10,471 nucleotides of DNA. It comes from a virus (Duplodnaviria; Heunggongvirae; Uroviricota; Caudoviricetes). This document shows, one piece after another, positions 1 through 10,471 of this stretch. The notes under the pieces were generated by a model that saw only the letters and a program-made list of their open reading frames with translations, was not told the DNA's origin and ran no database searches. Positions within the stretch are counted from its first letter, which is position 1. Each line of letters begins with the position of its first letter. The position numbers and the translations under genes were made by a program. The stretch spans positions 1-10,471 of the IMG/VR virus record IMGVR_UViG_2675903650_000003; one strand, 5' to 3'.

Positions 1-50
1 GTGGATCACTTTTCATCCGTCGTTGACACTCCCATGAAAAGACGCACGGT

Positions 51-359
51 ATGCGGGGCTGGGAATGTATTGTTGACGGTGTATCGGGCTTTGATATCAA
101 ACAAGATAACCAGCGAACCTTCTCAATTTCTCTCGAAAGAGCAAGCGGTACTGTTGAAGTTAAGTCCTTTGACATCCCGGTAACTATCTATCGCGATGTA
201 TTCAAATCTGGTACCGAATATCAACCTGGCGATACGGTCACATGGGGTGGTTGTATGTGGCATTGCAACGAGAAAACATGCGACAAGCCAGGTGAGACAG
301 GATCGAAAGGATGGACGCTTGCTGTTAAGAAAGGGCGAGATCTGAGGGATAAGCCATGA
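51..359 (+). CDS. Hypothetical small protein (102 aa) upstream of the connector gene; contains a C-x2-H-C-x4-C motif
   Basis: First ATG after the in-frame stop at 24-26. Its stop overlaps the ATG of the next gene (ATGA at 356-359), indicating translational coupling. The translation has protein-like composition. Shine-Dalgarno is weak. Function unknown. Confidence 0.45.
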   Translation: MRGWECIVDGVSGFDIKQDNQRTFSISLERASGTVEVKSFDIPVTIYRDVFKSGTEYQPGDTVTWGGCMWHCNEKTCDKPGETGSKGWTLAVKKGRDLRDKP

Positions 360-682
360 TTGAACTGGTGACGCTCGAAGAGGCTAAGTTGCATCTCCGT
401 ATTGACGACGATTACGGAGATTCAGACCTTACCTTAAAAATTCAGGGCGGCAGCGCAGCAATACTTTCCTACATTCAGGGAAGTCGCGCGTTAGTCGTGG
501 ATGATTCAGGAAAGCTTATTGATGGTGAACCGCTAACTCGCGTTCAGACGGCCCTGCTGGTTCTTCTTGGCTATCTTGACCGTAACCGCGGCGGCGAAGA
601 AGAAGAAAAGTTGAAACAGGGGGAACTTCCTTTTTCTGTATCAATGCTGATTTACGACCTCCGTAAGCCGACAATTATTTAA
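356..682 (+). CDS. Head-tail connector protein (phage gp6-like)
   Basis: 108-aa product with N-terminal LEEAKLHLRIDDDYGDSDL followed by helical ALLVLLGYLDRNRGG, which I recognise as the gp6-like connector pattern. Located immediately upstream of the head-tail adaptor and tail completion genes. Confidence 0.7.
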   Translation: MIELVTLEEAKLHLRIDDDYGDSDLTLKIQGGSAAILSYIQGSRALVVDDSGKLIDGEPLTRVQTALLVLLGYLDRNRGGEEEEKLKQGELPFSVSMLIYDLRKPTII

Positions 683-752
683 GGGGCATGTATGGCATGC
701 GCAGGATGTGCCAGACGGCGCGAGTGGATTAAAAAGTGGACGAGGATTGCCT

Positions 753-947
753 ATGAACGAGCAGCAGGTAAACGAACTAACGGCGGCACTGAAAGCGCTG
801 GCAACGTCTCAACTGAAACAGGCAGAAGCGATAAACCGTCTGGCTCAGGCGGATGAAACACTGATATCTCTGATTGCCAAAACGCTCGTTGATGAAATTG
901 ATGATGAGCTACCACCGCAGACCTATCTTGATGGTAAGCCGAGGTAA
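753..947 (+). CDS. Hypothetical small acidic protein (64 aa; alternative GTG start at 708 would give 79 aa)
   Basis: ATG at 753 is preceded by GAGG at 741-744. The GTG at 708 has AGGA only 2 nt upstream, so it is less likely. Product is helical and acidic with no recognisable motif. Stop at 945-947 lies 2 nt before the next gene start. Confidence 0.45.
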   Translation: MNEQQVNELTAALKALATSQLKQAEAINRLAQADETLISLIAKTLVDEIDDELPPQTYLDGKPR

Positions 948-949
948 TC

Positions 950-1282
950 GTGGAGTTTGCTAAACTGCGTCACCGCATCACTATTCAGCGACGAACAGCC
1001 ACCCAGTCACCAACCACAGGGGCAATGGAATACACCTGGAATGACCTTGCAGAGGTGTGGGGTAACGTGGTTGCCTCATCGGTCAGGGATTTCATTACAG
1101 CCCAGGCATCAAACGTAAAAGTAACGGCCAGAATCACTATCCGATACCGGGAAGATATCCAGGAGAAAGACCGTATTCTTTTCCGTGGCAAAATCTACAG
1201 CATTGAGGGGATTCTTCCTGACCCTGATAGTGGGCTCGAATATCTTACGCTTCCGTGCTCAGAGGGGGTAAGGGATGGTTGA
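950..1282 (+). CDS. Head-tail adaptor / head closure protein (SPP1 gp16-like, lambda FII-like position)
   Basis: GTG start at 950 preceded by GAGG at 941-944. 110-aa product with KDRILFRGKIYSIEGILPDPDSGLEYLTLPCSE, resembling the conserved core of head-tail joining proteins. Synteny supports the call. Confidence 0.65.
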   Translation: MEFAKLRHRITIQRRTATQSPTTGAMEYTWNDLAEVWGNVVASSVRDFITAQASNVKVTARITIRYREDIQEKDRILFRGKIYSIEGILPDPDSGLEYLTLPCSEGVRDG

Positions 1283-1760
1283 TAGCATTGATTTTAAGCT
1301 TGAAGGTGTAGATTCACTGCTTGGTAAGTTAGAAGCCATTACCTCAGAAACTAAGCGCAAAACAGGGCGCTCCGCACTGAGGAAAGCAGGAAACGTTATC
1401 GTAACTCAGATAAAGAGAAACGCAGAGCGACTCGACGATCCTCACACCGCACGTAGCATTGCTGATAACGCCGCGCTGCGCTGGAATGGTCGTATGTTTA
1501 AACAAACCGGTGATCTTGCCTTCAGGATAGGCATTCTTCAGGGAGCCGTTTTAAAAAAGCATCCAAGCACTGCGAAAGATGCCCCCACTCCTCACTGGCG
1601 TCTTCTTGAGTTTGGCACTGAAAAGATGGCAGCAAAACCGCTCGTTCGTGCTGCTGCAAATTCCAGACTGATAGAGGTTTTCAACACCTTCTCTGTTAAC
1701 TATGAAGCGGGGATTGACCGAGCTATCAAACGAGCACAGAAGAAAGGAGAGACGGCATGA
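1275..1760 (+). CDS. Tail completion protein, HK97 gp10 family (lambda Z-like position)
   Basis: 161-aa product containing WRLLEFGTEKMAAKPLVRAA, the EFGT signature I associate with the HK97 gp10 family. Overlaps the upstream gene by 8 nt and the downstream gene by 4 nt. Confidence 0.7.
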   Translation: MVDSIDFKLEGVDSLLGKLEAITSETKRKTGRSALRKAGNVIVTQIKRNAERLDDPHTARSIADNAALRWNGRMFKQTGDLAFRIGILQGAVLKKHPSTAKDAPTPHWRLLEFGTEKMAAKPLVRAAANSRLIEVFNTFSVNYEAGIDRAIKRAQKKGETA

Positions 1761-2122
1761 TTGCTCCTATTTTTCCTGTTTGCGCGTCGAGTCCTGAAGT
1801 CACTACTTTACTCGGAAGCAATCCGGTAAGAATTTACCCTTTCGGAATTCAGGACGATAATGTTGTTTATCCATACGCCGTCTGGCAGAACGTCAGCGGC
1901 TCTCCTGAAAATTTCCTTAACCAACGACCAGATGCGGACATTTATTCGCTTCAGGTTGATATCTATGCCGATACCCCTGATGAGGCGATTGCTGTAGCTC
2001 AAGCCATGCGTAATGCGATTGAGGTAAAAGCCAACATTGTTCGCTGGGGTAATCAGACGCGAGACCCTGAGACGCTCAGGTATCGATATTCTTTCGACGT
2101 TGACTGGATAGTCAACCGATAA
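1757..2122 (+). CDS. Tail terminator / tail completion protein (DUF3168-like, lambda U-like position)
   Basis: 121-aa product with RIYPFG...VVYPYAVW...LQVDIYA pattern. Position immediately upstream of the major tail protein gene. ATGA overlap with the preceding gene. Confidence 0.55.
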
Positions 2123-2134
2123 CAAACCTTCCAC

Positions 2135-2158
2135 AACCGGCCTTGAGCCGGTTTTTTT
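2135..2158 (+). terminator. Rho-independent terminator or attenuator between the tail terminator and major tail protein genes
   Basis: Perfect 7-bp stem AACCGGC (2135-2141) / GCCGGTT (2147-2153) with 5-nt loop, running into a run of seven T (2152-2158). Followed by GGAG at 2165-2168 and ATG at 2175. Confidence 0.6.
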
Positions 2159-2174
2159 ATACCCGGAGATAATT

Positions 2175-2672
2175 ATGTCAGTAGTGACTCAAGGCACTCA
2201 GATGTACGTTCTGAATAACGGCGTGGTCAGTGAAGTTGAATGTATTACTTCATTCTCACCAGGTAGTAGCCCGGCAGATCAAATTGAAGATACCTGTCTG
2301 AGCGAAACCAATACCCGTTCTTATAAAAAAGGTCTGCGCACCCCGGGTCAGGCAACCGTTGCTCTTAACGCCGACCCGGCAAACGCCAGTCACGTAATGC
2401 TGAGCAACCTGGCTGAATCAAGCGACCAGACCAACCTGACCTTCGCTATAGGCTGGGCCGATGGTACTGCAGATCCTACTGCTGCAACAGTCGGTGACCC
2501 TGATGCAGTTGATGGTCTGTCTCTTCCAGATACCCGTACCTGGTATGTATTCCAGGGTTATGTATCAGATTTCCCGTTTGATTTTCAGGCCAATACGGTA
2601 GTTCAGACTTCCGCGACTATTCAGCGTTCCGGCCAGGGCGTCTGGGTTCCTAAAGCACAGCCAACCAGCTAA
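2175..2672 (+). CDS. Major tail (tube) protein
   Basis: 165-aa product, rich in T/S/G/A/V and of likely beta-rich composition. Good RBS. Flanked upstream by a terminator and downstream by a stable hairpin. Occupies the lambda V position directly upstream of the G/GT chaperone and tape measure genes. Confidence 0.7.
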
Positions 2673-2692
2673 ACGTAATAATCTGCCAACTA

Positions 2693-2708
2693 GCGGGGGT
2701 AACCCCGC
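2693..2708 (+). promoter_or_regulatory. GC-rich hairpin with GUAA (GNRA) tetraloop downstream of the major tail protein gene; no U-tract
   Basis: GCGGGG (2693-2698) pairs with CCCCGC (2703-2708) around loop GTAA. It is followed by AATAAGAGAG, not a T-run, so it looks like an mRNA stabilising or processing structure rather than a full terminator. Confidence 0.4.
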
Positions 2709-2724
2709 AATAAGAGAGTAATAA

Positions 2725-3102
2725 ATGAAACTGACTCTGGATTCATTAAAACAGGCTGGTGCATTCACTGGGAGACCTGTTGAGAAGGAGATTACCTGGA
2801 AGCAGAGTGATAAGGAAATTACCGCTACCGTTTATATCCGACCTATGGGTTATCACGACGCAGTATCTACTGTTCTGTCAGCCGCGGGAAAGATTGATGG
2901 TGTTGCCGGACGTATCGCATCATCCATTTGTGATGAGAACGGGAATCCTGTTTTTACTGTTGCTGACATTACTGGTGAAGCAGACCCTGAGCGCGGTGCG
3001 CTCGACGGAAACCTTACCGTCGCTCTACTTGTCGCTATTCAGCAGGTTAACGACCTGGGAAAGACGAACTCAGCGCAGAAGACGAATTCTGGTGTGAATT
3101 AG
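2725..3102 (+). CDS. Tail assembly chaperone (lambda gpG-like), zero-frame product
   Basis: 125-aa acidic product directly upstream of the tape measure gene. RBS AAGAGAG at 2712-2718. Contains the slippery heptamer GGGAAAG near its 3' end. Confidence 0.8.
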   Translation: MKLTLDSLKQAGAFTGRPVEKEITWKQSDKEITATVYIRPMGYHDAVSTVLSAAGKIDGVAGRIASSICDENGNPVFTVADITGEADPERGALDGNLTVALLVAIQQVNDLGKTNSAQKTNSGVN

Positions 3103-3368
3103 TTCTCAACGGGATCGGCGGTCGCACCATTGCTGAAGCAAAAGAACGCGTTAGCGTTACAGAGTATCGCGACTGGGTTCTTTACCGTCAAAAGTACGGT
3201 AGCCTTAACGGAATGATGCGTACTGAGTGGGCCGCAGGCCTTATTTCTTCTGTGCTGGCTAACGTCAACCGTGGAAAAGATTCCCCCTCCTTCAAAGTAA
3301 CAGACTTCACACCACACATTAACGAGCCTTCCATTTCACTGGAGCAGGCTATGCAGGAGTGGACATAG
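2725..3368 (+). CDS. Tail assembly chaperone frameshift fusion product (lambda gpGT-like), made by -1 slip at 3057-3063
   Basis: The -1 frame (codons starting at positions divisible by 3) opens after a TAA at 3048-3050 and has no stop until TAG at 3366-3368, 2 nt before the tape measure ATG. Its translation reads ...DEFWCELVLNGIGGRTIAEAKERVSVTEYRDWVLYRQKYGSLNGMMRTEWAAGLISSVLANVNRGKDSPSFKVTDFTPHINEPSISLEQAMQEWT. No ATG-initiated + strand ORF of useful length covers 3103-3369. Confidence 0.65.
3057..3063 (+). promoter_or_regulatory. Programmed -1 ribosomal frameshift slippery heptamer G GGA AAG
   Basis: Heptamer GGGAAAG at 3057-3063 with zero-frame codons GGA (3058-3060) and AAG (3061-3063). 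This is the same heptamer as the lambda G/GT slip site. The -1 frame is open from 3051 to 3368. Confidence 0.65.
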
Positions 3369-3369
3369 C

Positions 3370-5895
3370 ATGGCTGGTAAATCCCTCGGAACGCTGACCA
3401 TTGACCTGATAGCTAAGGTTGGTGGATTTGTATCTGGTCTAAGCCAGGCTGAACGAGCATCTCAAAAATGGCGAAAACAGGTTCAGGCTGATGCAAAAGC
3501 GGCTGCGGTAGCATTTACTGGTTTTGCTACCGCGGCAAGTGCGGCAGCTATCGGTGTCGGTGTCGCCGGTTACAACCTGCTAAAAACAATGTCAAAACAG
3601 ATTACCGAAACAGACCGTTGGGCTAAGTCGCTCAATATGTCTACGCAGTCATTGCTTGCCTGGCAGTATGCAGCTGAAAAAGCTGGCGTATCCGGCGACC
3701 AGATGGCCGATATCTTCAAGGATATTGGCGATAAAATTGGCGATGCTGTACTGAATAAATCGGGTGAAGCAGTAGATGCTCTGAATGCACTCGGATTATC
3801 GGCTAAGAAATTATCCAGTGAATCACCAGATAAGCAGTTGCTGGCTATCAGCAATGCGCTCGGCAAGATTAAAACAAACGCTGAAAAGACCACAATCCTT
3901 GAAAGTCTTGGTAACGACCTTTCCAAGCTTCTCCCATTGCTTGATCAGGGAGGAGAAAAACTTCGTCAGTACATGGACGCGGCAAAACAGTTTGGCGTTG
4001 CCCCTGACGATGCTGATATCGAAAAGCTGGTAAAAGTAAACTCCCTGTTTGAGGACATGGAGACGCAGGTAAACGGTGTAAAAATTGAGATTGCCACCGG
4101 CCTGGCCAATGTTGACTTGTCAGGGTTACAGAACGCGATAACTGACATGGGGGATGTATTCAAAGATCCTCAGGTTATTCAGGGTTTGACAGACCTGGTT
4201 GGTGGTGTTGTTGATCTCGCGACCTGGCTTGTTAAAGTTGGTGCTGAAGCAGGGAAGCTAATTGACCTGTACAAAGGCGGTAAGGCTGTAGGTGACAATG
4301 CATCTGTAACTGATATAGAGCGCCGCCTCAACAATCTTAAAACTGATGTAGAAGATCAGGGATTCCTTGCCAGCTTTAACCGAATTGGTATGGACGTTGA
4401 CGGGAAAAAAGCTGAAATAGCGCAATTAGAACGCCGACTGTCCATCATGAAAGCCGGTAATAATCTTCCTCTCAGTCAGGCCACTGTAGGTGCGCCTTCT
4501 TCTTCCAGCAAAAATTATTCCTTAGGCTCAGGAGAAACTAACGGGAAAGCATCTCCAGATGCCGGGGCCAGAAAACTGGAGTCAGCATTTAAGTCTCTGG
4601 AAATGAGCTATCAGCGTCAGATAGCGCTGATTGACACAACTGGCAAAAAGAATCAGCAGGTAACCGAGCTTGAGAAGCTGCGTTTTGATTTTACATCTGG
4701 GAAATTAACAGGAATTAATGCAGCTCAGAAAGAGCGACTTGAGCAACTTGCTACTGAGATAGATCGCCTCAACTCACTTAAAAAAGCCAACGAAGAAAAT
4801 CTGAAACTTGTCGAATTTACCGCTAATTTACGTAAGCAAAATCAGAATGACCAGGCAGCTAATGATTCTGATTTTATCGGCGCAGGTATGGGAGACAAGA
4901 CTCGCCAGCGCATGAAGGAATTGCTGGATATCCATCGTAGTTTTCTCGACAGGCAGCAAGATCTACAGAAACAGTACCAAAGTGGTGATATAAGCAAATC
5001 GCTTTATGACCAGGAAACGGCAGCGTTACAGCAGGCGCTTGATGACCGTCTTGATATTCAGGAGGACTACTACAAAAAGTCTGATGCTCAGATGGGCGAC
5101 TGGCAAAGCGGGATAATGGACTCGTTGAACGATTATGCTGATAAATCAGCTGATTATTACCAGACTGCTGCAGATGCGATGACTTCTATTCTTGGTGGAG
5201 CAACCTCGGTTATTTCTGACAACCTTAATGACCTTGTGCACGGTGCAGAAGATTTAGGTGATTTCTTCAGTAATATTTTCTCTGGTCTTGGTGAAACAAT
5301 CATTAAAACCCTTTCTGATATGGCGGCGCAATGGCTGGTATATCAGGCAGTGCAATTGCTGGTAGGTAAATCCACTCAGGCAAGCGCAGCGGCATCAATG
5401 CTGGCAAACGCACAGGCATCATCTTTGCAGGCTCAAATCGCAGCATACGCATCGACAGCGGCAATTCCTATCGTTGGTCCCGCGCTTGCACCTGCAGCGA
5501 TGGCAACAGCTGCGGCAGTAACTGCACCACTTGTTGCAGCAGTTGGTACTTCTGCCCTGGCAGGTATGGCGCACGATGGTATTGATAGCGTCCCGGAAAC
5601 AGGAACATGGTTGCTCCAGAAAGGTGAGCGAGTTGTGACCTCTCAGACGTCAGCAAAGCTTGATGAAACACTGGACAGAGTAAATCAACAATCAACCAGC
5701 GGAGCAAGCTTCTCTCCCGTTATTAACATGAATGTTAACGGTGATCCGTCTGATACTCAGATCTCCATGATGAAGCAAGCCATGGCAGAGGGGGCAAAAC
5801 TTGGATATCAACAGGCAGCCAGCGACCTTGCCAGTGGGAAAGGTGACATTTCGAAAGCAATGATGCGCTGGAACACTAACAGGAGAACTGGTTAA
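3370..5895 (+). CDS. Tail tape measure protein (lambda gpH-like)
   Basis: 841-aa product. N-terminal region resembles the lambda-family tape measure domain. Long helical, coiled-coil-like middle. Ala/Gly-rich hydrophobic stretch near the C-terminus followed by WLLQKGERVV. Sits directly after G/GT and before the tail tip genes. Confidence 0.9.
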   Translation: MAGKSLGTLTIDLIAKVGGFVSGLSQAERASQKWRKQVQADAKAAAVAFTGFATAASAAAIGVGVAGYNLLKTMSKQITETDRWAKSLNMSTQSLLAWQYAAEKAGVSGDQMADIFKDIGDKIGDAVLNKSGEAVDALNALGLSAKKLSSESPDKQLLAISNALGKIKTNAEKTTILESLGNDLSKLLPLLDQGGEKLRQYMDAAKQFGVAPDDADIEKLVKVNSLFEDMETQVNGVKIEIATGLANVDLSGLQNAITDMGDVFKDPQVIQGLTDLVGGVVDLATWLVKVGAEAGKLIDLYKGGKAVGDNASVTDIERRLNNLKTDVEDQGFLASFNRIGMDVDGKKAEIAQLERRLSIMKAGNNLPLSQATVGAPSSSSKNYSLGSGETNGKASPDAGARKLESAFKSLEMSYQRQIALIDTTGKKNQQVTELEKLRFDFTSGKLTGINAAQKERLEQLATEIDRLNSLKKANEENLKLVEFTANLRKQNQNDQAANDSDFIGAGMGDKTRQRMKELLDIHRSFLDRQQDLQKQYQSGDISKSLYDQETAALQQALDDRLDIQEDYYKKSDAQMGDWQSGIMDSLNDYADKSADYYQTAADAMTSILGGATSVISDNLNDLVHGAEDLGDFFSNIFSGLGETIIKTLSDMAAQWLVYQAVQLLVGKSTQASAAASMLANAQASSLQAQIAAYASTAAIPIVGPALAPAAMATAAAVTAPLVAAVGTSALAGMAHDGIDSVPETGTWLLQKGERVVTSQTSAKLDETLDRVNQQSTSGASFSPVINMNVNGDPSDTQISMMKQAMAEGAKLGYQQAASDLASGKGDISKAMMRWNTNRRTG

Positions 5896-6368
5896 TGGCT
5901 AAAACGACCAGCATTAACTATCCGAATGATTACCTTCCTGTTCCATTGCAGGAAGGGTTCGGGTTAAAGCCAGTTAGCCCATTACTGAGAACCGAACTCA
6001 CATCCGGCAGGGCGAGGCAGAGGAGATTATATACTTCAACGCCAACTCAGGCCTCGGTTGCATGGCTGCTTACGGATCCGGAAGCTCAACTATTTGAGGT
6101 ATGGTTCAGGGACACCATTAAGGATGGCGCTGACTGGTTTAACATGCCTCTTCGATCTCCGTTAGGCGTTGTTGATGTTTATGTCTGTCGTTTCGTGGAT
6201 ATCTATGAGGGGCCGACAATTGAAGGCGGAAACTACTGGCGCTACACGGCCACGTTGGAATTGTGGGAAAGGCCTGTTCTGGCTCCTGGCTGGGCTGATT
6301 TTCCTGATTACATTATCAACAGCAGCATCATTGATATTGCGCTTAACAGGGAGTGGCCTGAGCCATGA
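5895..6368 (+). CDS. Minor tail protein, lambda gpM-like
   Basis: 157-aa product. Segment TQASVAWLLTDPEAQLFEVWFRDTIKDGADWFNMP aligns by eye with my recollection of the lambda gpM core (SVTLSVPREEATVLESFLEEHGGWKSFLWTP). TAATG overlap with the tape measure stop. First gene after the tape measure gene. Confidence 0.6.
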   Translation: MAKTTSINYPNDYLPVPLQEGFGLKPVSPLLRTELTSGRARQRRLYTSTPTQASVAWLLTDPEAQLFEVWFRDTIKDGADWFNMPLRSPLGVVDVYVCRFVDIYEGPTIEGGNYWRYTATLELWERPVLAPGWADFPDYIINSSIIDIALNREWPEP

Positions 6369-6847
6369 CGATTCTAAATAGGCTGTATGCCTCATCCGGG
6401 GAAGAGGTGATCATCGAAACCCTGCAAATAAACATCGGTACTGGTGTTTATTATCTTTGTAAAGGCTTCGATGACATCACCGCAACAACCGAAAGTGGCG
6501 TGGTGGTAACCTTTCAGGCTGCGGCTATTGATATTGCCCTTCCAGCAAGAAACAGCGATGGTACACAAGATTTGCAGTTTGCCATTGATAACATAGACGG
6601 GATTACTTCCACCGCCATACGGAATGCTCTGGATAACCTTTCAGAGGCATCGCTGACATATCGTAACTATGTCTCCACGGACCTCAGTGCTCCGGCATCT
6701 GTACCGTACACGCTGGCGATTAAAAGCGGGTCATGGACATCCATGCAGGCGCAGATTACTGCCGGATATATGAACGTTCTTGATACCGCATGGCCGCGCC
6801 ACCGATACACCCTCCCGTATTACCCCGGCCTTCGTTACATGAGTTAA
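6365..6847 (+). CDS. Minor tail protein, lambda gpL-like N-terminal domain only
   Basis: 160-aa product. VIIETLQINIGTGVYYLCKGF...VVVTFQAAAIDIALPARNSDGTQDLQFAIDN resembles my recollection of the lambda gpL N-terminal pattern (VVLWEIDLTEVGGERYFFCN...VTWQGRQYQPYPIQGSGFELNGKGTSTRPTLTVSN). It has a single Cys and no C-terminal Cys-rich region. ATGA overlap with the upstream gene. Confidence 0.55.
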   Translation: MTILNRLYASSGEEVIIETLQINIGTGVYYLCKGFDDITATTESGVVVTFQAAAIDIALPARNSDGTQDLQFAIDNIDGITSTAIRNALDNLSEASLTYRNYVSTDLSAPASVPYTLAIKSGSWTSMQAQITAGYMNVLDTAWPRHRYTLPYYPGLRYMS

Positions 6848-6856
6848 GGAGCAACA

Positions 6857-7237
6857 ATGTTCAATCCTGATAAATACCTTTCTGTCATATTGCAGAAGGG
6901 CGGTCGCACTTATCCTGAACTTGACTGCTTCGGCATAGTGAACGAGGTACGAAAAGACCTGGGGCTACCACTGTGGCCAGATTTTTCAGGTATAACAAAA
7001 GACGGCGGAGGTTTAAACCGAGAGGCCAGAAAGCTCATGCTTTCTCTGGAAAAATGCGCGCCGTGTATAGGTGCCGGTGCCGCCTGTTATTCCGGGTCAA
7101 CCGTTACTCATGTTGGTGTAGTCGTTGAAATTAACGGCCAATTGCATGTCGCAGAGTGCAACCCAGGAGTGAACGTTACCTTCCTTCCTGTCTCGCGTTT
7201 CAAACGTCGTTTTGTCAAAGTGGAGTTCTGGAAGTGA
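6857..7237 (+). CDS. Tail tip assembly protein with NlpC/P60-like papain-fold domain (lambda gpK-like, minimal)
   Basis: 126-aa product. LDCFGIV (Cys24, codon 6926-6928) matches the NlpC/P60 DCSG-type catalytic Cys motif. THVGVVV (His85, 7109-7111) and LHVAE (His97, 7145-7147) match the downstream His-containing motifs. Strong RBS AAGGAG at 6845-6850. Confidence 0.7.
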   Translation: MFNPDKYLSVILQKGGRTYPELDCFGIVNEVRKDLGLPLWPDFSGITKDGGGLNREARKLMLSLEKCAPCIGAGAACYSGSTVTHVGVVVEINGQLHVAECNPGVNVTFLPVSRFKRRFVKVEFWK

Positions 7238-9951
7238 CTATCAGAATTTATCCTTCACGGCTGCCTGGCGAGCCACTCGAAACTCATGAACATGGCGCAG
7301 TAACTATCCATCAGTGGCTTGCGAAGAACGTTCAGGGCTATAAGCCTGATATGAAGCACCCGATCACCGTTGATGTTGATGGAGAGAACATACCGCCTCA
7401 GGCATGGTTTGAATTTGCTATCAAATCAGACAGTGATGTCAGAATTTACCCTGTCCCTTATGGCGCTGTAGCTCTTGTCTGGATTGCCGTTGCTGTATCA
7501 GTTGCATCAGTCGCGTATGCTCTTTTCTTTGCTCCTGGTGTTGGTGACCTTGGCGGTTATTCATCAGGAACGGGAAACCCTCTTGATGTAAATCCTGCTA
7601 AAGCGAATAACGCAAAATTGGGCGACCCGATACGTGAGTTATTTGGACGAAGCCGTATTTATCCTGACTATGCAGTGCAGCCTGTAACAAGATTCTCAGT
7701 TGATGATCCAACGGTAATGACAGTTGAAATGTTTGTTGTTATGGGGAGAGGGCGTTTTTCATTTGGGGATGGCGATATTCGTGTAGGGTCAACTCCAATT
7801 GCTTCTCTTGGTGATGGGTTTAACTACACAGTGTATCAACCCGGGCAAAGCGTTAGTGGAGATCAACGATCAGAAAACTGGTTCAATTCCACAGAGGTTG
7901 GGGGAACCGCATCTGGTTCTGGTCTTGATATGGCGCAAACCGCGCCGGACACGGAAGATGTTGTTGCTAATTCGCTAACCGTTTCCGGACCAACAATAAC
8001 ATTTAATGGGCTGAGCACGGATGATGGAGATGAAACAACAAATGATCTTCCAGATACATGGACTGTTGGTGCAATTGTTGAGTTAATTGTTCCTGATTCC
8101 TATGTGGTAACTAATGATGGTGCTTACAGCAGAATTACCAGTGACACGCTGGAGGAAATAGCTCCTTATGTTGGGATGCCTGTAACTCTCTGGTACAACA
8201 GCATTGATTACCAACTATTCATTGCTGATTTTATACCTCACTCTGAGCCAGTCGGCGAAGATGTGATTACCGCATCAATAACCCTCGCTTACGATAGCGC
8301 CACTGGAACTCCGTTCACCGGGATTCCTGAAGGTTATGTCAGGCTATCTGTTTCCCATTCCGGAAGCGAATATAAGATTCTTGATATAGATGGTAGCTCT
8401 GTAACTCTGGAGCGGGTTATTGATGGCAGCGTTGATCCGTCATGGCCTGGATTTTCACCGCGCACAGTTCTTGATTTTGAAGCCAACGGTTTAAATGAGA
8501 ACGATAGTTGGATGGGACCTTTTCTGGCGTGCCCAGAAAATGAAGTTGTTGATATGTTCGAAGTAAACTTCTTCTTCCCAAACGGGATTTGTGGGTATAA
8601 CAAAAAAGGGAACAAACAATACCGTGAGGTAAAGTGGGAGATTCAGTACCGGCCATATGGTTCAGGCGTCGGGTGGATAAGTAAAACCGGATCGTACTAC
8701 CTCCAGAACATTAACGGACTGGGATTTACCGAAAGAATCACGCTGGATACGCCTGCGCTAGTAGAGGTGAGAGCTCGCCGCACGAACGAGCAGGGACAGA
8801 ATAACAGTCGCGATAACATGTACTGGCAGTCATTGCGAGGACGTTTGTTGTCACGGCCAGCATCGTATACTGGCGTCACCACAATTGCGGTTACTGTGGA
8901 AACTGGCGGTAAACTGGCAGCGCAGTCAGATCGCCGCGTAAACGTTGTAGCCACGCGAGTTTATGATTCTGGTGTGTCAAGGAGCATTTCTGGTGCTCTG
9001 TATCATATAGGTAATGAGTTGGGGCTAGCGATGGACCGTGAAGCTATTGACTCACTAGAAACTACTTACTGGACCCCTGGCAGTGAATTCTTTGACTATG
9101 CCACTACGGATTCTGTTTCTGCGCTGGAGATGCTTCAGAAGGTGACAAATGCAGGAAAAAGTTACTTCCTTCTTACCGATGGTCTGGCATCTGTAGCAAG
9201 GGAAGGTGTGAAAACGTGGACTGGAATAATCAGCCCACAGGAGATGACTGATCCGCTTCAGACTGCTTTCGTTGCTCCGTCAGCAGATGACTATGATGGT
9301 GTGGATGTTACATATATCAACGGCACTACATGGGCTGAAGAGACGGTGCAGTGCAGAACATCAGATAACCCAACTCCGGTAAAGATTGAGGACTATACGC
9401 TTGATGGTGTTCTTGACCAGGACCGTGCTTATCAGATAGGTATGCGACGTCTGATGAAGTACCTTCAGCAACGTTTGACTCATACCACAACAACGGAAAT
9501 GGATGCTCTCTGTTATAACGTTGGCGACAGGGTAGTATTCACGGATGATATTCCTGGTAGCAAAACAATAAGCACGTTGATTGAGGATATGAGTACAAGT
9601 GATGGCGTAACGACTATTACAGTATCAGAACCACTTGACTGGACATTCAACAACCCACGTGCATTGATACGCTATCAGGATGGTTCTGCTTCGGATTTGC
9701 TGGCAGCTACAAGGGTAAATGAATATGTTCTATCAGTAATAGAACAAGCAAAATTCAGCAATATCATGCTAAACGCCCCATCCATTGAATCGCCTCGTCT
9801 GATTTTCTGCGAGTCATCCCGTGTTGGATATAGCGCATTAATTTCAGAGATAGCACCGCAATCTGATGGAACATGTCAGGTAACGGCAAAAGAGTATCGC
9901 GACACTTTCTATCAGTACGATAACGCTACCTACCCCGGCAATGTAGCTTAA
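7234..9951 (+). CDS. Tail tip protein: lambda gpI-like N-terminal region fused in frame to a gpJ-like central tail fibre / host specificity protein
   Basis: Probable GTG start at 7234, overlapping the upstream stop (GTGA) with GGAG at 7222-7225. The track's ATG at 7156 lies inside the K-like gene. Residues 1-80 look ubiquitin-like, followed by a hydrophobic segment GAVALVWIAVAVSVASVAYALFFAPGV (about 7462-7545), then NNAKLGDPIRELFGRSRIY, which resembles lambda gpI (NVLPVLYGEMRVGS). The rest is a long beta-rich protein with J-like motifs (RRTNEQGQNNSRDNMYWQSLRGRLL). No stop codon separates the two parts. Confidence 0.7.
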   Translation: MTIRIYPSRLPGEPLETHEHGAVTIHQWLAKNVQGYKPDMKHPITVDVDGENIPPQAWFEFAIKSDSDVRIYPVPYGAVALVWIAVAVSVASVAYALFFAPGVGDLGGYSSGTGNPLDVNPAKANNAKLGDPIRELFGRSRIYPDYAVQPVTRFSVDDPTVMTVEMFVVMGRGRFSFGDGDIRVGSTPIASLGDGFNYTVYQPGQSVSGDQRSENWFNSTEVGGTASGSGLDMAQTAPDTEDVVANSLTVSGPTITFNGLSTDDGDETTNDLPDTWTVGAIVELIVPDSYVVTNDGAYSRITSDTLEEIAPYVGMPVTLWYNSIDYQLFIADFIPHSEPVGEDVITASITLAYDSATGTPFTGIPEGYVRLSVSHSGSEYKILDIDGSSVTLERVIDGSVDPSWPGFSPRTVLDFEANGLNENDSWMGPFLACPENEVVDMFEVNFFFPNGICGYNKKGNKQYREVKWEIQYRPYGSGVGWISKTGSYYLQNINGLGFTERITLDTPALVEVRARRTNEQGQNNSRDNMYWQSLRGRLLSRPASYTGVTTIAVTVETGGKLAAQSDRRVNVVATRVYDSGVSRSISGALYHIGNELGLAMDREAIDSLETTYWTPGSEFFDYATTDSVSALEMLQKVTNAGKSYFLLTDGLASVAREGVKTWTGIISPQEMTDPLQTAFVAPSADDYDGVDVTYINGTTWAEETVQCRTSDNPTPVKIEDYTLDGVLDQDRAYQIGMRRLMKYLQQRLTHTTTTEMDALCYNVGDRVVFTDDIPGSKTISTLIEDMSTSDGVTTITVSEPLDWTFNNPRALIRYQDGSASDLLAATRVNEYVLSVIEQAKFSNIMLNAPSIESPRLIFCESSRVGYSALISEIAPQSDGTCQVTAKEYRDTFYQYDNATYPGNVA

Positions 9952-9967
9952 TCCAAACATCAATATT

Positions 9968-9992
9968 ACCCGCTACGGCGGGTTTTTCTCTT
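9968..9992 (+). terminator. Rho-independent terminator downstream of the I/J-like gene
   Basis: Stem ACCCGC (9968-9973) / GCGGGT (9978-9983) with loop TACG, followed by TTTTTCTCTT. Next gene has GAGG at 9995-9998 and ATG at 10004. Confidence 0.6.
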
Positions 9993-10003
9993 ATGAGGCA
10001 AAT

Positions 10004-10465
10004 ATGACGACTTATAATACTGGCAATCCGCTGGGGTCTTCTGCTGCAAAAGATTTGTACGATAACGCCCAGAACTTCGATCATCTTTCTAATGATCAAT
10101 CCAATGAGTTATGGCCTGATCGTTTTGGTAATCCACGTCTTACTTGGCATGGTATGGAGTCAAAGTACAAAGAATCATTGTCAAAAATGGGTTGGATACT
10201 AATAAAATCATTTCAGGTTGGCGCAGAGATAACCTTGACTAATCAGGCATTGCACGACGAAACCTCTGGCGAGTATTACCGTTGGGATGGTGTATTACCT
10301 AAAACCGTTCCTGCTGGCTCTACGCCAGAAACGACAGGTGGGATTGGATTAGGTGCGTGGGTTAGCGTGGGTGATGCTTCATTGCGTGGAGATCTACTCA
10401 GCTTAGATGGTGAAAAATATATCGGTATCTGTCCTGACATTGCGGTGATGCTGCCAACTTACTGA
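10004..10465 (+). CDS. Hypothetical protein resembling the N-terminal anchor region of a tail fibre or tailspike (153 aa)
   Basis: Good RBS and ATG. AT-rich relative to upstream genes. Motifs GNPLGSSAAKDLYDNAQNFDHLSN and GIGLGAWVSVGDASLRGDLLS are reminiscent of N-terminal adaptor regions of phage fibres or spikes, but this is recalled similarity, not verified. In-frame TGA at 10463-10465, only 6 nt before the window ends. Confidence 0.5.
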   Translation: MTTYNTGNPLGSSAAKDLYDNAQNFDHLSNDQSNELWPDRFGNPRLTWHGMESKYKESLSKMGWILIKSFQVGAEITLTNQALHDETSGEYYRWDGVLPKTVPAGSTPETTGGIGLGAWVSVGDASLRGDLLSLDGEKYIGICPDIAVMLPTY

Positions 10466-10471
10466 TTTAGT

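Follow-up and report, generated by a model that had tools for sequence, protein, structure and literature searches.

Translation initiation and, in the case of G/GT, frameshifting are the usual explanation for how one long late transcript gives capsid and tube subunits in the hundreds and the products of neighboring genes in just a few copies. For lambda, the relative yields of the late proteins were reportedly attributed mainly to translation initiation by Sampson and colleagues in 1988. RNA structures inside late operons have also been recorded, some of them in close relatives of the locus described here. For HK140, mEpX2, and mEp235, GenBank places a 'rho-independent terminator' between gp11 and gp12, which is the major tail subunit, and a second terminator past the major head gene. 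The terminator upstream of the tube gene is, therefore, not new, as it is already annotated in these three phages. Similarly, the phage L paper reports that a late operon with a single promoter contains a predicted terminator where the procapsid module ends, and states that terminators within late operons are common and 'not unique to L', and that their roles 'are not known'. Its authors propose fail-safe and partial-termination options.

Hairpins that favor one gene among its neighbors are known from bacteria. The malEFG operon has an intergenic 3' hairpin that shields the one gene required in excess, and the major pilin mRNA of papBA, once cut by RNase E, carries a hairpin on its 5' side and a terminator hairpin on its 3' side (PMC5927463). 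Related selective RNA processing and stabilization is reported to set the subunit stoichiometry of the cellulosome (PMC4423207).

The window, that is, the whole stretch of 10,471 nucleotides that was analyzed, corresponds to the head-tail joining and tail module of a temperate siphophage of the HK022/HK97 type. Its genes are all on the plus strand and run in the order head closure, gp10-like, tail terminator, major tail (tube) protein (MTP), chaperone G, tape measure, tail-tip proteins, and, at the window end, the N-terminus of a tailspike (Tail_spike_N, PF18668; ATG at 10004). The features under discussion are the following.

1757 to 2122, plus strand: tail terminator gene, DUF3168-type (phrog_78, E = 1.8e-24; ORF list)
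2135 to 2153, plus strand: hairpin 1, AACCGGC-CUUGA-GCCGGUU, 7 bp (sequence, consensus scan, folding)
2152 to 2160, plus strand: U tract, T7 then AT (sequence)
2165 to 2168, plus strand: SD GGAG of the MTP gene, 6 nt 5' of the ATG (read from the sequence)
2175 to 2672, plus strand: MTP gene, 165 aa (phrog_158, E = 7e-34)
2693 to 2708, plus strand: hairpin 2, GCGGGG-GUAA-CCCCGC, with a GNRA loop and no U tract (sequence, folding)
2725 to 3102, plus strand: tail assembly chaperone G (phrog_1749, E = 3e-46; ORFs)
3057 to 3063, plus strand: slippery heptamer G GGA AAG, lambda-type, for the G/GT -1 frameshift (read from the sequence)
3370 to 5895, plus strand: tape measure gene (phrog_2854)
9968 to 9988, plus strand: third element, ACCCGC-UACG-GCGGGU followed by UUUUC (scan; fold of the region -14.5 kcal/mol, z -3.3)

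The MTP shares 73% amino acid identity with HK022 gp12, and the homologue of the tail terminator protein is named DUF3168 in RefSeq. The tail terminator gene stops with the TAA at 2120-2122, 12 nt before hairpin 1, and the MTP gene starts with the ATG at 2175. The -1 frame of G runs on to 3368 as the GT fusion, and the heptamer is in frame with the ORF starting at 2725, which bears out the premise of the preliminary description that G and GT are related by a frameshift.

Intrinsic (Rho-independent) terminators combine a G+C-rich stem of about 5-14 bp and a loop of 3-8 nt with a U-rich tract that, in the transcribed strand, abuts the stem on its 3' side. Hairpin 1 has every one of these sequence features. 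Its arms (2135-2141 and 2147-2153) form five G-C pairs among their 7 bp and enclose the 5-nt loop CTTGA, and the T run occupies 2152-2158, with its first two T able to pair with the AA at 2135-2136. The predicted fold has an energy of -10.9 kcal/mol and a z of -3.4 against dinucleotide shuffles (2 of 200 shuffles were equally good), and a consensus scan ranks 2135-2153 as the top plus-strand terminator-like site in the window. Read on the minus strand, the stem runs into GTGGAAGG, with no T tract, so the element is predicted to work in one direction only, and a bidirectional terminator or antisense role was rejected on this ground. The roughly 16 nt from the end of the T run (2158) to the ATG (2175) hold the SD alone. 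This leaves no room for a promoter, and an internal promoter past hairpin 1 was dismissed for lack of space. The only sigma-70-like plus-strand site near hairpin 1 is a weak one at 1833-1861, and the scan turns up fewer promoter-like sites than it does in shuffled sequence. A moron or moron relic at hairpin 1 was likewise rejected, as there is no ORF in the 12 nt past the tail terminator stop. By eye, the sole RN↓WUU-like RNase E motif at hairpin 1 lies on its 3' side, at the junction of stem and U tract (GG↓UUU).

When folded within windows of 200-1300 nt, hairpin 1 has a pair probability of 0.29-0.95. This dependence on context arises because GCCUUGAG, which comprises the loop and one arm, can instead pair with MTP codons 5-7. 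It matters little for termination during transcription, and it matters for any later role of the hairpin.

Hairpin 2 is placed 20 nt past the MTP stop codon and 16 nt ahead of the G ATG (2725). Its fold is predicted at -14.1 kcal/mol (z -3.4 against dinucleotide shuffles), with a pair probability of about 1.0 in every context tested (windows of 200-1300 nt). The U tract that an intrinsic terminator carries directly 3' of its stem is not found here. On its 3' side lies AAUAAGAGAG, without a U tract, and the sequence after the hairpin is AATAAGAGAG. Hairpin 2 is instead of the malE-malF type, being a stable, position-conserved stem-loop just past the stop of a gene needed in excess. By analogy, a role as a 3' stabilizer or exonuclease barrier would be precedented and is plausible. 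Both elements named in the preliminary description, the textbook terminator at 2135-2158 between the tail terminator gene and the MTP gene and the U-less, GC-rich hairpin with a GUAA loop at 2693-2708, are thus recovered, the first by sequence, scan, and fold alike. The stability within the transcript on which that description depended is found throughout for hairpin 2 and only in part for hairpin 1.

The downstream hairpin is variable in sequence and constant in place. It lies 2-25 nt past the MTP stop in most enterobacterial loci, and 37 distinct hairpin sequences occupy this one position. Among 24 downstream tetraloops, 10 are GNRA and five are UNCG, 15 in all, versus about 5% expected. Within the GCGGGG stem family to which the window belongs, the loops are GAAA, GCAA, GUAA, GCGA, and GGAA, plus one GAAG. 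With five different GNRA loops on this one stem, the GNRA loop of hairpin 2 is itself under selection, for which stability is the simplest reason. Outside the stem, the region can hardly be aligned and has 50% identity to HK022. A U tract is present on the downstream hairpin in some lineages (loci L007, L034, L052, and L138). The Pseudomonas group does not possess the hairpin; there the space after the MTP gene is too small, and what scores as the 'best hairpin' lies inside the G coding sequence.

The conservation of the upstream element was followed in 138 loci encoding MTP homologues, drawn from species-representative genomes and IMG/VR, with protein identities of 37-100%. Under a strict rule, which demands a hairpin and a run of 5 or more T whose end falls 15-35 nt 5' of the ATG, the upstream hairpin with its U tract is present in 124 of the 138 loci, and at least 6 of the 14 failures also carry an upstream hairpin when inspected by eye. 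It is found down to about 52% protein identity (Pseudomonas, Marinobacter, and phage D3) and ranges over Citrobacter, Escherichia, Erwinia, Pantoea, Rouxiella, Pseudomonas, Halomonas, and Marinobacter. In Pseudomonas phage D3 it reads AACCCGC-CTTGA-GCGGGTT followed by T7, and it is unannotated in the record of that phage. When 85 different upstream regions are aligned, 91.5% of the stem cells are paired, compared with 26-60% when the partners are slid, and one pair of hairpin 1 switches from GC in 54 sequences to CG in 28, a compensatory change. The T tract is almost invariant in this alignment, and GGAGA is kept. Between the window and HK022, a 25-nt core, ACCGGCCTTGAGCCGGTTTTTTTAT, is identical, whereas the flanking genes are only 76% and 68.5% identical. 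The terminator core is better conserved than the genes on either side of it.

Folding energies point in the same direction. The best hairpin in the 45 nt 5' of the start or 3' of the stop was taken from non-identical loci and compared with random 45-nt windows of the same loci. The upstream median is -10.3 kcal/mol (67 loci) versus -2.8 for the random windows (Mann-Whitney p = 3e-36), and the downstream median is -12.0 kcal/mol (83 loci) versus -2.8 (p = 3e-28). Together, the conservation, the compensatory change, and the energies relative to random windows uphold the initial view that both structures are real features, and they indicate that both hairpins are under selection and not products of chance. 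An Rfam covariance scan of the whole window gave no match at either hairpin and a single sub-threshold one at 4823-4879 (E = 0.9).

The association of such hairpins with particular genes was examined in a census of 64 related contigs with 10-kb flanks, in which plus-strand ORFs were called and the neighboring proteins fall into 280 clusters. Intergenic hairpins of -9 kcal/mol or lower were counted, with or without a U tract. The clusters that bear on the question are listed here.

MTP cluster, 64 loci: preceded by a hairpin with a U tract in 59; followed by a hairpin in 57 (46 without and 11 with a U tract)
Protease-capsid (protease-MCP) fusion, 36 loci: preceded by a hairpin with a U tract in 33; followed by a hairpin in 30 (28 without and 2 with)
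HK97-type capsid, 19 loci: preceded by a hairpin with a U tract in 0; followed by a hairpin in 16 (10 without and 6 with)
Separate head protease, 12 loci: preceded by a hairpin with a U tract in 7; followed by a hairpin in 0
TipJ-like, 47 loci: preceded by a hairpin with a U tract in 0; followed by a hairpin in 40 (38 with and 2 without), which stands before the tailspike or fiber gene
Tape measure, 64 loci: preceded by a hairpin with a U tract in 16; followed by a hairpin in 1

No other sizeable cluster among the 280 shows the bracket pattern, and the remaining matches are small or partial. At the MTP gene, all 59 upstream hairpins carry a U tract, compared with only 11 of the 57 downstream ones, and the U tract is, therefore, selected only upstream. 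The capsid gene is bracketed in the same manner. The contig whose MTP is 100% identical to that of the window has the complete set, with a terminator 23 nt before its capsid gene and a GAAA hairpin after it, a terminator 21 nt before its MTP gene and a GCAA hairpin after it, and a terminator 19 nt before its tailspike gene. Within the window itself, the only intergenic plus-strand hairpins of -9 kcal/mol or lower are hairpin 1, hairpin 2, and the terminator at 9968-9983, which begins 16 nt past the TipJ-like gene and ends 20 nt ahead of the tailspike ATG. The spacing from hairpin end to ATG is 21 nt at the MTP gene, 23 nt at the MCP gene, and 20-21 nt at the tailspike gene.

Terminators of the hairpin 1 type are, then, also found ahead of tailspike genes, and they follow morons before the tape measure gene. 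The tailspike is taken as a lower-copy protein than the tube and capsid proteins. The link of these terminators to copy number is, therefore, not exclusive. The terminators ahead of the tape measure gene (16 of 64 loci) were considered as a further break in this link and set aside, since they follow an extra inserted, moron-like gene; this was seen in the loci that were examined individually (L171, L175, L179, and L184). Overall, the comparison suggests that the bracket is a recurrent design around high-copy virion genes, with a link that is not exclusive. The suggestion in the preliminary description that the bracket serves a high-copy protein gains comparative support from the same pair at the major capsid gene and at lambda gene E.

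How the bracket would act depends on the polymerase that transcribes the late genes. The E. coli TST3 prophage (locus L139), which is lambdoid and has 90% nucleotide identity to the window over this region, encodes a DUF1133/Phage_antitermQ protein (PF06530, 36 bits, cut-off 26) just ahead of its lysis genes, and a tR'-like terminator lies 47 nt past this Q-family gene. The same Q type is found in three IMG/VR contigs with a 96%-identical MTP. The Q gene is thus seen in relatives, and the 10.5-kb window stops short of that region. Because these relatives possess a Q-family antiterminator and a tR'-like terminator, late transcription is expected to be terminator-resistant and hairpin 1 to be read through during lytic growth. 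The 78 isolated phages with this MTP family fall into HK022-like, D3-like, and Vibrio anguillarum groups, all of which we take to be temperate, and no clearly virulent member was seen among the 78. Full-text literature searches on phage late-operon terminators returned no transcript mapping for these phages.

The reading that we prefer, to which we give an even chance, combines a fail-safe terminator that is read through by Q-modified polymerase with a decay-resistant segment of tube mRNA. The window would belong to a lambdoid late operon whose RNA polymerase, once modified by Q, resists terminators. In the lytic cycle this polymerase would read through hairpin 1, and termination would not set the ratio of tube mRNA to that of its neighbors. 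For a polymerase without Q modification, as might arise in a lysogen, by leakage past tR', or from spurious internal starts, hairpin 1 would be a fail-safe stop, placed directly ahead of the tail gene for which the heaviest translation is expected. Once hairpin 1 has been read through, the tube cistron would lie between the two hairpins as a stretch of mRNA with its own rate of decay. Endonucleases would cut in the A/U-rich spacers, and 3'-to-5' exonucleases would then be blocked at hairpin 2, much as at the malE-malF structure, and hairpin 1 would act either as a 5' cap, as in papBA, or as a protector of the 3' side of the upstream fragment. The tube mRNA would thereby outlast the mRNA of the flanking low-copy genes. 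The U-rich, unstructured stretch from hairpin 1 to the SD may also favor strong translation initiation, and the capsid gene would be flanked by the same cassette. The termination, read-through, processing sites, and half-lives of this scheme are all inferred. The predicted equilibrium population of hairpin 1, only 29-95%, weakens the post-transcriptional capping role. In addition, lambda gene V, with gaps of 7 and 15 nt, has no flanking hairpins, and the bracket is, therefore, not required for high output of a tube protein.

The preliminary description had reached a different mechanism, in which partial termination at hairpin 1 and 3' stabilization or processing at hairpin 2 raise the tube protein relative to the flanking proteins. 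It shares with the preferred reading two structures that are evidently conserved and that recur at capsid genes, and partial termination is one of the two options that the phage L paper names for terminators within operons. The upstream half, however, works in the wrong direction, as termination at hairpin 1 would lower the tube mRNA relative to the low-copy connector genes upstream, would starve all the downstream tail genes as well, and could not be offset by a promoter, as the interval from U tract to SD has no space for one; moreover, the Q-type antiterminator of close relatives predicts read-through. The claim that upstream termination increases the tube protein is, therefore, not sustained, and the mechanism as a whole is very doubtful. 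If termination is instead confined to polymerases that lack antitermination, hairpin 1, its counterparts ahead of the capsid and tailspike genes, and the moron terminators may be pure insulation, with hairpin 2 a decayed or weak terminator and no effect on stoichiometry. The strict retention of the U tract upstream, the U tract on the downstream hairpin of the four lineages named above, and the terminators of the same type that follow morons ahead of the tape measure gene all fit this explanation, which the phage L paper also names. It leaves unexplained why U-less hairpins are specific to the ends of the MCP and MTP genes among 280 protein clusters and why their loops are restricted to GNRA and UNCG, and we regard it as unlikely.

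U-rich enhancers 5' of the SD are known, for example at atpE and rnd, and hairpin 1 could accordingly be a translation module, in which the hairpin holds the U-rich tract in single-stranded form, to serve as a ribosome standby site or an enhancer that binds S1, and the likeness to a terminator is secondary. The module would supply the very high rate of initiation required by capsid and tube genes. Such a role would account for the steady spacing between hairpin and ATG at the MTP, MCP, and tailspike genes (15-35 nt family-wide) and for the conserved block of U tract, AU, four nucleotides of any kind, and GGAGA. A smaller spacing, however, would not accommodate both a U tract and an SD, termination itself calls for a U tract that adjoins the stem, the same elements stand at tailspike genes and moron ends, and lambda V attains high output without hairpins. 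A primarily translational role is a live but improbable alternative. That the palindromes have no function, and arose by chance or as scars of module recombination, might be supposed from the mosaic nature of lambdoid genomes, whose junctions lie at gene boundaries. Yet the hairpins have held their place and fold across gammaproteobacterial orders, stems have changed in a compensatory manner, the downstream stems take 37 different forms, and the terminator core outconserves the flanking genes, so that this explanation can be given hardly any credence.

Two regulatory switches were also tried and rejected as general mechanisms. The only recurrent alternative pairing joins the 3' arm to a copy of the 5' arm past the U tract, which recurs as CCGG in enterics and as GCCCG(C) in Pseudomonas and D3, and in phage D3 the alternative fold with this copy is the MFE. 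An attenuator or switch built on the copy was dismissed, as the copy lies 3' of the U tract and its fold reaches only -4.7 kcal/mol in the window, against -10.9 for hairpin 1, with a median z of -1.4. For the second candidate switch, GCCUUGAG can pair with MTP codons 5-7 in the clade of the window, and the complementarity is not conserved over 82 loci. Between the hairpin and the MTP initiation region, the median z of complementarity is -0.9, and it is +0.2 against other MTP windows.

Taken further, the preferred reading would make a terminator with its U tract, a strong RBS and gene, and a U-less tetraloop hairpin into a portable expression cassette for capsid and tube genes, one that sets stoichiometry largely by RNA processing and stabilization and is silenced in lysogens. 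This generalization is a tentative one. The bracket pattern spans enterobacterial to Pseudomonas phages and lambda gene E, with the downstream hairpin missing from the Pseudomonas group. If the generalization is correct, it would provide a function for the terminators within operons whose roles the phage L authors call not known, and would explain why terminators occur inside antiterminated operons. A conserved RNA cassette around high-copy genes would also add a layer of control at the level of mRNA. In phage engineering, the deletion of seemingly 'useless' intergenic hairpins could alter yields or the silence of a prophage. A terminator about 20 nt before an ATG, together with a tetraloop hairpin past the stop, helps annotators to spot capsid and tube genes in prophages, and the systematic occurrence of this cassette at both genes may merit a small experimental test.

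Among known systems, malEFG and papBA offer functional models. There, the ends are mapped and the half-lives measured, whereas those of the window are predictions, and the models work without a complete terminator and U tract such as the 5' element of the window has. As in the window, a terminator is predicted inside the late operon of the P22-like phage L, an operon that is antiterminated there and would be so in the window. Phage L is nevertheless a different phage type, the position is different, and no paired U-less hairpin is described. The moron terminators of HK97-like phages show that strong terminators are tolerated within a tail operon, occurring before the tape measure gene in about one quarter of the related loci. 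In contrast to these, hairpin 1 has no inserted ORF or promoter and stands 12 nt past the tail terminator stop.

Lambda gene E resembles the MTP gene of the window in its flanking hairpins. A hairpin, AAGGCCGC-CUGU-GCGGCUU, with a U7 tract lies about 15-20 nt before its ATG, between D and E, and a UUCG-capped hairpin, AUGGCCC-UUCG-GGGCCAU, follows right past its stop, between E and FI, in an operon that is Q-antiterminated. No discussion of the hairpins flanking E was found in the literature searched. Despite this likeness, the pair in lambda is placed at the capsid gene and not at the tube gene, and V is without hairpins.

A close match is with HK140, mEpX2, and mEp235, and with HK022, in which the sequence is the same. 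The slot and the genes are homologous, and ACCGGCCTTGAGCCGGTTTTTTTAT is identical to that of the window. Past gp12, these relatives possess a GNRA-capped hairpin, GGGCG-GCAA-CGCCC, just as a GNRA hairpin follows the MTP gene of the window. The sequence of this downstream stem is wholly different from that in the window, and the hairpin is unannotated there. The head modules differ as well, as the HK140-type relatives encode a separate protease and MCP, while the clade of the window has a protease-MCP fusion with an upstream terminator of its own.

The bracket that surrounds the major tail protein gene, in which a terminator with a U tract precedes the gene and a hairpin without one follows it, is also found in a relative, the prophage of E. 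coli TST3 (L139), and in a second homologous locus, L141, around the protease-major capsid fusion gene of the window's clade. Comparable structures were located on both sides of lambda gene E, while lambda V possesses neither an upstream terminator-like hairpin nor a downstream hairpin (NC_001416). The elements at the capsid genes are as follows.

L139 21947-21964 and L141 4591-4608: terminator with U tract before the protease-major capsid fusion, 23 nt to the ATG
L139 23933-23950 and L141 6577-6594: GGCGGGG-GAAA-CCCCGCC hairpin after the fusion, 7 nt past the stop codon
Lambda 6080-6134 (NC_001416 record coordinates): terminator-like hairpin and U7 tract, 5' of gene E
Lambda 7161-7201 (same record): UUCG-capped G+C hairpin, 3' of gene E

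The loop of the terminator upstream of the major tail protein gene is unusually conserved, with the consensus C(C/T/A)TG(A/T/C). The loop CTTGA is identical in the window (2142-2146) and in Pseudomonas phage D3 (L299 6450-6454) despite one flipped stem pair. Additionally, the stretch separating the U tract from the SD holds a second, short occurrence of the terminator's 5' arm (window 2162-2166; columns about 45-52 of an alignment of 85 different upstream regions), reading CCGG in enterics and GCCCG(C) in Pseudomonas, Halomonas and D3. This copy permits an alternative hairpin in which the U tract is looped out and the SD is touched; this hairpin is the MFE fold in D3 but weak in the window, and its statistical support is weak.

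Three further hairpins lie downstream in the window.

5933-5956: stable hairpin CCTTCCTGTTCCATTGCAGGAAGG, -14.2 kcal/mol, 38 nt inside the start of a minor-tail gene
6877-6900: stable hairpin CCTTTCTGTCATATTGCAGAAGGG, -10.6 kcal/mol, 20 nt inside the start of a minor-tail gene
9968-9988: third intrinsic terminator, ACCCGC-TACG-GCGGGT plus TTTTC

The first two are alike, occupy two consecutive minor-tail genes, encode similar peptides (YLPVPLQEG and YLSVILQKG), and are both kept in L139. The third lies 16 nt downstream of a TipJ-like gene and 20 nt upstream of the tailspike ATG, and shares its stem core and loop with the pre-capsid terminator of L139. Terminators of this type stand 3' of TipJ homologues in 38 of 47 loci.

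Two other regions contain the following genes.

Window 51-359: 102-aa ORF preceding the gp6-like connector gene
L139 11894-12544: DUF1133/Phage_antitermQ gene, then a terminator

The ORF has no Pfam match and, with its stop at 359, overlaps the start of the next gene (ATG at 356) by 4 nt. In L139, the strong, tR'-like terminator AAGAACCCGCTACAGAGCGGGTTTTT lies 47 nt downstream of the DUF1133/Phage_antitermQ gene; the stretch between it and the holin genes carries an inserted IS5-family element.

In about a quarter of related phages, a strong terminator lies about 20 nt upstream of the tape-measure gene. At four loci (L171, L175, L179 and L184) it comes after an extra gene of 125-392 aa, one of which belongs to the function-unknown family phrog_1353. 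These genes sit between the G/T chaperone and tape-measure genes, the same position as the HK97 gene 15 moron.

Follow-up and report, generated by a model that had tools for sequence, protein, structure and literature searches.

The window analyzed here, a stretch of 10,471 nt that covers positions 1 to 10,471 of the IMG/VR virus record IMGVR_UViG_2675903650_000003 (Caudoviricetes), very probably contains a genuine programmed -1 frameshift site of the G/GT type, which, judging from sequence comparisons, belongs to a siphophage tail module of the HK022/D3 kind. All defining features of the G/GT family that can be read at the sequence level are present. Most ribosomes that translate the chaperone gene at 2725-3102 would keep the frame and produce the 125-aa protein G, whereas a minority would slip back by one base while decoding the heptamer G GGA AAG at 3057-3063, where the tRNAs for Gly and Lys would re-pair with GGG and AAA. 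The slipped ribosomes would continue in the -1 frame up to the TAG at 3366-3368 and yield a 214-aa GT fusion, which would consist of residues 1-113 of G and a T domain of 101 residues. By analogy with phage lambda, the G part would coat the product of the next gene downstream, the tape measure protein, and the T part would recruit the tail tube protein, whose gene directly precedes G; both G and GT would be absent from the finished tail. The slipping itself, its rate, and the protein contacts are what we infer here; the frameshift rate would be a few per cent if the lambda case is taken as a guide.

Tail module and overlapping reading frames

The major tail tube gene (2175-2672, plus strand), a lambda-like member of Pfam family PF16460 (Phage_TTP_11; E = 9e-66), lies directly upstream of the gene of the G-type tail assembly chaperone (2725-3102, plus strand; PF16459, PHROG 1749), which starts with ATG, ends with TAG at 3100-3102, and encodes the zero-frame product of 125 aa. 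The tape measure gene (3370-5895, plus strand; 841 aa; PF09718, Tape_meas_lam_C; E = 6e-9) begins with an ATG located 1 nt past the T stop and is followed by genes that match DUF1833, a gpJ-like protein, and a tail-spike N-terminal domain in Pfam. The ORF list and the Pfam matches together give the gene order tube, G, T, and tape measure, which is the position that characterizes G/GT pairs. The positions of the chaperone stop and the tape measure start in the original prediction agree with both the ORF list and the sequence, but the interval between them (3103-3369) measures 267 nt and not 266 nt, and it is not devoid of conventional plus-strand ORFs as had been claimed, because a 51-aa ORF with an ATG start is present in the -1 frame (3213-3368).

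In the -1 frame, a TAA at 3048-3050 is followed by an open stretch up to the TAG at 3366-3368, as predicted; from 3051 onward, this frame contains no ATG, GTG, or TTG until the ATG at 3213. The frame that encodes T overlaps the 3' end of G and has no start of its own nearby, which is the arrangement found in G/GT pairs, and zero and -1 frames are both open over 52 nt (3051-3102, plus strand). Within this overlap lies the slippery heptamer (3057-3063, plus strand), the candidate site of the -1 shift by its register with G, its invariance, and its match to lambda. The zero-frame codons begin at 3058 (GGA) and 3061 (AAG), which places the heptamer in the X XXY YYZ register that the original prediction had assigned to it. 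The putative T-type extension (3063-3368, plus strand), identified by its matches to PF06223 and PHROG 337 and by its wobble phase, comprises 101 codons (3063-3365) and the terminal TAG.

The conceptual GT fusion of 214 aa contains G residues 1-113 (ending in QQVNDLGK), followed by the 101 residues DELSAEDEFWCELVLNGIGGRTIAEAKERV...QEWT. The comparison of this fusion with chaperone families, which had been proposed as a check, gave matches above the gathering cut-offs for both parts. The G part matches PF16459 (Phage_TAC_13) with 118.7 bits (cut-off 28.8; E = 1.5e-34) over the full profile (1-98 of 98; fusion residues 6-109), and the T part matches PF06223 (Phage_tail_T) with 41.4 bits (cut-off 25.9; E = 2e-10) over profile positions 1-70 of 73 (fusion residues 144-211). 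The assignments in PHROGs agree, with family 1749 (tail assembly chaperone) covering fusion residues 1-119 and families 337 and 5297 (tail protein) covering residues 119-213, starting six residues past the slip; no NCBIfam model matched the fusion, and a sequence search of PDB returned no solved relative. The conserved motif EFWCELVLNGIGGRTI is encoded at 3084-3131, across the stop codon of G and before the first -1 start at 3213. Because this T motif precedes any start codon of the -1 frame, there is no other route to the T residues, and, as far as the reading frames reveal, translation of the T extension is possible only when it forms the C-terminal portion of the 214-aa GT fusion.

Further downstream, the ORF in the position of gpK (6857-7237) encodes 126 aa with a weak CHAP match (E = 0.008). 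Its counterpart in an E. coli relative (L002, 11568-11948) is labeled 'nitrite transporter' in RefSeq NZ_CP136025.1, which looks like a misannotation; an element of the IS3 family (IS1203) is located just upstream of the gene in the same record. The longest ORF of the gpJ-like protein (7156-9951) starts with GTG at 7156, encodes 931 aa, and shares 82 nt with the gene before it. The start used in public gene calls is the equivalent of 7234, with 905 aa and a 4-nt overlap with the upstream stop, and it is more plausible than that at 7156.

Conservation of the slip site and its surroundings

A megablast search of positions 2600-3500 against the phage collection returned no match and made a protein-level search necessary. 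Among the phage records, 78 had a match at the protein level, headed by HK022, HK140, mEpX2, and mEp235 (70% identity); these were followed by matches of the fusion in Klebsiella phages (65%) and, at 61.5%, in Pseudomonas phage D3. Another 102 loci came from scanning genomes and viral contigs. The comparison set consisted of 107 homologous regions (the window and 106 loci), of which 91 were distinct (the window and 90 relatives).

Without exception, the 107 regions, including the window, have their T match shifted by -1 with respect to G. The heptamer GGGAAAG occurs in register in every one of the 91 distinct regions, at an offset of 332 or 335 from the G start, and is retained down to 58% identity in G and 44% identity in T. 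The segment TGGGAAAG is invariant in all 90 distinct relatives, its three wobble positions included. Alignment entropy is zero at 3056-3063, also at the zero-frame wobble positions 3057, 3060, and 3063, whereas wobble positions near the heptamer have entropies of 1.0-1.7 bits. The reading frames around the heptamer are more flexible: the offset of the zero-frame stop ranges from 348 to 486 among the relatives, the upstream stop of the -1 frame shifts as well, and the overlap of the two frames varies from 22 to 217 nt, with the heptamer always inside. The indels just 3' of the heptamer measure 3 or 6 nt and are multiples of 3.

When the region is scanned in 30-nt windows, variability peaks at the third codon position of frame 0 in all windows within 2725-3069 and at that of frame -1 in all windows within 3055-3354; the change from phase 2 to phase 1 falls into the window 3055-3084, at the heptamer. 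According to the alignment, both the heptamer and the -1 frame, starting with the slip site, are under purifying selection. Among the distant relatives, a Synechococcus phage, Psp6, and an Acinetobacter phage also possess GGGAAAG, whereas other heptamers occupy the same spot in PAJU2 and vB_Pae_U7 (AAAAAAC) and in Vibrio phage H8 (CCCAAAG), just before a conserved E-x-W-x-E-L-V-L-x-G-I-G-G motif. It is apparently the slipperiness and not one particular sequence that is conserved, as predicted for a functional shift site.

On the plus strand of the window, GGGAAAG is present in five copies (2886, 3057, 4543, 5836, and 6265) compared with 1.26 expected, a number reached in only 3 of 200 shuffles; all copies in the window are on this strand, and their excess may stem from coding sequences rich in Gly-Lys or Gly-Glu/Lys. 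An ORF in -1 register exists for two of the copies (2886 and 3057), of which the one at 3057 alone is conserved; none of the three copies outside G (4543, 5836, and 6265) is in -1 register with its ORF. A rough estimate by hand, based on the approximately 17 in-register positions in the 52-nt overlap, gives a chance of about 7% for any XXXYYYZ heptamer and of about 0.1% for exactly GGGAAAG.

The copy at 2886-2892 (GCG GGA AAG, in -1 register within G) was considered as a second programmed site and rejected. It is kept in only 4 of the 90 relatives, and slippage would lead into GAT TGA, a stop after two codons that would leave a truncated protein of about 57 aa; this copy is probably a chance occurrence with a small abortive cost. 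Transcriptional slippage is unlikely, because a run of three A residues is, by reasoning, too short.

Elements that might stimulate the shift are inconspicuous. No significant fold was detected in four stretches 3' of the heptamer when minimum free energies were compared with those of shuffled sequences (z = -1.65 for 3064-3110, +0.22 for 3064-3130, -0.70 for 3064-3160, and +0.91 for 3068-3120), and, by folding energy, there is no stable hairpin or pseudoknot 5-9 nt past the heptamer. A weak Shine-Dalgarno-like AGCAGGT (3041-3047, plus strand), located 9 nt 5' of the heptamer, is a possible 5' stimulator; its predicted duplex with the 3' end of 16S rRNA has an energy of -4.6 kcal/mol compared with a control median of -3.5 kcal/mol. 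At the same spot, approximately 23 of the 91 regions carry a full AGGAGGT and approximately 25 carry AGGAAGT, and the Glu codon at the element is GAG in 23 and GAA in 25 of the relatives; lambda, Psp6, and the Acinetobacter phage lack the element altogether. It seems rather improbable that the element, weakened to AGCAGGT in the lineage of the window, acts as a stimulator in the manner of dnaX and that lineages tune their G:GT ratio through it and not through the invariant heptamer. With no downstream structure and a weak Shine-Dalgarno-like element, the rate would depend, as far as visible, on the heptamer alone. Lambda likewise reportedly needs no strong stimulator, a point attributed to Levin and coworkers in 1993.

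Present-day use and annotation of the locus

The window is almost identical over its full length to regions of CP061272.1 (L119; 99.98%) and LM996875.1 (L121; 99.96%), where it adjoins the genes sdiA-uvrY-uvrC-pgsA, which are 100% identical to those of E. coli. According to the gene calls of LM996875.1, a phage integrase and a complete IS21 element (IstA/IstB) are located immediately upstream of the window, and the InsA gene of an IS1 element adjoins its downstream end; CP061272.1 has an IstB call in the same place on the upstream side. The stretches noted at the edges are 8828-9607 and 20144-20327 in the coordinates of these two loci. The intact relatives L120 (99.93% identity) and L122 (93%) have genes for a terminase, a protease-capsid fusion, and a portal protein upstream. 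The first ORF of the window (51-359) corresponds to the C-terminal 102 aa of a 294-aa gene product in L120, with a sub-threshold match to CBM_5_12, and the last ORF (10004-10465; Tail_spike_N) corresponds to the first 153 aa of the tail spike of L122, which has at least 631 aa. Insertion sequences at the boundaries, the absence of head genes, and the cut ORFs at both ends identify the window as a recently truncated prophage remnant.

Since this copy lies in a defective prophage, its expression in the present host is uncertain. There is a somewhat better than even prospect that expression or use of G and GT has ceased here and that the heptamer persists as a fossil signal only because the decay of the IS-truncated remnant is recent. 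This would agree with the location of the window between IS21 and IS1, with the lack of the terminase, capsid, and portal genes of intact relatives, and with the truncation of longer genes at 51-359 and 10004-10465; also the identity of 99.93% to the intact phage L120 (window positions 23-10444) leaves little time for decay. However, all tail ORFs in the window are intact, and the remnant recurs in CP061272.1, in LM996875.1, and in 20 further similar places among the contigs read. Although intact, the frameshift signal has probably lost its role in virion production in this host. The question of its fate concerns present-day use in one host and not the identity of the element, and loss of use is therefore compatible with a genuine G/GT frameshift site.

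Public annotations of the locus differ in their treatment of T. In L119 and L120, no gene is called between G and the tape measure gene. In E. coli relatives, PGAP annotates the 51-aa ATG fragment as 'phage tail assembly protein T' (6611-6766 in L002); the fragment is called in L121 as well (12858-13013), and in L122, an 84-aa ORF (12760-13014) is called from a non-standard ATC, which is equivalent to position 3114 of the window. No joined frameshift CDS was found in the public annotations of the close relatives examined. The expectation that T would escape standard ORF calling is borne out by these empty, 51-aa, or 84-aa calls.

Taken at face value, such calls would make T a separate small gene with its own initiation at the ATG at 3213 (51 aa) or at the non-standard ATC at 3114 (84 aa), translated without any frameshift, which is very unlikely. 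The ORF from ATG 3213 to 3368 does exist, its start codon is present in 79 of the 90 relatives and is followed by another ATG in 84 of 90, and fragments of this kind are annotated by PGAP and other callers; nevertheless, the two Met codons are just conserved residues of the domain. The 51-aa fragment alone barely passes PF06223 (28.2 bits compared with a cut-off of 25.9), but its match starts at profile position 20 of 73, without the first quarter of the domain. The 50 codons at 3063-3212, which encode peptides such as DELSAEDEFWCELVLNGIGGR in the -1 frame, show the wobble periodicity of this frame and include the best-conserved T motif, although the -1 frame has no ATG, GTG, or TTG before 3213, and no Shine-Dalgarno-like sequence is discernible by eye in front of that position (ACGGTAGCCTTAACGGAATG). 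A separate gene would also leave unexplained why the heptamer is invariant, with three synonymous sites, and why differing slippery heptamers occupy the same place in distant relatives. The ATG ORF at 3213-3368 is best described as a piece of the T extension and not as a gene of its own.

That the minus strand at 3099-3317 codes for a 72-aa protein and the -1 frame of the plus strand is open by chance can be dismissed almost completely: this ORF is present as originally listed, has a GTG start, and its homologous frame is open in 56 of the 90 relatives, but it is interrupted by one or two in-frame stops in the other 34, has no match in Pfam, NCBIfam, or PHROGs, has its third positions in phase 2 whereas the variable phase in this region is 1 (the third position of the plus-strand -1 frame), and lies opposite a plus-strand frame with a significant family match (the 41.4 bits of the T domain); antisense frames of real genes often remain open as an artefact. 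Neither of the two similarity results that had been named as refuting the original prediction was obtained, since the -1 extension does resemble a T domain and the minus-strand ORF has no homologue in these three databases.

The correct description of the G/GT gene is a two-piece CDS with 2725..3063 joined to 3063..3368 by ribosomal slippage. The practical value of this assignment lies only in the repair of annotations, not in new biology; such repair is useful because the pipelines call either nothing or a fragment of 51 or 84 aa at the position of T. A wobble phase that changes at an invariant heptamer is a signature readable by computation alone and could be used for finding such sites automatically, with the present locus as a possible worked example.

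Comparison with known frameshift systems

The closest described case is the gene pair gp13/gp14 of phage HK022 (GenBank AF069308), which is orthologous to the G/GT locus of the window; the fusions are 70% identical, and the G parts belong to the same Pfam family (PF16459). In that record, gp14 is entered as a two-piece CDS that is 'presumed to be expressed as the downstream part of a translational frameshift product'. The segment CTGGGAAAG is found in HK022 at the same offset from the G start as in the window, and straight after the heptamer, the -1 frame reads DxELSAEDEFWCELVLNGIGGRTIAEA in both. The two loci differ by a one-codon deletion in the window just 3' of the heptamer and in the length of the zero-frame product, which stops 37 nt past the heptamer in the window (125 aa) and extends to 161 aa in HK022; moreover, the copy in the window is located in a defective prophage. 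The same arrangement as in HK022 occurs in HK140, mEpX2, mEp235, and Pseudomonas phage D3 (orf17/orf18; fusion identity 61.5%).

The programmed -1 frameshift of lambda G/GT is reportedly the work of Levin, Hendrix, and Casjens in 1993 and of Xu, Hendrix, and Duda in 2004, and the latter are said to have established as a general rule that dsDNA phages conserve a frameshift in their tail chaperone genes. The lambda site, close to the 3' end of G, reads GCG GGA AAG in the register of that gene, and the annotated coordinate of T begins at the last G of the heptamer. The order of the tube, G, T, and tape measure genes is the same as in the window. Lambda gpT matches PF06223 with 54.1 bits, which places the T parts of lambda and the window in one Pfam family, whereas their G parts belong to different families (PF06894 in lambda and PF16459 in the window) and the T parts differ in length (144 aa in lambda and 101 aa in the window). 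In a pairwise BLASTP comparison, the similarity of the T part to lambda gpT was marginal (E = 0.031 over 38 residues), so that homology to lambda T is based on the shared Pfam profile.

The predicted match to the lambda slip site holds for both heptamer and register, and GGGAAAG has been reported as the slippery sequence of lambda G/GT also in the literature (PMC3296357). G_GGA_AAG is highly shift-prone in E. coli (PMC5009743), and the lambda heptamer encodes Gly-Lys in both frames (PMC3296357). In lambda, the zero frame is held about 96% of the time, which leaves about 4% GT, the G:GT ratio matters for phage yield, and thiolation of tRNA-Lys(UUU) alters the frameshift rate (PMC3296357). The G part of the lambda proteins binds the tape measure protein and the T part the major tail protein, and both are released from the assembly (PMC5009743); both products are required for tail assembly and are missing from the finished virion (PMC5009743, PMC3296357). 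Since heptamer, register, gene order, and T family are all shared with lambda, the site in the window most likely works alike.

There is also a partial likeness to the dnaX gene of E. coli. The -1 frameshift of E. coli dnaX takes place at A AAA AAG, with a Shine-Dalgarno-like stimulator on the 5' side and a hairpin on the 3' side. Both cases involve a -1 shift on a heptamer that ends in A AAG and is decoded by a single tRNA-Lys, and in some relatives of the window, an AGGAGGT is present approximately 9 nt upstream, at a spacing near that of the dnaX stimulator. By contrast, the window has no significant 3' hairpin, its upstream element is degenerate and absent in several relatives, and its shifted product would be an extension and not a truncation. 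The probable G/GT frameshift of the window is of an already known kind and a close relative of an annotated case, because HK022 gp13/gp14 is annotated as a frameshift pair and lambda possesses the same heptamer.

Follow-up and report, generated by a model that had tools for sequence, protein, structure and literature searches.

A short DUF1833 protein as the probable small hub subunit, without iron-sulfur cluster, of a siphophage tail tip

Introduction

Whether a siphophage tail tip can have a small hub subunit without the iron-sulfur (Fe-S) domain that is found in lambda gpL is the question raised by the gene for a 160-aa protein in a viral tail operon. In lambda, the last tail ring is formed by hub domain I (HDI) of gpL and the HDII domain of gpJ (PMC10721106), while a [4Fe-4S] cluster is held, in the tail tip structure, by C173, C182, C205 and C212 of gpL (PMC10721106). 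The hub of RcGTA, like that of lambda, has an Fe-S cluster in its C-terminal domain (PMC10721106), and no function has been assigned to the [4Fe-4S] domain of gpL (PMC10721106).

The initial annotation of the locus described an L-like tail tip protein of 160 residues with a single cysteine, which would, therefore, be unable to bind such a cluster, and proposed, together with a short K-like protein and a fused I::J protein, a reduced tail tip architecture. The description of the sequence is correct, C32 being the only cysteine. The points to be settled are whether the protein is related to gpL and whether it is complete or the remainder of a longer gene. Much of the answer is already known from relatives of the protein: the structure of Sf11 gp16 was solved in 2025, and homology with gpL, along with the missing C-terminal domain, was published in 2026.

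Position of the gene in the tail operon

The window, i.e. the whole stretch of 10,471 nucleotides that was analysed, carries, on its + strand, a tail operon with the layout typical of siphophages (table 1). The gene of interest (6365-6847) lies directly downstream of those for the tape measure protein (TMP) and for a distal-tail-protein-like protein, its start ATG overlapping the upstream stop codon (ATGA), and is followed by the K-like and J-like genes; this is the position of a gpL-like gene, after that of the distal tail protein (DTP) and before those of the K-like and J-like proteins. The 157-aa protein, for which no Pfam match was obtained, would be the DTP as judged by its position, which is the same in D3, K1H, Vibrio K283, Acinetobacter DMU1 and Jersey. 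Jersey, K1H and D3 keep the order TMP, DTP-like, DUF1833, K-like, J-like and tailspike, and so do Vibrio K283, Acinetobacter DMU1 and the Flyfo siphovirus. Comparison of the module with deposited phages by megablast returned nothing, and only protein-level searches gave information.

Table 1. Features of the tail operon in the window.
Feature	Position	Strand	Match or remark
Tail tube protein	2175-2672	+	
Tail assembly chaperone	2725-3102	+	
Tape measure protein, 841 aa	3370..5895	+	Tape_meas_lam_C, PHROG 2854
157-aa protein in distal tail protein (gpM/Dit) position	5895..6368	+	PHROG 384, E=6.7e-54
DUF1833/PHROG 396 protein, 160 aa, very probably baseplate hub protein 1 (BH1P) with only HDI	6365..6847	+	Counterpart of the lambda gpL N-domain
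Tube-like beta-sandwich core (HDI), residues ~15-135, one helix (80-91)	6407..6769	+	Model secondary structure, pLDDT 85-98; hhalign to gpL 8-114
Extended C-terminal tail and short final helix, residues 136-160	6770..6844	+	Would replace the gpL Fe-S domain
Short gpK-like NlpC/P60-type peptidase, 126 aa, without JAB domain	6857..7237	+	PHROG 329; CHAP E=0.008 (weak)
gpJ-like baseplate hub protein 2 (BH2P), 905 aa from GTG 7234, possible gpI-like N-terminal segment	7234..9951	+	PHROG 469, FNIII-A_GpJ, Phage-tail_3
Tailspike or tail fibre, N-terminal part, running off the window	10004..10465	+	Tail_spike_N (TSP1/gp66), E=7.4e-21

Length and cysteine content of the DUF1833 family

The 160-aa protein belongs to the DUF1833 family (PF08875), with a score of 134.7 bits (E=2.5e-39; gathering threshold, 21 bits) over positions 2-150 of the 150 of the profile, and to PHROG 396, a 'minor tail protein' (E=3e-53; positions 3-164 of 164). 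A word-indexed search gave 717 homologs, the best 120 of which are all 160-162 residues long and come mostly from prophages of Klebsiella, Raoultella, Citrobacter and other Enterobacterales. Identity to the 160-aa protein is 82% in Flyfo siphovirus Tbat2_3, 66% in Klebsiella phage ST13-OXA48phi12.2, approximately 39% in Pseudomonas D3-like phages and approximately 31% in Jersey-like and Kaguna-like phages. The protein is an ordinary member of a large and widespread family, which spans Guernseyvirinae (Jersey, K1H), Sf11-like, D3-like and Vibrio phages, besides many Enterobacterales prophages.

An exhaustive profile search across 1.84 billion cluster representatives yielded 1,327 clusters at E<=1e-3. 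Among the best 150 of these 1,327 family representatives (50% identity clusters), 130 are 150-185 residues long, the median being 165.5; none has a C-terminal extension and the domain reaches the C-terminus in every listed case. Approximately ten longer representatives (237-601 residues) are N-terminal fusions with the same C-terminal motif, and they include P0214, P0218, P0225, P0248, P0260, P0265 and P0277, in which DUF1833 is at the extreme C-terminus. These longer proteins may result from fusion to the distal tail protein encoded upstream, or from errors of gene calling; a PHROG scan of their N-terminal parts gave no match.

Such a length distribution bears on whether the gene is a truncated remnant of a longer gpL-type gene, the Fe-S domain of which would have been deleted in this phage or prophage. 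The protein has, indeed, 72 residues fewer than lambda gpL, and its end lies near the boundary between the HDI and the C-terminal domain, but it covers the Pfam and PHROG profiles end to end, it has a family-conserved motif at its extreme C-terminus, and the next gene starts 9 nt further on with its own ribosome-binding site. Above all, the uniform length of the closest homologs and of the diverse representatives, without a single C-terminal extension, refutes the truncation, to which hardly any probability can be assigned. Members of the DUF1833 family are natively short, and this form is conserved.

Cysteines are distributed in a similar way. Among the 130 representatives of 150-185 residues, 47 have none and 41 have one, so that 88 of the 130 have at most one, and only four have at least four. 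In a diverse alignment of 128 members, Val occupies the column of C32 in 74 sequences, against 29 with Cys, and Cys is conserved in no column, its highest frequency being 23%. The missing cysteine cluster is a property of the family. None of the 128 diverse members matches any Pfam family other than DUF1833.

Several database entries of the family (e.g. P0020, P0042, P0063, P0071 and P0105) are labelled 'ArsR family transcriptional regulator', almost certainly a wrong name for a tail hub protein, copied from entry to entry.

Relationship to lambda gpL

Lambda M, L, K, I and J were taken as references. Pairwise BLASTP of the 160-aa protein against gpL gave no significant match (E=0.43). Searching for relatives from lambda gpL returned only prophage proteins 98-100% identical to it, which were unusable for a profile; the gpL alignment consisted of lambda gpL and ten hand-picked diverse homologs (26-67% identity), and the four cysteines that ligate the cluster are invariant in these 11 sequences. 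When the 128-sequence DUF1833 profile was compared with this alignment by hhalign, a remote relationship was found (E=3e-5, probability 73%) that covers the N-terminal domain only, residues 3-104 of the 160-aa protein corresponding to gpL 8-114. This is the profile-profile comparison that the initial annotation had suggested, although the Pfam name given there for gpL, Phage_min_tail, is that of gpM, the gpL family being Phage_tail_L (PF05100). Lambda gpL itself scores 338 bits against PF05100, whereas no match was found at E<=1 for the 160-aa protein, nor by HMMER for any of the 128 diverse DUF1833 members. Thus, the protein is L-like in the sense of a remote homology and of a shared fold (HDI), not in that of membership of the gpL Pfam family; the sequence evidence for homology itself is modest, and the link with gpL rests mainly on fold and gene position.

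What distinguishes the 160-aa protein from lambda gpL (PDB 8IYK chain L) is the absence of the C-terminal domain (gpL 154-232) with its four conserved cysteines. It ends approximately where the HDI and the linker of gpL end, and its one cysteine is in a column mostly occupied by Val. Since only a 25-residue tail is present in place of the [4Fe-4S] domain, the protein binds no Fe-S cluster, as originally proposed.

A closely similar case has been described in Salmonella phage Jersey, the gp30 of which was identified by Hardies et al. (2026) as a gpL homolog by HHpred (E=1.8e-14; PMC13243795), C-terminally truncated and with a 'tether plus one helix' C-terminus (PMC13243795); gpL homologs without the Fe-S cluster were, according to PMC13243795, reported earlier by Tam et al. 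(2013). Jersey gp30 (Guernseyvirinae) scores as DUF1833 with 51.6 bits and is similar to the 160-aa protein by BLASTP (E=1e-15, 35% identity), within an identical six-gene order (TMP, ~160 aa, DUF1833, ~120 aa, ~850-900 aa, tailspike), and both its published link with gpL and its C-terminus agree with the model of the 160-aa protein described below. The two are not the same in all respects: with 171 residues, gp30 has a longer N-terminus, the pairwise similarity is limited to the core (29-126), and the J-like protein of Jersey is only distantly similar to that of the window. The reduced tail tip architecture proposed for the locus agrees with the 'minimalistic hub' that is the published description of Jersey (PMC13243795).

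Fold and comparison with solved hub proteins

The AF2 model of the 160-aa protein obtained with a diverse MSA (pLDDT 90.7, pTM 0.79) was used instead of an earlier one from a shallow MSA (pLDDT 72.8), in which the C-terminus was disordered. It contains the HDI beta-sandwich fold of the N-terminal part of gpL. The best structural match is Sf11 gp16 (16.2), followed by the DUF2163 hub of JBD30 (13.4), the baseplate hub 1 protein of Chi (12.1), lambda gpL (11.9, with 151 residues aligned), the T1 gpL homolog (11.3), the R4C hub (11.2), T5 pb3 (10.0) and tube/Hcp proteins (~7). The protein is, in other words, structurally equivalent to solved BH1P chains, and the comparison of an AlphaFold model with gpL, also suggested at the outset, does place gpL among the matches.

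The tube-like core could also belong to another tail component with the tube fold, for instance a further distal tail protein, a tube-initiator ring or a protein resembling the tail terminator. We give this alternative a small probability; a tube or terminator identity was considered and rejected.

The closest solved relative, Sf11 gp16 (PDB 9OCC chain F), is a 156-aa 'baseplate hub 1 protein' present in 3 copies per virion, residues 1-154 of which were modelled (PMC12724387). By hhalign, its alignment with the DUF1833 profile runs over the whole length (probability 97%, E=4.4e-11); it belongs to PHROG 396 (E=2.3e-41; positions 3-163 of 164) and was found by hmmsearch with a small, diverse profile of 5 sequences (E=4e-4); no relevant PDB chain was returned by phmmer of the 160-aa protein, nor by hmmsearch with a redundant 133-sequence profile. 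Identity between the two proteins is only approximately 16%, and gp16 scores 19.3 bits against Pfam DUF1833, just below the 21-bit threshold. The best-conserved C-terminal motif of the DUF1833 family, namely P144, Y148 and T149 followed by P154-G155-L156 (WPRxxYT...xPGLRY), whose columns are 62-88% conserved in the 128 diverse members, lines up with the C-terminus of Sf11 gp16. The surroundings differ, in that the Sf11 DTP is much larger (457 aa) than the 157-aa DTP-like protein and that no gene for a K-like peptidase lies between the two hub genes of Sf11, unlike in the window, so that the two modules are not identical.

Chi gp27, the JBD30 and R4C hubs and RcGTA g13, of the BH1P/DUF2163 type, have approximately 270 residues with a C-terminal domain, unlike the 160-aa protein, for which no HMM-level similarity to DUF2163 or Phage_BR0599 was detected. 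T5 pb3 and LSH1 gp25 are single-chain hubs, with HDI and HDII-IV in one polypeptide, whereas in the window HDI is a separate protein.

The hub ring

The explanation that we consider very probable is that the 160-aa protein is a stand-alone HDI, acting as the small hub subunit (BH1P) of a siphophage tail tip, without an Fe-S cluster and in its native short form. The HDI would be homologous, at the level of the fold, to the N-terminal domain of lambda gpL. In Sf11 (PMC12724387) and lambda (PMC10721106), each virion has three BH1P copies, which together with BH2P make up the last tail ring, below the DTP hexamer. What is shared is the fold, the gene order, the Sf11 structure and a homologous partner, the 905-aa J-like protein encoded nearby being homologous to the Sf11 BH2P gp14 in both its N-terminal (E=2e-11) and C-terminal (E=1e-14) parts; the three HDI units of the ring, therefore, most likely come from the 160-aa protein. 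By analogy with the lambda and Sf11 tips, from which its copy number, its place in the ring and the part played by its C-terminal tail are deduced, its three copies would be interleaved with the HDII domains of the gpJ-like protein, also in three copies. Instead of the C-terminal [4Fe-4S] domain of gpL, the protein would contribute a 25-residue extended tail with a short helix and the xPGLRY motif, and this tail would most likely pack on the gpJ-like subunit, where the C-domain of gpL would sit.

The K-like and J-like proteins

The protein encoded immediately downstream gives no significant pairwise BLASTP match with gpK. The two share, however, the same PHROG 329 region, which in gpK is the NlpC/P60 part (residues 68-178), and in an alignment of gpK and five phage homologs the only invariant positions are the catalytic pair C24 and H85, a Pro and a Gly; the N-terminal JAB region of lambda gpK, of approximately 60 residues, is absent. 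These features support its designation as a short K-like protein.

A further alternative is that the Fe-S function was moved to a neighbouring protein, e.g. to the K-like protein or to the N-terminus of the J-like one. The K-like protein has five cysteines, including C67-x2-C70-x6-C77 (CxxCx6C), and the C-domain of lambda gpL and the N-terminus of gpJ together correspond to a single HDII-insertion of T5 pb3 (PMC10721106). However, only the catalytic C24 is conserved, with H85: C67, C70, C77 and C101 are not conserved in the homologs of D3, K1H, Jersey, Vibrio and Acinetobacter, which speaks against a metal site having moved there and makes the C67-x2-C70-x6-C77 pattern probably incidental. Moreover, the six cysteines of the J-like protein are scattered, none of them before residue 433, the TMP has none and the DTP-like protein only one. 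A relocated cluster is thus left with a very small probability, and the stand-alone HDI without cluster stays the preferred reading.

For the J-like gene, GTG 7234 is the most likely start, rather than GTG 7156 of the listed ORF (7156-9951): the former overlaps the stop codon of the K-like gene (GTGA), and it is there that the PHROG 469 alignment begins, while the latter would overlap the K-like gene by 81 nt. The fusion of I and J that had been proposed is plausible but weakly supported. In the segment at 7234-7650 of the window, the first ~80-100 residues weakly match PHROG 32, the gpI family (E=0.0037), and a ubiquitin/ThiS-type beta-grasp (E=0.14), and are followed by a hydrophobic stretch (AVALVWIAVAVSVASVAYALFFAPG) that recalls gpI 137-152 (PMC10721106), but BLASTP of the N-terminus against gpI was not significant. 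The N-terminal region is conserved in residues 4-193 of Sf11 gp14, the first 80 residues of which were not modelled in the cryo-EM map.

Implications

Current understanding is not changed by these results, the feature itself being already known. Their practical value lies in annotation: proteins now recorded as 'DUF1833', 'hypothetical' or 'ArsR family transcriptional regulator' can be named HDI-only BH1P, in hundreds of Enterobacterales prophages. Furthermore, a large and successful group of siphophages does without the gpL [4Fe-4S] domain, whose function is unassigned (PMC10721106), and such phages are, therefore, useful comparators for what the cluster does.

A more speculative idea, which we regard as rather unlikely, is that the strongly conserved tail (WPRxxYT...xPGLRY), instead of a folded Fe-S domain, is the functional latch tying the small hub subunit to a gpJ-like/gpI-like plug, and that loss of the Fe-S domain accompanies the delegation of primary adsorption to tailspikes; these are encoded directly after the hub genes in Sf11, Jersey, K1H and the window. 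If it were true, DUF1833 phages would be a natural experiment indicating that hub assembly does not need the gpL Fe-S cluster, and the cluster would serve specifically the lambda-type ejection triggered by the central fibre.

Other features of the operon

Small variations of the shared gene order are seen in individual phages. In Flyfo siphovirus Tbat2_3 (L098 2976-4959), four cargo genes, including those of a YafO toxin and an SmpA/OmlA protein, are inserted between the TMP and the DTP-like genes, and in Pseudomonas phage D3 (L002 5576-6152) two small genes are inserted between the DUF1833 and the K-like genes. In the window, the N-terminal adaptor domain of a tailspike is encoded immediately downstream of the hub genes, an arrangement shared with Sf11, Jersey and K1H. 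Between the gene of the tail assembly chaperone (2725-3102) and that of the TMP there is a short ORF (3213-3368), a layout typical of a G/GT-type programmed frameshift pair. Finally, a 102-aa ORF at 51-359 of the window, upstream of the head-tail connector genes, has a Cys-rich stretch (GGCMWHCNEKTCDKPG).

Follow-up and report, generated by a model that had tools for sequence, protein, structure and literature searches.

In phage lambda, the tail tip proteins gpI and gpJ are encoded by separate genes. In the stretch of viral DNA analysed in this study (10,471 nt from a member of Caudoviricetes, IMG/VR record IMGVR_UViG_2675903650_000003; referred to as the window), an initial annotation had recognised a single ORF at 7234-9951 in which a gpI-like region continues into a gpJ-like central fibre. 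This raises the questions of whether the ORF is truly one gene, whether its N-terminal part is the equivalent of gpI, and what kind of tail tip protein it encodes.

ORF mapping and translation showed that the frame is uninterrupted, with 905 codons plus a stop, from the GTG at 7234 to the TGA ending at 9951, as had been proposed. The start GTG shares bases with the TGA that ends the upstream gene (GTGA), and GGAG is found ahead of it at 7221-7224. An alternative in-frame GTG at 7156 is not supported, since the homologs begin with MTIRIYPS... and E. coli TST3 has the equivalent start in RefSeq; an internal start near Met161/165, giving a separate J product, was set aside, with no obvious ribosome-binding site observed upstream. 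The phrog_469 profile aligned with the 905-aa protein over 1-903 versus 2-902/903 (E 6e-264), and the AF2 model of the whole protein had a mean pLDDT of 88.5. The features of the gene and its surroundings are as follows.

3370..5895, + strand: tape measure protein, 841 aa (phrog_2854, E 5e-280; Pfam Tape_meas_lam_C)
5895..6368, + strand: 157-aa protein where the distal tail protein is expected (phrog_384, common to Jersey gp29)
6365..6847, + strand: DUF1833 protein, 160 aa, baseplate hub protein 1, short and gpL-like, without the Fe-S C-domain (PF08875, E 2.5e-39)
6857..7237, + strand: K-like protein, 126 aa, with an NlpC/P60-type domain only and no JAB/MPN domain (phrog_329)
7234..9951, + strand: 905-aa predicted baseplate hub protein 2, an I-J fusion of the phrog_469/TipJ family (ORF, profile and AF2)
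7234..7458, + strand: residues 1-75, ThiS/MoaD/ubiquitin-like beta-grasp by predicted fold, equivalent of the gpI N-domain (Pfam Lambda_tail_I)
7465..7530, + strand: residues 78-99, hydrophobic Ala/Val-rich helix, counterpart of the gpI hydrophobic H1/H2 region (hydropathy, model and hhalign)
7591..7713, + strand: residues 120-160, TAPI-C-like strand segment with the GDPIRELFGRSR motif at 7621-7656 (conservation and hhalign)
7714..8535, + strand: residues 161-434, hub and insertion domains rich in beta structure, matched by no Pfam/NCBIfam model (AF2 pLDDT mostly >85)
8536..9915, + strand: residues 435-894, TipJ-family hub core with FNIII-A_GpJ (436-535) and Phage-tail_3 (681-775) (NF040662, Pfam, hhalign and Foldseek)
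10004..10471, + strand: 5′ part of a tailspike gene, running off the window (Pfam Tail_spike_N, E 7e-21; many tailspike PHROGs)

The gene order (tape measure, phrog_384, DUF1833, phrog_329, hub and tailspike) is that of phrog_469 hub modules. The gene for the 157-aa protein comes immediately after that for the tape measure protein, an order also seen in D3, PAJU2 and PS-1. The DUF1833 protein contains only one Cys and belongs to phrog_396, in common with Jersey gp30, which is reported to be a truncated gpL homolog (PMC13243795). The K-like protein gave weak matches to Pfam CHAP (E 0.008) and Spr/MepS and a weak colinear match to lambda K around DCFGIV/DCYTLF. Searching PDB sequences with phmmer was uninformative for the three small upstream proteins and for the whole 905-aa protein. 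In public records, the K-like protein is mislabelled as a nitrite transporter (RefSeq and GenBank) and the hub gene carries the label kinase, which is wrong.

A first homolog search with the 220-aa N-terminus as query returned mostly contig-end fragments and frameshifted pieces, and megablast of the gene against the phage collection gave no match, so that tblastn was required. E. coli TST3 has an uninterrupted CDS of the same length (2718 nt), and its junction sequence, like that in the uninterrupted homolog of Klebsiella phage KPP5665-2, is the same as in the window. Single fused genes were found in prophages of E. coli, Citrobacter and Klebsiella and in phages D3, PAJU2, Jersey and Sf11, and uninterrupted ones also in PS-1, HY01 and DDSR119; the Klebsiella relatives are about 115 residues longer, with the extra stretch somewhere in the protein. 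Fused homologs of 900-1020 aa accounted for more than 100 clusters among the matches listed. An exhaustive HMMER search for the N-terminal domain gave 440 cluster representatives, and among the best 150 of these every full-length match, in proteins of 850-1370 aa, had the domain at residues 1-~160, the short matches being fragments. No stand-alone N-terminal module was present in the exhaustive HMMER matches; those of 140-320 aa were truncated or C-terminally chimeric and continued into J-like sequence. The initial annotation had pointed to related prophages for comparison: a gpI-type stand-alone protein of ~200 aa between K and J was not found, and the I and J homologs were fused in every full-length relative seen. 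Two phage records split the homolog, that of Synechococcus phage Yong-L1-251 near residue 349 and that of Vibrio phage BP15 into three CDSs, in neither case at the I/J junction.

For comparison with gpI, a profile of the N-terminal family (87 sequences, residues 1-156) and a diverse gpI profile were used, the latter including lambda, HK97, N15, KS9, T1-like and other sequences, with 13 diverse gpI sequences added from phage records. Local hhalign gave 95.8% probability and P 6.5e-9 (residues 29-142 versus gpI 44-198), and global alignment of the same families gave P 3.6e-8 (1-156 versus 14-212); the reversed control gave P 0.29. The match extended colinearly from the beta-grasp through the hydrophobic linker to the C-terminal motif. 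When the gpI alignment was narrow and restricted to lambda, the probability was only 20-75% (P 2.7e-5 in one run). The N-terminal family HMM scored 20.9 bits against gpI sequences in two colinear pieces, and the C-terminal motif scored alone (family HMM positions 84-143 versus gpI 139-198; phrog_32 positions 153-192).

Intermediate sequences provided further links. The homolog from Stutzerimonas phage STP9 passed Pfam Lambda_tail_I PF06805 (27.6 bits versus a gathering score of 23.8); the other 76 family members included 5 that matched PF06805 and 23 that matched ThiS. The PHROG J family profile phrog_31 has an I-like prefix upstream of the lambda J start, which was matched by lambda gpI and by the BP15, STP9 and HY01 relatives of the N-terminus, and the mapping of phrog_31 and phrog_32 was colinear. 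The window protein itself reached none of the gpI models in Pfam/NCBIfam (no match to PF06805 at E <= 0.1), and BLASTP against lambda gpI was insignificant (E 4). When the family profile was searched against the PDB, the lambda gpI chains were unmatched and only the gpI homolog of T1 appeared (E 0.13-0.17). The homology of residues 1-~156 to lambda gpI rests on profiles and intermediate sequences.

Structure prediction showed that residues 1-75 adopt the ThiS/MoaD beta-grasp fold, as expected of a gpI family member. At the end of this domain, P75 is kept in 82% and G77 in 71% of the 87 family members, in keeping with the conserved glycine described for the C-terminal end of the gpI/TAPI beta-grasp (Iyer et al. 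2006). Residues 76-110 are predicted to form a disordered or flexible tether. Within it, residues 78-99 had a Kyte-Doolittle 19-mer mean of 2.33, were helical at low confidence in the full-length model, and were placed by hhalign opposite the Gly/Ala-rich region of gpI. The Kyte-Doolittle value of this segment is at least 1.6 in 56 of 87 family members; in D3, PAJU2, PS-1 and Jersey the segment is amphipathic, not membrane-like. In the strand segment (120-160), N125 and G138 are invariant and E135, P144, D145 and Y146 are conserved in the family of 87, and the GDPIRELFGRSR motif pairs with GNVLPVLYGEMRV of gpI in hhalign. This segment had pLDDT values of 87-95 only with the J body present and about 50 when modelled alone. 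The ubiquitin-like N-terminus, the hydrophobic Ala/Val-rich segment and the gpI-resembling motif noted initially were all recovered, and their covalent joining to a gpJ-like body in one gene is supported by the hhalign score, STP9, the phrog_31 prefix and the predicted fold. The extent given for the I-like part (~7234-7760) was too long; it comprises residues 1 to ~156-160 and ends at nt ~7710.

The body that follows is J-like as described, with ~745 rather than ~730 residues, and TipJ models match only 435-894. NF040662 (attach_TipJ_rel) scored 432.8 bits over these residues (curated cutoff 140), Pfam FNIII-A_GpJ and Phage-tail_3 both exceeded their gathering scores, and hhalign aligned residues 450-895 with lambda J 119-598 (P 9e-11). 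No match was obtained by hhalign between residues 150-450 and lambda J 1-700, including J 1-118. Foldseek gave E values of 1e-22 to 1e-25 against lambda J (8k35_A, E 8e-25; 8xcg, E 2e-24), and the best match was Sf11 gp14 (E 4.8e-45). The J alignment stops at about residue 598 of the 1132 in lambda J, 10 residues before the end of the window protein, and the C-terminal central fibre and receptor-binding domain of TipJ/gpJ are absent. Because the protein ends where the fibre of lambda J begins, its sequence identifies it as a baseplate hub and not, as first annotated, a central fibre.

Compared with lambda gpI plus gpJ, the window protein has the same module order, namely beta-grasp, hydrophobic Gly/Ala-rich region, strand motif (..N..x..G.P[IV]..[LF][YF]G..R..) and J hub domains, and its gene lies after a K-like gene as lambda I does. 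It differs in being one polypeptide instead of two, in its shorter I-like part (~156 versus 223 residues), in a shorter hydrophobic region with one helix instead of H1 and H2, and in having neither the acidic C-terminal tail of gpI nor the C-terminal fibre/receptor-binding domain of gpJ (J 599-1132); unlike in lambda, its partner K has no JAB and its partner L no Fe-S domain. A 3:3 copy number like that of gpI:gpJ is expected. Since lambda virions already contain 3 gpI and 3 gpJ (PMC10721106, PMC11101478), the 1:1 ratio that the fusion had been thought to fix is not a new stoichiometry.

Nor is the arrangement unusual, as had been supposed. In 2006, Iyer, Burroughs and Aravind reported TAPI-TAPJ fusions that occur together with an NlpC/P60 K-like protein lacking JAB (Genome Biol 7:R60; PMC1779556, Table 1, row 5), and all three features are seen in the window. 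The fused layout is common and has been known since 2006, and the tail structure of a relative has been solved. This relative, gp14 of Shigella phage Sf11 (PDB 9OCC chain E; PMC12724387), is homologous over the whole length, N-terminal region included (family profile E 2e-65; residues 7-193, E 1e-20), and comes from a tail tip of the same kind, in which hub protein 1 is short and tailspikes are present; it differs in sequence (~17% identity) and length (828 versus 905 residues). It is present in 3 copies per virion and was modelled from 81 to 827, with residues 1-80 unmodelled (PMC12724387, Table 1); the structure paper makes no mention of gpI. Salmonella phage Jersey (Guernseyvirinae; gp32) and Pseudomonas phage D3 (orf26) also carry PHROGs 384, 396, 329 and 469 in order, followed by a tailspike or tail protein gene, and differ in their amphipathic segment. 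Jersey gp32 is very divergent, with BLASTP matches in the C-terminal half only, and its N-terminal "globular domain on a tether" was left unexplained (PMC13243795). In T5, the baseplate hub protein pb3, to which lambda gpL, gpI and N-terminal gpJ together have been equated (PMC10721106), likewise holds the tube-closing plug in one chain (Foldseek E 2e-8). However, the pb3 hub has the plug inserted within it and also incorporates HDI, whereas here HDI (DUF1833) has its own gene and the I-like part, which carries a beta-grasp, is located at the N-terminus. In its gene boundaries, the fusion is intermediate between lambda, where L, I and J are separate, and T5, where a single chain contains an internal plug; it does not represent a new machine.

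With a probability of nearly 0.9, we infer that the protein is the second of the baseplate hub proteins in a siphophage tail tip of the D3/Jersey/Sf11 type, with a gpI homolog as the N-terminal ~156 residues of a J-like hub polypeptide. In the lambda tail tip, a gpI trimer plugs the lumen and is joined to gpJ by beta-augmentation (PMC10721106, PMC11101478). By analogy to lambda gpI and Sf11 gp14, three hub copies would close the tail cone beneath the DUF1833 (gpL-like) trimer and distal-tail-protein hexamer, strands 120-160 would add onto the sheets of the hub domains, the hydrophobic helix would plug the lumen below the tape measure C-terminus, and the beta-grasp would hang flexibly. The helix may enter the outer membrane upon cone opening, and the downstream tailspike would take on host recognition. 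The membrane-insertion step may not be general, because the segment is amphipathic in D3, PAJU2, PS-1 and Jersey.

Other explanations were considered for the single ORF and for its N-terminus. That an assembly or sequencing error, namely an indel near 7700-7800, joined two genes (I and J) into one, as the initial annotation had cautioned, is practically out of the question. Frameshifted records do exist, as the Yong-L1-251 and BP15 homologs show, and otherwise no support for an artefact was found; these splits, however, lie away from the I/J junction. The uninterrupted gene and junction recur in E. coli TST3, KPP5665-2, the >100 listed clusters, D3, PAJU2, PS-1, HY01, DDSR119 and Jersey, and the full-length matches in the best 150 of 440 HMMER representatives all carry the domain at 1-~160. 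Conservation of the single ORF across hundreds of clusters refutes an artefact. It is also very unlikely that the first 160 residues are an ordinary J-subfamily extension unrelated to gpI, sharing the beta-grasp through convergence or recruitment of another ThiS-like domain. Such an origin would fit the failure of the window sequence to find a gpI model directly in Pfam/NCBIfam and the larger number of family members matching ThiS (23/76) than Lambda_tail_I (5/76), but the similarity to gpI (P 6.5e-9) runs colinearly beyond the beta-grasp into the hydrophobic linker and C-terminal motif, the motif piece scores independently, and the gene occupies the position of I directly after the K-like gene. 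The same gpI conclusion was given for such fusions by Iyer et al. 2006 (PMC1779556).

A polyprotein, from which the beta-grasp or the whole I-like part is cut off in tail assembly, perhaps after Pro75-x-Gly77 by the adjacent NlpC/P60-type K-like peptidase, seems rather unlikely. It would agree with the conservation of P75 (82%) and G77 (71%), the predicted tether at 76-110, the unmodelled first 80 residues of Sf11 gp14 (PMC12724387), and the proposal that the gpI Ub-like domain is freed at its C-terminal Gly by the peptidases of K (Iyer et al., PMC1779556). However, Sf11 gp14 is continuous from 81 to 827, so that its hydrophobic and TAPI-C parts stay on the hub, leaving the beta-grasp as the only part open to removal; the proposed cutter, the JAB domain, is absent here; and flexibility explains an unmodelled domain equally well, as in the lambda gpI N-domain (PMC11101478). 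A specific version, which we consider unlikely, is that the beta-grasp is an in-cis assembly chaperone, clipped at Pro75-x-Gly77 once the hub trimer has formed, the enzyme being the JAB-less NlpC/P60-type K-like peptidase from the gene directly upstream. If true, phage tail maturation would include a deubiquitinase-like step, and clipping would account both for the first ~80 residues being invisible in Sf11 and for the need for gpK-like proteins in assembly despite their absence from virions.

Returning to the fused gpI-hub reading, the result for the window is mainly an annotation correction, giving a tail-tip hub gene with the gpI equivalent as its first ~156 residues. It reveals no new mechanism and no new stoichiometry, and its wider use is modest. 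For the family, the gpI identity ties the structures of Jersey gp32 (PMC13243795) and Sf11 gp14 (PMC12724387) to the lambda plug and membrane-insertion model. In Sf11 gp14, the equivalent of the N-terminal part was left undiscussed (PMC12724387), and in Jersey gp32, AlphaFold placement of the tether in the lumen was rejected as implausible by the authors (PMC13243795); the gpI identity makes this placement look reasonable.

The window carries, on its + strand, a structural module running from head to tail genes, and the hub gene was read as one open frame of 905 codons, from GTG 7234 to a TGA ending at 9951. Its start codon shares nucleotides with the stop of the preceding gene (GTGA), and GGAG stands upstream of it at 7221-7224; the equivalent start is annotated by RefSeq in E. 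coli TST3. A longer in-frame start, GTG 7156, was rejected, being unused in homologs, whose N-termini read MTIRIYPS.... The initial annotation had described a single ORF in which a lambda gpI-like region continues into a gpJ-like central fibre. The single ORF and its coordinates are confirmed, and its gpI-like features were present as described, with the motif GDPIRELFGRSR at residues 130-141 (nt 7621-7656) and an Ala/Val-rich hydrophobic stretch at residues 79-97. The gene order was tape measure, phrog_384, DUF1833, phrog_329, hub and tailspike N-terminus.

Features of the hub and its neighbours (+ strand)
3370-5895, tape measure
Directly after the tape measure, 157-aa phrog_384 protein, candidate distal tail protein (PHROG)
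6365-6847, DUF1833 (gpL-like) protein with one cysteine
6857-7237, K-like 126-aa phrog_329 protein with weak NlpC/P60/CHAP similarity
Hub residues 436-535, FNIII-A_GpJ (Pfam)
Hub residues 681-775, Phage-tail_3 (Pfam)
10004-10471, 5' part of the tailspike gene, Tail_spike_N (TSP1/Gp66) domain

The body of the protein is J-like: NCBIfam attach_TipJ_rel scored 432.8 bits over residues 435-894, and hhalign paired lambda J 119-598 with residues 450-895 (P 9e-11). Lambda J has 530 more residues, comprising the fibre and receptor-binding domain, whereas the window protein ends before them, after the TipJ core; it is therefore a hub and not a central fibre, and only the J-like half of that designation stands. 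Residues 161-434 (window 7714-8535), about 270 residues, were predicted by AlphaFold2 as confidently folded, beta-rich domains, and matched no Pfam or NCBIfam model nor any part of lambda J. In Klebsiella relatives the whole protein is about 115 residues longer.

An assembly artefact merging I and J was ruled out by the recurrence of one uninterrupted gene in related prophages and phages. In the E. coli TST3 prophage, 95% identical, the CDS is equally 2718 nt and is named "host specificity factor TipJ family phage tail protein"; in Klebsiella phage KPP5665-2 the protein reaches 1022 aa, and among the matches listed were >100 clusters of 900-1020 aa from Citrobacter, Escherichia, Klebsiella, Salmonella, Dickeya and others. 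Residues 1-903 aligned with positions 2-902 of the 903 in PHROG 469 ("tail protein"). The N-terminal 180 residues alone matched the start of a large tail protein in Pseudomonas phages D3, PAJU2, PS-1 and DDSR119, Vibrio phages HY01 and BP15, a Stutzerimonas phage and a Synechococcus phage. When a profile built on residues 1-163 was searched exhaustively with HMMER (E <= 0.001), it matched 440 representatives of clusters formed at 50% identity; in every full-length match among the best 150, the module formed residues 1 to ~160 of an 850-1370 aa protein. Matches 140-320 aa long were without exception fragments at contig ends or chimeric tails continuing into J-like sequence, and no stand-alone N-terminal module was seen among the matches. 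In the records of Synechococcus phage Yong-L1-251 (L006:3992-6809) and Vibrio phage BP15 (L009:3426-6498), the hub homolog is annotated as 2 or 3 overlapping CDS in a row, with splits near residues 349 and 357, neither of which is the I/J boundary; these may be either sequencing frameshifts or genuine splits.

Homology of the N-terminus to gpI is supported by profile comparisons that were consistent and colinear. The window protein itself gave no Pfam or NCBIfam match for this region, and BLASTP against lambda gpI reached only E 4. Residues 4-80 of the Stutzerimonas phage STP9 homolog matched Pfam Lambda_tail_I at 27.6 bits (gathering score 23.8), and its N-terminus matched phrog_469 at E 1.6e-28; among 76 other diverse family members, ThiS was matched by 23 (best E 1.7e-7) and Lambda_tail_I by 5. 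The phrog_31 profile ("central tail fiber J", 1565 positions) carries an I-like prefix: position 263 corresponds to lambda J residue 1, positions 132-276 to lambda gpI 54-209, and positions 114-312 to the N-termini of BP15, STP9 and HY01 (E 5.6e-15 to 5e-6), so that I-J fusions are already contained in the J PHROG. Against phrog_32, the lambda gpI family, matches were weak and colinear (window 28-103 vs 34-119, STP9 70-144 vs 108-186, BP15 111-150 vs 153-192), and an HMM of family residues 1-156 gave lambda-like gpI a score of 20.9 bits, split over two colinear pieces. When the 87-sequence family was compared with an 18-sequence gpI alignment (including lambda, HK97, N15, KS9 and T1-like), the local alignment paired residues 29-142 with gpI 44-198 (95.8% probability, P 6.5e-9) and the global one 1-156 with 14-212 (93.5%, P 3.6e-8); a control with reversed columns gave P 0.29, and a narrower gpI alignment P 2.7e-5. 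With gpI and J profile homology and a conserved single gene, the reading as an I-J fusion is supported.

The AlphaFold2 model (98-sequence alignment, mean pLDDT 88.5) predicted a beta-grasp at residues 1-75 (strands 2-5, 16-19, 44-48, 51-53 and 69-73; helix 25-32), a low-confidence region at 76-110 with a helix at 81-98, and strands at 120-160 leading into the hub (pLDDT 87-95). When residues 1-160 were modelled alone, the beta-grasp kept pLDDT 93-97 and residues 104-160 dropped to about 50, as would be expected if the strands fold only against the hub. Among viral predictions, Foldseek matched many "Tip attachment protein J" entries of 780-1480 aa at their N-termini. The best match of the whole model was Sf11 tail chain 9occ_E (E 4.8e-45), followed by lambda J in four entries (E 1e-22 to 1e-25); T1, T5 pb3, JBD30, Chi and a gene transfer agent were also matched.

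The arrangement is already known, being widespread, described in 2006, present in PHROGs and represented by a solved relative. The passages of Iyer, Burroughs and Aravind 2006 on tail assembly protein I identify its Ub-like domain, and the locus layout described there is that of the window (PMC1779556). In lambda, cryo-EM showed gpI as a trimer within the virion, with an unresolved N-domain, hydrophobic helices, a lumen plug below the C-terminal end of the tape measure, and strands that thread through gpJ; single-chain T5 pb3 was equated with gpL, gpI and N-terminal gpJ (PMC10721106, PMC11101478). Because lambda already carries three gpI per three gpJ, the suggestion that fusion fixes a 1:1 stoichiometry adds nothing. 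The family profile matched Sf11 gp14 at E 2e-65 (E 1e-20 for residues 7-193); the fused protein therefore already has a solved homolog, with residues 81-827 of 828 modelled in three copies per virion (PMC12724387, PDB 9OCC) and the hydrophobic and strand segments and hub in one chain. Neither the Sf11 paper (PMC12724387) nor the 2026 Jersey analysis (PMC13243795) names gpI for the N-terminal region.

Salmonella phage Jersey gp29-gp32 have the same four PHROGs as the window, followed by a tailspike. The description of the upstream genes as short L-like and K-like proteins was fair: the DUF1833 protein shares its PHROG with Jersey gp30, a truncated gpL homolog (PMC13243795), and the K-like protein has weak NlpC/P60/CHAP similarity, with no JAB domain found. 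Lambda gpL has a 4Fe-4S cluster in its C-terminal domain, whereas the DUF1833 protein, with its single cysteine, cannot hold one. The tailspike gene, starting 52 nt past the hub gene, is cut off by the end of the window; N-terminal helices of Sf11 tailspikes bind a helix of a 457-aa distal tail protein, whereas the window candidate has only 157 aa. In compared records L001 and L002 and many Klebsiella phage records, the K-like protein is labelled "nitrite transporter" or "formate/nitrite family transporter" and the hub "kinase", and nearby small tail genes of KPP5665-2 bear the names "ABC transporter permease" and "ArsR family regulator"; all of these seem to be errors passed on between annotations.

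At the end of the tail assembly chaperone ORF (2725-3102) stands the heptamer G GGA AAG (3057-3063), the slippery site of lambda G/GT. The reading frame at -1 stays open between 3063 and a stop at 3368 and takes in the piece that E. coli TST3 annotates as "tail assembly protein T". It is therefore very likely that a programmed -1 frameshift yields a G-T fusion.

Domain composition, gpI and J homology, conserved fusion and absence of a fibre having been demonstrated, the tip may be pictured as follows. Three hub copies would close the cone, with strands 120-160 clamping onto the hub domains, helix 78-99 as a plug in the lumen and the beta-grasp flexible; host recognition would be done by the tailspikes. 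When the cone opens, helix 78-99 may enter the outer membrane, which is the least secure step. Its counterpart is hydrophobic in 56 of 87 family members and amphipathic in D3, PAJU2, PS-1 and Jersey (Kyte-Doolittle about 1.0-1.2 in the D3-like form), so the putative membrane-active segment is not conserved as such family-wide. D3 orf26 (L004:3998-4597) and PAJU2 gp22 (L007:3498-4097) also have about 18 extra residues within the beta-grasp (..PAEVALCGDLTDKQKKTH..). With low probability, the beta-grasp might be cleaved after the conserved Pro75-x-Gly77, the most interesting remaining point. The remaining value of the finding lies in annotation and in connecting the Jersey and Sf11 structures with the lambda gpI model.

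What the first reader, a model, noticed from the sequence alone, without database searches (positions are those of the whole stretch)
6857..7237. Minimal tail tip protein with intact NlpC/P60-type Cys-His-His motifs
The 126-aa protein carries D-C-F-G (Cys24), T-H-V-G (His85) and L-H-V-A-E (His97) at spacing typical of NlpC/P60 papain-fold hydrolases. As I recall, the lambda counterpart gpK is longer and carries an additional N-terminal MPN/JAB-type domain. Whether such tail-embedded domains act as peptidoglycan hydrolases during entry or as assembly proteases is not settled, and this stripped-down version is a clean test case.
Basis: partly seen in the sequence, partly recalled or inferred. 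Interest (0 to 1): 0.45.

Follow-up and report, generated by a model that had tools for sequence, protein, structure and literature searches.

The report
Small tail-tip NlpC/P60 cysteine peptidase
This 126-residue gene in a broken-down prophage encodes a small papain-like (NlpC/P60-type) enzyme that always sits in the phage tail-tip gene block; it is an ordinary member of a known kind of tail protein, its third catalytic residue is Glu100 rather than the proposed His97, and public databases widely mislabel it a "nitrite transporter".

The parts
6857..7237 (+). 126-aa stand-alone NlpC/P60-superfamily (papain-like) tail-tip protein; the finding itself
6846..6851 (+). AAGGAG ribosome-binding site, 5 nt upstream of the ATG
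   Evidence: Read directly from the sequence.
6890..6892 (+). Codon 12, TTG (Leu). This is the Cys-minus-12 position of the NlpC/P60 signature Tyr. It is Y or W in all homologs, so this is a W12L change (TGG to TTG) unique to this lineage.
   Evidence: W in 117 of 117 close homologs; the intact TST3 relative has W. BcYkfC has Tyr226/Cys238 (PMC3142127). Spr alignment.
6926..6928 (+). Codon 24, TGC: the catalytic Cys in the D-C-x-G motif at the start of helix 24-34
   Evidence: Invariant in 118 of 118 and in all 112 aligned diverse representatives. Aligns to the Spr/MepS catalytic Cys motif.
7109..7111 (+). Codon 85, CAT: the catalytic His on strand 82-92
   Evidence: Invariant in 118 of 118. 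Aligns to the catalytic His of Spr, 8ev4 and 3kw0.
7145..7147 (+). It is not conserved and is not the third triad residue.
   Evidence: position 97 reads M/W/H/R/Q/A/K/V/S.
7154..7156 (+). Codon 100, GAG: Glu100, the inferred third triad residue (His+15), within an E-x-N motif
   Evidence: E or D in 118 of 118. E52/D29/H28/N1 in diverse representatives. Gapless alignment to BcPPNE His49...Glu64, which is that enzyme's crystallographic triad (PMC3142127).
3370..5895 (+). Tail tape measure protein (841 aa)
   Evidence: Pfam Tape_meas_lam_C and phrog_2854 at E = 4.6e-280.
5895..6368 (+). 157-aa tail-tip protein (phrog_384), first gene after the tape measure
   Evidence: Same position in relatives.
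6365..6847 (+). DUF1833 minor tail protein (160 aa), always immediately upstream of the target
   Evidence: Pfam PF08875 at E = 2.5e-39 and phrog_396. Synteny.
7234..9951 (+). J-like tip attachment / host specificity protein (905 aa). Its GTG start overlaps the target's stop (GTGA).
   Evidence: NF040662 TipJ-related at E = 1.3e-129, FNIII-A_GpJ, Phage-tail_3 and phrog_469. Gene call.
10004..10465 (+). N-terminal fragment (153 aa) of a tailspike, cut by IS1. The window appears to end in the IS1 terminal repeat (about 10444-10471).
   Evidence: Pfam Tail_spike_N. It aligns only to residues 1-145 of the 638-aa TST3 tailspike. IS1 genes follow in the genome loci. Identifying the repeat as IS1 rests on my own recollection of that sequence.
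51..359 (+). Truncated gene: the C-terminal third of a 294-aa protein of the intact prophage. It marks the left-hand break of the remnant.
   Evidence: 98% identity to residues 193-294 of the TST3 protein. IS21 and an integrase lie directly upstream in the genome loci.

Best explanation
The gene encodes a stand-alone, canonical-topology NlpC/P60-superfamily (clan CA, papain-like) cysteine peptidase. It is a fixed component of a 'DUF1833-type' siphophage tail-tip module. Shown: the fold; an invariant Cys24/His85 dyad; an always-polar third position at residue 100 (Glu here), not His97; a signature aromatic residue at Cys-12; strict synteny and start/stop overlap with DUF1833 upstream and the J-like protein downstream; and shared PHROG family membership with the NlpC/P60 domain of lambda gpK. 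Inferred: like RcGTA g14 and the R4C peptidase, one or a few copies are built into, or needed to build, the tail-tip initiator complex. On infection the protein is released with the tape measure protein and cuts peptidoglycan stem peptides locally, most likely at the gamma-D-Glu-mDAP bond typical of NlpC/P60 enzymes, so that the tape measure and DNA can cross the cell wall. It is not the lysis enzyme. In this window the gene is a relic: the prophage has lost its head genes and tailspike to IS elements, and the copy carries a unique W12L change at the oxyanion-hole signature position that may impair catalysis.
Against: No member of this family has any biochemical or virion-proteomic data that I could find. 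The window protein does not reach the Pfam NLPC_P60 gathering score; its only hit is a sub-threshold CHAP match of 17.1 bits against a cutoff of 26. Lambda gpK was not detected in virions by mass spectrometry and is unresolved in all structures (PMC10721106, PMC12617516). Early RcGTA proteomics did not detect p14 either (PMC3423380). So virion carriage is uncertain for the whole kind. The whole enterobacterial clade has Trp rather than Tyr at the signature position, so its chemistry may differ from classic NlpC/P60 enzymes.
Confidence: 0.55

Rival explanations
1. Assembly-only enzyme. Like lambda gpK as currently viewed, the protein is a non-structural factor that acts in the producing cell during tail-tip (initiator) assembly. 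For example, it might process a tail protein such as the tape measure or the N-terminus of the J-like protein. It is not carried into the next host and does not cut peptidoglycan in vivo.
For: gpK is required for tail assembly but absent from virion mass spectrometry and unresolved in structures (PMC10721106, PMC12617516), and its F-pyocin counterpart PyoF8 is also unresolved (PMC13455828). Deleting g14 gives heads without tails (PMC7296036). The gene shares phrog_329 with gpK's NlpC domain. It has tight start/stop overlap with DUF1833 and J.
Against: g14 degrades peptidoglycan in a zymogram (PMC3423380). RcGTA and R4C maps show an unassigned or unmodeled density of the right size in the tail lumen (PMC7296036, PMC10276861). 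The best structural matches are all peptidoglycan endopeptidases. No candidate cleavage substrate has been demonstrated.
Confidence: 0.25
2. CHAP-type or otherwise non-canonical amidase. Given its Cys-His-Glu(-x-Asn) arrangement and sub-threshold CHAP and C92 matches, the enzyme cleaves a different bond from classic NlpC/P60 DL-endopeptidases. Candidates are the MurNAc-L-Ala bond, a cross-bridge, or a lipid or lipoprotein amide.
For: The only Pfam hit of the window protein is CHAP (E = 0.0082, residues 23-102). 24 of 118 members hit CHAP and 7 hit Peptidase_C92. The His+15 Glu spacing equals that of YiiX and BcPPNE (PMC3142127). Trp replaces the signature Tyr in the enterobacterial clade.
Confidence: 0.1
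3. One reading: an intact Cys24-His85-His97 NlpC/P60 triad.
For: The His85-to-His97 spacing of 12 equals the canonical spacing (BcYkfC His291/His303, PMC3142127). A single-sequence phmmer alignment places His97 opposite Spr's third His.
Against: Position 97 is H in only 26 of 61 close homologs and 13 of 118 overall, and is often M, W, R, A, K or L, which cannot orient a His. In the model's hairpin (strand 82-92, two-residue turn 93-94, strand 95-102), a regular register puts residue 97 opposite residue 90 and on the other face of the sheet from His85. Residues 100 and 102 share His85's face; this last point is inference from the DSSP string.
Confidence: 0.03
4. The database label is right: the protein is a nitrite (FNT-family) transporter.
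For: Only the propagated names in NCBI/RefSeq and phage records.
Against: There is no Pfam or NCBIfam transporter hit at E <= 1. The protein is a 126-aa soluble alpha/beta papain-like domain. It always lies inside a tail-tip gene block.
Confidence: 0.01

Closest known systems
RcGTA g14 (Rcc01697, 'p14') and the roseophage R4C peptidase vBDshSR4C_015: stand-alone tail NlpC/P60 peptidases
   Same: Both are small stand-alone NlpC/P60-type proteins (g14 is 150 aa) encoded in the tail-tip block just before the large J/megatron protein, and separate from the lysis genes. g14 clears peptidoglycan in a zymogram, is needed for functional tails, and is proposed to sit as a monomer in the tail lumen next to the tape measure C-terminus (PMC3423380, PMC7296036, PMC10276861). 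The window gene has the same position and size class.
   Different: g14 has a canonical Cys-His-His triad (PMC3423380), whereas this family has Cys-His-Glu/Asp. Only 1 of 118 members touches the g14-type model TIGR02219 (E = 1.3e-4). The upstream neighbours here are phrog_384 and DUF1833 proteins. I did not test whether those are related to the RcGTA distal tail and hub proteins.
Bacteriophage lambda gpK (tail assembly protein K, annotated 'C40 family peptidase')
   Same: Both are encoded between the L-position gene and J in a siphophage tail-tip block. Both have an NlpC/P60 domain (Pfam E = 3.4e-13 for K). K's domain (residues 68-178) hits the same region of phrog_329 (E = 7.3e-10) as the window protein (E = 1.2e-10).
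   Different: K is longer and carries an N-terminal JAB/MPN-type segment (Prok-JAB E = 6e-5, just below the cutoff). It is followed by a separate gene I, which is absent here. Direct profile-to-sequence comparison of the family with K is not significant (hhalign probability 2.4%).
Canonical bacterial NlpC/P60 DL-endopeptidases (E. coli Spr/MepS, B. subtilis LytE/CwlO, E. faecium SagA, C. difficile Acd24020)
   Different: Sequence identity is only 13-18%. This protein has no signal peptide, lipobox or cell-wall-binding domain. Its third triad residue is Glu at His+15 rather than His at His+12, and the hairpin carrying it is longer. The signature Tyr is replaced by Trp in the clade and by Leu in this copy.
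YaeF/YiiX-like permuted NlpC/P60 enzymes (BcPPNE 3kw0, YiiX 2if6; Pfam Peptidase_C92)
   Same: They have an identical His...(15)...Glu arrangement. The family profile aligns without gaps over 43 residues to BcPPNE, including His49 and Glu64 (PMC3142127).

Membership tests
NlpC/P60 superfamily (MEROPS C40 / Pfam clan Peptidase_CA) | Papain-like alpha+beta fold, with an N-terminal helix followed by an antiparallel beta-sheet | tested here: met
NlpC/P60 superfamily (MEROPS C40 / Pfam clan Peptidase_CA) | Invariant catalytic Cys at the helix N-terminus (D-C-x-G) and invariant catalytic His on a beta-strand | tested here: met
   C24 and H85 are 118 of 118 and are kept in all full-length diverse representatives. 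They align to the Spr/MepS motifs.
NlpC/P60 superfamily (MEROPS C40 / Pfam clan Peptidase_CA) | A polar third triad residue (His/Glu/Asp/Asn/Gln) that orients the His | tested here: met
   It is met at position 100, not 97: E or D in 118 of 118 and E52/D29/H28/N1 in the diverse set, and it aligns to Glu64 of BcPPNE (PMC3142127). The geometry itself could not be measured because no coordinates were available.
NlpC/P60 superfamily (MEROPS C40 / Pfam clan Peptidase_CA) | Conserved 'signature' Tyr 12 residues before the Cys (equivalent to papain Gln19) | tested here: not met
   The family has Y in 102 of 118 and W in 15 of 118, but the window copy has Leu12. The intact TST3 relative has W. So the feature is met for most of the family, altered in the enterobacterial clade, and lost in this copy.
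NlpC/P60 superfamily (MEROPS C40 / Pfam clan Peptidase_CA) | Pfam PF00877 (NLPC_P60) match above the gathering score | tested here: not met
   The window protein has no PF00877 hit at E <= 1. 43 of 118 members hit at E <= 0.01, with a best of 2.4e-5. Membership is therefore at superfamily level, resting on fold and motifs.
NlpC/P60 superfamily (MEROPS C40 / Pfam clan Peptidase_CA) | Thiol-dependent hydrolysis of a peptidoglycan amide bond | not testable with these tools
   This needs a zymogram or muropeptide analysis. The only precedent is RcGTA g14 (PMC3423380).
Lambda gpK-type tail assembly protein | NlpC/P60 domain encoded between the L-position gene and J | tested here: met
   Gene order. 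Shared phrog_329 region.
Lambda gpK-type tail assembly protein | N-terminal JAB/MPN domain fused to the NlpC/P60 domain | tested here: not met
   The 126 aa are fully taken up by one NlpC/P60 domain and there is no JAB hit. K has a Prok-JAB match. All family representatives are 115-205 aa.
Lambda gpK-type tail assembly protein | Separate downstream gene I (Lambda_tail_I, ubiquitin-like) | tested here: not met
   There is no ORF between the target and J. A gpI-like module at the N-terminus of J is only hinted at: ThiS at E = 0.085, Lambda_tail_I at E = 0.035 in L011, and hhalign probability 1.6%.
RcGTA g14-type phage cell wall peptidase (NCBIfam TIGR02219) | Match to TIGR02219 | tested here: not met
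   The window protein has no hit at E <= 1. 1 of 118 members hits, at E = 1.3e-4.
RcGTA g14-type phage cell wall peptidase (NCBIfam TIGR02219) | Stand-alone small peptidase gene immediately upstream of the J/megatron gene, apart from the lysis genes | tested here: met
   g14 is described in PMC7296036.
RcGTA g14-type phage cell wall peptidase (NCBIfam TIGR02219) | Cys-His-His triad | tested here: not met
   The third residue is Glu/Asp in this clade. g14 has Cys-His-His (PMC3423380). 28 diverse relatives do have His at position 100.
CHAP domain (Pfam PF05257) | Match above the gathering score, and best structural similarity to CHAP domains | tested here: not met
Formate/nitrite transporter (the propagated database name) | Polytopic membrane protein with an FNT-family profile match | tested here: not met
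   No such Pfam or NCBIfam hit. The protein is a soluble 126-aa papain-like domain.

The most novel reading that the evidence does not exclude
The family is not a cell-wall enzyme. It is a minimal, JAB-less version of the lambda K/I system: a dedicated maturation peptidase whose substrate is the small beta-grasp-like N-terminal module of the adjacent J-like protein (a possible I-J fusion), or the tape measure protein. Cleavage would license tail-tip assembly. The Cys-His-Glu triad and the Trp at the signature position would then reflect a protein substrate rather than a peptidoglycan one.
Probability: 0.12. Interest if true: 0.6.

Novelty: new member of a known kind. Interest (0 to 1): 0.3.

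Why it matters
There are three modest points.

1. The role of tail-tip NlpC/P60 proteins is still open. Lambda gpK has been known genetically for decades, yet it is not seen in virions and has no assigned activity. This widespread single-domain family, found in Klebsiella, E. coli, Citrobacter and Salmonella prophages and in the Pseudomonas D3/phi297/PAJU2 group, offers a simpler system without the JAB domain or gene I. The experiment should use an intact relative, not this relic copy.

2. The correct catalytic residues to mutate are Cys24, His85 and Glu100, plus Trp/Tyr12. His97 is not one of them.

3. The family lacks a curated model. Hundreds of genome and phage records name it 'nitrite transporter', and name the J-like neighbour 'kinase'. 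Such labels could in principle be mistaken for phage-borne metabolic genes. That last point is my inference; I did not show that it has happened.

Tried and rejected
- **Phage DNA search:** megablast of 5800-7400 against deposited phages found nothing. Only protein-level searches found relatives.
- **Direct sequence links:** phmmer of the window protein against the PDB gave only weak hits to Spr/MepS (E = 0.24-0.51) and chance-level fibrillarin hits. The NCBIfam hits were chance-level too.
- **Family versus lambda K:** hhalign of the family profile against the lambda K sequence was not significant (probability 2.4%). The link to K rests on the shared phrog_329 region instead.
- **gpI-like N-terminus on the J-like protein:** BLASTP gave E = 4 and hhalign gave probability 1.6%. 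The only other hints were sub-threshold ThiS and Lambda_tail_I matches. This stays unproven.
- **Metal site:** C67, C70, C77 and C101 are not a metal or Fe-S site. They are clade-specific and swap with V, A, I, T and G, as buried core positions do.
- **Active-site geometry:** model coordinates are not exposed, so the His85-Glu100 and His85-His97 distances could not be measured. The choice of residue rests on conservation and on alignment to BcPPNE.
- **Literature:** I found no virion proteomics for phages carrying this family, and one such query failed on a term-length rule. A PNAS paper that mentions viral nirC could not be linked to this family.

Full report
**1. Observation**

The ORF is real. 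It runs from the ATG at 6857 to the TGA at 7235-7237 on the + strand and encodes 126 aa. An AAGGAG ribosome-binding site lies 5 nt upstream, and the stop overlaps the GTG start of the next gene as GTGA.

**2. Context**

The window holds the neck-and-tail half of a siphovirus prophage. From 3370 onward the genes are:
- a tape measure protein (3370-5895);
- a 157-aa phrog_384 protein (5895-6368);
- a DUF1833 protein (6365-6847);
- the target;
- a 905-aa TipJ-related protein (7234-9951);
- the first 153 aa of a tailspike (10004-10465).

The same order holds in Erwinia phage Gungnir39, in Pseudomonas phage D3 (where two extra small genes are inserted) and in phage TPWB-08. It also holds in three distant metagenomic contigs, where the start and stop codons overlap on both sides of the gene. 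The protein is therefore a fixed part of a 'DUF1833-type' tail-tip module.

**3. Fold**

Foldseek against the PDB agreed, with MepS at TM 0.58-0.61, although its E-values were weaker.

At the sequence level the window protein gives only a sub-threshold CHAP hit, at 17.1 bits against a cutoff of 26. Across the 118 family members, however, 43 hit NLPC_P60, 24 hit CHAP and 7 hit Peptidase_C92 at E <= 0.01. The family profile also finds Spr/MepS in the PDB (E = 7e-4) and aligns the Y-x-x-G-G...D-C-x-G and H-V-G motifs. The papain-like NlpC/P60 assignment is therefore sound at superfamily level.

**4. Catalytic residues**

Cys24 and His85 are invariant in 118 of 118 sequences. They are also kept in every full-length representative from an exhaustive HMMER search of 1.84 billion cluster representatives. 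That search found 185 hits at E <= 0.001.

His97 fails the conservation test:
- Among homologs with more than 72% identity it reads H26/Q20/Y7/M6/L1/C1.
- In the 118-sequence set it reads M27/W14/H13/R11/Q10/A8 and others.
- In the diverse representatives it reads K/A/R/W/M/Q/V/S.

Position 100 passes the test:
- It is E83/D35, that is 118 of 118 acidic, in the 118-sequence set.
- It is E52/D29/H28/N1 in the diverse set. These are the residues allowed at the third triad position of NlpC/P60 enzymes, including the canonical His.
- The family profile aligns without gaps over 43 residues to BcPPNE (3kw0). That alignment puts His85 on its His and Glu100 on its Glu, 15 residues later. Those are His49 and Glu64, BcPPNE's crystallographic triad. 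YiiX has the same His49/Glu64 pair. The canonical BcYkfC uses His291/His303, a spacing of 12 (PMC3142127).

So the triad is Cys24-His85-Glu100.

The DSSP string points the same way. With strand 82-92, a two-residue turn at 93-94 and strand 95-102, a regular hairpin would put residues 100 and 102 on His85's face of the sheet and residue 97 on the other face. That last step is my inference; I could not get coordinates to measure it.

**5. The signature aromatic residue, and the state of this copy**

NlpC/P60 enzymes have a fourth catalytic residue, a Tyr 12 residues before the Cys. In BcYkfC it is Tyr226 with Cys238. It is equivalent to papain Gln19 and is described as apparently essential (PMC3142127). 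Here that is residue 12.

The family has Tyr in 102 of 118 sequences and Trp in 15 of 118. All 117 close enterobacterial homologs have Trp. The window alone has Leu, from a single-base change of TGG to TTG at 6890-6892. The nearest intact relative, the E. coli TST3 prophage at 98.4% DNA identity, has Trp12.

The Leu12 allele is not a sequencing error. The exact protein is indexed in 379 blocks of the assembly collection, and three of the places returned lie on NCBI chromosome-scale records. Source names for this exact sequence say E. coli.

In those genomes the prophage is a remnant:
- An integrase and IS21/IS3-type genes abut the neck genes. No terminase, portal or capsid genes are present.
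- The window's first ORF is the C-terminal third of a 294-aa protein of the intact phage.
- The tailspike aligns only to residues 1-145 of 638. IS1 follows it in the genome loci.
- TST3 carries the intact version at the same yecA site, with its own holins and a GH19 endolysin.

So the window copy cannot currently contribute to a virion, and it has a substitution at a catalytic-signature position. It is a poor 'clean test case'.

**6. Relation to known proteins**

Lambda K matches Pfam NLPC_P60 (E = 3.4e-13, residues 63-176). It also has a partial Prok-JAB match at its N-terminus (E = 6e-5, just below the cutoff). K's NlpC domain hits the same region of phrog_329 (profile 558-657, E = 7.3e-10) as the window protein (543-655, E = 1.2e-10) and its distant relatives. 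The direct hhalign comparison was not significant.

The module here has no JAB domain and no separate gene I. Every representative of the family is a stand-alone protein of about 115-205 aa, so 'minimal' is the family norm.

The closest functional precedent is RcGTA g14:
- It is a 150-residue stand-alone NlpC/P60 protein with a Cys-His-His triad.
- It clears peptidoglycan in a zymogram and is not needed for release.
- It is needed for gene transfer. In a later study its deletion gave heads without tails.
- An unassigned density of monomer size sits in the tail lumen between the tape measure C-termini and the megatron iris (PMC3423380, PMC7296036).

Roseophage R4C likewise lists an unmodeled peptidase near the distal end of the tape measure among its 12 virion components (PMC10276861).

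By contrast, lambda gpK was not detected by virion mass spectrometry and is unresolved in all maps (PMC10721106, PMC12617516). Its F-pyocin counterpart PyoF8 is also unresolved (PMC13455828).

Only 1 of 118 members touches the g14-type model TIGR02219. This family is a separate branch.

The BFVD fold search also found the same fold embedded in J-type proteins of 1286-1483 aa (TMq 0.79 for the 1483-aa example). Such a fusion argues for a physical association with the tail tip.

**7. Mechanism**

Shown: a canonical-topology NlpC/P60-fold protein; a strictly conserved Cys/His dyad plus a polar third residue; a constant tail-tip position; and a location apart from the lysis genes.

Inferred: it is a thiol peptidase that is built into the tail-tip initiator complex or is needed to build it. 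On infection it is released with the tape measure and locally cuts peptidoglycan stem peptides.

The main rival is an assembly-only role like the one currently assumed for gpK. A second rival is a non-canonical bond specificity, suggested by the CHAP/C92-like Glu and the Trp at the signature site. The 'nitrite transporter' name that NCBI/PGAP and many phage records attach to this family has no support from profiles, fold or context. The same holds for the 'kinase' name on the J-like neighbour.

**8. Verdict**

- The fold, the Cys and the His are correct.
- The third residue is Glu100, not His97.
- 'Intact' does not hold for this copy.

This is a new, uncurated member of a known kind of tail-tip peptidase. 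Its interest is modest. It lies mainly in offering an intact relative as a simple model for the open gpK/g14 question, and in correcting a widespread misannotation.

Noticed in passing
window 6857-7237 and 7234-9951; also L009 21058-24152 and hits H1-H25: This tail protein family is named 'nitrite transporter' (or 'formate/nitrite family transporter') in NCBI/RefSeq genomes and in many Klebsiella and E. coli phage records. The adjacent J-like tail protein is often named 'kinase'. Profiles, fold and context all contradict both names.
   Followed up: yes
window 1-359 and 10004-10471; loci L004-L006: The window is an IS-bounded remnant of a prophage integrated next to yecA. The left ORF (51-359) is the C-terminal third of a 294-aa protein of the intact E. 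coli TST3 prophage. The tailspike is cut after about 147 residues and the window seems to end in the IS1 terminal repeat. In the genome loci no terminase, portal or capsid genes remain, and an integrase and IS21/IS3 genes abut the neck genes.
   Followed up: yes
window 6890-6892: A single-base change (TGG to TTG) gives Leu12 where every close homolog has Trp and most distant ones have Tyr. This is the NlpC/P60 'signature tyrosine' position. The allele is fixed in a widely sequenced E. coli lineage: 379 index blocks, with three of the returned places on chromosome-scale NCBI records.
   Followed up: yes
window 7234-7700 (N-terminus of the J-like protein): The first 160 or so residues look like a small beta-rich domain, then a hydrophobic helix (about residues 76-104), then a conserved N..KLG.PI.E.FGR motif. 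That order is reminiscent of lambda gpI, so this may be an I-J fusion. Support is only sub-threshold: ThiS at E = 0.085, Lambda_tail_I at E = 0.035 in a distant homolog, and hhalign probability 1.6%.
   Followed up: partly
window 7055-7159 (codons 67, 70, 77, 101): Four extra cysteines are near-invariant in the enterobacterial clade (CCCC in 55 of 61). Elsewhere in the family they swap with V, A, I, T and G, so they look like buried core positions rather than a metal or Fe-S site.
   Followed up: yes
L008 4277-4876 (lambda K as annotated in NC_001416): The annotated 199-aa lambda K matches only the last third of the Prok-JAB profile (positions 63-112 of 114) at its extreme N-terminus. A 149-base unannotated gap lies upstream, after gene L. 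The JAB domain may therefore be cut short by the annotated start codon.
   Followed up: no
window 3213-3368 and 2725-3102: The tail assembly chaperone (Phage_TAC_13, 2725-3102) is followed by a 51-aa ORF (3213-3368). That ORF matches genes called Phage_tail_T (weak) in the genome loci and 'tail assembly protein T' in TST3, which suggests the usual G/T-type frameshift chaperone pair. I did not look for a slippery site.
   Followed up: no
loci L004-L006, downstream of the tailspike fragment: An OafA-like O-antigen acyltransferase (Acyl_transf_3 + SGNH, 653 aa) lies next to the remnant and is itself fragmented in L004. The intact TST3 prophage carries a gtrA/gtrB/glucosyltransferase cassette at the equivalent place. 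These look like different serotype-conversion modules on related phages.
   Followed up: no

Follow-up and report, generated by a model that had tools for sequence, protein, structure and literature searches.

The tail-tip hub considered here has its closest solved counterpart in gp14 of Shigella phage Sf11 (PDB 9OCC chain E), the 'baseplate hub 2 protein', a baseplate hub protein present in three copies per virion (PMC12724387). Pseudomonas phage D3, which infects a host of a different genus from that of the element studied here, encodes the homologue orf26 (NP_061522; 909 aa), and our search of the literature on the D3 tail tip yielded nothing directly relevant. In lambda, the tip attachment protein gpJ (PDB 8IYK, 8K35 and 8XCG) bears a long C-terminal receptor-binding extension, and gpI is the product of a separate gene. 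The TipJ proteins of Klebsiella, Erwinia and 'Flyfo' prophages (~1017 aa; KpF5 WMM91458 and Gungnir39 ORF62) contain, after the position equivalent to residue 339 of our protein, a further domain of ~110 aa that folds independently. Many GenBank records misname these ~1017-aa TipJ proteins 'kinase' or 'nitrite transporter'.

The window, that is, the whole stretch of 10,471 nt analysed (a Caudoviricetes sequence, IMG/VR record IMGVR_UViG_2675903650_000003, positions 1 to 10,471), encodes a hub of this kind:

7234..9951, plus strand: TipJ-family tail-tip hub gene, 905 aa, GTG start (PHROG 469, NF040662, Pfam and Foldseek)

The GTG start overlaps the stop codon of the upstream gpK-like ORF (GTGA), with GGAG located 8 nt upstream. 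The product aligns with PHROG 469 (tail protein) from end to end (residues 1-903 of 905 versus profile positions 2-902 of 903, E=6.1e-264), and its residues 435-894 span the entire NCBIfam model NF040662 (positions 1-477 of 477) with a score of 432.8 bits (cut-off, 140). Pfam searches recovered FNIII-A_GpJ at residues 436-535 (34.2 versus a gathering score of 27) and, marginally, Phage-tail_3 at residues 681-775 (23.7 versus 23). The AF2 model of the protein (pLDDT 85) retrieved Sf11 gp14 with Foldseek (9occ_E; E=5e-44 over 842 alignment columns, with only 17% identity), lambda gpJ (E of ~1e-22 to 1e-24, 13-15% identity) and the hubs of T1, T5 (pb3), JBD30 and Chi. A single-sequence search of the PDB sequences with the hub protein gave nothing useful, and a profile was needed to detect Sf11 gp14 (E=5.5e-41). 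The surrounding genes encode, in order, a tape measure protein, a PHROG 384 protein, a DUF1833 protein, a gpK-like protein, the hub and a tailspike N-terminus; the operon position of the hub gene matches that in the relatives L007 and L008 and in D3, where tape measure, structural protein, minor tail protein, hub and tail protein follow one another in the same order as in the window. Sf11, like the window, has tailspikes. The ~905-aa form accounts for 62 of the best 120 protein matches, reaching 95-97% identity in Citrobacter. At the DNA level, megablast of the hub gene against the phage collection gave no match, and megablast of the whole window matched only HK022-like major-tail DNA and, over a short length, the tailspike N-terminus. 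The gene at 7234-9951 is the TipJ-family tail-tip hub of a Citrobacter prophage with a D3/Sf11-type siphovirus tail tip. By homology to Sf11 gp14 and lambda gpJ, its product probably forms a trimeric cone closing the tail tube.

An initial annotation had singled out positions 7700-8300 of this gene as an AT-rich segment between an 'I-like' part and a J-like core. We consider it likely (probability of roughly 0.8) that the flagged stretch belongs to the normal interior of the hub gene, with no island, and straddles two structural units of the following domain map:

7234..7458, plus strand: predicted beta-grasp (ubiquitin/ThiS-like) domain, residues 1-75, corresponding to the 'I-like' part (AF2, Sf11 alignment)
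7459..7569, plus strand: hydrophobic low-confidence linker, residues 76-112, AVALVWIAVAVSVASVAYALFFAP (pLDDT below 50)
7570..7938, plus strand: conserved N-terminal beta domain of the hub, residues 113-235 (pLDDT 85-93)
7954..8538, plus strand: family-specific all-beta variable module, residues 241-435 (identity, entropy, indel map, AF2)
8248..8253, plus strand: codons 339/340 in a loop, the optional-domain site, with no insert in the window (alignments of relatives)
8539..9915, plus strand: conserved TipJ core with the FNIII-A, Phage-tail_3 and C-terminal domains, residues 436-894 (NF040662 at 435-894, Pfam)

Residues 1-75 are predicted to adopt a beta-beta-alpha-beta-beta-beta arrangement (pLDDT 81-88), produce a weak Pfam match to ThiS under the gathering score (E=0.049) and align with Sf11 gp14 residues 4-80. 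Pfam gave no Lambda_tail_I match for the hub N-terminus, which is not assigned to the gpI family by that model; the AF2 strand pattern and the position directly after the gpK-like gene would be compatible with a gpI-like beta-grasp domain. The predicted beta-grasp N-terminus is fused to the hub in the window, in contrast to the separate gpI gene of lambda. Such a fusion of I-like and J-like parts is not unusual, given that the solved Sf11 gp14 and the D3 homologue share this N-terminus. With Sf11 gp14 the window hub further has in common the hydrophobic stretch, the first hub domain (gp14 residues 4-193, aligned to profile positions 5-204) and the C-terminal core (gp14 380-823, aligned to profile positions 452-886). 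In the case of lambda gpJ, FNIII-A (residues 119-248) aligns to profile positions 433-565 and the Phage-tail_3 domain is also common to both proteins, whereas the window hub has no counterpart of the receptor-binding extension.

Between these conserved parts, the comparison changes character. Profile positions 205-451 showed no sequence match to Sf11 gp14 although both flanks match, and the gp14 counterpart of window residues ~205-451 is roughly 60 aa shorter. The matched domains of lambda gpJ are offset in a way that suggests that it has no counterpart of the 241-435 module. No Pfam domain was found in residues 236-435, even at E values up to 10, and residues 232-440 matched only 83 among 1.84 billion representative proteins; the full-length matches carry the module at ~230-440 of same-family proteins of 816-1179 aa, and the rest are short fragments. 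Shuffling of the module from another protein was accordingly rejected, as it occurs only in the TipJ-type family and at the same position. Nor is the flagged stretch a foreign insertion: every ~905-aa relative is colinear through it, as is D3 orf26 over its full length at 31-34% identity. The D3 protein has 18 additional amino acids after residue 48 and is shortened by deletions in 250-270 and 330-350 of the variable module. The Klebsiella, Erwinia and 'Flyfo' proteins are likewise alignable over their full length (45-64% identity) and share the operon layout.

Homologue alignment nevertheless reveals a contrast within the flagged interval. Its 5' 40% falls in the residue 113-235 domain, and residues 121-150 and 211-240 have the lowest column entropy; its 3' half belongs to the module at residues 241-435, in which, according to the entropy profile and the indel map, sequence divergence and length variation reach their highest levels in the protein. 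The AF2 confidence of this module is mostly 78-91, with a dip to ~53 at residues 261-270 (below 50 at 264-266). The first of the two units is the conserved N-terminal beta domain and the second the all-beta module, which accommodates residue exchanges, small indels and, in relatives, an entire additional domain in one loop. Homology to the solved hubs would place the module on the outside of the cone, where it may be surface-exposed and under little structural constraint; if its variation has a function, it may involve contacts with the cell surface or with neighbouring tail proteins.

The extra loop domain is the only large indel in the flagged segment, and it occurs in other proteins, at residue 339: 50 of 223 homologues, three of them in the D3 clade, carry an insert of 108-111 aa exactly after this residue, that is, at the nt 8250/8251 junction of the window. 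The share of relatives with the extra ~110-aa domain comes to about 27%. The site corresponds to a loop (residues 335-347) between strands in the AF2 model of the short form, to which the window hub and D3 orf26 belong. In the long-form model, the domain folds independently (pLDDT ~88-96) and weakly resembles the outer domains of FliD and flagellin; 9occ_E was not among the Foldseek matches of the long-form segment model. Mapped on a neighbour-joining tree of the core with Fitch parsimony, the domain changed state at least 11 times, and because of these changes the direction of gain or loss at any one node is uncertain.

One possibility, which we regard as rather less than even, is that the short form is a deletion derivative, with an Enterobacterales ancestor that had the ~110-aa domain, a Citrobacter lineage that lost it and a scar at 8250/8251. 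Forms of ~1010-1035 aa are found in the majority of the Enterobacterales genera other than Citrobacter that the genome scan covered, the core of the long form P0060 is closer to short forms than to other long forms (80% versus 77%), and the insert domains are 37-45% identical between clades as compared with 31-36% for the core, which is compatible with an old, repeatedly lost domain. Against this scenario, the Fitch root state is the short form when the core tree is rooted on Vibrio phage HY01, and the D3 clade is overwhelmingly of the short form. More speculatively, the residue-339 loop could be a plug-in site for a portable domain of ~110 aa, weakly FliD/flagellin-like, for which the hubs of D3/Sf11-type siphophages would have undergone about 11 or more gains, losses or exchanges. 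Such a domain would tune, together with the variable module, a secondary contact of the tail tip with the cell surface, and the window would carry the empty-site allele; we regard this idea as unlikely.

Variability of this kind might also reflect diversifying selection. Under such a scenario, the mild AT bias and the variability of 7954-8250 (residues 241-339) would stem from selection acting on a hub surface that touches a receptor or a glycan, making the module a secondary host-range determinant even in the absence of horizontal transfer. Identity to long-form relatives is 43-51% in residues 241-339 versus 58-89% elsewhere; among close relatives (>75% identity) the divergence of the same residues does not exceed that of the N- and C-terminal segments. 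Furthermore, the tailspike gene located immediately downstream encodes the obvious primary receptor-binding protein, and the fold similarities are weak, so that we find this explanation doubtful.

That prophage tail genes recombine in a patchwork manner is textbook knowledge, and the hub gene is itself mosaic at the DNA level, apparently through homologous recombination among related prophages, as suggested by a comparison of, mainly, three DNA sequences (the window and two close relatives):

7336..7923, plus strand: recombination tract relative to Citrobacter freundii prophage L008 (sliding identity, max-chi-square)

Divergence from L008 is ~5% inside this tract and 23-27% in both flanks, with third-codon-position identity of 84-88% inside and ~40% outside, and max-chi-square analysis placed the breakpoints at 7336 (chi2 63) and 7923 (chi2 99). 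A tract between divergent flanks implies one homologous-recombination junction inside the flagged interval, at 7923; with two close relatives compared, none of the breakpoints relative to L008 lies at the ends of 7700-8300. The suggestion of a mosaic or recombined segment therefore survives insofar as a junction lies at ~7923, but not as a discrete exchanged unit, since the interval straddles two blocks with different histories, its 5' part belonging to the 7336-7923 tract and its 3' part to another block. The junction appears to coincide with the predicted boundary between the two structural units. The sharpest cassette boundary seen in the sliding identity is at the 3' end of the hub gene, from ~9370 onward, adjoining the tailspike gene.

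The initial annotation had relied on base composition, specifically on a hand count:

7981..8100, plus strand: 120-nt sample of the initial annotation, 40.8% G+C, unexceptional

Direct counting reproduced the estimate of about 41% for this sample. Across the whole stretch, 120-nt windows have a mean of 47.6% G+C (sd 4.0%), placing the sample at the 6th percentile, and 7700-8300 as a whole (45.1%) is at the 16th percentile among 600-nt windows; the hub gene has 46.4% G+C and the window 47.6%. The sample had been described as well below a tape measure sample; the tape measure gene averages 47.1% G+C and contains lower windows, including the lowest 120-nt window of all (35.8%, at 4757). When the codons of the hub gene (7234-9951) were shuffled within the gene and G+C was recomputed per window, the gene-wide 120-nt minimum was not unusually low (0.375 observed versus a shuffled mean of 0.351; P(min<=obs)=0.955), the spread of G+C did not exceed that of the shuffles (P=0.37-0.80 for 120, 300 and 600 nt), and the fixed-interval P values were 0.11 for 7981-8100 and 0.23 for 7700-8300. 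The sliding G+C analysis that the initial annotation had proposed thus shows no significant deviation from the gene, the AT-rich segment is not borne out, and there is no compositional island at 7700-8300, where G+C marks nothing. The 7954-8250 block has 41.4% G+C, with third-position G+C of 0.29 versus 0.39 for the gene, and a fixed-interval P of 0.03 that fails correction for the ~9 segments examined, the block having been drawn post hoc from homology; of four long-form relatives, two have G+C 4-5 points under the gene mean in the same sub-region and two are close to that mean. A weak genuine low-G+C trend in 7954-8250 is thus conceivable. The enrichment in Asp, Thr, Ser, Gly and Asn stands in modest form (44.8% in residues 156-356 versus 35.5% elsewhere in the protein; Fisher p=0.02), and residues 156-356 contain no lysine. 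On the weakest alternative view, a lower-G+C donor supplied 7700-8300 by horizontal transfer, as an AT-rich cassette that was inserted between the I-like and J-like parts and changes host range. This view could appeal to the G+C values of 7981-8100 and 7954-8250, to the exceptional variability of the encoded module and to the one junction within the interval, but is largely refuted and very improbable, given that G+C is within codon-shuffle noise, that homologues down to 31% identity are colinear, that the module is confined to one family and position, and that neither 7700 nor 8300 is flanked by a breakpoint.

As a discovery, the hub gene is of small value, being of a known kind that is routinely annotated as a TipJ-family tail protein. 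The main practical value of the analysis is methodological and concerns the limits of 120-nt G+C hand counts: such a count cannot identify an island in a phage gene of 47% G+C because the noise of codon order alone yields troughs of ~35%. For the family itself, the by-products, namely, the domain map, the fixed position of the optional domain (residue 339) and the 3' cassette boundary, may aid the engineering and annotation of D3/Sf11/Chi-type tail tips.

The window is the entire Logan contig SRR1981103_241 (10,471 nt) and holds the head-tail joining and tail module of a siphovirus, with the following features:

Features of the window
Major tail and chaperone region: DNA ~72% identical to HK022
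3370-5895: tape measure gene
5895-6368: PHROG 384 protein
6365-6847: DUF1833 protein
6857-7237: gpK-like protein, 126 aa
7234-9951 (+): hub protein, 905 aa
From 10004: tailspike N-terminus

The closest genomes are from Citrobacter: the hub protein is 97% identical to its counterpart in a C. freundii MAG (L012) and 88% to that on a C. freundii chromosome (L008), with 95% for a JGI metagenome contig (L007) whose downstream integrase indicates a prophage. The hub gene starts with the GTG at 7234, which overlaps the stop of the gpK-like ORF (GTGA) and is preceded, 8 nt upstream, by GGAG (7222-7225); the start at 7156 given by mechanical ORF calling is an artefact. At 3054-3060, in frame within the ORF of the tail assembly chaperone (2725-3102), a canonical slippery heptamer, G_GGA_AAG, was recognised by eye; beyond it the -1 frame is open until TAG at 3366-3368, which indicates a putative programmed frameshift product of the lambda G/GT type. 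The equivalent stretch of L008 gives a weak Phage_tail_T match.

The hub gene belongs to a known type, for which TipJ family is the routine annotation. Residues 1-903 align to positions 2-902/903 of the PHROG 469 profile (E=6e-264), residues 435-894 score 433 bits against NCBIfam NF040662 ('host specificity factor TipJ family'; cut-off 140), and Pfam places FNIII-A_GpJ at 436-535 and Phage-tail_3 at 681-775. A profile search built on 150 sequences retrieved gp14 of Shigella phage Sf11 (9OCC_E; E=5.5e-41) as well as lambda gpJ. Consistently, the AlphaFold2 model (mean pLDDT 85) matches the fold of Sf11 gp14 (E=5e-44, 842 columns), that of lambda gpJ (E about 1e-22 to 1e-24) and the hubs of T1, T5 (pb3), JBD30 and Chi. 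In the Sf11 virion, gp14 is present in three copies and is named 'baseplate hub 2 protein' (PMC12724387). By homology, the hub protein would form a trimer closing the tail tube, and the tailspikes would be the primary receptor-binding proteins. Many GenBank records of Klebsiella and Escherichia prophages label this family 'kinase' and the adjoining gene 'nitrite transporter', evident annotation errors that have spread into NCBI and UniRef names. The model and the alignments yield the following domain map:

Domains of the hub protein
Residues 1-75: beta-grasp domain (weak ThiS match)
Residues 76-112: hydrophobic, low-confidence stretch (model)
Residues 113-235: conserved beta domain (model and alignments)
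Residues 241-435: all-beta module (model), in which no Pfam domain was found
Residues 436-894: TipJ core (model and alignments)

Residues 4-193 of Sf11 gp14 align to positions 5-204 of the hub profile, so this gene is not alone in having the fused N-terminus. Nucleotides 7234-7569 encode the beta-grasp (ubiquitin/ThiS-like) domain followed by a hydrophobic stretch of ~25 residues that AlphaFold2 leaves unplaced; in Sf11 gp14, which shares this N-terminus, the first 80 residues are unmodelled in the cryo-EM structure (PMC12724387).

The initial annotation described 7700-8300 as an AT-rich segment suggestive of a mosaic or recombined domain, based on a hand count of ~41% G+C at 7981-8100. The count is accurate (40.8%), yet does not define a feature. 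Mean G+C is 47.6% in the window, 46.4% in the hub gene and 47.1% in the tape measure gene, with a standard deviation of 4.0% among 120-nt windows; the sample falls in the 6th percentile, the interval 7700-8300 (45.1%) in the 16th, and the lowest window (35.8%, at 4757) lies in the tape measure gene. When the hub gene's own codons were shuffled 2,000 times, the shuffles produced deeper minima (mean 35.1% versus 37.5% observed for the lowest 120-nt window; P=0.955), no excess G+C spread was found in the gene at 120, 300 or 600 nt, and the fixed-interval P values were 0.11 for 7981-8100 and 0.23 for 7700-8300. Sliding-window G+C thus shows no deviation beyond expectation, the composition of the hub gene being as uniform as random codon order. 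A sub-block delimited post hoc from homology, 7954-8250 (residues 241-339), has 41.4% G+C and a third-position G+C of 0.29 versus 0.39 (P=0.03, uncorrected), and a dip of 4-5 points recurs at the equivalent position in two of four long-form (~1017-aa) relatives and is absent from the other two, a weak trend at most. The reported enrichment in Asp, Thr, Ser, Gly and Asn is real though modest (44.8% versus 35.5%, p=0.02), and the segment has no lysine.

Nor is the flagged stretch an insertion or a shuffled domain, given its colinearity among homologues. Among the first 120 matches of the database search, 62 are 900-909 aa long, with identity up to 95%, and orf26 of Pseudomonas phage D3 (909 aa, 31-34% identity), located in the same gene order, aligns in one piece over residues 3-901. 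Residues 232-440 alone found only 83 matches among 1.84 billion representatives, the full-length ones at ~230-440 and split in two where an insert is present, the remainder being fragments.

The module at residues 241-435 is variable: compared segment by segment with the ~1017-aa relatives, the window's protein is least conserved over residues 241-339 (43-51% versus 58-89% identity elsewhere), indels of at least 5 aa cluster at residues 250-400, and the sequence match to Sf11 gp14 is missing only across profile positions 205-451. Column entropy of residues 241-345 is similar to that of the N-terminal 110 and C-terminal 130 residues. Loci L019-L022 and L032, from Pectobacterium, Serratia and Symbiopectobacterium, encode proteins of 926-934 aa, a third length class, with small insertions (5-9 aa) in the variable module following residues 396 and 399.

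The proteins of Klebsiella, Erwinia and 'Flyfo' phages reach ~1017 aa through a 108-111-aa insertion exactly after residue 339 (nt 8250/8251), and three D3-clade proteins have the same insertion there; the window carries the empty-site allele. In the model, residues 335-347, which include the site, form a loop joining strands. The insert folds independently, with high confidence, as a beta-beta-alpha-beta-beta unit in a long-form segment model, which, variable module included, shows weak likeness to tail sheath, FliD and flagellin outer domains. Long forms are interleaved with short ones (the core of P0216 is 72% identical to its nearest short form and 56% to its nearest long form), and parsimony on a neighbour-joining core tree (202 taxa, 47 long) gives at least 11 presence/absence changes from a short root. 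The domain occurs in ~27% of relatives, in one fixed loop; the observation covers loci L001-L004 and L024-L049 and proteins P0060, P0069, P0191, P0206 and P0216. Tolerance of substitutions, indels and an entire inserted domain suggests that the module, residues 241-435, is located on the outer side of the hub cone.

The mosaic reading holds in part, in that a recombination junction falls within 7700-8300, but not on compositional grounds. DNA identity to L008 is 92-97% over ~7345-7870 and 70-81% on both flanks, with max-chi-square breakpoints at 7336 and 7923 (divergence 5% inside, 23-27% outside). Third-position identity is 84-88% inside versus ~40% outside, so protein conservation alone does not account for the contrast. 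The 7923 junction, at approximately residue 230, falls where the conserved domain gives way to the variable module. Identity to L007 is 97-99% up to ~8600, 87-92% over 8620-8990 and 71-85% from ~9370 on, tailspike N-terminus included; within the tailspike, up to 10471, it is 60-67%. The tape measure gene shows comparable patches. Judged from these DNA comparisons, the mosaicism of the hub gene is apparently an ordinary patchwork of homologous recombination, and 7700-8300 does not appear to be one exchanged unit. Relatives have tailspikes with SGNH/GDSL esterase domains. The apparent sharpest boundary is at the 3' end of the hub gene, adjoining the receptor-binding gene, and, given the fall in identity to L007 from ~9370, the true module boundary for a host-range cassette seems to be set by the hub C-terminal domain together with the tailspike.

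Follow-up and report, generated by a model that had tools for sequence, protein, structure and literature searches.

The stretch of DNA analyzed here (10,471 nucleotides; hereafter the window) is part of what is left of an E. coli prophage at the glyW-cysT-leuZ tRNA locus, and it is exactly the unique DNA between two insertion sequences, an IS100 on the left and an IS1 on the right. Positions 1-28 are the end of the IS100 copy (IS21 family), which bounds the unique DNA on the left and explains why the contig starts there. The match to RefSeq records annotating the istA and istB genes of IS100 ends at nucleotides 28-30, and in the complete chromosome CP061272.1 an IstB_IS21 gene ends just upstream of the window. 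Farther upstream in that chromosome (locus L007, 6600-9978) are pgsA, the genes for tRNA-Gly, tRNA-Cys, and tRNA-Leu, an integrase remnant, and the IS100. The window is a short-read contig whose two ends fall in repeated insertion sequences, hence its start at the IS100 end and its stop at the IS1. The prophage remnant is without integrase, regulatory, lysis, packaging, and capsid genes, everything to the left of the head–tail connector genes having been lost. Downstream of the tailspike gene at the right end of the window, the complete chromosomes carry a gene for a 653-aa acyltransferase (Acyl_transf_3/SGNH) on the opposite strand and dinI, followed by the host genes yecA, tyrP, and ftnA.

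The tail genes run in the order tape measure (841 aa), a 157-aa distal-tail-like protein (5895-6368), a DUF1833 protein (160 aa), a 126-aa protein, a 905-aa TipJ-like hub, and the tailspike. The TipJ-like gene (7234-9951, plus strand), which directly precedes the tailspike, has Pfam matches to FNIII-A_GpJ and Phage-tail_3 and matches the tail protein family PHROG 469 at an E value of 1e-263; its annotation in RefSeq relatives reads “host specificity factor TipJ family protein.” A mechanical ORF call starts this gene at a GTG at 7156 (931 aa, with an 82-nt overlap with the preceding gene), while gene callers and the RefSeq relatives start it at the ATG at 7234 (905 aa, 4-nt overlap). The 126-aa tail gene (6857-7237) matches a PHROG minor tail protein and, weakly, a CHAP-like Pfam family. 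The RefSeq record of a related prophage in E. coli strain TST3 names its counterpart “nitrite transporter,” which is probably a misannotation. Toward the left of the window, a tail assembly chaperone gene (Phage_TAC_13; 2725-3102) precedes a small ORF that weakly matches Phage_tail_T (3213-3368); together they resemble the G/GT-type programmed frameshift pair that usually precedes the tape measure gene.

Between the stop of the TipJ-like gene at 9951 and the next ORF lies an intrinsic-terminator-like hairpin with a U-run (9968-9992, plus strand). Its stem pairs 9968-9973 with 9978-9983 around a UACG loop (ACCCGC-UACG-GCGGGU), and UUUUUCUCUU follows. The earlier note on this DNA had placed a terminator after an I/J-like gene, and the analysis agrees; the hairpin has a free energy of -11.8 kcal/mol (z = -5.0; none of 200 shuffled sequences folds as well) and is the sole terminator-like site found within 9000-10471. 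The description of the following gene as “terminator-isolated” did not hold up, as the hairpin is conserved together with the upstream TipJ-like gene, in identical form, in the TST3 prophage, the closest relative, and is no proof of isolation. Strain 23CRST032 has a weaker hairpin at the same place before the U-run, one that folds no better than shuffled sequence. The terminator is part of the conserved junction of the TipJ-like gene and the tailspike. Because it is located on the conserved side of the recombination boundary described below, it does not delimit the exchanged cassette. In lambdoid phages, antitermination lets late transcription pass such sites, so a gene behind one is not necessarily isolated.

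The ORF that follows (10004-10465) starts with ATG, has 153 codons, and ends in TGA with 6 nt left to the end of the window. A ribosome-binding site (GAGG, 9995-9998, plus strand), read directly from the sequence, stands 5 nt before the ATG. The ORF had been called clearly more AT-rich on the basis of two hand counts, both of which are right (38.3% G+C at 10121-10240 and 57.5% at 5401-5520). These two 120-nt samples are near-extreme, given that segments of this length span 35.8-60.8% G+C and the whole tape measure gene has 47.1%; the word “clearly” is lost and a modest, real AT-richness is kept. The phage-derived part of the ORF has 44.1% G+C versus 47.6% for the window, a value that about 11% of same-sized segments equal or fall below, and the ORF has the lowest GC (44.1%) and GC3 (36.3%) among the window's 13 genes. 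G+C keeps dropping in the 3′ direction, to 42.0% in the rest of the tailspike gene and 32.5% in the acyltransferase gene. The compositional signal is thus modest but real. Low G+C was also considered as a marker of a recombination boundary and was rejected; the anchor region that is co-inherited with the tail genes itself has 42.9% G+C.

Three modules can be distinguished in the phage-derived part of the ORF. The first (codons 1-60; 10004-10183, plus strand) is a virion-anchor module, and the N-terminal 135 residues of the product are 48% identical to gp13, the tailspike of the Shigella siphophage Sf11 (BLASTP, E = 8e-39). The second is a Tail_spike_N domain (PF18668; codons 69-124; 10208-10375, plus strand), a widely shared linker, found with a Pfam E value of 7e-21 and a score of 74.5 bits against a Pfam cut-off of 25. 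This domain also matches TSP1, TSP3, and TSP4 of phage CBA120 in the PDB. The third consists of the first 13 or so codons of a receptor-binding beta-helix cassette (aa 134-146; 10403-10443, plus strand), the last phage-derived DNA before the gene breaks off. The fiber- or spike-like character that the earlier note had read from the N-terminus is confirmed by the Tail_spike_N match and by PHROG, in which 43 families match and the best 25 of the 43 are tail fiber, spike, or virion proteins of about 340-1170 aa, matched mostly near their N-termini. An NCBIfam search returned no match for the ORF.

Comparison with relatives places the modules on different histories. Residues 1-52 are 100% identical to those of the TST3 prophage tailspike, whose receptor-binding part is unrelated to that of the window gene. 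At the DNA level, 90-100% of positions agree with TST3 in the TipJ-like gene, the terminator, and codons 1 to about 50 (to about nt 10150); identity falls to 55-72% across Tail_spike_N and is at random level beyond about nt 10380. From DGEKYIGICPD (aa 134) onward, the protein is instead nearly identical, over about aa 134-330, to P0027, an E. coli tailspike that has a P22-type head-binding domain as its anchor. With an anchor in common with TST3 and a cassette from about aa 134 in common with P0027, the proposal that an exchangeable receptor-binding cassette starts here is correct, and the cassette starts about 13 codons before the break. Within Tail_spike_N, positions 10267-10386 have 82-83% DNA identity to endosialidase/tailspike genes of K1F-like podophages (Kayfunavirus) and also to a Dickeya phage. 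This unusually high DNA conservation of the linker across unrelated virion types suggests that it serves as a recombination joint. The locus displays the modularity of tailspikes cleanly: an anchor (aa 1-52) that moves with the tail genes, Tail_spike_N as a shared joint, and a beta-helix cassette from about aa 134 that is also mounted on P22-type anchors.

The tailspike allele of the window is absent from RefSeq complete E. coli genomes, in which the best matches are 87-95% identical and end at about nt 10159; the receptor-binding part has partial matches in only four of these genomes, at 87-88% identity. When the region and the whole window were compared by megablast with 50,697 phage records, no close phage was found, the matches being limited to a 112-120-nt piece of Tail_spike_N shared with K1F-like podophages and, at 72%, the HK022-like major tail region.

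The reason that the ORF ends where it does is found in its last codons. The window closes with 28 nt (10444-10471, plus strand; GGTGATGCTGCCAACTTACTGATTTAGT) that match, base for base, the beginning of a complete 768-bp IS1 found in two complete E. coli chromosomes, CP061272.1 (locus L001) and CP091394.1 (locus L002); they are nt 1-28 of its left inverted repeat. Consequently, codons 147-153 (A-V-M-L-P-T-Y) and the TGA are IS1 sequence, the stop at 10463-10465 corresponding to IS1 nt 20-22. The full element, with both inverted repeats, occupies 10441-11208 of L001 and L002 (window position 10444 onward), and the gene directly after the junction in L002 has Zn_ribbon_InsA, HTH_Tnp_IS1, and DDE_Tnp_IS1 domains. 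E. coli genomes contain matches to the last 45 or so nucleotides of the window at many unrelated sites. A target-site duplication flanks the element, with the left copy, GACATTGC, at 10436-10443 (plus strand) and the right copy, GACATTGA, directly after the IS1 in L001 and L002. The duplication is 8 bp long with 7 of 8 positions matching; counting the first G of the inverted repeat as part of the target makes it 9 bp. Because the copies differ by one base (C versus A), this is not a flawless textbook insertion; the simplest account would be a point mutation acquired later by the pseudogene. The duplication is perfect and 9 bp long (TTTGAGGCT) around a second IS1 in L002 (17082-17849, between yecA and tyrP), which serves as a control and is 767/768 identical to the first. 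Mechanistically, nothing sets this case apart from the canonical disruption of genes by IS1 in E. coli and Shigella, with its 768-bp element, inverted repeats, InsA and InsB domains, and 8- or 9-bp target duplication; only the one duplication base differs. The two IS1 copies are in direct orientation and 6.6 kb apart, and they could mediate deletion of the 3′ tailspike fragment, the acyltransferase gene, dinI, and yecA.

The same junction recurs in public data. The exact 153-aa protein occurs on 129 contigs and in 168 blocks of public assemblies, among them CP061272.1, CP091394.1, and a Logan contig of 10,472 nt that is nearly identical to the window (three mismatches). In addition, many database entries stop at 145-146 aa and are labeled “partial”; they lie where contigs of about 10.4 kb end, as expected because assemblers break at IS1. 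The 153-aa ORF goes under unremarkable names in public databases, “hypothetical” protein or “tail fiber/spike domain-containing” protein, and such labels mask the IS1 origin of seven residues and the stop. Where an ORF from short-read data ends a few bases from the end of a contig, insertion-sequence termini should be checked for before the ORF is interpreted. We found no papers naming the accession numbers, and literature searches on IS1 together with tailspikes yielded nothing specific.

When the IS1 and one 8-nt copy of the duplication (776 nt in all) are excised in silico from L002, an uninterrupted ORF of 613 codons results. A beta-helix following Tail_spike_N in the same polypeptide, absent from the ORF in the window, is present in this 613-aa restored protein; the DNA after the IS1 continues the tailspike gene in frame, encoding a beta-helix, and is not an unrelated gene. 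Searched against a Pfam set without PF27114, the restored protein matches only Tail_spike_N, while homologues carry PF27114 (Phage_tail_beta) C-terminal to that domain. Uninterrupted versions of the site are seen in two other E. coli sequences. In PNRY01000005.1 (L004), the empty site reads CCTGACGTTGCGACACTAAGA, encoding PDVATLRT within ICPDVATLRTIEP. The partial protein P0135 has the same first 144 residues and then PDVATLRTIEP..., i.e., it reads straight through. The L004 copy of the gene has been hit independently at about codon 64 by an IS3-family element (L004 700-760), which by its terminal repeat we take to be IS2-like. This insertion leaves a 557-aa ORF (P0001) with an IS-derived N-terminus, MSGNIGANP, and P0001 likewise has no NCBIfam match. 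The same tailspike gene has thus been struck twice, by different insertion sequences in different strains.

Taken together, these data make it almost certain that a simple IS1 insertion behind codon 146 inactivated a tailspike gene some 613 codons long and that the 153-codon ORF is its 5′ fragment. The reading frame runs seven codons into the inverted repeat of the element and meets a TGA there; in complete genomes, the remainder of the IS1 and then the in-frame rest of the gene follow. The earlier note had left three options: a small adaptor, an N-terminal fragment of a receptor-binding protein split by a frameshift or nonsense mutation, and the edge of an exchanged module. The N-terminal fragment is the correct one of these, and the cause of the split has to be replaced by the IS1, whose inverted repeat supplies the last seven codons and the stop. 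Since the remnant has lost everything upstream of the head–tail connector genes, the fragment would be a non-functional relic, presumably carried clonally in one E. coli lineage.

A different reading of the same fragment is that the truncated product, with its docking helices and Tail_spike_N and no beta-helix, is expressed and has been kept as something useful, e.g., as a dominant-negative decoy. Were this so, it would cap docking sites on superinfecting siphophages with the same anchor and give the host a cheap form of superinfection interference. The docking helices are complete, the ribosome-binding site has been kept, the allele is widespread in a lineage (the 129 contigs mentioned above), and related prophages with a 100% identical anchor over aa 1-52 mean that a decoy would have targets. 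However, the regulatory and late-promoter region of the remnant has been lost to IS100, no sigma-70-like promoter was found on the plus strand in 9000-10471, and the terminator is directly upstream. The wide distribution is accounted for by clonal descent, and the independent IS3-family insertion in the same gene of another strain fits neutral decay. In addition, trimerization of tailspikes usually requires their C-terminal part. We therefore consider a retained decoy very improbable.

A complete stand-alone adaptor, docking separate fibers or spikes on the tail, is harder still to reconcile with the data, although the fragment does hold the whole anchor and the whole Tail_spike_N and has its own ribosome-binding site with a terminator before it. 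The last seven codons and the stop of such an adaptor would have to be the inverted repeat of an IS1, and the empty-site alleles read straight on. Homologues with the same N-terminus are 340-870 aa long, the full-length ones with Tail_spike_N and Phage_tail_beta being 600-800 aa, and no homologue of about 150 aa with a native C-terminus is found among 1132 homologues. The cluster of the 153-aa product itself contains only copies of the same truncated allele and partial sequences from contig ends. We give this option practically no credence.

Equally negligible is the possibility that a point mutation (nonsense or frameshift) or an assembly error, and not a mobile element, split the gene: extra 3′ indels in CP061272.1 relative to CP091394.1 attest that small lesions or sequencing errors occur in this region, but the break matches the IS1 end to the base, two independent complete genomes and the 168 collection blocks share the junction, and removal of the 776 nt restores the frame. 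The indels in question are two in number, lie in the 3′ tailspike fragment (L001 11209-12621), and produce ORFs of 194 and 127 aa. The acyltransferase gene of the same chromosome (L001 12680-14640) is split into four ORFs, and the extra indels of CP061272.1 may be sequencing or consensus errors or further decay.

With the IS1-inactivated tailspike as the preferred reading, the role of the intact protein can be approached through its homologues. By homology, it would be a trimeric tailspike, and Sf11 offers the closest parallel for its attachment. In a phmmer search of the PDB, the best match is 9occ_G (the Sf11 gp13 structure, PDB 9OCC), with aa 1-138 aligned to 1-137 at E = 3.6e-33. The gene order is that of gp18, gp17, gp16, gp14, and gp13 in Sf11 (tape measure, distal tail protein, small hub protein, large hub protein, and tailspike), in which the tailspike likewise directly follows the large baseplate hub gene. 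The TipJ-like protein has distant homology to the Sf11 baseplate hub gp14 (E = 1e-14), and aa 7-112 of the 157-aa protein align to aa 4-110 of gp17 (E = 2e-5). In the cryo-EM structure of Sf11, residues 4-59 of gp13 are helices docking on the distal tail protein; three gp13 helices bundle with one adaptor helix of gp17, and six tailspike trimers sit on the siphophage tail tip (PMC12724387). By analogy, the anchor probably works in the same way here: helices at the N-terminus (about aa 1-60) would dock at the tail tip by joining a helix of the distal tail protein in a bundle, and six trimers would decorate the tip of the siphophage tail. The last residues of the 157-aa protein are DIALNREWP, and Sf11 gp17 has DEVVNRELP inside its adaptor helix (Glu129-Glu152). 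This likeness is not significant, as 258 of 2000 shuffles reach its score, and docking on the distal tail protein consequently remains a matter of inference.

There are also differences from Sf11. Of the gp13 contact residues described in PMC12724387, the salt-bridge residue Arg16 is Lys here, a conservative change, whereas Lys19 is Tyr and is not conserved. The receptor-binding parts are unrelated in sequence (the match to the second domain is not significant), and the distal tail protein has 157 aa here compared with 457 aa in Sf11, without the large C-terminal appendage. Sf11 is a lytic phage, while the gene studied here is an IS1-interrupted copy in a defective prophage.

Beyond the anchor, Tail_spike_N (aa 69-124) may act as a neck or linker in addition to its proposed part as a recombination joint. 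The rest of the intact protein, from about aa 134 to 613, is predicted by homology to be a parallel beta-helix for which a surface polysaccharide, most likely O-antigen, would be both ligand and substrate for cleavage. The AlphaFold model of P0002, a 617-aa homologue that is 66% identical to the restored protein, has a long parallel beta-helix from about residue 240 (mean pLDDT 83, modeled as a monomer). In a Foldseek search of the PDB with this model, the best matches were CBA120 TSP4, TSP2, and TSP3 and tailspike depolymerases of Acinetobacter and Klebsiella phages, with E values of 1e-16 to 1e-9. We infer from this model that the intact protein was a polysaccharide-specific tailspike depolymerase, probably directed at O-antigen.

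The likeness to CBA120 (Ackermannviridae) should be read together with what separates the two systems. Both have Tail_spike_N, and the modeled beta-helix of the full-length homologue is closest to CBA120 TSP4, TSP2, and TSP3. However, the CBA120 spikes attach to one another and form a branched complex on a myophage baseplate by means of other N-terminal domains, and sequence identity within the beta-helix is only 15-17%. The P22-type tailspikes of E. coli prophages (PF09008 with Phage_tail_beta, PF27114), such as P0027, are nearer in the receptor-binding part, with 61% identity over aa 123-613. These proteins have a podophage head-binding anchor, in contrast to the siphophage anchor and Tail_spike_N of the gene studied here, and the P22 head-binding domain PF09008 has no match in the ORF or in the restored protein. 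The same cassette is thus mounted on a different type of virion.

As an insertion-sequence pseudogene in a decaying E. coli prophage, the ORF is of little importance in itself and is a further example of two well-known things, the modular tailspike and gene inactivation by an insertion sequence. One feature of its surroundings may be added. The acyltransferase gene (L002 12682-14643, minus strand) is arranged tail-to-tail with the tailspike gene, with dinI next to it. In related prophages with a different receptor-binding domain, a gene with a glucosyltransferase domain takes its place (L009 and L010), and the tailspike cassette and this putative O-antigen-modification gene seem to be swapped together.
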